NCBI GenBank assembly: GCA_951406725.2 | Contig: OX597827.1 | Coordinates: 73,470,001 to 73,534,000, forward strand | Reading direction: 5' to 3' | Source of the DNA: Octopus vulgaris | Lineage: Eukaryota | Length of the DNA: 64,000 nt | Shown here: one piece after another, positions 1 to 64,000 of the stretch | Layout: each line of letters begins with the position of its first letter | How positions within the stretch are numbered: position 1 is the first letter of the stretch | Translations under genes and position numbers: made by a program | The notes under the pieces: model-generated | Database searches by the model: none | What the model was told of the DNA's origin: nothing | Seen by the model: only the letters and a program-made list of their open reading frames with translations

Positions 1-327
1 GGACGATTAAATAACTACCAGATGAACACTGGGGTCGATGTAATCTACCCACCGCCTTCCGGAAAATCTGTTATTTAGAAGAATTAATTAGCAGTGGCAG
101 GAGATGTGTGGTACACCATTGAGGGGTATCATACGGTATGATAGAGACACAGCAAGAGGTACCTTACTGAAGAGGTGTATATATGTCTTCACCAGCTGGA
201 AAGAGAATTTGAAACCAATACTCTTAGCAAAAGAATGCATGCCACATATTTTTTTTATTTACAGCCTAACATAAGTTTCTCATAACAAAGATTTGGTTGT
301 GTTACATATCCAGCATTTTCGTGATAA

Positions 328-393
328 ACACACACTGATACACACACACACACACACACACAAACACAAACACACACAGACACAGACACACAC

Positions 394-471
<78 letters not shown>
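328..471. repeat. compound (CA)n-(TA)n microsatellite
   Basis: Directly visible; source of the spurious HT/CV/YI ORFs at 255-820. Confidence 0.95.
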
Positions 472-473
472 TG

Positions 474-640
474 TCAGTCATTCGACTGCGGCCATATTGG
501 AGTACTGCCTTGAGGAAATGTACACAAACGAATCGAGCGCAAACATTTATTTTTGATAAAACCTCATCTATTTTTTTACCGAACTGCTGTTGCGAGAAGG
601 TAAAGCTTTTAAACCGGTTGCTAAGCACATGGTGGGGATC
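474..640 (-). mobile_element. 3' part of a tRNA-derived SINE (same family as 1796-2347)
   Basis: Reverse complement ends GGCAGTACTCCAATATGGCCGCAGTCGAATGACTG, matching the tail at 2300-2335. Confidence 0.6.
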
Positions 641-857
641 ACACGCGCACACAAACACGCACACACACATACGCACGCGCGCGCGCACACACGTAAATAT
701 ACATATATTTATGATTTGTCCGCCTACTGCATCCAACAACAACTGTGTGGTCGACCGGAGGCTATTATAGGAGGCAGCACACAATGGGACTGGAAGTACA
801 ACTATGTTGTTGGGAAACAAACCTTTTACAACACAGTCACGCTTGCACCGATATATA

Positions 858-1751
858 CGAAGTTGGTATCACAAATTCCCGGCCTCGTTATGTTTAAAAA
901 AAAAATCACTTGTTTACTTCAGTTTTAACATAATCTTTTTCAAAACAGTCACCTTGCACAGCACTACACCACCAAAAGTGTTTCTCTCACTTTTGGAATT
1001 CGACCTATAAGTCGTTTTCCGTGACTCGAGGACCTTCTGTGATTCACTCTTGATCTCGACAACGGTGTTAAAACGCCGACCGTTGAGCTGCATTTTGAGA
1101 CTGGAGAAGTGAGTAAAGTCCGCATGTGCTAAATCTGGCGAATAAGATGGGTGAGAAAGTGATACCATTTTGATTTTGGCGAGAGCTCACGAGCGAGGAG
1201 ATCTCGGTGATGGGTGCCCTTATCATTGTGAAGAATATAATTCTTCACGCTTCATAGATCCGATCACTTTCGCCGAATCTCTTCCCACAAATGTTTCAAA
1301 ACAGCGCTGTAGAACTCCCGATTGACAGTCTGTCACTGGAGGAGGAATTCCCAAGACCAAATTTTCCGGGTTTGACACTCGTGGTAGGTCTTCCAAATCA
1401 ATTATCATCTTCCACGCAGGTCTTTCCGCTTTTGAAGCGCCCGTGCCACACCAAACATTGCTTAGGACCCATTTCCTCATCGCTGTAAACTTGCCGAAGT
1501 ATGGTCAATGCCTCTGTAACCGACTTCTCAAGTTTAACGCAAAATTTCATTGTGTCTCCTTGATCCTGACAAAATCGCAGACTACAGCATAAAAAAATTC
1601 CATAAAAAAATACAGATGTGAACACGGCGAATTCATTCGGAACACCGCTTCGTGGAGGTCACTGCTAGCATTCACTGCACACGCAATCATATGTTGCCAT
1701 CTTTTGGCACGCCGCAGAACTAGTCCGGGGAATTTTTTTTATATCACCTCG
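858..1751 (-). mobile_element. Tc1/mariner DNA transposon relic, internally deleted, transposase pseudogene
   Basis: ORF pieces MKFCVKLEKSVTEALTILRQVY..WHGRFKSG (HTH) and HPSYSPDLAHADF (mariner YSPDLAPxD motif). Imperfect TIRs CGAAGTTGGTATCACAAATTCCCGG and rc CGAGGTGATATAAAAAAAATTCCCCGG, each flanked by TA. Confidence 0.9.
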
Positions 1752-1754
1752 TAT

Positions 1755-1795
<41 letters not shown>

Positions 1796-1798
<3 letters not shown>

Positions 1799-1942
1799 GC
1801 GCGCAGGTATGGTTGTGTGGTAAGAAACTTGCCGGTTTGAGACCCTCTGCGTGGCATTTGGGCAGGTGTCTTCTGCTATAGCCTCGGGCTGACCAAAGAC
1901 TTGTGAGTGGATTTCGTAGATGGAAATTTAAAGAAACACGTC

Positions 1943-2000
<58 letters not shown>

Positions 2001-2065
2001 GTATATATATATATATGTATGTATGTATATATATATATGTATGTATGTATATATATATATGTATG

Positions 2066-2123
<58 letters not shown>

Positions 2124-2347
2124 TAAGTGCGTATGTATTTGTGTATTTGTGTTTGTCCCACCACCTCCGATTCACAAACGACGTTTGCGTGTTTACGTCC
2201 TCGTAAGTTAGCGCATCGACAAAAGGCACCGATAGAATTGAACTTGAGCTACAATTGAACTACAAAGAATAAGTCCTGAGGTCGAATTTTTCTACTGAAG
2301 GTGGTGCTACAGCATGACTCAGTCAAAGGACTGTAACAAGTAAAAAA
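1796..2347 (+). mobile_element. tRNA-derived SINE with internal (TA)/(TATG)n array
   Basis: Head with A-box-like TGGTTGTGTGGTAAG and B-box-like GGTTTGAGACC; internal microsatellite 1944-2120; 3' tail GGTGGTGCTACAGCATGACTCAGTCAAAGGACTG. Confidence 0.75.
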
Positions 2348-2364
2348 ACTTTATATATATATAA

Positions 2365-2735
2365 AAGACCCGAAATTTTGGGGAAAGGGTCCAGGCGATA
2401 AGATCGACCCAGTACGTAACTGGTACTTAATTTCTCGACCCAGAAGAGATGAAAGGCAAAGTCGATCTCGGCGGAATTTGAATTCAGAGCGCGAAGACAG
2501 ACAAAATACCTATTTCTTTACTACCCACAAGGGGCTAAACACAGAGGACAAACAAGGACAGAGAAACGGATTAAGTCGATTATATCGACCCCAGTGCGTA
2601 ACTGGTATTTATTTAATCAACCCCGGAAGGATGAAAGGCAAAGTCGACTTCGGCGGAATTTGAACTCAGAACGTAACGGCAGACGAAATACGGCTACGCA
2701 TTTCACCCGGCGTGCTGTCGTTTCTGCCAGCTCGA
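2365..2735 (-). mobile_element. two tandem copies of a second tRNA-derived SINE family
   Basis: Core ATGAAAGGCAAAGTCGA(T)CTCGGCGGAATTTGAA occurs twice; reverse complement of the copies at 45698 and 47091-47830. Confidence 0.8.
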
Positions 2736-2765
2736 CTTATAAATTTATGTGTGTGTGTGTGTGTA

Positions 2766-2809
<44 letters not shown>

Positions 2810-4454
2810 AAACGTTCATACAGAACATAAGTGCAAGTATGTAATTCTTATGTCTATGCACACTCAAACTCTGGTCACGATGTTATATCTTGGTTGTCAC
2901 ATGTGACATTATGCTAATACTCTATATCAAAACATTACTTCATTTATCTTATGAATCGTGACAAGCCAAATGTGGGAGACATGCCTAACATATAGAAAGT
3001 ATCGTTTAGTCGTTGGTACTTATGGCGAAATATCAGTAATTTGTGTTTATTATTTCATAATATTTCTTAAATGTATAACCATTGGTTGATGGCTCAGGTA
3101 AAATTTATTTTTCCATTTTGCAAATACAAATTATCATTATGACTTGTGATTTTTAAAGTTAGTTAAAATGATTTCTTTACAATGAAGGAGCATTTCTCGC
3201 AAGATTAGGTGTTCTATTTATGACGTCATAAACTGCTAGGCTATATGTGTAATAGTCATTATACTTTAAACCATGCAGGTTCTAGCTGAAGGATTTAAGC
3301 ATTGATGGACTTTGTGAAATTTGTGTCAAGAATACAGGTACATTTAAAGTGTAGAATGAAAGGAAGCTTGCAGGCTCTGCTGGATGTACAAAGTGAGTGT
3401 AAATGTACGGAAACAATGTGATGAGAGAAAAAATAATTGGCATAAGAGTCATTAGAAGTGCGCAAGAGAGAGGACTGAGCTGGTGAAGTCATAGAATACA
3501 GATGAGAAAAACAGCTGCACAAAGACGTAGCAACCGCCTTATTTGGATGAAACATTTCTGTGAAATAGTGAAGCCCGGCCTCAGCATGTTAAACCCTGCG
3601 GAGATGAGAGATGAAGGAGATGAATGGTGATGTGTTGCATTTGAGAAGACCCAACCATCTCAGCAAGAATGAGATTCGGTTAAGCTGAACTCAATAATTC
3701 CTCTTCTAACGATCATGTTCGCGTCAATTTTGAAACTGTGATACTACTCACTCAGGTGCTGTAACTAATCTCATTTATCCTTTATCCTTCATATTGTGTC
3801 CCTAATACAGTCCGTCATGATTGACTCCTCCCCTTCTATTTACATCACCTTACCTCACCAAACTGATATTCATGTAACCCTTACCTCTAATCATCTGTCA
3901 AACTCTTTTTACACTCTAGCGAAGTTACCTAAATCCCACTCATCCACCTTTTTCTGTTCATTTATCTGTATTCTCTCAGAACTATTTTGTTCATTGAAGG
4001 TATGCCCTCACAATCTCTCTTTCCCTATCTCTATCCACCTTTCTCTCCTCTTTCTCACGCCCTCTCCCTTTCTCTCTCTCTCTCTTTCAGCTAGTGAAGC
4101 CATCTATTCAACCTCTTCAGCAAGATACTTGTTCCTCTCTCTCTCTATTATACATTCATATCCCTCAATAATGTACACCCACACAATTGAGCGTTCTCTA
4201 ATGCTGGTGTCACAACAAAAGCGCCTAGTAAACATTGTAAAGCGGTTGACGTTAAGAAGGGCAGCCTACTCTAGAAATCATGCCAAAGCAGATAGCAGAG
4301 CTAGGCGTAGCCCTCTGTCATCCTTGGGACCCATCGAAGTATTCACTGCATGAAAGCATGGGACAAGGACGTCAGATGATGATGAAGAGCAAAGGATATT
4401 GTAGCCTATCTATCATTTCATTTCTATATTGTTTCTGTCTGTCTATCTGTTCTA

Positions 4455-7387
4455 TTTTTTAATTATTATAAATCTTCCACTGAGGAGGGAACCGGTTTCC
4501 AACAAAGATACTGTTCCACTCAAAAATTGCAGTTACAATGTACGAATTAGTCGGTCGATTTCTCTTTTCAGAATCCCAGTTTATTCAGATTCTCCTTTAA
4601 GCCTTTACTACCAAAACCTTGTGCCCGAATTATCATTGGTATGAATATGAATTCACAATCTGGATAAAGAAGCTGGAGGTTTCGAAACAGCTGTCCATAG
4701 ATATCTTCTTTTTCTTTTATTTTGAAAGCGATATCTACATCTGCAGGGCGGCTGACCTCTGTGATGGTACATACATTTGCCCCCCTGTCCCAATCGACAA
4801 TATCCGGCCATTTAAGCCTAATTTGACAGGAGTGTTGATGGGAATATTCAACCAGTATTCCTTGAGTTGCTGCTTATGAATGGATTCCATAACAGGGAGA
4901 TTTTCTAAGATTATTTCATGACATGTCTTATTTTGCGGATGGCATTGTAAATAGTTTTAGTAACAACGTAGAGCCGCATTGGGAGGTAGTAACGTGACGA
5001 CATTTTAGGACAGCAGCTAATCACAGAAACATGACGTAACCTACATGTGCGGCCGCACCTTGGGGTTAAAAGAGCGTCACTGTCTCTATTGTTCACCAGG
5101 TACGTTGTGCCAATCTCCTTTTCCTGGATTGCAAACGATAGCCTTCAAAGTGTGATGTGATGTACTAGTCTTGTGTTCAAGAAAGGCTGCACTTGATGTC
5201 AGTTCTACTGATTTCAAGTTTCCGGGCAGCATATCCATGCATAGACTTCTTTTTTTGTATGCTGAGTGCTTTCCATCCAGGCCTTCTTTTAGGTGAGAGA
5301 GCCCATCAGCTTTTGAGCCGTATAGGAGATCATCGGGGAAAGTGTGTTTCTTGAGGAGTTCACTGCCAACTCGTACAATGATCCTCACTTAACTTTTCAG
5401 CACTGCATTTACACATTTACTGCTGTTGTTCAACAGGTGTTGCCTGAGTGTGATACCAAACGGCATTCATTCGAAGTCCGTCTGCTCTGATCTCAGGCCT
5501 CTACTACCTTCATTTCTTCTTAGGTAGAGCGTGTAAACATCACTGTTTCTGTGGAGCTACTCACTTCCTGTCAGGATTTTGCGGGTTTTGATATCTATGG
5601 AGCGGATTTCCTCTACAGACCAATCAAGTATCCCAAATGTTGGGATCAGCTCTGCATTGTGGGATATTGTTTTGTTATATGAGGAGAGTGTAATATTCTG
5701 GGGCCACTCTATCTTTATTCACAGTGCCTTCATATGATACATTTTCGTTTATACCTAGGTACTTCTAACATTTTTTGTGCGGAATTGGGGAGACAGAGGA
5801 CCGTTGATGCACAGGTTTTGGGTTTGGGGACTGACTTTCCTCGTTTTAAAACCAAATATGAACATTTCTTTCGGCCAAATTCCATGCCTATAACAGCTGA
5901 AAATGTTATTAATTCCATTTGTTTTTTGGTATTGTTAACACTTTTAGCATAAATTTTGAACTTGTCTACAAAGTAATTATGAGTTACATTGATATTTCTG
6001 GCAGTTGAAGGTCCTGGCATGTAACCATTTGTTTTCTGCAGTAGGAACAATAATGGATTCAGTGCCATATTGAAAGTGAATACAGAAAAACCATCTCCCT
6101 GAAATATTCCTTTTAAGATGCCTGCACTATCTGGAACAATTATTCTGTTCTCAGTTGGAATGAAGGATGAGAACTGTTGTCAATGTCTTTGTGAGTCTCT
6201 CTATAGCAAAAATTAGAGTGGTAAGTACTTTTGCTTGGTGCAAGCACTTCAACAGTCATGAATGAGGGATAGAGCCGATTGCCTTCTTACAGTCAAGCTA
6301 TACTGTCACAAGGCTTTCTACGCTTTTTTCGTACTTCAGACAGTACAGCTTTCTTTGTTAAAAGTTGTTCGCCACATCCCTACATCCCGTCTTTTCCGCC
6401 AGCCTGTTCATCAGTCACAATGTTGTTCGACTCAAGTTTTGTTCTTCAAGTTTTGTTTTCCATCTAGGTCGTTTCAGTTTAGTAATTTCGTTATTTTTTA
6501 CTGTAGATTTCTCCTAGGTGTTCTTGAAGAGTAAAAGCGGCTGTGTATATATAAGATTATTTATATTCCAGTAATTAACTTCACGTGATTCCATGTTATC
6601 TACAGGGACATCGTTGATAACTTTAAACATTAGATCGGTCGGAGTTTTTCTGACTGTCGATCGGAATAGTCTGCTGCTCAACGAAAACTTCGAGAAAGTA
6701 GCAAAATGTTTTGCGAATTGTAACTTTAAAATGTTCTTGAGTTGGTCGTATTCCGCAGTCTTCGCTCTTGTGTCTGCCAGGGTTGGAGATACACTCGAAT
6801 TTAGCGATGGCGGAAGCGATGGTTTGTTTACATTATTTTTAACGCCACTTCTGGCAGATTTTGTCCCATTCTCAGTGATTTGGGAGGATCAAGGTTCAGA
6901 TGATTTTTTTTTTTTACAAAAGATGCTTGTTGTCGGAGTTATTTCGCTGTGAAGGCATTTAAGTTGGGATGAGCTTCGTCCCAGTTTTGTTTTAATCGCT
7001 TCATGTATCCGATTGAAGAGTCATGTCCAGCTTTTTCATAGCAGCGAAGTAAACCTTAGTTTAGTTGCTGGGTACAAGTAAAATGAAAAGAGTCCTTACG
7101 TCTTCTTAAATTACTCACTGGTGAAATAATTGTATTTTCATTGGTGGTGTTAGTTTCATCTATAATCGTGTTACCGAGATTCTACTTGGTGAAAATTTAT
7201 ATATTAAAATATGTGCAGCATGACGCTACGTTGGTGAGTAAAAGATGTTTATCTTATTAATTATTGGAGAAATAGTCCAGTAAGCGATTTAATTCGGAGA
7301 AGTCGGCATATTTCTAAAAGAAGGCGTTCAAAACAGACATTATAAATGGTCTTCTACACCTGCACGTCCGGTGCTGACAGCGCCATT
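4455..7387 (-). mobile_element. decayed R4/Dong-type (RLE) non-LTR retrotransposon
   Basis: Minus-strand remnants GIFQGDGFS, HNYFVDKFKIYAK (YxDD region), GMEFGRKKC; many stops and frameshifts. 5' end abuts (CATA)n; 3' UTR is repeated at 7612-7690. Confidence 0.75.
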
Positions 7388-7935
7388 ATGTATGTTTGTA
7401 TGTATGTATGCGCGTGTGTGTATGTATGTGTGTATGTGTGTATGTATGCGTGTATGTATGTATGTACATATGCATGTGTGTATCTATGTATGTATGTATG
7501 TATGTATGTATGTATGTATGTATGTATGTATGCATGTATGCATGTGTGTATGTATGTATGTATGCATGTATGCATGTGTGTATGTATGTATGTATTTATG
7601 TATGTATGCCTCTTCTATTTTTTAATTATTATAAGTCTTCCACTGAGGAGAGAAACGGTTTCCAACAGAGATACAAGGCTCCATCTTTGGGATGTAGACA
7701 ACACATACAAATTCACATTTGTATTTATGTCAATGTTCAGTATTATAACCTAGATTCAAGACTCCTTCATTGTAATTTCAACATCAACAGCAGGGTAGTT
7801 TTGTACGTATGTATGTATGTATGTATGTATGTATGTATGTATGTATGTATGTATGTATGTATGTATGTATGTATGTATGCGTGCATGTATGTATGTATGT
7901 ATGAATGTATGTATGTGTGTATATATGTATGTATA
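7388..7935. repeat. (TATG)n arrays interrupted by R4-type 3' UTR fragments (7612-7800)
   Basis: Visible tetranucleotide arrays; 7612-7672 matches 4450-4508, and 7745-7797 is the reverse complement of 36829-36880. Confidence 0.85.
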
Positions 7936-8184
7936 TATGAACGTCCTTTCGTAGCTACGTACGTATATTTCTATGTATGAATATATGTATATGAATATTT
8001 ATATGTGCGTGAGTGTTTGTTTGCCTGTTTGTGTGTGTGCGTGTGTGTATGTGAGTGTGTGTTTGTGCAGATATGTACATGCATGAATTCATATATAAAC
8101 ACACAAGCATTCATATACAATCAGTGATGTTATGATATATCATAAAAACACAGTTTGTTATAGAAATATACTATATGCTGATGG

Positions 8185-8748
8185 ACTTCGATAGTAGACT
8201 ATTTGTTTTATGATGGTCTACTTAACACATATTGTATCACATTCTCATAGAAAGATTTCTGTATTTAAATTATTATAGATGAGATGTTCCATATTAATGA
8301 GACCAGTTTATAAAGTGAATAAAGGTGATTTTACTTATTCCGATTTCTCTTTCTTCACGAACATTCATCAAAAATTGAAGGAAAGGGATCTTTTCACTTT
8401 GACCGGCAGATTTTTGAAATAATTTCTTTGTAACTAAACACTTAAAACTTCGTATACTGGTAGTGTGTTACAGAAAACATCTTTTTCTCTTGGTTTCTTG
8501 AGAAAATTCGGTAGTTTGTAATCTATATGATCTTTAATTTCTTGCATTTCGGCAATTTCAACCAATCAATGACGTCTATTGAGGTGAATCCAATTTCTGC
8601 CGTATTTTGTCACAAACATTTTCTGGAGGTGTCATATGTTGAGGAAGACAAATTGTGCTGCAGTGTATTTATACGTTGTATCCCTCAATTGGGAAGGGGC
8701 CATTTATTTATACCTGCTAGCATATATATATATATATATTCATATATG

Positions 8749-8815
<67 letters not shown>

Positions 8816-8838
8816 ATGTATATATATATATACATATG

Positions 8839-8895
<57 letters not shown>

Positions 8896-9290
8896 ATATT
8901 TATATATACATATATGCAAGCAGGTATAAATAAATAGGTATATATTATAAATATATATGTATATATATATATACATAAGTATGAATGTATAACTACACGT
9001 AAATGTTGTGTTGTGTGTATATACAAGCACACACGCATAAACTGTATAAGTACATAACTTCATACCTAAATTCACAAAATAGAGACGTGTGCAGGGGAAG
9101 TATGTGTGTGCAGGGGAAGTATGTGTGTGCTCCTGAAAGGGAAGGATTATTACGTACCTTATTTTAGTTTTGAGACAATGTTAAATAAGCCTGGGCCTGT
9201 TGAGGAAAAGTAATTGTGTTGCAGTGTATCTATATGTTGTATCCCTGAATTGGGAAGGAGGCGTATATATACATAACAATTACATATATA
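8185..9290. repeat. partial tandem copies of the local duplication unit (modules M and N)
   Basis: 8185-8382 matches 9883-10080; 8640-8700 and 8900-9290 match 11060-11520, including a CR1 3' fragment encoding [21 protein letters not shown] on the minus strand. Confidence 0.85.
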
Positions 9291-9479
9291 CACACACATA
9301 CATACATACATATATACATACATACATACATACATACATACATACATACATACATACATACATACATACATACATACATACATACATACAAACATACATA
9401 CATACATACATACATACATACATACATACATACATACATACATACATACATACATACAGCAGAAAGTTTTCATATTTTA

Positions 9480-10656
9480 CACTTTTGTGAACAAAGTTTG
9501 GAAGAGTTAAATGTGTTTCTCATTTCACAGACAAGATGTAAAAATTCGACTGAATACAACAGAGAATTTGGGAAGTTTCCCATTATAAGACGAAAGCACT
9601 ATCTTTAGATTTCTTCAATGTCAATTTACAGGTAATTATTTCACCTGCATACGTTCTCTCACTAATATACATATTTGTATAGTATTGGTATGTATTAGTT
9701 ACCTAATCACACATTCTAAAAATGCTTTATAGATTTCTGAAATAAAATGTTTCATTCTTTATCAGAGAAATTGCTATTCGAACTTCACAGAGATAGAGAA
9801 GAAAATTATTTATTCGTTCGACATATCAGCTACGATAACAGATAGTAATGGAGTTGTCTGCACTGAAATTAAATTTGCCCAACCTTCGATAATAGACTAT
9901 TTATTTCATGATGGTCTACTTAACACATATTGTATCACATTCTCATAGAAAGATTTCTGTATTTAAACTATTATAGATGAGATGTTCCATATTAATGAGA
10001 GCAGTTCATAAAGTGAATAAAAGTGATTTCTCTTATTCAGATTTTTATTTCTTCAACAAAAGTCATCAAAAATTGAAGGACATCAAAATCAATGTAACTT
10101 GGATTACTCTAGTTTCAAACTTATAATTGTAAAAGTTCCTACTTACCGTGTCTGTCGATAGAACCACGAAAAACATTTTGTATGTCTTCTTATTTTCTGT
10201 AGAATTATTAATTTTAAAAAAAATGACTCTATAGTATTAAATGCTAATAAACTGTAATTTTCCACTGAATTTCTTTATGAATTTTCAATGTCAGCAGTGG
10301 AACAAATATGTTGACCTGTTTTGTCTTGTCGAGGTTTGTAGCAGACGATATTAAGATTGGGGAATACGCATGCGTCAAGCGATTCTATTTCTGACGTAAT
10401 ATTGCCATTGACAACGGTTCGCTTACTTTAAGCTGGGTTTGTGAGAAATATTGAACTTAAGACAAAGACATGTTATCCAAGGGCGGCTACTCGTGTTGGA
10501 TTTTCACACGGATAATTATCAGTTGTTGCCGATTATACAGAATGTTTTGTTATGACGATGGGAATATTTGTTGCAGAAATAAGGTTTGTTTATTTTGATA
10601 TATTTAGATTTGGAAGCGAATCTAAATTTTGTTGTCGGTTGTTGGATTATTAGTAA

Positions 10657-10713
<57 letters not shown>

Positions 10714-11006
10714 AGCAAGGTATAAATATGTATATATATAATATATAATATATATAATATATGATGTATAATATATATGATATATAATAAGATTGGGTAT
10801 TATCTGGTAGTTGATAATTGATTTGGATACAGTTCTCCATTTTCTTATTTTGTATTATTAATTTGTGGTAAAACATTTTACCTTTGCCCATATAATACAG
10901 TAAATGAATTAACATCTATGTATTAACTCTGTTGGGTACTTCACTAGCAGTATATTGGATATATGTTATCCCATGGAGGGTTGCATTTACAACCCCTATC
11001 TCAATT

Positions 11007-11057
<51 letters not shown>

Positions 11058-11520
11058 ATCTACAAGCAGGTATAAATAAATATCTATATAATATATATAT
11101 ATATGTATGCAAGCAGGTACGAATAAATATATATATATAATAAAGATATATATGTGTGTGTGTGTGTTTTTGTATACATACATTCACATATAAATACATA
11201 TCCATGCAAGTATGTATGAATGTATATATGTATGTAAATGTATAACTACATGTGTGTGTTGTGTGTGTATATACAAGCACACAAGCACAACACTGTATAC
11301 GTACATAACTTCATACCTACATTCACAAAATAGAGACGTGTGCAGGGGAAGTATGTGTGTGCTCCTGAAAGGGAAGGATTATTACGTACCTTATTTTAGT
11401 TTTGAGACAATGTTAAATAAGCCTGGGCCTGTTGAGGAAAAGTAATTGTGTTGCAGTGTATCGATATGCTGTATCCCTGAGTTGGGAAGGGGGCGGATAT
11501 ACACATAACAATTACATATA
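9480..11520 (-). repeat. local segmental duplication unit, inverted relative to 24648-25670 and 31770-33500
   Basis: Near-identical reverse-complement matches read by eye across about 1 kb (module M) and 0.4 kb (module N). Confidence 0.9.
10141..10500 (-). promoter_or_regulatory. putative promoter plus mini first exon (copy A)
   Basis: GCCGCCC GC-box-like, TTACGTCA CRE-like, ACGCATGCGT NRF1-like palindrome (10366-10375), then ATG TTT TTC GTG GTT CTA TCG ACA GAC ACG|GTAAGT donor. Confidence 0.4.
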
Positions 11521-11580
11521 TATACACACACATGCATACATACATACATACATACATACATACATACATACATACATACA

Positions 11581-11611
<31 letters not shown>

Positions 11612-11848
11612 GCACGCACGTGTCACTCAGACTTACTAAAATAAAGTAAAATTATCATTATACATTTTATAGATATTTCTTGTAGCTCTTCGAGATGTCT
11701 GACTTTCGGTTAGATTCTGTGTCCTGTAACAGCAATCACCAGTTCCTGAAAATGTAGGAAGGTTATGAAATATTCACGGAGAATGTTGGATGCTACGATT
11801 TATTTACTTATTCATTTCCACAGGAAAAGTGGTCAGTTTAACACACAC

Positions 11849-12325
<477 letters not shown>

Positions 12326-12613
12326 AAATTTTCCTTTACAATTCTTGAAAAGTCACATTATGACGAAAACCGGTTTGAATTAATATATATTTATATATTT
12401 TATCAATTTTTCAAAAACTTTTTCCATACACCCATTTTCATTAAAATTTTCTTTCAATTTAGCATTCTGCCTTTTTACAATTTTTCCTTGCTTATCATTT
12501 CTCAACGTGCGGTCAACACAACCCCACAATTTATTGATCTCTCTCTCTCTTTATATATATATATATACAGATATATATACAGCTTGACACCATAACCAAT
12601 GAGCCATGCGCCT

Positions 12614-14161
<1,548 letters not shown>

Positions 14162-14476
14162 CTGTTGAACTGGACGGACGTCTATTTGTTTCTCTCCCGA
14201 GTCAGTAGCAAGCTACACAGCTTCAAAACTAACTGACCTTAAATATATATATATTTGTAACCACGTGTTTGCCTACAAACCCGTAAGTACGTTTTCATTT
14301 AACTACAAATTGTTATATACACCTGTTTTTCTTTTAATATCCTCAAACAACCAAATAATCAAAAACTCACACCCTTAAGAGAGAACATTTATATATATAT
14401 ACACTTCTTTAACTCCCAAGAAAGAATATATATATTTTCAAAAATCAAAAGGAAAACAAACAAAAGAAAAACAAAC

Positions 14477-15598
14477 ATGACTAACTTGCAGGCCTGCAAC
14501 AGACGAAATTGGTCTGATAACGAAATTGATGTTTTAATAAACACATGGCTCTCTCTTTCCCAAACAGAAAATCTAAATGTCTTGTGTTTGAATGAGATTG
14601 CCGAAAAAACATCACAAGTGGTCAACACACGATCCGTCAAACAGATTCGTAGCAAGTTGAAACATATCGAAGTATCTTTCAAACTGATAAGAGGCCATTA
14701 TGAAAAGCTTCTACATATTTTCACAGTTCAAGAACAACAACAGCTAGAAAATCAGCAGCCACAACAACAACAACAACAGAATGAGCCACTCCTGGTTCCC
14801 AACACAATGGCTGACCCTGACATCGGTCAGGCACAACAACAACAACAACAGCCACAGCAACAAGAACAACAACAGCCACTCCTCAACTCTAGCTTACTAG
14901 ACGATTCACTAAATGCCAGTATCTTTTCACCGCTCTCACAGCAACCACCACAATTATCATCATCATCATCACCACCGCTGCCACCATCGTCTTCTATCAC
15001 CAAAAATACCAACAGAAAACCAAATAAGAAACCACTGCCCTCTTCCCCCACATCACCACCTCAATACTACTGCAGTAACAAAAACTTAAAGAAACATAGG
15101 AAGCAGAATGCGCCCCCCACGGCACAAACAAGAAATCCCCAAATATGCCGCTATTCACTGCGCCAGAGACTCTGCACAAATAGTGACTGCATCTTCACGC
15201 ATCTACCCGGCACTAGACGCACTACTGGCCAAGGCCAAAGCACGCATCCCACAATAACATCAACACCACCAAATAGTAAATCGAAATTCAAAACACACAC
15301 AACTCGGAGTCCCAAAATCTGCCGGTATTCCCAACGTGAGAGAACATGTCTACTGAGTGACTGTCCCTTCACTCATCTTCCAGGGACCCGACGCACAAAC
15401 AGAAACGGGGCCTCAAGCCAACACACAAACCTGAATAACAATAAAAATAGAAACACACCATGCTGCAGTAATGCTGGTCCAGTCTTTTCAGGAAGACACA
15501 AAAACAACAACAACAAAAGTGGAAACTACAACCCTATCCAACAGTGCAACCACACCTCCAGCCAAAAACTGCTCCCTAAGCAGGAAAATTCTTTTTAG
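14477..15598 (+). CDS. LINE-A ORF1: Myb/SANT-like trihelix domain, polyQ, two CCCH zinc fingers
   Basis: RRNWSDNEIDVLINTW..RSVKQIRSKLKHI resembles trihelix Myb. CRYSLRQRLCTNSDCIFTH and CRYSQRERTCLLSDCPFTH are C-x8-C-x4-C-x3-H, each followed by LPGTRRT. Confidence 0.8.
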   Translation: MTNLQACNRRNWSDNEIDVLINTWLSLSQTENLNVLCLNEIAEKTSQVVNTRSVKQIRSKLKHIEVSFKLIRGHYEKLLHIFTVQEQQQLENQQPQQQQQQNEPLLVPNTMADPDIGQAQQQQQQPQQQEQQQPLLNSSLLDDSLNASIFSPLSQQPPQLSSSSSPPLPPSSSITKNTNRKPNKKPLPSSPTSPPQYYCSNKNLKKHRKQNAPPTAQTRNPQICRYSLRQRLCTNSDCIFTHLPGTRRTTGQGQSTHPTITSTPPNSKSKFKTHTTRSPKICRYSQRERTCLLSDCPFTHLPGTRRTNRNGASSQHTNLNNNKNRNTPCCSNAGPVFSGRHKNNNNKSGNYNPIQQCNHTSSQKLLPKQENSF

Positions 15599-18500
15599 CC
15601 ATGTTGAACATGGCAAAAGAGATACACAAAAACATTCTAGCCATCACTCAACACCATCCTATGCTATTACCCCAGTGCACCAATTCCCCACATTGCTGCC
15701 ACTAACACACACAAAAAATCCAAGCCCCCTGCAACAGTCAAAACCAGCCACTACACTAACCTCCACATTCCTACTCAATGCACAAGGTGTCAGCCCTTCC
15801 ATCAATGCACAAAAATGGAAGGTCCAATTCATTGAAGACTGGGTTGGTAACCATTCACACCACATCCCTTTCTTCATTCTCACTGAGACCCACCTTGACA
15901 ACTCCCACTTGGAAGCCGAAGTGAGAGTGAAGAATTTCACAACCATCCGCGCGGATCGTATCGGCAGGAGGAAGGGTGGAACTGCCATTTTCCTGCATGA
16001 TTCATTTACGGCAGATGGAAATAGTATATTCTCCAACGGCTACTGTGAATCAGTCACCGTGCACAACAAAGCCAATGATCTGACAGTAATTGGGCTCTAT
16101 AGGCCGCCCCAAACACCCATACTGTGCTTTAAAGAATGCCTCAACAGCATTAAGTGCTTTATTCAACAGTGCCATTCTAGCAACATACTCATGATGGGAG
16201 ACTTCAATCTACCCTGTGTTGACTGGACTACAAACTGTTTGAAACCAAGCACTCCCGCCTCAACCGCTGACAAAGAAGCAGCAGAGTCACTTTTCGACTT
16301 TACGAATGAGTTTTTCTTGTCCCAACTTGTCCTTGCACCAACAAGACATCAGAACATTTTGGACCTAGTGTTTAGTAACCACACTAACACTATACATAAC
16401 GTTACAGTGGAAAAAACCCTTCTTTCAGACCATGACATGGTTCTCTGTAACATGAAATTCCACCAGCCGAAAGCTAATCCTAGTGACCTTCCTCCAGCCC
16501 ACCCATTTGACAACATGGATCTCCATAAAGCCAACTGGGATGCAATCAGGAACGAGCTATCAAATGTTGACTGGTCCTTTACACATACACACATCTCCAC
16601 CAACCATAAAACATCTTGGCAGATCTTTGTAGACACCGTCACAGACATATGTGCAAAACACTCCCCACCAAGACCTGTGAACAAAAAGTGCAGAATCCCC
16701 CAAAACAGAAAAACCATTATCAGAAAAATAAAAAGAACAAACAAAAAAATTAACAAACTAAAGTACTGCCAACAGCAACACACACATTCGACGGCTATCG
16801 CACTGCTTGAATCCAAAAAATATAACCTCCAACAATGCATGAAGTCCCTCATCAATAACCAAAGATCAGCTGAGGAGAAGTGGGCCATTGAAAAAATCAA
16901 ACTCAACCCCAAAGTGTTCTTTTCATTTGCGAGGAAACGCAGGGTCACTGTCTCCACTGTAGGCCCTCTAATTGACGAAACTGGCACTCTCCAAGATAAT
17001 GCCAAATCCATGGCCGAGATACTGCAGAAACAATACTGCTCTGTTTTCAGCAATCCTGATATGGCCGATCTGGGCTGTATCAGTGATGTCAACCCCCAAC
17101 ACACTATATCGGACATAACGTTTAGTGCCCCTGATGTCTTAGCGGCGATAAACGAAATAAAACACAATTCAGCAGTAGGCCCCGATAGGTTCCCTGCTTG
17201 TGTCCTGAAGGTGTGTCGACACCAACTTGCATCTCCCCTTGCTAATCTGTGGAGAAACTCACTGGATGCTGGCTATATTCCAAAAAACCTTCTGTCCCAG
17301 TCTGTTGTCCCAGTTTTCAAAAAGGGAAACAAGTCCCTTGCAGTGAATTACCGTCCGATCTCACTCACCTCTCATATCATCAAGGTATTTGAGAGGGTGG
17401 TGAGATCTCAAATAACCCAATTTCTGGAAAGCAACAGACGGCTGATCTCCAACCAACATGGGTTCCGTAATGGAAGGGACTGCCTAACGCAGCTCCTGCA
17501 TCACTTTGAGGACATTTTGAGAGCTTTGGGAGAGGGCTCCAACACCGATGTCATCTACCTTGATTTCAGTAAGGCCTTCGACAGGGTCGATCACAAGATC
17601 CTATTGAAAAAACTATCCAACATTGGTGTCTCTGGAAAGTTACTGAAATGGATTAAGTGTTTCCTGACAGACAGATCTCAACATGTTGTAGTTGAAGGGG
17701 TAAAATCAAGCCCAGCCAAAGTCAGTAGTGGCGTTCCGCAAGGCACTGTGCTGGGCCCACTTCTTTTCATCATTTACATTAATGACATTAATGACATCAT
17801 CAAGCACAGCAACATAAAAATCTTTGCAGATGACTCCAAGATACAGAAGGTCATAAATGAGGCGAGTGACCGGACATGCCTTCAGTCAGATCTACTGGCT
17901 GTTATCCAATGGGCAGAAAAAAACAATATGCTGCTGAACGAGGATAAATTTGAGCTAATCCACTTTGGAAAAGAGGATGCCCTGAAACTCCCATACTCCC
18001 TTCCTTCAGGTGAAACTCTCGCGGCGTCCAACAACATCAGAGACTTGGGAGTAATTGTGGACAACAACGTAAGCTGGGCCACTCATATAAACACCAAAGT
18101 TGACATGGCCCGCAGAATGTGTTCCTGGATTCTCAGAACTTTCCAGTCGAGAGATATCCACACCATTATCCTTCTCTTCTCCACTTTTGCCCGACCCCAC
18201 CTTGAATACTGTTGTCCACTGTGGTCTCCCCACACAATACAAGGTATCAAAAAGTCGAAGCACCTCAAAGGGCAATCACAAAAAAGATAGATGGCATGAC
18301 AGGCCTCGACTATTGGGGTCGACTAGAAAAGCTAAAACTCTATTCTCTCCAACGTCGTCGTGAGCGCTACATCATCTGCATGATGTGGAAAATATTCCAT
18401 CAGCATTGCCCAAATGATGTTGGCATCACCTTTAAGGTACATCCAAGGCTTGGGCCCCGTGCCATCCGCCCAAAACAAAAATCGCACTCTCATCTCATAA

Positions 18501-18709
18501 CAACAATACGGCACAATTATTTCACCTCAATTGGCCCCGCTCTCTTTAACATTACACCAAAACACATTAAAACAGAAACTGACCCTATAGGGTTCAAGAA
18601 GTCTTTGGACAGATTCCTTCAAGAAATCCCGGATAAACCCCCTACACCCGGATATGTCTCTGTAAACAATAACTCTCTACTTGAGTGGGCCATAGTGCCC
18701 AAATTCTGA
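15592..18709 (+). CDS. LINE-A ORF2: APE endonuclease + reverse transcriptase (one 1-nt frameshift near 18250)
   Basis: LTETHL, GGTAIF, YRPP, MGDFN, LDLVF, SDHD (APE); [37 protein letters not shown] (RT); C-terminus continues in ORF 18212-18709. Confidence 0.92.
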
Positions 18710-18798
18710 CTTGAAAGACTTCACCAGGTGGTGCTATTAAGTTAGACATGGCCTGGGCCAATAATGGCCGAAACCTATCAAAGTATCAAAGTATCAAA

Positions 18799-24647
<5,849 letters not shown>

Positions 24648-25670
24648 GTAGCCGCCCTTGGATAACACGTTTTTGTATTAAGTTCAATATTTCTCACAAA
24701 CCCAGCTTAAAGTAAGCGAACCGTTGTCAATGACAACATTACGTCAGAAATAGAATCGCTTGACGCATGCGTATTCCTCAATCTTAATATCGTCTGCTAC
24801 AAACCTCGACAAGACAAAACAGGTCAACATATTTGTTCCACTGCTGACATTGAAAATTCATAAAGAAATTCAGTGGAAAATTACAGTTTATTAGCATTTA
24901 ATACTATAGAGTCATTTTTTTAAAAATTAATAATTCTACAGAAAATAAGAAGACATACAAAATAATTTACGTGGTTCTGTCGACAGACACGGTAAGTAGA
25001 ATCTTTTACAATTATAAGTTTGAAACTAGAGCAATCCAAGTTACATTGATTTTGATGTCCTTCAATTTTTGATGAACTTTGTTGAAGAAAAAGAAATCTG
25101 AATAAGAGAAATCACTTTTATTCACTTTATGAACTGCTCTCATTAATATGGAACATCTCATCTATAATAGTTTAAATACAGAAATCTTTCTATGAGAATG
25201 TGATACAATATGTGTTAAGTAGACCATCATGAAAGAAATAGTCTATTATCGAAGGTTGGGCAAATATAATTTCATTGCAGAAAACTCCATTACTACCTGT
25301 TATCGTAGCTGATATGTCGAACGAATAAATAATTTTCTGCTCTACCTCTGTGAAGTTGGAATGGCAATTTCTCTGATAAAAAATGAAATATTTTATTTCA
25401 CAATTCAAAAAATCATTTTCAGAATGTGTTCTTAGGTAACAAATATAAACTGAACTATACATATATCTATATTAGTGAGAGAATGTATGCAGATGAAATA
25501 ATTATAACTATAAATTGATACTGAAGAAATCTAAAGATAATGCTTTCGACTTATAATGGGAAACTTCCCAAATTCTCTGTTGTATTCAGGGACATAGTGC
25601 GGTCGAATTTTCACATCTTGTCTGTGAAATAAGAAACACATTTAACTCTTCCATAGTTTGTTCACAAAAT
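24648..25670 (+). repeat. duplication module M, copy B (promoter/mini-exon like)
   Basis: Reverse complement of about 9485-10490; ACGCATGCGT at 24763-24772; GTAAGT at 24992-24997; ATG mutated to ATA. Confidence 0.88.
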
Positions 25671-26110
25671 GTTGTTGTGGCATTCTATAACCGATGATAT
25701 TCAGCATTTAATTTGACTGGAACTGTTGTCAGCACGACGATTAGCTTCATACAAGATATTCAACTGGTATCTGATGAGATATGAGTTCGACTCCCGGGAC
25801 CATCTGCTAAGAATTGTTTTCTGTTATGAGTGTAAAATATGAAACTTTCTGCTGCTTTCACGGGTATACTGCGTTCGAAACTTAGCGTCTTGTCTGCAAT
25901 CTCTCTCTTTCTCTCTCTCTCTGTCTATCTCTCTCTCTCTCTCTCTCTGATCGGTCGTGTTATTCTTTGCTCCGCAGTGAAAGATTGCTTTTGTGCTGAA
26001 AAGTTTGAAAATTTGCTGTTTTGGTCGTCGAGGCCACTTCTTTTCTGCTATTGCAGCAGAGTTCTGCTGTTTTTTCCCCCTTGTTTCAAGGGGGAAGTGA
26101 CGAAAAAGAC

Positions 26111-27726
26111 ATGAATTTGCAACCAGTCACCTCCGAGTCGGAGGAAAACGTTGAAAATTTGTTTGAAGGCATGAAGGCGAAAATGCGGGAGGAGGAAGGT
26201 AGAAGTAAAGAGACGTCTCACGCGAGCGTTACAAAAGCAGACGACAATATGTCTGGCGAAGCTAGTAAACGACAAGAAAAGGCAAAAATAAATTTTGCGA
26301 GTGCAGCAACTCGCCCCTGTGAAAATATAGTCATTAACAAGGAAGAATTAAAGAAATACCAAGGACTACTAAAAAAAGAAGGTGATAATGTGAAGTTGTT
26401 CCCTCCCAGTGAATTGATTTACGCGACGGAGAGAAAAACTGTCATATACAAGACGTATAATGTCAAAAATAAGAAAATTGACTTCGTACAGAGAGAAGCC
26501 ATTGAAAAATGTTTGAGGCCGATATGGCAACAAACAAGTTATATAACAAGGGGTAGTCGCTTCGGCACGGTAGAGGTGCGTTTCCCTAGCGAAGAAATAG
26601 CTAGGGAACATTCAACAAGAACGTTGAAGTCAGAAGAGGTAGTTCTTTTACCATTTTATTTAGGAATGAGAACTAGTAGAATAACGGTTACGGACATTCC
26701 GCCCGAAATAGATGTGGACTTCATAACAGCAGCGATTCTCTTAGGCAAAGAGGAAGAAATTGCCATTATTCAGTCTAAAAGATATCGCCCCACAACCTGG
26801 TATGGACAGGACTTAGAGCTTGTGATCCAAGCGAACCCCTCGGACTTGGAAAAATTGCCAAGCTCCCTCACCATTGGAGATACCACCTTGATGGTAATAG
26901 TCGAGGGAAGAAAACCGAGATGCTATAAATGTGGCGAGAAAGGCCACATACGGTCGAGCTGCAAGAAGACAGCGAAAGAAAATACTACAGAGGCAAGCAC
27001 GACGCCGAAAACAACTTCACCGCTAGAAATAGCAGCCACGTCGCGCACCCCAATTGCCGAAATTCAGCCGACAACTGGAGAAAACAACGACAACAACGAT
27101 GACAACAACATCAACAACATCCAGGAGTGGGTCAACGTGGAAGCTTCAAAAAGAAGACGGAAACGGAAAAATCCACCCTCTTCGGATACACAGGACTATA
27201 CTCTGACACAGACAAGCACACCCACACCCACAAATACAGTCGCAAACACACACGTAGCCAAAAAAACACACACACTGGAAAAAGCACACACAAACAATCA
27301 CACACCTACCACAAGCACGCACACACCTACAGACACCCACGCTTCTACAAGCACACACACACCCACAAACACACACACACAGCCCCCTCCACAATCACCT
27401 AACAAAAAAAAAGAAACACCTTCACGGCGATAAATAAAAACAATAACCCATTAAGGGAAAAAATTAATTTACTGAAATCGGCGAAAAAATATATCGCAAC
27501 AGATATAAATAGTATTATATCCGAAAATGTAGAATTTTATACGATAGATAACAAGGATTATTTTGAAATTAAAAAATCTTTTGCGGAGGATGTAGGCCCG
27601 TTACAGATGAACTTTTCAAGCCATCTGTACAAGCAATTCGCAAAAAAACTGACCTCGCAAAACACAACACTCACAGACAGAAAAGATGAGGGTGAAACTA
27701 CACCCTCTCTTCCGTTAAAACAGTAA
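26111..27726 (+). CDS. Tx1 ORF1 gag-like protein (frameshift in A-run near 27410)
   Basis: CYKCGEKGHIRSSC zinc knuckle, RRM-like region, Thr/His-rich linker; reading continues stop-free in the -1 frame from about 27410 to TAA at 27724-27726. Confidence 0.8.
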
Positions 27727-27745
27727 GTTTTAAACATTCAACTAA

Positions 27746-30700
27746 ATTTTCACATTCTCGTTTAAACTCGGTTGTATAAATATTCGCGGCCTGGGGTCGT
27801 ATTGGAAGCAAGGCTATCTCCTTAACGACCTTAGGTCGCATCGTTTGGATGTAGTGGTAATTACCGAATCCAGACTGAGTGGGCTGCAGGCTTTTTCGCC
27901 CCTTCTAAACGGCTACGAGAAATACATTTCTCCCTGTCGACCTGGAGGGGGAGGAGGAGTGGCAGTGCTGGTCAGGAAAAACCTGGATTTAGAGATTAGA
28001 ACTGTCTTTATAGATCCGGAAGGCAGGTTGGTCGTTTTGGATGTGACGCACAGCAGTGGTAAAGTGTTCAGGCTGGTCGCTGTCTATGCTCCCTGCGAAG
28101 GAAAAGCCGGGCAGAAAGAGTATTTCAAAAGCCTAGAGAATTTTCTTGGCACGTCGAACACGTTAGTATTGCTAGGTGACTTCAACATAATTTGCGATGC
28201 AAGCGTAGATTATGTTGGCTCAAGAAAGAATAAGAGGGGATTACCTCAACTCAACGATATGCTAAGTCATTTCGAATTGGCAGATAGATTCAGACTGGAC
28301 CATCCAGACATTCCAGAGTGGACCTGGGCAAGAAACGACGGGTCGTCCAGATCTTATATCGATAGAATCATAACTAGAAGGAAAGATAAGAAAATACTTA
28401 GCTGTCCACAACACCATATCGTCAGCTACAGCGATCACAAATTAGTGTGTCCTGTACGCTCGACATAGATAGCATGTGTAGACGAGGTACCGGCTACTTG
28501 AAGCTAAACAAGTCACTATTGGACTGTGAAGCCTACAGGAATCGGATTAAACAATTAGTAATGAGGGCGTTAACCGGATCCATTATCAACAATAAATGGT
28601 GGTACGCCCTGAAAAGAGCCATCAAATTTGAGTCAATTAGGTTTAGCAAAGAACTAGCTAGTGCTAGAAACAAAGTAGAAAGGGAACTAGTTAAGGCAAT
28701 AGAGGAGGCAATGAGGTCAGGCAGTGCATCGAAAGTGTTAGCGGCGAGGTTAGCACTAGACCAACATCTCAAAGCTAAACATGAAGGGTGCATTATTAGG
28801 GCTAAGATCCGTGCAATGAGACAGGAAGGGATCAACGCAGCCGGATGGGCCCGGGTGGTAGAGGGCCAGCGTGGCAACAACTCAACCATTCGATCCTTGA
28901 CGGGCCCAAATGGTCGATTAGTAAACGAACCCGAGGAGATGTGCAAGGTGTTTCATGATCATTTCGCCCAGCTATTCGGGAGGAGCGGCGAGCTGGAGCG
29001 CGGGGAGAAGCTCGCAGACTTCCTAGCCGGTTCGCCGCGTCTATCGGGGCCGGACGCGGAATCTTGTGAGGCGCCGATCACAGCCAAAGAAGTCGAGGAT
29101 GTGTTGGCAGAATGCGGCGGGGACAAATCGCCGGGACTCGATGGTCTGCCTTACGAACTCTATAGTAGCATGCCAGACTTGTTTGGGCACCTACTTGCAT
29201 GCGTGTACACCAACTGGCAGCAGAACGGGAGAATTCCTAAGTCTGTGAGCCGAGGGGTGGTAGCGTTGTTAAGAAAGGACCCAAACAACGGGGATTTAAT
29301 TGATAATTTCCGGCCTATCACTCTGCTTAACGCAGAGTTGAAGATCTTGGCCAAGGTCTTAGCAAAAAGGTTGGAAGGGTCGTGGGTGAACTTGTTGGCG
29401 AGGCGCAAACTTGCGCCATCCTGGAAGGACCATCCACGACAATCTCCACTTTCTACGCTATGCCTTAGAAAGGGTAAATAGGATTCCTGGCAAGGGTGGG
29501 GCTATGGTCCACTTGGACCAATCGAAAGCGTTTGATAGGGTGGACCATCAGTATCTGGCGGCGGTCCTCGCGGCGGCTGGCTTCGGCCCGACCTTCCGCG
29601 GATGGATCATCGCTTTATACAGCAACATCGAATCGGTAGTTCGGGTAAATGGTTTCCTTTCGGAGCCGTTCAGCATTGAACGTTCGGTACGTCAAGGGTG
29701 TCCGCTCTCCCCGCTTCTCTACGTTTTGGCCCTCGAGCCGTTGCTGAGGATGTTGGAAACTATGAGAGGCACCCCGCAAGATCTAGGGTGCGGAAAGTCA
29801 GCTTCGGCGTATGCGGACGACATCACCGTCATCGTTTCCCGAGTCGAGCACCTACAGTGGGTGGGTGAGGCCTTAAGGGACTACGAAGCGGTGGCAGAAG
29901 CGAAAGTCAACCGGGATAAATCGGTCGGCTTGCAACTCGGCACCTGGAGGGGCAAGTCGATGTATTCCGACAGCGTCGTAGGACGTTGGACGGAAGGACC
30001 GGTGAAAATGCTTGGGATCTGGTTAGGTCCAGATCTCCAGATAGAGAAGAATTGGAGCGAGGTGGCGAGAAAGGTGGCTCTCCTAACTCAGACATGGTCT
30101 GAACGGAATCTGTCCTTGAAAGGGAAGGCGGAGGTTGCAGAAGTGTTTATCGCCTCTGTAATCACTTACCGCCTAACCGTAGTGCCTTGCCCCGATTCGT
30201 GGCTGAACAAACTGGAACGCATGCTCTTTCGCTTTTTGTGGAGGGGCAGCAGACCTCTTGTAAGGCGCTCTATTTGCTGCCAAAAGCCGCTGAACGGTGG
30301 GTTAGGGATGCCGTGGCTAAAAATGCGCAGACATGCGCTCAGGCTTAGGCACCTCTGGATTTACCTGGACGGTGAGCAGGTGTGGTCTCCGTTTGTCAAG
30401 CTGTTATTTCCACAGTTCACATCGTTTAACGAACTGAACCCATGGATCAAGTGTAGACCGAGGTTGGGCATGTGGCATGCAGAGTGCTATCAAGCACTCG
30501 TGCTTCTCTCCCAGTCGGGCAACGCCGGTGGCGGGGCTACTACCGCGTTCTTCTATAGAGGGTTAGTAGAGTTTAAGTGTGACGACGTCCTAGGAGAAAC
30601 TCTGGGCTTCGACGAAAATCAACTGGCCAGCCTGTTCCAAAGAACATTCGGTCCGGGGCCTATGGATAATTACCAAGAGTCCCTGGCCTGGCAATGTTAC

Positions 30701-31162
30701 AGAGGAGCTTTACCGGTTCGAGATAAGCTCTTTAGACATGGGTGTGCACCTTCGCCGGTTTGTGCAAGATGTAAGAGGGACAGTGAAACTGTCCTGCACG
30801 CGATTGTGCAATGCCCCAAGGTGACTGAACTCTGGACTTATGTCGAACACCTGCTGTCGCATTCGAGAAGAGTACAACTGTCGAGCGAATCTGTAATTAA
30901 GATAGTTCCGCCGACCTTCCTGAATAGGGAGGAGCGAGCCTGTTTTCTTTCGGTAGTTGCTATGGCGAAAGAAGTAGTGTGGAAGACGAGAGTAAAAGGA
31001 ATTGCAACAGGCATGTTTATCTCCAGTCTCGAGCTAATCGACTTTTTCGTTTTCCACATGAAACGGAAAATAAGGCTGGAGAAGAAATGCCTGTCGCAAA
31101 GTGTGTTTCGTAAAAGATGGAAGTCTATAGCAAGTGTGTTGCGAGTGAAAGAACCTATTTAA
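27746..31162 (+). CDS. Tx1 ORF2: APE + RT + C-terminal zinc finger, several small frameshifts, no AUG before the APE N-terminus
   Basis: KLGCINIRGL, VYAP, GDFN, IDRI, SDH; KSPGLDGL, FRPITLLN, LDQSKAFDRVDH, VRQGCPLSP, YADD; CARCKRDSETVLHAIVQC. Confidence 0.9.
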
Positions 31163-31411
31163 TCGAGAATGTAACAAAGGAGAAAGCAAAGTCTTCAGTG
31201 TGAGTATGTGGTTTGTAGGGTCAACCGCGTCCTCCGCTTCATTTTTTGTTAATCACTCATTCTCATTTAATTGTATATATATTAATTGTTTGTTTATTCA
31301 TGTTTCGTCTCATTCGATACCCTGACCCCAACGTTTGTTTTGTCCCCTCTTTTTCTCAACCTTATGGTGAATAAAGAAATACTCTCTCTCTCTCTCTCTC
31401 TCTCTTTTCTT

Positions 31412-31747
<336 letters not shown>

Positions 31748-31769
31748 ACGCGCGTTAAGTATATATACG

Positions 31770-32155
31770 CACCCTTCTCAAATCAGGGATACAACATATA
31801 GATACACTGCAACACAATTACTTTTCCTCAACAGGCCCAGGCTTATTTAACATTGTCTCAAAACTAAAATAAGGTACGTAATAATCCTTCCCTTTCAGGA
31901 GCACACACATACTTCCCCTGTACACGTCTCTGTTTTGTGAATGTAGGTATGAAGTTATGTACTTATACAGTTTTGTGCGGGTGTGCTTGTATATACACAC
32001 ACAACACACACATGTAGTTATACATTTACATACATATATACATTCATACATACTTGCATGGATATGTATTTATGTGTTTATGTATTTATACAAACATACC
32101 CACTCACACACACACACATATATATATATTATATATATATTTATTTATACCTGCT

Positions 32156-32188
<33 letters not shown>

Positions 32189-32520
32189 GAGATCCCCTTC
32201 GGTCATGACTGACTGTGGGATTACACCTAGAATGTTACCCTCCCAGGCACAAGTCGGGGCAAGGTTGTTTAGGGAAGACCAGCAGTCGCCCATTCGTACC
32301 GGCTTCCCCTCTCCACGCCACCAGTGTTATCCAAGGGAAAAGCAAAGCCCGATACAGCTTGGCATCTGTGACGTCGCTACTTATTTCTACAGCTGAGTGA
32401 ACTGGAGCAACGTGAAATAAAGTGTCTTGCTCAAGAACACAATACGCAACCCGGTCCCGAATTTAAAGTCACAACCTCTCGATCGTAAGTTCGACACTCT
32501 AACCACTGAGCCATGTGCCT

Positions 32521-32567
<47 letters not shown>

Positions 32568-32606
32568 TTCATTATATATTTTATATATACACATTTATAC
32601 CTGCTA

Positions 32607-32652
<46 letters not shown>

Positions 32653-33500
32653 GCACATTTATATACACTTCTAATAATCCAACAACCGACAACGAAATTA
32701 AGATTCACTTCCAAATCTAAATATATCAAAATAAACAAACCTTATTTCTGCAACAAATATTCCCATCGTCATTTATCCGTGTGAAAATCCAACACGAGTA
32801 GCCGCCCTTGGATAACATGTCTTTGTCTTAAGTTCAATATTTCTCACAAACCCAGCTTAAAGTAAGCGAACCGTTGTCAATGACAACATTACGTCAGAAA
32901 TAGAATCGCTTGACGCATGCGTATTCCTCAATCTTAATATCGTCTGCTACAAACCTCGACAAGACAAAACAGGTCAACATATTTGTTCCACTGCTGACAT
33001 TGAAAGTTCATAAAGAAATTCAGTGGAAAATTACAGTTTATTAGCATTTAATACTATAGAGTCATTTTTTTAAAAATTAATAATTCTACAGAAAATAAGA
33101 AGACATACAAAATGTTTTTCGTGGTTCTATCGACAGACACGGTAAGTAGGAACTTTTACAATTATAAGTTTGCAACTAGAGCAATCCAAGTTACATTGAT
33201 TTTGATGTCCTTCAATTTTTGATGACTTTTGTTGAAGAAATAAAAATCTGAATAAGAGAAATCACTTTTATTCACTTTATGAACTGCTCTCATTAATATG
33301 GAACATCTCCTCTATAATAGTTTAAATACAGAAATCTTTCTATGAGAATGTGATACAATATGTGTTAAGTAGAACATCATGAAACAAATAGTCTATTATC
33401 GAAGGTTGGGCAAATATAATTTCATTGCAGAAAACTCCCTTACTACCTGTTATCGTAGCTGATATGTCGAACGAATAAATAATTTTCTTCTCTACCTCTG
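31770..33500 (+). repeat. duplication unit copy C (modules N + M), inverted relative to 9785-11520
   Basis: Reverse-complement identity; ACGCATGCGT at 32913-32922, ATG at 33112, GTAAGT at 33142-33147. Confidence 0.88.
32188..32525 (-). mobile_element. tRNA-derived SINE (third family) inserted in (TA)n
   Basis: rc head GTGAAGGCACATGGCTCAGTGGTTAGAGTGTC with A-box; (TA)n on both sides; absent from the paralogous arm at 10.6-11.1 kb; relatives at 12580-12617 and 34195-34400. Confidence 0.8.
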
Positions 33501-33619
33501 TGACGATTAGCTTTATATTACATATACAAACGATATCTCCTGGGATACGAGTTCGACTCCCGTGATCACCTGCTAAGAATTTGTCTGTGTTATGAGTGTA
33601 AAATAGAATGTAGAGAAGT

Positions 33620-34130
33620 TGTTATAGACCATGTGTATCCTTCAATGTCAGTTATACATACAAGTAATATATCTAGACTTCTTTAAGGCCTTCGAAGAAG
33701 CTGATCAGAGAATTACATACCACAACCAATTATGATCATAGTATAAATGGAAAACTAATGGACCAATCATCTGACAAAATTTGCTGTTCACAACACTTGT
33801 TCAGAGGAGACATTATTTCTATGAGGTGTCCCTCGCGGATCCGATTGGGATAATGTTTGTAGTGGCTCTTTTAGACCTACTCTCACTCACGCAGTAAGTC
33901 ATTCTCTCTAGGTACGTTGATGATATAAAAGTATCAAAAGTAATCAAAAACATACATTTCAGTAAAAAATTAAACGTATTATACAAATAGACTGAATGTA
34001 GTCGACACGCAAATCAGTACTGGGAAATTTTGTGTATTCAGCTATCAATCTACAAGGATATCACAATTAGAATGCAATGAACTGGCAGGTCTTGCCAGTG
34101 GAAATACACAAGTACATGAGCAGAGACTCA
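33620..34130 (+). pseudogene. old CR1-group RT remnant
   Basis: Degenerate VIYLDFFKAF, GVPRGS and YVDDIKVS motifs in RT order. Confidence 0.6.
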
Positions 34131-34529
34131 AGATTATTACTAAATGATGCGCAACGAACATATGGAATTATGTATTTTGTATGATTCCATGTACGTGCCG
34201 CATGGCTCACACCCTCAGAATTGTGAGGTTGTGTCGTCGATTACCAGACCGGATTATATGTTATGTTTTTACTCGGCTGTAGAAATAATTTACGACGTGA
34301 CCGGTGCCGAGCTGCATCGGCTTTTACCTTTCCCTTCCACAACATTGGTTGCATACCAGAAATTCTCCATGTGGGAACTTTGTGAATAGATGCACATTCT
34401 CGGGTGTATGCATTGATACATCAACCAACACACAAATTTAACCGCATATTTACAAACACAAGGAATTCTTTACATACATACATACATATATATAGATTCA
34501 AAAGTCTTGTTGCTTTGTTAGCAAACGTC

Positions 34530-35092
34530 ATACCTACATACATACATACATACATACATGCATACATACATATACATACATACATACATACATACATACA
34601 TACATACATACATACATACATACATGCATACATACATACATACATACATACATACATGCATGCATACATACATACATACATACATACATACATACATACA
34701 TACATACATACATACATACATACATACATACATACATACATACATACATACATACATACATACATACATACATACATACATACATACATACATACATACA
34801 TACATACATACATACATACATACATACATACATACATACATACATACATACATACATACATACATACATACATACATACATACATACATACATACATACA
34901 TGCATACATACATACATACATACATACATACATACATGCATACATACATACATACATACATGCATACATGCATACATACATACATACATACATACATACA
35001 TACACACATACATACATACATACATACATACATACATACATACATACATACATACATACATACACACATACATACATACATACATACATACA

Positions 35093-35123
<31 letters not shown>

Positions 35124-35152
35124 CATACATACATACTTACATACATACATAC

Positions 35153-35183
<31 letters not shown>

Positions 35184-35249
35184 CATACATACATGCATGC
35201 ATACATACATACATACATACATACACACATACATACATACATACATACA

Positions 35250-35280
<31 letters not shown>

Positions 35281-35539
35281 CATGCATACATACATACATG
35301 CATGCATACATACATACATGCATACATGCATACATACATACATACATACATTACATACATACACACATACCTACATACATACATACATACATACATACAT
35401 ACATACATACATACATACATACATACATACATACATACATACATACATACATACATACATACATACATACATACATACATACATACATACATACATACAT
35501 GCATACATGCATGCATGCATACATACATACATACATACA

Positions 35540-35570
<31 letters not shown>
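34530..35570. repeat. about 1 kb (CATA)n array
   Basis: Directly visible. Confidence 0.97.
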
Positions 35571-35572
<2 letters not shown>

Positions 35573-36925
35573 CTGCAGTGCCAGTATTCATGCCATCATT
35601 TGGGCTGCTTGAATGGACGCTTGATAAGATCCGAGTCATTGATGTGAAAACCCGAAGAATACTTACAAGTACACATGATTTCCGCATAAACAGTGCCGTG
35701 CACAACCCCTAACCAAATCGAAAACAAAGTGGCAGTGGCTTAACATCGATCCAAAATGCCTTTGATTATTTCATCAAATCCCTTCGACAAAATCTTTTAA
35801 CCACCAAGTGTCGAAGTGCATCCCTTGATCATGTTTGCATACATGAGGCTAACAATATCGTAAGACATGGGAGGCACCTTCTAGAACAACACTCTTTATC
35901 TGATAACCTAGAGTACATGCGCAAAATAAGTAGCACGACACTAGGGCAACGTCATCAGATGAAAGGATGAGCCTAGATGAGCAGAAGGCTGTAGAACGCT
36001 CCGAGATGATAGTAACATCGATCATCAAAGCGGTTTATCATGGACCAATAGCCGGATTACTATCGTCCACTTTGAAGGGTATGCACTTGCAATCCAGGAA
36101 CAGGATGCACAAAAGGATTAGGGATACAGGAAAATTCAGTAAGATGTGACAACCGATGCAGACTTTGTAGTGTTAACACCGAAGATATCACCCACATCAT
36201 TAGCAGTTGTCCGAAAATGTTATCAGTCGATGAGACATTATGTTGTAGTTAGGACACTCTATAATGAAATCCGTCAGAAGGACATCCTCGAGGACAAGGA
36301 ATTAAGAACCCAAAGTATGATAGAAGGCATAGCCACCTATAATTAGGTGGAATATCCCAGTTAAGACCTCAATAAAATGCTATCACAACAGACCTGATAT
36401 AATGATTTGGGATATTGAAGAGAATCTATGCACAGTTGTGGAAATTGCTAATTTCCAGCGCATGTTAACATGAAGATGAAGATCAGTGAAAATGAGAACA
36501 CCTACGCTGAACTACCGAGAAATCTGAAGTTATTCTATCCAGGTTACAAGTTCAGGTTTATACCTGTAATTATTGGGGCCCTGTGATATGTAACACACTG
36601 CCTAACTAACAATCTTGAGAAGTATGGCTTCCCAAAACCAGAAAGAAGAAAGCTAATTCGAAGACTACAGATCCATCCACCACTGGGACTGTAAGAATCT
36701 ATAAAACTTCCCAGAAGTTTTGCATTTAGATATATATGAGCATGTCTAGATATGCAAATATACGCATAAGAATACATACATAAAACAAAACATATAAATC
36801 TGCACATATGCATACATGCAAACACAAATACCCTGTTGATGATGTTGAAATCCCAATGGAGAAGCATTGAATCTAGGTTAGAAACCGGCGCAATCTCTAT
36901 TGGCAAGAAACCCTGAAATAAAACA
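35573..36925 (+). mobile_element. 5'-truncated, decayed R4/Dong-type element
   Basis: AVPVFMPSFGLLEWT..IDVKTRRILT, RHYVVVRTLY, HNRPDIMIWD (PD..D/ExK endonuclease), IPVIIGAL; begins at the end of (CATA)n and ends near GCATACAT. Confidence 0.8.
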
Positions 36926-37119
36926 GATGTATGCATACATATATACCAACAAATAAAAATGCCCTCCTGCTGATGTTGAAATTCCAGTGACGGTGCGTTA
37001 GATCTATGTTAGAAACTGGCTCTTTCTCTATTGGCAAGAAATCTTGCACGCATGCGCACACAAAGAGAAGCTAATCATCTAAGAACCAAGAACACAATTA
37101 ATAATCACTTTCATATGTA

Positions 37120-37935
37120 AAAAATTGTCAAAATCGTAAAAGGTAATCTCGTTTCTGCAACGTATATTGTCCTCGTAATAAGACAACATTCCTGTCGTGA
37201 AAAACCTAGACGAGTAGCCGCCCCTGGATTACTTCGTCTTACCCTGTACCATTTACTACATAATAACATGCTTTTGTATTAAGTCGAAGTACTCATCACT
37301 TATTAATGTCTCCATTGATGTAAAGACTGTATAAAACTAGCTTAAAGTAAGCGAACCGTTGCCGATGACAACACTACGCATGCGCATTCCTCAATCTTAA
37401 TATCGTCTGCTACAAAGTCCGACGAGACAAAACAGATCAACATATGCACTCCACAGCTGACACTGAAAATTAATTCAGTGATTCCTTCGAAAATTACACA
37501 GTTCAGTAATATTTAATATTATAGCGTTATCTTTTTATTGGTAATTCTACGGAAAATAGAAAGACTGACAAAATATTTTCTGCCGTTCTTACTACAGACA
37601 TGGTAAGTAGAAACGTTACAATTATAAATTGAATCCAGAGTAAACCAGGTTACATCGATTTTAATGTCCTTCAATTTGTGATGAATGTTGCTGAAGAAAT
37701 AGAATTCTGAGAAAGAGAAACTGCTTTTATTCACTCTATTGATTTGCCTCATTAATATGGAGCATCATTGCTATAATAAATGAAATACAGAAACATCATA
37801 ATAGAAATAGTTTATTTTCGAAAAGTTGGGTGAATATAAATTCATTGCAGACATCTCCATTCCTCTCTGTTGTCGTAGCTGATATGTTGAACGAAGAAAT
37901 AATTTTACTCTTTGTCTCTGTAAATCTGGTATTGC
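37120..37935 (+). repeat. older diverged copy D of module M
   Basis: Shares GAGTAGCCGCCC, CTTAAAGTAAGCGAACCGTTG, ACGCATGCGCATTCCTCAATCTTAATATCGTCTGCTACAAA and a GTAAGT donor (37603-37608). Confidence 0.8.
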
Positions 37936-38029
37936 GAATGTACAATGAATATAAGAACTCAGTAGCTCAAATACGTACACGCACATACATTCACACACAC
38001 GCACATATATAACGCATGTATAACGCTGT

Positions 38030-38200
38030 AACTAAAAAGTATGTGGGTCTTACAGAGAGAAATTTCAAGGCAAGATTTCGTAATCACACAGCTTCACAGA
38101 CTGGAATAAACGTGAGGCAACTAAACACAAGCACATGGTGGAGAAAAATTGATAAACAAAATATTCCAAGACTAAGATTTGAAATAAGATGTCACTATTG
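38030..38200 (+). mobile_element. Penelope-like GIY-YIG endonuclease remnant
   Basis: KKYVGLTERNFKARFRNHTAS matches the YIGxTxRxFKxRxxNH motif. Confidence 0.6.
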
Positions 38201-40619
38201 TTAATATCATCTTTGGTTAAAAGATAAAATTGATGGTATAAACATTAGTAACATAGGTGGTTCGCAGGCAAAGAGCTATGTTTTTGGTGCTAAACAGAAC
38301 CAGTACACAAACGGAATATAGCGTGACGGTCGAATTTTTACTAGGTAGTCCACAGTGAAGAGAGTCAAGGATTAAATTTCCAAAAGCCGAAACCCGGGTA
38401 TGTGGATGTCCTAAACTCTATAATCTTTCATAGATGTGTTTTTGCCTCGCCTACTGTTATTTGTCTGTTATCTTGGTGCTTTACGGTGCTTTTAATTAAA
38501 ACTTTAGCTCTTATTTCTAGCAGGTTGATTCTTTTCTGCATCCTTACGGTTCGTGCAAATTTGTAATTTGTAGCTAAATAATCGTATTGCTGTTACAGAA
38601 AACCAACGATTTCATCGCACGAATGAGATGGCTGACCTTCTTTTATGATAACAAATCTAATATTGCATACTCCTCCAAAGATAAGGATTACCATTTCACT
38701 CGTTTGCCCCATAAAATCCGATCTGTGTGGCATTAGTAAATGCATAATACTCTGGCTTATCACCTTTGAGCAACAGAATTAATCTTTCCCTTTGGAAAAG
38801 TAATCGTGATATCATTATGTGGTACCACTCTGTTCCTTACAAATCTAATACTCACTTCCCCAGTTTGATATTTCGAGCTTTTACGCTTTCATATCTGTTA
38901 TCCTTCTAAATAAGGCTCTAATGTTTGCGGGGAAACTTGCTTCTCTTTCTAAGTTTGACATTTACATTATCTTAGCAGCTGAAAAGCACGTTTGTTTTTA
39001 TTTTTAATGAATACTGGTCACATACTACCACCATAAATCTCTTCGATATCATCATAGATTCTTCAGACTCTGCTCGAGTCACGACCCTGGTATATCTCTT
39101 TCTTCTCTCATAAACAAATGAACATTTTTCACAAATACAGGGACGTCAGGGTCGTCCACTGAGCGTATCCGTAAAGCCCTCGATAAACTCTTTAAAAACT
39201 TATTTGAACAAAGGAATAAAGTAACCACCTTCTGGGATCTGGCGCTTCACTTAGATTCTAGTCTCTACTAGCCTTACCAGAAGAGTAATGACTCTTTAGA
39301 CTACATCGGCGTTCTGTCTAATCATCCTAAATATGTCTGATATAACATAAGGTATTTCTGTTAGGATTTCTAGGCTATCCGTCAATGAGGATTACTTACA
39401 TTATCACACCCTGCACTATAAAAAGACTCTACGTAATAGCGTCTTCCTTGAGAGGTTCTCATATATCCCTAATACTGGACTGAAAACCAAACTAGAACTT
39501 TTATTTTATTCTAGATATATTAAGTCTCCTACCCAGACTAAGCCCTGCCTCTCTACGCACTAGCGCCTCTCAGCAAGCTTCCCTCGCTAATAATCACTCG
39601 GCTAGTTCTAAGGTGGATGCACTCCGACCACCCAACGCTGACCAGCCCAATACCAAGCACGGCCCTAAGGTCCTCAGGAGTAGAAAACGTGAGACTTTAT
39701 AGTTTGCATTCCAGTTTTCTTCTCAAGTTAAACAACGTAAACTCTAAATTCCGACCCTAAAATAAGTATTATTCCATATTTAAGAAACCCACTATGAAAA
39801 TGTCATATTCACTTTCGTAAATTTGGGATCTATAATTGCCGATTCTAATAGGAGCAAACTCGGCCGTCTGACTTCAGGTCCTGTGAACCACTCTTTTGAC
39901 TTTCACAATAACCGAGTTCATAGTAACACGGTAAACCGGGAAAATCCTACCAACTCTAGCATTAGATCGGATAACAATGCTTCTGGAATTAACGACATTA
40001 AGACTTAAAACCACGGCGACACGAAAATGACAGATCTTCTCCTTTGCTCTTATACTACCATAGAGGATTTAAATCTACACTCGAATTACAATTATAACCT
40101 TTATACAATTTCATCGCTTATACAATTTCATCGCTTAACTGTATTCCAAATGAGCCTTTTTGTCTGCAAAATATCAACACATTCGACGCTTCTAAAGTTT
40201 CTTTATAAAATGTTGTTGCATTCCAAAAGATATTATTTAGTGTTATAATTGTCAGTTATTGCTTAATGGTAGATTACTCAACCGATGTCTGACGGTTAGT
40301 ATCCAAAAAACGACTGCTGGCAAATGTTTTTTTCTCCGTTTTATAAGGGTAGAATACCCAATCTTTCTGATGTTTTCACGGTTAATCTACGTTTGATACT
40401 TACTTCCTCTTCTCTAAAATACCAAACACATACGACTTTTCCAAACTTTGTGTATGATATGTATATATATATATATATATATATCAGTAAAATTTACTAT
40501 TTTGTGGGCTTACCTATTGCAATACTATTTGTGTACGAATAGGTGTATCCATATATGTTTATCTTTTTATGTATTTATATGCATATCGGTGTATATATAC
40601 ATTTAAGTCTACAAAAAGT

Positions 40620-40810
40620 AAAATAGATGAACAAACACAAACAAACAGCAACGTGAGGACGTGGTACATGTAAAGTATTAGCAGACGCTCAGGGAAGGAA
40701 AGAAAGATGGTTTAACGTTTCCAACAACGTTCTTCTTCAGAAACAGAGGAAAGTCCAATAGAAAGGAAGACAGAGGAAGAAAGAAAATCGCTAACGATTC
40801 ACATGTAGTT
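40620..40810 (-). mobile_element. Penelope-type terminal repeat remnant with degenerate minimal hammerhead
   Basis: rc CTGAAGA-AGAACGTTGTTG-GAAA-CGT-TA at about 40712-40740; stem II is imperfect. Confidence 0.4.
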
Positions 40811-40917
40811 ATTTATATATATAAGTGTGTGTGTGAATGGGTCTGTACATCTGTATAATTATATACAACTGTATCTCTCTCTCTCTCTGTCTCTCTCTCT
40901 CTCTCTCTCTATTCTCT

Positions 40918-41002
<85 letters not shown>

Positions 41003-41477
41003 CTATTATATATTGATGTGTCTACGTTCGTATATCTATGTCTATGTATATCATCATCATCATTATAATCGTTTAATATCCGTCTTCCAGTCTTGCATGG
41101 GTGAGGCCGTTTGACAGGGGCCGGCCAGTTAGAATAATACATGAGGTTACTGTGTCTGTTTTGGCTTGGTTTTCATGGTTGAATTGCTTTTCCCACACCA
41201 TCCGCCCCACAGAATGGACTTTTTTACGTAGCACCAGCACGAGGTCAGCACTGGCACGGTTTTTACAACTGGATGACCTTCGAAATGCCAACCGCTTCAC
41301 AGTGTGGAGTGGAGACTTTTTATATGTGTGTGTCTGTGTTTGCCCCGCACTACTGCTTGAGAACGGATGCTGGTTCGTTTAAGTCACCCTAATTGAGCTA
41401 CTCGGCAAAAGATACAGTAGTATGAGTACAAAGCTAAAAAAAGAGCTTGTCGTATATATATATATATATATATATAT

Positions 41478-41517
<40 letters not shown>

Positions 41518-42789
41518 TGTGTGTGTGTGCCTTAATTCTCCTCCCCTCTCAATCTAAACCCCTTCCATATCCTTCCCTATCCCACCACACCCCATCCCTT
41601 AACCCACTCCCACATACCCCACCTCTACCCCCATCCTTGCTTTCCCCACTCTTGTTCTCCCCACCTCCCAGTACCATCACATCACACCACACACTACTAC
41701 ACCTTACACTACCATACCACACATCACCACTAAACACTTCCCAGACCACATTTTCACACCTACACATACGCACACGCAAACGTCAAGATCACCAGCCCTC
41801 GTCCACACACATATACAAACTCTCTTATACCCACGCACGCGCACCTTCGTTTTGGGATCACCACTACTTAGTTATTATACGATGACTGTAATATCATAAG
41901 AGAAGCAATCACTCTTATTAGGTCGCATCACGCCCTGTCCTGTTTCTAGAAATGCATGCACCTCACAGTCAGAGTAGGCGGCGTTGCGAGCTTATTTTTA
42001 TACATTTGTGTGTTTGTGTGTATGCTTGCGTGCGCGAAAGTGCGTGTGTCTATTGATATATTCGAGTTTTATGTCCGTCTGATTTGTGTGGATATAATGG
42101 CAACATCGTTTTTTTTGCTCTCTTTCTCTATCTCTCTCTTCCCCGCTCACTCAATCCTCACACAGAGGTATACTCACATACAAGTTGTTCTCTTTATAAT
42201 GTCTCCTCACTCTATCAACCCCTCCTCACGAATTGACCAATCAGATGAAGAGAAAATTGTGTTCGCTTTTCTCTTTGCGTTCTATTTCCTTTCCTCTTTC
42301 TCTAATTGTCTTGGATCCTGCATTTACCATTCTACCTCAATTTCTAGAATATATATTTCTTCCCTGATACTTCTCTTCAATCTTTGACATGTTTTGTACT
42401 TTTTATCATAGCAAGTCTTCATATACGTAGCAGTGTACACTTTTTAAAATTTCATTAATCCACTTCTGAAAGGGGTGGGCAGGTCCCTCAAACTCCTGAT
42501 TTTTCATTTCTTAAATATGTGCCGTGTGTATGTGTGTGTGTGTGTGTGTATGTGTGTGTGCATGTACGTGTGTATATGCGTATTAATAGAGGTTACAAAA
42601 GTGACAGAGGATGCTGACTAGCATCACTATTGATAGAAATACCAGTTAAAACAACTCAAGAGTCAGAAAATACGGATCGACAATTTCGGATTTTGGTGTA
42701 GACCATCTTAGCCCTCATCAGTGACACTTAACGCCTAGGATTAACCTTAACTACTTCTGTCAATTTTATATGAAAACTGTTGAAAATGT

Positions 42790-43537
42790 GCTAATTTTCA
42801 AAAAGGTAAAAGTTCGGTGTTTTGAATTGTATTCGGTGCTCTTTCTGCGAATCACCAATGATCGTTTTCTTGATCGAATAGATACTTGTAACGAAAAGTG
42901 GATCCTTTATGATAACTGTAAATGATCAGGTCAATGTTTTGATCGTGATGAATCCCCCAAACATTTCCCAAAGCCAAACTTGGATCAGCAAAATATTATG
43001 GTGACTGTCTCGTGGTCTGCAATTGGTGTTGTCCATTACAGCTTTCTGGAAGCAAATCAAAGCATTACAGCAGAGATTTACAGTAATCAACTCGCTGAAA
43101 TGCATGCTCACTTGCAAAAAGTGAGACCTGCAATGGTGAATCGGCGTCGCCCAATTCTGCTCCGCGATAATGCAAAACCACATGTTGCAAGAATGACGCT
43201 GCAGAAACTCGCAGACTTGGGATACGAGACCTTACCATATCCTTCGTATTCTCCTGATCTTTCACCCACTGGCTACTATATTTTAAAGCATTTAAACATG
43301 TTTTTAAGTGATAAAACTTTCAGGTCCAAACCACAGGTGGAATCAGCTTTCAAAGTTTTCTTAGCATCGAAGCCGATAAGTTTTTCTCATCGAGGCATAA
43401 ATTATCTCGTTGATCGATAGCAGAGATGCATACATGTTCACAGCTCAAACTTTGGCCAATCAAAACATTTCTATTGTTAATTTTTCTAGAATAAAATTAT
43501 TTTTCTGAAATCGGCCATTATTTTCGGAACAACCTAA
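42790..43537 (+). mobile_element. mariner relic (3' half of transposase plus right TIR)
   Basis: FLDRIDTCNEKWILYDN, LLRDNAKPH, YPSYSPDLSPTGY (degenerate D,D34D); terminal CGGCCATTATTTTCGGAACAACCTAA. Confidence 0.88.
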
Positions 43538-45697
43538 CGCACTCTGCCCACATAAAACCGTCTTTCTTTATTCCTTATTTTTTCCTTTATTTTCACTGTG
43601 TCTAATCCCACTAAAGAATTACCTTTTAATATAGGAAATTAGCCACTTGCCATACATATTTCAAATGTCTGAAAGACAATAGAAGTAAATGTCAATAACC
43701 TCTTCATTATAACGTCTCATCCACTCTCATTCCTTCTCTCTCTCTCTCTCTCTCTCCCTTTTTTCTCGACTATTTCCCGGAAAATACCACTCCACTTACA
43801 ATAGCTAAGTCACTTTAGTTTTAAGATTATTACATATACACATTTTATCAATCGCCTAGTATTGTTGATAAAATCTGGGGAAAATTGAACTTCAACTTAA
43901 AGCTACATAACCCATTTAGATCGTAAAGCACATTTCTATTTCACCATCCTTCTATGCGTATATGTTTGCTATGTAAAACTGTTTTCCTAAACGAAAGAAA
44001 TTTTTTATTACAATATTATTGCAATATATACTGCTTATACAATGCTGTAAGGTAGATGAACGGAACAAATGTACATGTGGTGGGGTTTGCTGAGAATAAT
44101 AGTGTGAGATGGTGAGAGAACAGGAGAGATTACTATTCCATTACTATTATCAGTCTTTCATCATTTGTTTTCTTGAATAATTTCTGTTTTACCATTTGCG
44201 TTATTCTACTGTATAATGATGTTTCAAGACAAAAGACAAACATCGACGTTTATAGAAATAGATAATTTTATTATTTTGTATGAGTGGACAGAGTTTATAA
44301 TTATATCTTTATTGATACAGATTACAAAAAGATTACACAATTATATTGCTTTTAACATATAGACAACGTTGGTCATAAATGCAATCATTAATGCTGATAT
44401 TACGGAAGATTTCTTGTGAGTACCAAGCAAAATGTAGGTGACTGAATTAAGATATTATTGACTATTTTTTTCATGATATAAACAACGATATTGACACCAA
44501 CTTCATGTCTATGAATCGAGAAAGCAATGGTTGTAAATGAATGGAGAAGACATTAGCGATAAAGACAGAGCAACATTTGACGTGTATGATCTGAGAGAAA
44601 AATACTCATCATATGACCTTTGAAGAACGCTTGGGATATGAATCTAATCGGAGAGAATACAAACTGTATATAAATGCGATAGATATCAAGGGTGTTTGGA
44701 TAGAGAATACAACAATTTTATACGTATTGATATGATAGCTGTAATGTTTCAATAGTCAGGGCACCATGGTATATGAAATAGGAAGACACCAGTGGTCTTT
44801 GAACTGAAGGACACCGTTAACTGAAATGGCAGCAACAGTATATGAAAGAAGCCACCAACCGTATACGAATCGAGGCAAGTGATATGGTAAATGAATTGAG
44901 ATGATAGTGGTGGTATTGCAATTAAGAAGATAGCAGTTATAAACGAATTAGTTTCTTGTCTCTGTTTCGCAATAATTGAAGGTTACTGCCTGAATTTCTG
45001 TGTCATGCGTTATATGGTATTAATAAAAATTAAAAGCCCGAATATGTTGATTAAATATATTAAGTAAAAAAAAGTAAGAATAAAGAAAATAGAAAAAACG
45101 TATTGAGAGATATAAAGAAGAAAATATTAAAAAATGGTGAGAAGAAAAGAGAGGCTGACTGTAAGAAATCAAATAAGTAAAAATATATGCTGTGAGATAT
45201 AAATTCTTTTTAAAAATTGGGATAAGGGAAATAACTCAAAAGGGTAAATGACCCGAAGTTAAGCGACGATTTACTGAATGTCGTACACATACACAAGAAA
45301 AAGGAAAAGATTAATTATTCAATGAAATTTTCTTCCCAGTTGGAGACAGAGAAAAAAGAATTTATCAGCAATTGTTGCGAAGTCTCAATCGAAAAAGAAA
45401 ATCATTTCAAGAAATTAATTTTAATATTTCAAAGTTAATTGACTTCTCTAGGGGAGAGAAAAATAAACGGTTATCTGTAGGCAAGAATAAACATCTTTTG
45501 GCTTTTCAAAAACCATAAATTCAGTGCAATTTTTTTAAGGCTGTACCGGATAAATTTTGGTCATTGTAATTAGCATAATGTATTATCACAGAACTATGTC
45601 ACATAGTTGGCCTGTATGTGCAAACAAAGATGAATTTTCAATATTTACTTCAACAAAAGGTGAGACGATGTTTCCTTTTAACATTATTATTAGTTTT

Positions 45698-45830
45698 AAG
45701 GCAGCGAGCTGGCAGAATCGTAGCACGCCGGACCAAATGCTTAACGGCATTTCGTCTGCCGCTACGTTCTGAGTTCAAATTCCGTCAGGGTTGACTTTGT
45801 CTCAGGGTCAATAATTTAACTACCAGTTTC
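45698..45830 (+). mobile_element. tRNA-derived SINE (second family), partial
   Basis: GGCAGCGAGCTGGCAGAATCG..GAGTTCAAATTCC B-box; matches 47091-47305. Confidence 0.8.
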
Positions 45831-45942
45831 TTGAAAATGTTTCCATTCCCTTTGAGAGATACAAGCAATTGCCGCTAACCTTTGGTTTTCTTTATCCAAA
45901 AAGGAAATAATTTTTTTGCATACATCGCCGCTTAACTCATAC

Positions 45943-46669
45943 CATGTAACATCTATAATGTGGGTACTATAAAAACATTCACACCATCCACCCATGTATC
46001 ACTGTACGAAATTTGAGTATAAAATCGATTCTTTTTGCAAGTATTCAGCAACTTCCCAAATGTAAGCGTAGGACTCCTGCCAAAGAAAGAATTATTAAAT
46101 ACATGAATGAAATGGTTATTAAATTAGTAAATATATGAATGAAATGAAGTGAAATCACTTAATACCTAATTATTTGTTTTACCGTATCCTTTGCAATGTT
46201 TTTATTCATTTTCACTAATGTCAAGATTAAAATAACAATAATATATAAATTCCATATAGTTTTATGTAAATTTCTTAACCCTATGGTCACCTACTGGTTA
46301 CTGTATGTTACCGACTGAATATTATTTAATAAGAATAAATTCCATTGGTACACTGCTGAATATGTTTATCTAAATTGAGAGAAACATTTACCTACCATTA
46401 ACTCTAATGCAATTTCTCCAGAAGTTTAGATATGTAATATGTCAAGATAATAGCGTTACTCGAGGTTTAAAATTTTCTAGAGTAACAAGGGAAATGTTTC
46501 ACTCCTTTCAATACTGAAGTCTACTAATCAAATCCATCCACATATGTGCAATTCAGTACTCCGTAAGTTTCCAGTGTAGGTTAATGAAAGAAATCATCTG
46601 ATACTTAACCAAATATTCGTTAGCATATCGATGATCTTCGAAACAATTTTCAGAAAAGTGTTAAAATAA
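45943..46669 (-). pseudogene. three putative decayed exons (46392-46669, 46183-46314, 45943-46076)
   Basis: Each is bounded by AG and GT(A) on the minus strand, with short AT-rich introns; all frames contain stops; product unknown. Confidence 0.3.
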
Positions 46670-47090
46670 CTGTAAAAATTTGAACGACGGATATTTATCC
46701 CTGATATTTAGTAAAGACTTGGTTGAAGCACATAAAAGTGAGAAAAAATGTTGCTATACTTACACAGTCAGGTATAATATTTGGTTCTATTTTCTTGATC
46801 AGTCGAACTAACCGTACTATGTTGATTACTGACTGACTGGTTATTGCATCTTTTAAAATGTGAATGATGCACAGCAAACCACTTTTGTGAAACTTGTCAC
46901 TTTACATGAAAAAAGAGAAGAAATATGTGAATAATAGATCTTACTAAAAATATGATTTCTGACAAAATTTCTTACCAACATTCAATTATTTTAGTGATAT
47001 GAACATGGAATTTTTTGACATTATGTGTAAATGTTCCGTAAAAAAATTTTCAATATTTACTCCAAAAAAAGAGACATTATTATTAGTTTT

Positions 47091-47557
47091 AAGGTGGAGA
47101 GCTGGCAGAATCGTTAGCACGCCGGATGAAATGCTAGCGATATTTCGTCTGCCGCTGCGTTTTGAGTTCAAATTCCGCCGAGGTCGACTTTGCTTTTCCT
47201 CCTTTCGGGGTCGATAAATTAAGTACCAATTGAGTACTGGGGTCGACGTAACCGACTAGACCCCCGCGTTCAAAATTCCAGACTTTGTGCCCATAGTAGA
47301 AAGGATTATTATAAGTTTTAAGGCAACGAGTTAGCAGAAACGTTAACATGCCGGGTAAAATGCTTAGCGGCATTTCGTCTGCCTTTACGTTCTGAGTTCA
47401 AATTCCACAGAGGTTGACTTTGCCTTTCATCCTTTCAGAGATGATAAATTAAGTGTCTGTGAAACACTGTGGTTGATGTAATCCACTTATCCCCTCCCCA
47501 AAATGGCTGCCCTTGTGGCGAAATTTGAAACCGTTCTTCTTCTTCTTCTTCTTCTTC

Positions 47558-47593
<36 letters not shown>

Positions 47594-47610
47594 GTAGTAG
47601 TAGTAGTAGT

Positions 47611-47671
<61 letters not shown>

Positions 47672-47830
47672 AGTAGCAGACTGGCAGAATCCTTAGCGTG
47701 CCAGGTTAAATGCTTAACGGCATTGCATCCATTTGTCTGCTCTGAGTTCATATTCTTCCATAGTCCACTTTGTCTTTCATCCTCTCTGGGCCGATAAATT
47801 AAGTGCCAGTGAAACACTGGGGTCGATCTA
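47091..47830 (+). mobile_element. head-to-tail array of three SINEs (second family)
   Basis: Copies at about 47091-47305, 47320-47530 and 47673-47830, separated by (TTA)n-type tails. Confidence 0.85.
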
Positions 47831-49754
47831 AGAAGACTCGAAAGTGCATATTCTCAGAAAATATTCTGAATCTGTTTTATTTTCACTTCTCAGAATGTAT
47901 GAGGAGCAATATGTTCGCGGGTTATTAACATCACGCCTTAGAGAATGAATAAGATGACAGAATATCATCAAATTTATACAAAAATGTTTGATTAAATATT
48001 CTTCTTCCTCTCTTTTTCTTTCCTTTTCTTCTGTCGTCTTATTTTTTCTGTCTTTTTCTTTTCGCCTGTTATAAAATTGTAACTTAAAAACTGATGATGT
48101 CCTTCCATCAATGTGTGGACGCTGGTTGCTCTCATTCACACTTAACGTTTAAATTTCTGTAATTTTAATTTTTATCACTTCCTATTTTGAACATGACAAA
48201 GACAGACTTACTGTTGAAATATCGTTCAAATAATAAGATATCTTACAATCGAATCGTGCCCTTCGTCTTCATCATCATCATCATCATCATCATCATTATT
48301 ATTATTATTATTGCTATTATTATTGCTTAATAGATTAATATATAATGTCAGTCAGGCGGACAAATTGACAGGTATATACATACCTGAGTGCAAAGCATTT
48401 AATATAGAGCGCAAAGGAAATCAATTAAAATGATCGTGGTAATGAACTGAAGAAAGGATAGGCATTATGCCTAACGTTAACAGAATCCGTTCATGGCAAA
48501 GTGTTGACTACTTCAAAATTTAAATAACTGAAATTTATGTGCAATATGAAAATATAAAGTGATGATAATAATGTTTGATTAAATATTCTTCTTCCTCTCT
48601 TTCATCTTTCCTTTCTCATTCTTAATATTATATTTGAATCTGATCTTTGGACTTCATAATAGTAACTCTGGACATGTTTCAATATAGTTAGACCTGCTTA
48701 GAGAAACGAAGATATTTTCAGAACTAAGGGTATTGAATAACTATATCTTTAAAAAATGTACACCTATTGGGGTGACAATTCAGTATAATGACTGAGGCAA
48801 ACTACCTAGGGACGCCATCCAAATGACACATAATACATAACTTCCAATGTATTTCATTATGATTGCAGAGAATTTTGCTTAATTGTAAATTTCCTTAAAA
48901 TGAGGAGAAAAGAGAAGCTCAATGGATAAAGTTAGTGACAGTTGGTTTGGCAAATGTTTGTAACTGCAAGAAACAAGCATAATAGGCAAGTAAACAATCA
49001 CAGAAACGGCCAGAGAGTCTTATAGAGAGCCACATGGACAAGCTGATAAATAACGACGTAGACGAGGTTCGTATACTTAGGCATATCCGTCATTTTTCTA
49101 TATGTCCCCTCGTATAATCTATATATCGACTACATTCTATAATTGGTATATAGGTTACCTTGCATGACAGATTGTTTTTTTTAACGGCGGTGCATCAGCA
49201 TGACCGCAGCTCTGAGCTGAACCAAAAAAGAAATATCATACTTATACCTGCCACATTGGGTGTAATCTTTCGATGTTCTTTTATGGGGTCGTATAACTGC
49301 CTTTGCAACAATTAATCAATATTCTTACTTACCTTGAGTGTATGGCAAATTTTTTATTGAACTGCTCGTTTTGATGGGTTCTTAGCATGTTACTTAGTTT
49401 TAAAACATCGGCACATGATGGATAATTTTCATCCACCCATATGGTAACCAGGAAGTGACTGATCTCATATTCTTCGATCCTCGACTATAATATGAAAACA
49501 GAAATAATGAACATAATGTGAATCAAAGCCGAAAGAAAATGCTTAGGTTATATTTTCTGGTTTGGTTAAGTCGCATTTGTTAGAGTTTGATTAAAACCGA
49601 ATAGATTAAACCGCATTTGTTAGAGAATGTGAGGAATGAAAGGCCAATGATAATAGAGTTATAGGTAGTTGTAAGTTATGATTACCAATCAGCTTATTGA
49701 ATGCTATATAATAGTTCAATAACATAAGTTTACTAGATTATTGTATTTATCCTT

Positions 49755-49758
49755 AATA

Positions 49759-49813
<55 letters not shown>
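49755..49813. repeat. (TAA)n-(GAT)n microsatellite at the 5' flank of an R4/Dong element
   Basis: Directly visible. Confidence 0.92.
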
Positions 49814-49814
<1 letters not shown>

Positions 49815-52800
49815 ATATCAGCTGCGGAGAACTGAATACTGGGTTTAGTGTCCAGAGCAGGATAGCCTACTTAAACTTCTCAGGGAAGAAGAGCCACTTT
49901 TAGTCTTTTTATACAAGCCCCTCTAGAGATGGTGTCTCAATAAAAATACTGCTGGTTGCGACACGTTATCAAGACTTTCCTCTGCATGAGAGTGTGTAAT
50001 AGAATTAACCTAAACAAAAATGTAAATGAGGACGGAAATACAAGTGACGGAATTTCGCCCAGCAGGTGCCCTGTGAGTGAGCAACACAGAACCGGTCGTC
50101 ATTATACGTTTGCTGGAACAAAATGGTCTAAGACGATGAATATAGACTTCATGGAATGTTATTTTTTTAATAGACCTACTGATAATGAAGGGAGCTCCAT
50201 CAGAGGATATAGAAAAAGAGTGCATAAATTATGGATGGAGAAGCAGGGGTCAACATTACGAAACAGAGACTCTGTGACCATGCAAGAGCAATGAAATGAA
50301 AGGATGGCTGACAGTACTAGAGCTTGATGAGATTAGGAGGTGGGTGATAACCAAAAACATGGGGAGCGATGCAAAAGTAGATACAAAGAATGCTGACGAT
50401 GCTGCACTTAATGAGAGTAACCGAGAGAAGTATAATGTTTCCAGCCCTGAGTGTAGAGAAAGACTAAATAATGAAGACAAGAGAATGATTGAAGAAATTA
50501 CCAGTATCATTGAGGAAAACCTGGATATAGAAATAAGTGGATTCAGGAATGTAGATAGAAATTTGCTCAGACGGTGGACCCTTAAGGTGAATAAAATACT
50601 GAAAGAAATCAAGACGAATAATATAACCGGAATGAATATATTGATTAAAGCTTGCATCATCTATATAGGAAATTCAGTAGGCCTCGAACCAAACCGTAAA
50701 TGTGGGAACGAAGGAAAAGAACATTGGTGGAAAAGAAGAATAAAATAATCAATGAACTAACTGTGAAGAAATATCAACATCTTGTAACGAAAGAAAAACA
50801 AAAGTGAAATCAAGAGGGAAAAGAAATATGAGAAGCTAAAGCATAGATATAGGATAAAGAAAAAGGAGCTAAACGAAATCCTTGAAGAGCTGGAACTAAG
50901 AATGCAGGCTAAAGCAACAAAGATCAAGAGATATGACCAAAGAATTGAACAATATAAAATCAACAGATCGTTCCAACGGGAGAGAAAAAGGGTTTATCAA
51001 CAGCTGAATGGAAAGGTTTACAGCAGTGAAAGCCCAGACGCTGAAGAAAGTAAAAGGTCTTAGAGTAACATCTGGGATAATGGAAGAAATCATAACAAAG
51101 TTGCTAAATGGTTGAAGGAATTAAGGTCGGAAAAATATGAAGTGAAACAGCACTATAAGAATAACGACTGAAAATGGTAACCGGACAGACAACAAAGATC
51201 CCAAACTGAAAGTGCCCAGGACTAGATGGGAAACAAAGATATTGGCTGCAAAATTTCCCAGCACTAAACAGAAGAGTAGCCATGCAAATGGATAAGATGA
51301 TCAACAACGGTGTACAAATCCCAAAGTGGCTGACCAAATGTAAAACAATTCTTTGCCAAAAGGATCCCAGAAAAAGCAATGCAGTTGATAGTTACCTGTC
51401 TGCCCCTGGTGAGGACGCAGATGACAGGAATAATATCTAATTATGTGCATAACTGCATGGAAATGAATGACAAAATGCCTGTGGAGCAGAAAGGATGCAG
51501 AAGGAAAAGCCGAGAGACAAAGAACTAACTTCTGATAGATAGAATGGTACTGAGCGACTGCAAGAAAAGATTTACTAATCTGGGCATGGTGTGGATTGAG
51601 TATACGAAAGCGTATGACATGGTCCCCCATTCCTAGATTTTAGAAAGTCTTGAACTACTACAGGTGTCTGATAATATATCAAATTATATTAGGAGGTCAA
51701 GGAAAACTGGAATGAAAAGTTAACTTCATGTGGAAAACGTTTGGCGACGGGTAACGTCAAGAGAGGCATATTTCAAGGAGATGACCTACCATCATTCCTT
51801 TTTGTGATTTGTATGATACCCTTCACATAGATACTATGGTAAGTGACATCAGGATACACCTTTAAAGGGGAGGAAAATTAAATCATCTGTTATATATATG
51901 GATGATTTAAAGATCTTTGGAAAGACCGAACGTCAAATAAACGACCTAGTTTCAACGGCGCAGATATTCAGTAAGGATATCGGAATGGAATTTGGGGCTA
52001 AAAAGTATGGTATGCTTATAATGCAAAGAGGCATGTAATCCGTCTGATGATGTAGAACTACCCACCGGCAAGAAAATGATATTGATACTAATGGCTATAA
52101 ATAATCCGGGGATTTTAAAATACAACAAAATCAAGGAAAGTGAAATGAAGGAAAGCTTTAGGTAAGAATATCTCAAATTAATTATGGAAAGTAGACTCAA
52201 TGGAAAAAATTAAAATCGGGGTAATGAACATAAGGCACAAAGAGATACGGCTCAGGTGATGTTAGGTGGATAAAGAATGATCTTGATGAAATAGACAGTA
52301 AAACCAGGAAAGTGATGACAACAAGGAACTATACCCCAAAAGCAATAATGACAGAGTGTATGTGCCTAGAAACGGAAGGAAGAGGTCTCATAGGATACAA
52401 GACCTGTGTTATCAACGAGATGGGATGGTACATCAATCAGCAAAGTGAATTCTTGCTTGCCGCTGTTAGAATTAACAATATAATACCTACCGAAAATTTA
52501 TGAAGCAAGATGAAGAAGAAAGTGTAAACAACTGGAAAATGTAACAACCACATGGGCAATACTTCAGGGAAATCGAAAGAAAAAAAAGATCCACCCTTAG
52601 AGATGGTTAAGGAAAAGTGATCTGCAGCAAGGTGGAGCGAAACAATTACTTTTTGCACAGATTTTTGAAACATACTTTTATTACGAAATCCATCCATTAA
52701 AACAGTTGTGTTAAAATCTGATATTCTTAAAATTACGACTTTACGATGGCACATTTTTTCTATTTTTCACAGATTTCAGTAATGCTTGATAAATGTTTAA

Positions 52801-54355
52801 GATTTTCGGCTTAACTGACTCAATCGTAACTTAAAGGATAGATGCCTTTTGCCAAAGAAGAATGATTTTTGCTGCTACAATCTTGACAATTTATTTAATA
52901 CAAGGAGCTTTCTTAACTACATTCTTTTCGTTTTCTAGTTCAAATAAAACACATTTTAGTACTTCTTTCTAAGTTAGCAAAACTCGCTCGCTAAGATCAC
53001 ATGGAGTAACAAATATTGGGCATTCAGTATAATGACGCGTTATTGGCATATGAGTCATCACTAAATGTAAAATACACTGAATTTCACATGATCATCAATT
53101 TTAACAGAATGGCCTAAAGTCAAGGTACAAAGCAGAAAACTTCACACACGTACGACCTACGTCCACACGCAAGGACCGTTGCAGCGGCACTGAAGAGAAG
53201 TTCACACTCCCGTTCTCTTTATAGTCAAAGAACATCAAAAGATTATTCAATTGTATTGAAACTTGGTATGCAACCTCTTAAGGATACAATATTTACTGTT
53301 TTGCATTCAGCTATGTAGAAATATGTATTCGTTGCGACTTGTAATCTATGAAATCCAAAATTATACCAAATAATGCGATTTTTTAAAAATTTTCAATTGC
53401 GTTACGGAGCCTGAAAACAATATTTAACCGCAAAGTTCTTTATACGCTTTTCCGCTTTTCTTTTAACCCTAATTCAGAACAAAATATCGATTCTTGATTA
53501 CCTATTCCGAAAGTTGCATTTTTCACTCCACCTTAATATGCATCACCCTTGAACAAGCTCTGAGAACTAATTACATCAAGTTCCAAATATATAAGATTAG
53601 CGAATCGCCTCTTTTGTAGGATGTGTAGCAGCAGAAAAGAAACAATCTCACATATTGTGAGTTAGTTTAGCAAGCTGACCGAAAAGCACTACAACTGGAG
53701 GCACGATAATGTAGCTAAGTTCGTCCGCTGGAGGAGATGTGAGAATAAGGCCTGAACAGAGTACGGAAATGGTACGAACATGTACCAGAAGGAGTCACCA
53801 CCGAGAACAATGGACATAAGATACTGGGAAATTTTATAATCCAATGTGACTCCCTAATTGAGCCTCGGAGATTAGATATTGTTGTGGTAGATAAAGGAAA
53901 AAAGGAAACCAAGGTTATAGATATTGCAATACCTGGAGATGCATTCATAAATGGCGTAGAACTAGAAAAGATTGAAAACTACAGACTACGAACAGACGAA
54001 ACTTCAAGAATGTAGACTATGAAGAGAGTGTCTCTCATTCCAATATTTGTAGGGGCACTCGGAGCACTACCAACCAAGTTAGAGAAACATGTCAAAGAAA
54101 TCGGAATTGAGATGAGAGCAGAGCAATCCCCAAACACCGCTCATTTAAACTGTGGTACTAGGATGTTAAATTCTCCCACGATAGTTAACAATTAAGTACC
54201 ACAACTTAAATGTGTGGAAAGGGACCCTGTGACACCTCTGACAGCAGGCTGCTATCCACTCTCACAGAAGATACCAGAACAAACAAGACCGAAAGTTCCG
54301 AGAAGTAAACAAAAACCAAAAAGAACAATAGCAACAACAACAATAATGATAATGA
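49815..54355 (+). mobile_element. near full-length decayed R4/Dong-type RLE retrotransposon, interrupted at 52631-53532
   Basis: KWSKTMN..MECYF, WIEYTKAYDMVPHS, RGIFQGDD, MDDLKIFGK, GMEFGAKK, EQALRTNYIK, CRMC..ETISHIVS, RHDNVA, RRLDIVVVDK..IDIAIP; ends in (AAC/AAT)n. Confidence 0.85.
52631..53532. mobile_element. non-autonomous TIR element, Kolobok-like
   Basis: TIR GGTGGAG(C/T)GAAA at both ends; TTAA at the right flank (left flank GCAA); splits the R4 coding sequence. Confidence 0.6.
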
Positions 54356-54364
54356 CGAGCAACT

Positions 54365-55100
54365 ACGGAGCAGTAATTGTAAAACAGTTCAGTGATGACA
54401 TCAGATGGAATTTGCCTTAGATAAATGTGCACAAGCTACTTTTATTAGAGGGAAAATTACTGAAACATCCATCATTAAACTTGACCAAGAGAATATCATA
54501 AAGGAGTTAGAATTAGAGGGGACTAAAAACATCTAGGGGTGCTTGAAGATTATGCAATTAAACATTCAATGATGAAGGAAAATATCAGGAAAGTGTTATC
54601 GAAAGGTAAGGGCAATGCTCGATACAGAGCTGATGAAAGAAACAAGAGAGAAACGATCAAAACATGAACCAGATAGGAAATTAATTACAGTTTCAATATT
54701 AATTTATTGAAATATGTAAGCTTGAGAGAAAAATAAGCAAAGTTTACAATGAAAAGAATGCACAACCCTAAGGCAGATGTAGAAAACTTTACTTGCCAAG
54801 AAAAGAAGGTGGCCGTGGACTCTGACAACTGCAATTGACAATGAAGGTTTATACAATTGGCCTAAAAAGTTGTCTGAAAATTTCTGATTTGTGAATGCTA
54901 AAACGCGTCTCAAAACAAAAGAACCGCATACTCAAAAAAGAAAAAAAGAAAAGGAAAAGAAAAGAAAAACAAAACAGGCAAGGAAATATCTAAGCGAATT
55001 CCAAATAGAACAAATCCCAGAATCAGACGTACTGGAAGTAAGCACAGAAAGAAGCTAGGCGTATGAAAACCATTGCTAAAGCTGATCATAGAACATTTAA
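54365..55100 (+). mobile_element. additional decayed R4/Dong-type fragment
   Basis: VKQFSDDIR..DKCAQATF and MHNPKADVE..L..KEGGRGL-like remnants, following the tail of the previous element. Confidence 0.6.
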
Positions 55101-56112
55101 GTTTGCAAGTGATGCAACGTAGAACTACAGAAGTGTTTTGGGAGTAGATTACGGATAACGGCTTCAAAATATAGTTGTTTTTCTTGAAAGCGAAATTTCT
55201 TGTCAGAATCAGCCACATAAATCGTGTAAGGAAATTGAAGGTAGACGTTGAAACTGTCTCTCTACGTGTTTATTTTATTAAACAGCTGAGGGAGCTGTTT
55301 TTTCGGAGAGAAGTATGATTGGTACGTTAAAAAATGTCAATATAATACCTACTTGAAAAAGTAGAATTGAAGGAGTGTATTTACTACATGCTTACAGTGA
55401 CTTTAAAATTCACTTCAGGTAACGAAAAATGAAGACATGAAGAGCTTGAATTCAGTTCACGAATACTGCTTTGAATCTTTAGCAGTTCGCAGTGAAATGA
55501 TGTCGCGTTAAAAGGCGTACAGATAATTGTGAAGTTGTAATGACGGTGAAAGTAAGAAGGATACAGATATATAAGTAGTCAAAGTAACCAGCATGTGTGG
55601 TAGCACTGAAGCAGTGTATTTTGAAAATGATTGAATAAATTTGACTATATTATTTCATGCCTAAAGATCAGATAGTTGTGTGTGTGTGCACACACACACA
55701 CACACACCTACACATCGTTATTTAACATCTCCTTTCTATGTTGATAAGTGTTGATCTCTTTGGCAGGAACGTGGCGAGCTGCAGGAATGCGTCGAGTTCT
55801 GAAGCTATTTTTGGAATAGTTTCTACGGCTAGATGACATTCCTAACGCCAACCACTTTATAGAAAGTAATGTGTGCTTCTTCCTTGCCAGTAGTATTAGC
55901 GAGGCTTCCATGTAACTTGCAAGACATCAAAGAACAGAAGAAAATGAAAGGAAAAATGCTGCCACAAATGCATAGTGCAGAGTGGTGCCATTTTTTCAGA
56001 GTTGTGTATATCTATAAATTTTAACAGTTGGTTAGTTATTTTTCTGCACCTTTTATAATCATTCATATAGTTATTATTATAGGATTTGTTCTTTGTTTAT
56101 TTTCATCTCCAC

Positions 56113-56156
<44 letters not shown>

Positions 56157-56193
56157 AATAGAGTTGAACGAAGATGTTATTAAAATTCTTTTA

Positions 56194-56275
56194 CTTTCGA
56201 CATATGTTTCGAAGACTACATGGCTTCATTCCAAAGGAATAAACGGTGTAAAATGCAATCTTCTCATCAGGAAAG
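56194..56275 (-). ncRNA. type I hammerhead ribozyme
   Basis: rc reads CTTTC-CTGATGA-GAAGATTGCAT..ATGTAGTCTTC-GAAA-CATATG-TC-GAAAG: full core, 5-bp stem I, 11-bp stem II (3 G-U pairs), palindromic short stem III, GUC cleavage triplet. Confidence 0.8.
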
Positions 56276-56361
56276 AAAGAGAAGTTTGCTAACCTGGTAA
56301 CGGTTTATTGAATTTTCCATGTTAACGGTAAACAAAGGATAATTCATTCATCCATTTATAT

Positions 56362-57507
56362 ATTGGTCCAGGCCATGTCTAACTTAATAGCACCATCCGA
56401 TAGGATTATATAAATCCTGTTTAAGTCAAGTTTTGTTTATGGTCCATTCAAGTAGTGAGTTTTTGTTGGGTGAGTTGTGTCCAATTATGGGTGGCTTATC
56501 TGGTATTTCTTGAAGGAATCGATCCAGACTCCGTTTAAAGTTGATGGGATCCTTTTCCTCTTTGATCTCTTTTGGGACAATGTTAAATAGGGCAGGGCTG
56601 TTGAGGAAAAGAAATTATGTTGCAGTGTACATGTATGCTATGATCTTGAATTGGGTAGGGGACGTATGGCCCGTGGTCCCAGTCTTGGATGAACATTTAA
56701 GCTAATATTCAGGTCGTTTGGGAAAAGTTGGCGGTATATTCTCCACATCGTACAAATGATGTACCGCTCACGGCGACGCTGGAGAGAGTAGAGTTCCAAG
56801 GCTTTAAGGCAGTCCCAATAATCGAGAGCAGCCATGCCTTCAATTCGTTTAGTGAATGCCCTCTGGGGTGTTTCAAACCTCGAGATGCTTTGTCTTGTAT
56901 GGACAGCGGTATTCGAGGTGTGGCCGCACAAAGGAAGAAACAAGTGGTATGGTGACACCTTGTTCTCTGGACCGGAAAGTTCTTAAGATCCAAGAACTCA
57001 TCCTACGAGCTATATCGACCTTCTTGTTGATGTGTGCACTCCAACTGAGATCGTCATCAACAATTACACCCAGGTGTCTGATATTGTTAGAGGCTGTGAG
57101 CGGTTCCTCTGAAGGAAGAGAGTATGGCTGTTTTAGTGAGGAATTTCTTCCAAAATGCATTAGCTCAAATTTTCCCTCGTTCAGTTTCATTTTGTTTCTG
57201 TCTGCCCATTGACTCACAGCATATACATCAGACTGGAGTTGAGTTCGGTCTGCTTCTTCATTGATGATTTGCTGGAGCTTAGTGACATCAGCAAATATTT
57301 TCACTTTGCAGTCGTGTACGACACTGGAAAGTTCGTTTATGTAAATTATAAAGAGTAGCGGGCCCAAGACAGTCCCCTGGGGACACCGCTGGTGACTTTT
57401 GCTGGGCTTGAGTGGACTCCACCAACTACAGCATGTTGTGTTCTATTCGTCAGGAAATACTTAATCCAGTGTAGAAGTTTTCCACGGATTCCAACATTTG
57501 CCAATTT
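56362..57507 (-). mobile_element. 5'-truncated CR1-group LINE (LINE-C, relative of LINE-A), decayed
   Basis: [52 protein letters not shown]; 3' UTR GGTGCTATTAAGTTAGACATGGCCTGG identical to LINE-A; 5' end joins (TA)n. Confidence 0.88.
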
Positions 57508-57768
<261 letters not shown>

Positions 57769-59896
57769 CGAAATTGATTAAGATGTATATCCTTCTCTGG
57801 CGAACCTTTACATCAATATCTAGCATATTCTAGGTAAATGGTTGTCAATCTCTGGTGTATGATTATAATAGTTCTTATTTTTTTGTATTTCGTAATGCTA
57901 TAATAACATCCAGGTATCTAGTTTTATCCATTATTGTCTAAGACTGCGGTACCGAATACAATATTTTTGGTTGTTTCTCCCGAACATCAATATATTCTAC
58001 CGCTACATAACGTACCCTGTTTCATTGTATGATTTTTCTTGGTTTTCTCCACGTCGACAAAATGTAATTTTTGGGGTTGTTATCATGACTCAACAAACTA
58101 TAATAGAATATAATACAAATTGGAACGTAAGATATTGCTTTCATTATGCTATAATTTTCTTTTCAAAAGTGGAATCATATTATAAACGTCTGAAAAACTA
58201 AACACTTACCATTTTCTTGTTATGGAACCTAACCTTTAAAGCACTGTGTATACATATACCTTTATCCTCAACACTAACTAGTTCTATGAGATACTGACCC
58301 AGTTTAATTGATTCGTTCAGTGTTCTTGGCAAGTAATTAGGTGGATCCTATGTGGAGAAAAAGAAGACATATTAATATCAGTTAATATGTTATATGATAA
58401 GTGTGTTCATATATTTACAACCAAAGTTGGGAAATGTTTAATGCGGCAAAGTTCTACATTATATAGCTGACTGAATTGCTCCTTAAGTAGTCATGTCGTA
58501 ATATTAATTTGCTATTAAAAAAAAACTCCTCTCATATAACATACTCAGAAATCGTCCCACACCAATCAGAATATTATAAGTCATCAGCTATTATTTTGAA
58601 AAAAATTGTAATTTTTAATGGTTAATTAGACACTAGAAAATGTTTATAAATAGTACCAGAAAATATTTATAAAATACCAATATTTTCATATTGTAGCAAT
58701 AGTATGGGATTGACATATCTGTATGCGGGTATAACTTGAAGTGAATTAAGTCAATATCATGTTGGAAAGGAAAGCGTTTGACTATTTCGGGCAATGTACT
58801 TCTTCAGAAAAGAGAAAAAGAGGTGTGCCTCCTGTCTTATTGATACAGTTAAATACGGTATATACCTGTAACAGGACTTCCCCTCTAGACATAACTTTCT
58901 ATTTTGTTTTAGATCTGAATATTTGCAATCATTAAATGAGAGAACATCTCAATCAGAAAGAAAACACAACTTTTTCTCTTTACTGAAGAAGTACGTTGCC
59001 AGAAACATCAAACGCTTTCCTTTCCAACATGATATCGACTTAATTCACATCAAGTTATACCTTCATACAGTTATGTCAATCTCATACTATTGCAACAAAA
59101 TGAAAATATTGGTATTTTACAAAGGAGTATCTTATCTTTTTTCCCTTGGAAGTGTACCACTCTTTCTTGCTTTATGAATGTGGTTTCCTCTCACATTATT
59201 TCATCAATATATTTTGAAATTTCGTTTTACTTTTATAATTAGAATATTTTAAACATTTTCTGCTAGATATGTATTTTTGTTTCTTTTTTCTTAGTTTCCG
59301 CATTGCACTGCCTTTTTAATTTCTTCGTTTATAGCGAATTTTTTCTCACATCTCCCCTTTTCTCTCTCTATCTCTCTCTCTTTCCCCAGTTACTCTCTGC
59401 CGCTCTCTCTCAACAGGCTTCAGTCTGTCCTATTTTGCTAAAAGCACGTTTTCTGCGACTCAGACAGCGACTGATTGTCACTATCAAGTTCAATACCTTA
59501 AGAGGAAAAATTGTTTACAATAATCTCGTTCCTCGTGATGAACATTTTCATTTTTGACAGCCAAAACTTTGTCCTCAGAAGGAGTAGAAATATGTACGCT
59601 TATTTATTACCTCACAGTTATTGCTTCAGAACGTTCACTAAAATAATATTATTACACGTTTCTCCTGCCGACTGTGTATTGCATGTGAAAAGTTAAGTTA
59701 CTGTTCTTTCATTTATATTATTTTCTCTTTTCTTGGATCAGAATCATAATGAATAGACACGCCTATGCAACTTGCGTTTATGGGTCTTCATCTAAGCCTT
59801 AGTCTATTAATACTGGTTGACATGAAATTCTGGTAATATTCCAAAAATCTTACTACTACGTCCAACAGAACAACAATTAAAACAGTAATGACTACA

Positions 59897-59965
<69 letters not shown>

Positions 59966-60617
59966 CACACACACACAAACAAACACACGCACAAACAAAC
60001 ACACACACACACCTATATGGAGATTATACCACAGATTTCACCTAAATGTTGTGGACGGAGACACGATACGCCCTATATCTAAATAATTGATTCCAGACAT
60101 TTTTCTTTGAATAATAACATTGAACAGATTATTCAATGCTGATATACCTGGCCACTTTCACCTATACAATAAATTTACAACATGGTTACAGACAAGTTAT
60201 TCGCTTGTTTTATAGGAAACACTGAAACAACTAAGCACAAGCATCTTACATTGCATCCAAAATTAAAGCCGTTCAAACAATCGGCAATGATTCGTTTAGC
60301 GATAACCTATTACCAAGTAATTTTCAGATAACACATAACATTTAACACCCCTTTGTCTCTTCTGCTGTACTACAAGACATTCTGCTCTCTTGAATTAATA
60401 TCCTTCATCCGCTCTCCGCTTGTTCTCCTTTGAATGCATCTATATTTCTGCATTTCTTGTGTGAAATATGTAGTGTGTCAAGCAGTGTTTCACATTCTAA
60501 ACGTGCAAAATCCTTCGCCCAGTCCGTTCACTTTTCGGAAAACGTGCAAAGATCATTGGTTCTATTCATTCTTCTATAACTAAATTAATAAGAAAACAAG
60601 GTATTTGTTTTACTGAC

Positions 60618-62002
60618 CTTGCAGGTGGGCTGATTTTAAAAGGTATTTAAAGCTAAAAGTGTGATACAATCTACCGTACAACAAAGTATCTGTTGCCGTA
60701 ATTTACGTTTCTCAATAAATTTATTTTTTCAGTAATTGCAAGGTGGAAGAAGATAAAAATTGCTACTATTATTCCAAATCACTCCACTGTGATTCCCATA
60801 ATTCTGTGCACGCCGAGTACTGTGTATTCTAAGATGATGAAGGTGTGTGGCCTACTATTTTTTTTAATATGGACATAGTTTCTGTTCCAGACACGGGCGG
60901 ATTCTGGCCCCAGGGCTAAAGCAATTCATTTCCCATTGATCAAGTCTACACAACAGAAAATGAGTTACGTCTGAGGGGAAGTGGTTTCTTGTTGACTGTT
61001 TACCTAAAATATTGAAAACGCAAGACATCAAAAGTATCTAAGAGTCACAGCCCATTGTAGAAATCTGGGGTGGATTTCGGTCGTATGAGTTGTAATTAAA
61101 TGTTTCTAATTTTGACACAAGGGCAGCAATTTTTAGGTGAAAAGTTAAATCATTAGAAAGACACCAGTACTTGACTAGTACTTTATTTTATCAACCCCAC
61201 AAGAATATCGAAGGCAAAGTTAATTTCAGTGATGTTTGAATACAGAATATAAAAGCAAGAACAAATACCATTAATCAGTTTGTCCGATATGCTAACGATT
61301 CCGCTTGTTCACCTCCTTATTTACTGTAATTAACTGTAATTAAATAACAATGATTTATTCCGTTTGGAGTAATGTAATGTATTTCATTTACTCCAGTTGC
61401 TGCTATTAACGTAGAACCTGTGACGTAATATAAAATATTCAGCTGTTACTGGCACAGCCTATCAACACATATTTATCTCAAAAGACGAGAATCCCTTAAA
61501 AGAGAGCGCTAACCAACCGGGACTGCGTGCTGGCCCTTTGTTCTTTGTTACCGCTTTAATTTCAGTTTGCATCCATAGAGTCCAGTTTTACTGCCCTTCC
61601 GATATACTATTGCTGATGTTTGATATTACAATTTTTTATAACATTTAGGAGATTAATATGGGGACACAACTCTACTAACAAAATCTGATAACTAACAACC
61701 TGAAATTCTCCGCCTAATATAAAGTTAGTATTAACGATCAAGCCATCAACTTTCAATTTGTACAGTGTCTCTAGAAAGAAACTGCTGGAATTATTACAAT
61801 TTGGACAATAAATTAGGAACAATGATAGTTATTGATAACTTTAAATATTGTGAAAACAAAGCATTTATAGACTTACCCCACTTGGATCAAAGAATGCTAC
61901 GATATTGAGATAACCTTTGTTGATCAGGCATTTCAGGAAATATACTGTTTTACCTTCTTCTGGTATTTCCGTTACAAGAAATTCATTTTCACATGAAGGC
62001 CC
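60618..62002 (-). pseudogene. putative decayed multi-exon gene (exons 61877-62002, 61392-61606, 60618-61003), possibly a Cys/Trp-containing membrane protein
   Basis: 61877-62002 is a stop-free 126-nt exon (GPSCENEFLV..FFDPSG) between tatatAG and GTAAGT. The next two blocks have AG/GT bounds but contain stops and frameshifts; hydrophobic FGIIVAIFIFFHLAI in the third. Confidence 0.4.
61105..61318 (-). mobile_element. diverged SINE (second family)
   Basis: CCAGTACTTGACTAGTACTTTATTTTATCAACCCC..GAAGGCAAAGT matches 2400-2480. Confidence 0.65.
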
Positions 62003-62231
62003 CTATATACATAAAAAAAACGAAAGATAATTATAAAACAAAGAAACCAAGCAAAGAAAAGGGAGAACTATTATCGCCTCATGTTGTATTATGTCTTACT
62101 GCAACAAAGTACCTTTTTTATGTGAGAGACGTCTTCCCAAAATCTCAAGTGTAGCACTAATATACGTACACACATACGATACAGTGTGATACAAATACAC
62201 ACAAGCTTACACACACACATGCATATATATA

Positions 62232-62869
62232 ACTAGCAGTATCGCCCGGCGTTGCTCGGGTTTGTAAGGGAAATAACTATATAAGCATTTTTAGAGAGTT
62301 ATAGCAAAGAATAGCAAAAAATGCATTAAAAATGGAATAAAAAATTATGGTAATTTTTTTTTTAAATCGTTGACTCATCGTAGACATTTTTAGAGAGTTA
62401 CCTTCCCTTATATAATAGCGAAAAAATGCATTAAAATGGAAAAAAATGGTGGTAAAATTTTTTTAAATCGTAGACTCATGTAGACGCTTTCTTAGCCATT
62501 TCTGTTTTGGTGTCTTCAAGCCATGAAGTCGTTGTTCTAAAAGGACGCTGGTCTCCTTGACAACGCATTACGACGTTGATTTCCTTACACTCCCTTCCCC
62601 ACAGGTGCAGGTGTGAGCGTGGACGCCAACTCCGCCGCCATCGACACACGAAAAAATATGCATTAAAATGGAATAAAAACTTATGTTAAATTATTTTTAA
62701 AATCGTAGACTCATCGTAGACGCGCGCTAATACTCAGACGGGCTCGATATGAATCACGACTATAAGATACCCGAATTTGGTTAAACTGGACCGCGAAATG
62801 TGGGAGTAGTTAGGAATCTAAATCGAAGGGGACAGACACTCACACAACTACAGTTTTATATATAGAGAT
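62232..62869 (+). mobile_element. non-autonomous Helitron/Helentron-like element with internal tandem repeats
   Basis: Starts ACTAG followed by hairpin CCCGGCGTTGCTCGGG; three copies of a unit containing ATGCATTAAAATGGAA..AAATCGTAGACTCATCGTAGAC; ends TTTTATATATAGAGAT. Confidence 0.65.
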
Positions 62870-63502
62870 TAATTAATCAAAGGACATACTATATATGTCT
62901 ACCTGCTGGAAATGACAGTCAAACTCATATTTGAATCGCCATGATACACTGATAATAACTACAGAGATCAACCGCCCGAAGGCAAACGGGCTAAGACAAT
63001 CTTTCAGCATAATTCAAGTATTTGGACTCACGTGGACCGGTTTCTGGACTGGCAATATAGTCTCACCTCCCTCAGCACGCGTTACCATGAAGGAGAGCCC
63101 CAACCCGTCACGTTGAAGTCTACGCTGCAACTGAATCGTTTTGCGCCGAATCATGGCAGCCACCATTGTGAAAATAATTTCAACACAGAACAAATAATTC
63201 AAGAGAAAATATTTGCGAAGATATCATTGACTATTATTATCTAGTGTAACATTTGGTTGATTTATGTTGCTAAAAATAGTGTATTTTAGCGATTTAAATA
63301 AGAGATTTGACAGTTACATCCAGCAGGTATCCATACTTAGTATGTCCTTTGATTAATTTTTATCCTTCGCTATTTAATGACTTTTGGGGGCTTGCAATTG
63401 CCTATATTATTAATTGTGTTGTCATTTTGAAATTGTTACACTATACAATAATAGAGTTAATAATAACTTCGCAAATATTTTCTTCTGAATTATTTGCTCC
63501 GT

Positions 63503-63638
<136 letters not shown>

Positions 63639-64000
63639 TATATATATATATTCAAAGAAACAGATTCGTTCGTAATGTGCATGGATAAAGGACCCGTGTT
63701 TGTAACAGGAATATGTATATAAATTACACATATACGACGGGCAAAGTGATGACAGCATAGAAGCGTTTTATTTAGGCACTGATATGACCATAACTTATCA
63801 CCTGAATCAACGGAGATCTGACAAATCTCTATATTTGAAATTGTTCTGCTCTCAGAAAATAATATTAAAGCGAAACAACTGATGATTTAGGTATTAAAGA
63901 TTGTTGGAATATTTAATGACGATGCCTTTAGATGGAAAGAGTATAGGTTAATGAGGGAGATATTTGAGAGATTATGTTAAACTCAGTAATGCTGTAAACG

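What the first reader, a model, noticed from the sequence alone, without database searches (positions are those of the whole stretch)
15577..15620. Conserved candidate -1 ribosomal frameshift cassette at the ORF1/ORF2 junction of CR1-group LINE-A
Seen: the junction reads TAA GCAGGAAAAT TCTTTTT A GCCATGT TGA ACATGGC AAAAGA. Restoring one T to the T5 run makes ORF1 read QENSFLAMLNMAKEI, parallel to [11 protein letters not shown] in LINE-B. It also creates the heptamer U UUU UUA, whose -1 frame is exactly ORF2 (SHVEHGKRD...). That -1 frame is closed by TAA a few codons upstream, and ORF2 has no in-frame AUG between this point and the middle of the APE domain. A 7-bp stem (GCCATGT/ACATGGC) follows, extendable by TCTTTT/AAAAGA. 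Knowledge: X XXY YYZ plus structure is the retroviral/LTR gag-pol mechanism, whereas characterised LINEs (L1, SART1) make ORF2 by reinitiation or translational coupling. Inference: these LINEs make an ORF1-ORF2 fusion by programmed -1 frameshifting. Caveats: the hairpin lies closer to the slippery site than the usual 5-9 nt, and the sixth T is my restoration.
Basis: partly seen in the sequence, partly recalled or inferred. Interest (0 to 1): 0.85.

Follow-up and report, generated by a model that had tools for sequence, protein, structure and literature searches.

The report
Slippery frameshift site in octopus LINEs
A family of jumping genes (CR1-type LINEs) in this octopus-like genome, and dozens of very distant relatives, keep the same seven-letter slippery sequence that HIV uses, at the point where their two genes overlap, so ribosomes likely slip back one base there to make the copying enzyme as a fusion protein.

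Summary
Observation confirmed. The window copy has T5, but 223 of 340 genomic copies have six or seven bases there (92 of 100 listed are pure T6) and contigs of four runs from four studies carry the sixth T. In T6 copies ORF2 lies in the -1 frame, closed by TAA four codons upstream, with no AUG until mid-endonuclease. Of 37 non-redundant relatives chosen by endonuclease similarity (median identity 36%), 31 have T_TTT_TTA in ORF1 frame near the start of a -1 overlap; the other six have T_TTT_TTG, G_TTT_TTA or G_GAT_TTT. Other Phe-Leu pairs of these elements use it 2 of 134 times; 0 of 45 distant loci have it. 26 of 37 lack an AUG before the endonuclease Asn. No spliced copies or joints were seen. 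Best reading: programmed -1 ribosomal frameshifting gives an ORF1-ORF2 fusion (about 0.8), untested experimentally. A -1 shift is in print for Dictyostelium TRE LINEs; none was found for CR1 LINEs. The scan noted similar sites on other DNA.

The parts
14160..18799 (+). Full-length CR1-group LINE (family A), inserted in (TA)n
   Evidence: Copies align from 14160 to about 18790; Pfam APE and RT; RT stretch matches O.sinensis_46/59/96_LINE, filed Jockey/CR1 in PMC10294476 supplements
14477..15705 (+). ORF1 as in T6 copies (409 aa: Myb/SANT-like domain, poly-Q, two CCCH fingers, F-L helix, tail); in the window copy cut short at TAG 15596-98
14501..14695 (+). Myb/SANT-like domain of ORF1
   Evidence: PF13837 E 3e-05, 24.8 bits, below the curated cut-off of 27
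15146..15376 (+). Two CCCH zinc fingers of ORF1
   Evidence: weak Pfam CCCH hits; two CCCH motifs in most relatives with enough upstream sequence
15577..15579 (+). TAA closing the -1 (ORF2) frame four codons before the site in T6 copies
15592..15597 (+). Slippery site: T5A in this copy, T_TTT_TTA in most copies
15598..15620 (+).
15602..15653 (+). Alternative interrupted stem-loop starting 4 nt after the heptamer; candidate stimulator, excludes the short hairpin
   Evidence: -10.7 kcal/mol, z -3.2 on 57 nt, -1.6 on 87 nt; outer stem kept in L035, absent in family C
15597..18709 (+). ORF2 after the site (1037 aa in intact copies: linker, APE from Asn 15777, RT 17325-18053); window copy also lacks one base at 18249
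16191..16193 (+). First in-frame ATG of ORF2 in T6 copies, inside the APE domain
18776..18799 (+). 3' tail of three TATCAAAG repeats
23623..23641 (-). Homologous junction of LINE-B: TGA in the -1 frame, then T_TTT_TTG; LINE-B also has in-frame ATGs before its APE

Best explanation
This is the ORF1/ORF2 junction of a CR1-group LINE whose majority copies and distant relatives carry U_UUU_UUA in ORF1 frame at the start of a -1 overlap, where a minority of ribosomes likely slip back one base and make an ORF1-ORF2 fusion (predicted about 1410 aa here) while the rest finish ORF1 (409 aa). Shown: the T6 majority state, the -1 register, the lack of a usable AUG, the codon-level conservation across a supported clade, and the stop-free -1 frame from the site to the endonuclease. 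Inferred: that the shift is ribosomal, its efficiency, that the fusion is the working ORF2 protein (no protease domain was found), and that family-specific 3' stems or the G after the site tune it. The T5 of the window copy is a recurrent one-base loss at the run, not a second functional form.
For: T6 in most copies and in 4 of 4 runs. Relatives were picked by APE protein only; 31 of 37 non-redundant ones have T_TTT_TTA, 2 T_TTT_TTG, 1 G_TTT_TTA, 3 G_GAT_TTT. 29 of 34 junction Phe-Leu pairs are T_TTT_TTA against 2 of 134 elsewhere in the same elements (Fisher p 4e-25; rows are related, so p is overstated); the codon before Phe always ends in T across 7 amino acids, while background TTT is 44% of Phe and TTA 10% of Leu. 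-1 frame stops between site and APE: 0 in 3090 codons, 273 expected; +1 frame 212 (partly circular, as the site was sought in the open frame). 26 of 37 have no in-frame ATG before the APE Asn. All site-bearing rows in the tree fall in one clade, SH-aLRT 99 in a quick tree; 0 of 45 distant loci have T_TTT_TTA in the matching frame. U_UUU_UUA is the HIV site and G_GAU_UUU the pea enation mosaic virus site (PMC5009743 passages). Mean folding z -1.19 +/- 0.23 for the window 5 nt past the site, about 0 far from it.
Against: No direct measure of frameshifting. No shared 3' fold in three larger subgroups (alifold energy 0); only 9 of 36 reach z < -2; family C has almost none (-3.5 to -5.1 kcal/mol). 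25 of 36 read TTTTTTAG, a splice-acceptor shape, and family A has a branch-point-like CCCTAAG 20 nt upstream (sequence, consensus recalled). 11 of 37 have an in-frame ATG before the Asn, among them LINE-B and family C. A third of family-A copies have a shorter run. 5 of 45 distant loci have T_TTT_TTG or G_TTT_TTA in an open upstream frame.
Confidence: 0.82

Rival explanations
1. The T-run plus AG is a 3' splice acceptor; a spliced subgenomic RNA joins an upstream AUG exon to ORF2.
For: 25 of 36 relatives read TTTTTTAG; family A has a branch-point-like motif and family C a long pyrimidine stretch upstream.
Against: 11 of 37 have no AG directly after the site yet keep a shift-type heptamer; no C is tolerated in the run, the 14 nt upstream are not pyrimidine-rich, and 19 of 25 have another AG within 14 nt upstream; contigs of 4 runs cross the junction unspliced with no joint at 15599 (contigs drop rare forms); only 2 genomic copies have a non-T three bases before the CCATG and both are run mutants, not spliced copies, though spliced RNA would be copied into the genome in cis (inference). 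The base after UUA affects HIV shifting, and FLE may be a protein motif.
Confidence: 0.06
2. ORF2 is made by termination-reinitiation or non-AUG/internal initiation, as in L1 and SART1; the F-L codons are kept for another reason.
For: 11 of 37 have an upstream in-frame ATG; ORF1 stops inside the APE Leu-Asn codons in 22 of 37 and 14 have a Met four codons after the Asn. L1 ORF2 is thought to use unusual initiation (PMC5009743).
Against: Upstream ATGs lie at unrelated places (-1 to -210 codons) and 26 of 37 have none; a start after the Asn would remove a conserved APE residue (an N-terminal Asn mutation drops Zorro3 jumping below 5%, PMC1965478; equivalence inferred); it explains neither the synonymous-site lock nor a -1 frame open for 137-632 nt. 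It may act in addition in LINE-B or family C.
Confidence: 0.06
3. Polymerase (transcriptional) slippage at U6 makes U7 or U4 transcripts in which ORF1 and ORF2 are fused in frame.
For: The run is an indel hot spot: 117 of 340 family-A and 27 of 100 listed LINE-B copies are short, against 11 of about 370 copy-sites at ten A6-A7 runs of the same element.
Against: Fused forms (T4, T7) are only about 7% of copies, whereas cis preference would make them the majority (inference); the run is held at exactly six and in codon phase, and G_GAT_TTT members have only four T before the next base.
Confidence: 0.05
4. T5 as in the window is a functional form: ORF2 starts at ATG 15471 or by a +1 shift at UUU_UAG_C.
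For: As sequenced ORF2 is open from 15435 with ATG 15471; about 97 copies have T5.
Against: T5/T4 copies occur on every sub-lineage beside T6 copies, so the loss is recurrent, not inherited; all four runs show T6; no relative has this arrangement.
Confidence: 0.01

Closest known systems
HIV-1 gag-pol -1 frameshift (U_UUU_UUA)
   Same: Same heptamer (PMC5009743), mostly followed by G; nucleic-acid-binding ORF upstream, polymerase ORF in the -1 frame without its own start.
   Different: Non-LTR element, APE-RT polyprotein with no protease hit; long overlap (127-631 nt); no conserved 3' stem.
Alphavirus 6K/TF frameshift
   Same: One conserved shift site with diverse or unstructured 3' stimulators (PMC5009743; that the site is U_UUU_UUA is recalled).
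   Different: There the shifted product is a short accessory protein; here it would be the essential enzyme.
Dictyostelium TRE5-A / TRE3-A
   Same: APE-RT LINEs stated to need a -1 frameshift for ORF2 (figure legend of PMC5911963).
   Different: Other LINE group (L1-like, recalled), amoeba host, no heptamer given in the passages read; here a defined heptamer is kept across a CR1 subclade.
Mammalian L1 and Bombyx SART1 ORF2 translation
   Same: Bicistronic LINE RNA with low ORF2 output.
   Different: L1 ORFs do not overlap and use unusual initiation (PMC5009743); SART1 uses UAAUG coupling (recalled; paper not held). Here long -1 overlap and mostly no AUG.
CR1 clade LINEs of Octopus (O.sinensis_46/59/96_LINE; LINE-B like O.sinensis_104)
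   Same: RT stretch shown in the supplement matches window family A letter for letter where compared; filed Jockey/CR1.
   Different: That study used RT only; 'frameshift' occurs 0 times in its main text. CCCH-finger ORF1 is not among the ORF1 types in the table of PMC4120745 seen.

Membership tests
Programmed -1 ribosomal frameshift cassette | X_XXY_YYZ heptamer in the frame of the upstream ORF | tested here: met
   T_TTT_TTA in T6 copies and 31 of 37 relatives
Programmed -1 ribosomal frameshift cassette | Downstream ORF in the -1 frame, open from the site, without its own start | tested here: met
   0 stops in 3090 codons; 26 of 37 without ATG before the APE Asn
Programmed -1 ribosomal frameshift cassette | Conservation at synonymous positions beyond protein need | tested here: met
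   29 of 34 against 2 of 134
Programmed -1 ribosomal frameshift cassette | 3' stimulator 5-9 nt after the site | tested here: inconclusive
Programmed -1 ribosomal frameshift cassette | Measured transframe product | not testable with these tools
   needs reporter, Ribo-seq or peptides
CR1-group LINE | ORF2 with APE and RT, no LTR, simple-repeat 3' tail | tested here: met
CR1-group LINE | RT falls in the CR1 clade | tested here: met
   matching RT filed Jockey/CR1 by tree in PMC10294476 Table S7; I built no RT tree with references myself
3' splice acceptor | YAG with pyrimidine tract, AG-free zone, and spliced RNA | tested here: not met
   rare spliced RNA not excluded because only contigs were available
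Stop-start translational coupling (SART1 type) | AUG overlapping or close to the ORF1 stop and upstream of the APE start | tested here: not met
   family A: ORF1 stop 71 nt before the Asn, first ATG 138 codons after it; possible in LINE-B only

The most novel reading that the evidence does not exclude
An old, widespread subclade of CR1 LINEs with CCCH-finger ORF1 expresses its reverse transcriptase as a Gag-Pol-like ORF1-ORF2 fusion through an HIV-type U_UUU_UUA shift that has been kept nearly unchanged while the proteins diverged to about 36% identity and the 3' structure turned over, making ribosomal frameshifting a third main route to LINE ORF2 beside reinitiation and stop-start coupling.
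Probability: 0.72. Interest if true: 0.82.

Novelty: new variant of a known kind. Interest (0 to 1): 0.72.

Why it matters
How LINEs translate ORF2 is a long-open question with worked examples only for a few elements. A fixed seven-base signal shared by a whole CR1 subclade makes it testable with one reporter, predicts a fused ORF1-ORF2 protein that would set the ratio of the two proteins and tether the enzyme to its own RNA particle, and explains AUG-less ORF2 in these elements. It also bears on annotation: ORF2 is called from the wrong start, and a third of genomic copies lose a base at this very run.

Tried and rejected
No listed sequencing run is on record as RNA ('no RNA holder listed'); the RNA labels are guesses and only contigs were available, so expression, level and rare splicing could not be judged. 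Rows dropped before the clade counts: of 42 loci scoring >=160 (or L177) L115 and L123 (cut before the junction), L121 (short, +1 register, T5 run), L117 (keeps T_TTT_TTA but is fused by a later indel), and near-duplicates L129, L143; family C added later; for L133 the site was moved by hand to the second Phe. The old copy L035 was left out of clade counts (decayed). L042 was not folded properly (wrong place found). The careful tree did not finish; the quick tree is cited, with midpoint root, and L104 and L177 were not in it. Consensus folding of six subgroups: structure only in the pair L138/L177 (0 of 100 shuffles as low), none in the larger groups. The idea that T5 is simply a poor-quality stretch failed: short copies have no more indels elsewhere than T6 copies (0.22 against 0.26 per kb). 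Ten paper searches found no report of a slippery site in CR1 LINEs; most subscription journals and Repbase reports are not in the library, and the SART1 paper was not held.
Full report
The element. Window 14160-18799 is a full-length LINE set in (TA)n, with a tail of three TATCAAAG repeats. ORF1 starts at ATG 14477 and has a weak Myb/SANT-like hit, poly-Q and two CCCH fingers; ORF2 has APE and RT. Its RT stretch matches O.sinensis_46, 59 and 96_LINE in the RT alignment of PMC10294476, which that paper files as Jockey superfamily, CR1 clade; LINE-B of the window matches O.sinensis_104 (supplement passages). The host is therefore likely an Octopus; the genome is 2.8 Gb.

The observation. As sequenced (T5) ORF1 ends at TAG 15596-98 and ORF2 is in the +1 frame with ATG 15471. 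A DNA search first gave 32 identical T5 hits among 40, but that search ranks by likeness to the query. Unbiased pattern counts gave 223 places with a 6-7 nt gap (92 of 100 listed pure T6) and 117 with 4-5 nt (83 T5, 17 T4 of 100 listed). Contigs of 4 of 4 runs, from four studies, carry the extra T. In natural T6 copies ORF1 is 409 aa, ORF2 is in the -1 frame, closed by TAA four codons before U_UUU_UUA, and its first Met lies 138 codons past the APE Asn; intact copies have 1037 codons after the site.

What T5 is. Short and T6 copies occur together on every sub-lineage, so the loss is recurrent. Short copies are no worse elsewhere (0.22 against 0.26 single-base indels per kb in 20 and 20 copies), and ten A6-A7 runs of the element are short in 11 of about 370 copy-sites, while LINE-B's T6 is short in 27 of 100 listed and family C's in 1 of 24 (a set chosen by protein score). 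So the run is a specific hot spot: either a context-dependent assembly error or real slippage on the weak rU:dA duplex during transcription or reverse transcription (inference). I cannot tell these apart; either way T5 is not the functional state. The window copy also lacks a base at 18249.

Relatives. An APE alignment fetched 80 metagenome and 23 genome-bin loci. Forty-two sequences scored as close (including families A and B); six were dropped for the reasons under Tried and rejected and octopus family C (73% DNA identity over the APE region) was added, leaving 37, median APE identity 36% among those compared. All 37 have ORF2 in the -1 frame with a long overlap. At the first Phe of the overlap (second for L133) 31 have T_TTT_TTA, 2 T_TTT_TTG, 1 G_TTT_TTA and 3 G_GAT_TTT. 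Among junction Phe-Leu pairs 29 of 34 are T_TTT_TTA against 2 of 134 elsewhere in the same elements; the preceding codon ends in T for seven different amino acids. The -1 frame has 0 stops in 3090 codons between site and APE, 273 expected from the upstream rate, while the +1 frame has 212, and the -1 frame closes a median of 4 codons before the site. The site-bearing rows form one clade (SH-aLRT 99, quick tree); more distant CR1-type loci show mixed registers and 0 of 45 have T_TTT_TTA in the matching frame, though 5 have T_TTT_TTG or G_TTT_TTA. The hosts of the metagenome contigs are not known to me.

Structure. Over 36 elements folding peaks in the window starting 5 nt after the site (mean z -1.19 +/- 0.23, 9 below -2) and is near 0 far away, but no common fold exists in the larger subgroups. 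The heptamer, not a structure, is the conserved part, as in alphaviruses, whose stimulators are diverse (PMC5009743).

Rivals. Splice acceptor: 25 of 36 read TTTTTTAG, but 11 of 37 lack the adjacent AG, the upstream bases are not a pyrimidine tract, 19 of 25 have another AG within 14 nt, contigs cross unspliced, and the only two copies with another base three before CCATG are run mutants. Reinitiation: 26 of 37 have no ATG before the APE Asn and the other 11 share no position; it may add to expression in LINE-B and family C. Polymerase slippage: fused T4/T7 copies are about 7%, too few under cis preference (inference).

Mechanism. Shown: sequence arrangement and conservation. Inferred (0.82): tandem slippage of tRNA-Phe and tRNA-Leu on U_UUU_UUA, or entry of tRNA-Phe in the -1 frame as described for HIV (PMC5009743), gives a fusion of 374 ORF1 residues with 1037 ORF2 residues; unshifted ribosomes finish ORF1 with a conserved helix after F-L.

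What is known. Papers seen: PMC5009743 (passages; first 300,000 of 449,034 characters held; its LINE passages speak of initiation for L1 and of HeT-A/TART, 'CR1' 0 times), PMC5911963 (passages: TRE5-A and TRE3-A need a -1 frameshift), PMC5006619, PMC1965478, PMC4120745, PMC13343379 (passages; 'frameshift' 0 times in the last two), PMC10294476 (passages and supplement files 1-12, 19, 23, 24; the other supplements were not searched). SART1 coupling is recalled. Ten searches found no report of a conserved slippery site in CR1 LINEs; Repbase notes and subscription papers were out of reach. The scan has noted alike sites in two other genomes (e1-9568866, same heptamer type; e1-8041403, U_UUA_AAC in shark CR1, which gave the TRE lead); these are unchecked notes and not counted as evidence. 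Verdict: a known mechanism in a place where it seems undescribed; new variant of a known kind, interest 0.72.

Noticed in passing
window 15592-15596 and 23624-23629; genome-wide: Sense-strand T6 runs at the shift sites of families A and B are short in about 30% of copies, A6-A7 runs in about 3%; may be real slippage at U6 during copying, a cost of the shift site, or an assembly artefact.
   Followed up: partly
window 14323: A contig of run X2 (labelled DNA?) begins here with a loose end that looks like a SMART template-switch oligo (recalled), a possible RNA 5' end 163 nt inside the element.
   Followed up: no
window 13500-14159, 18800-20425, 23800-24640: LINE-A and the 5'-truncated LINE-B both sit in long (TA)n tracts; LINE-B ends in (ATCA)n. 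Possible microsatellite targeting.
   Followed up: no
L101, L102, L104: Three relatives replace U_UUU_UUA by G_GAU_UUU one codon earlier (D-F), an umbravirus-type shift site, with a free codon after Phe.
   Followed up: partly
L231 (family C), L117: Copies in which a one-base indel downstream of the intact site fuses ORF1 and ORF2 in frame.
   Followed up: partly
L130 and L135, 10-33 nt after the site: Stem AACTTGGTC/GACCAAGTT against AACTTGGTT/AACCAAGTT: one compensatory change at synonymous ORF1 positions (seen).
   Followed up: partly
22 of 37 relatives: ORF1 runs on until the stop formed by the Leu-Asn codons of the first APE motif.
   Followed up: partly
P0017: A 1625-aa gene model from a eukaryote set joins a CCCH-finger ORF1 part to a related ORF2; DNA not seen.
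   Followed up: no
window 26009-31162 (+): A third LINE with a zinc-knuckle ORF1 and APE-RT ORF2 in several frame-broken pieces, Tx1/L1-like by recall.
   Followed up: no
L155, L162, L164, L166, L171, L181, L182, L187: Distant CR1-type loci whose ORF1 and ORF2 are in the same frame, parted by a single stop close to the APE start; readthrough or reinitiation candidates. Several lie in prokaryote bins, likely as eukaryotic contamination.
   Followed up: no
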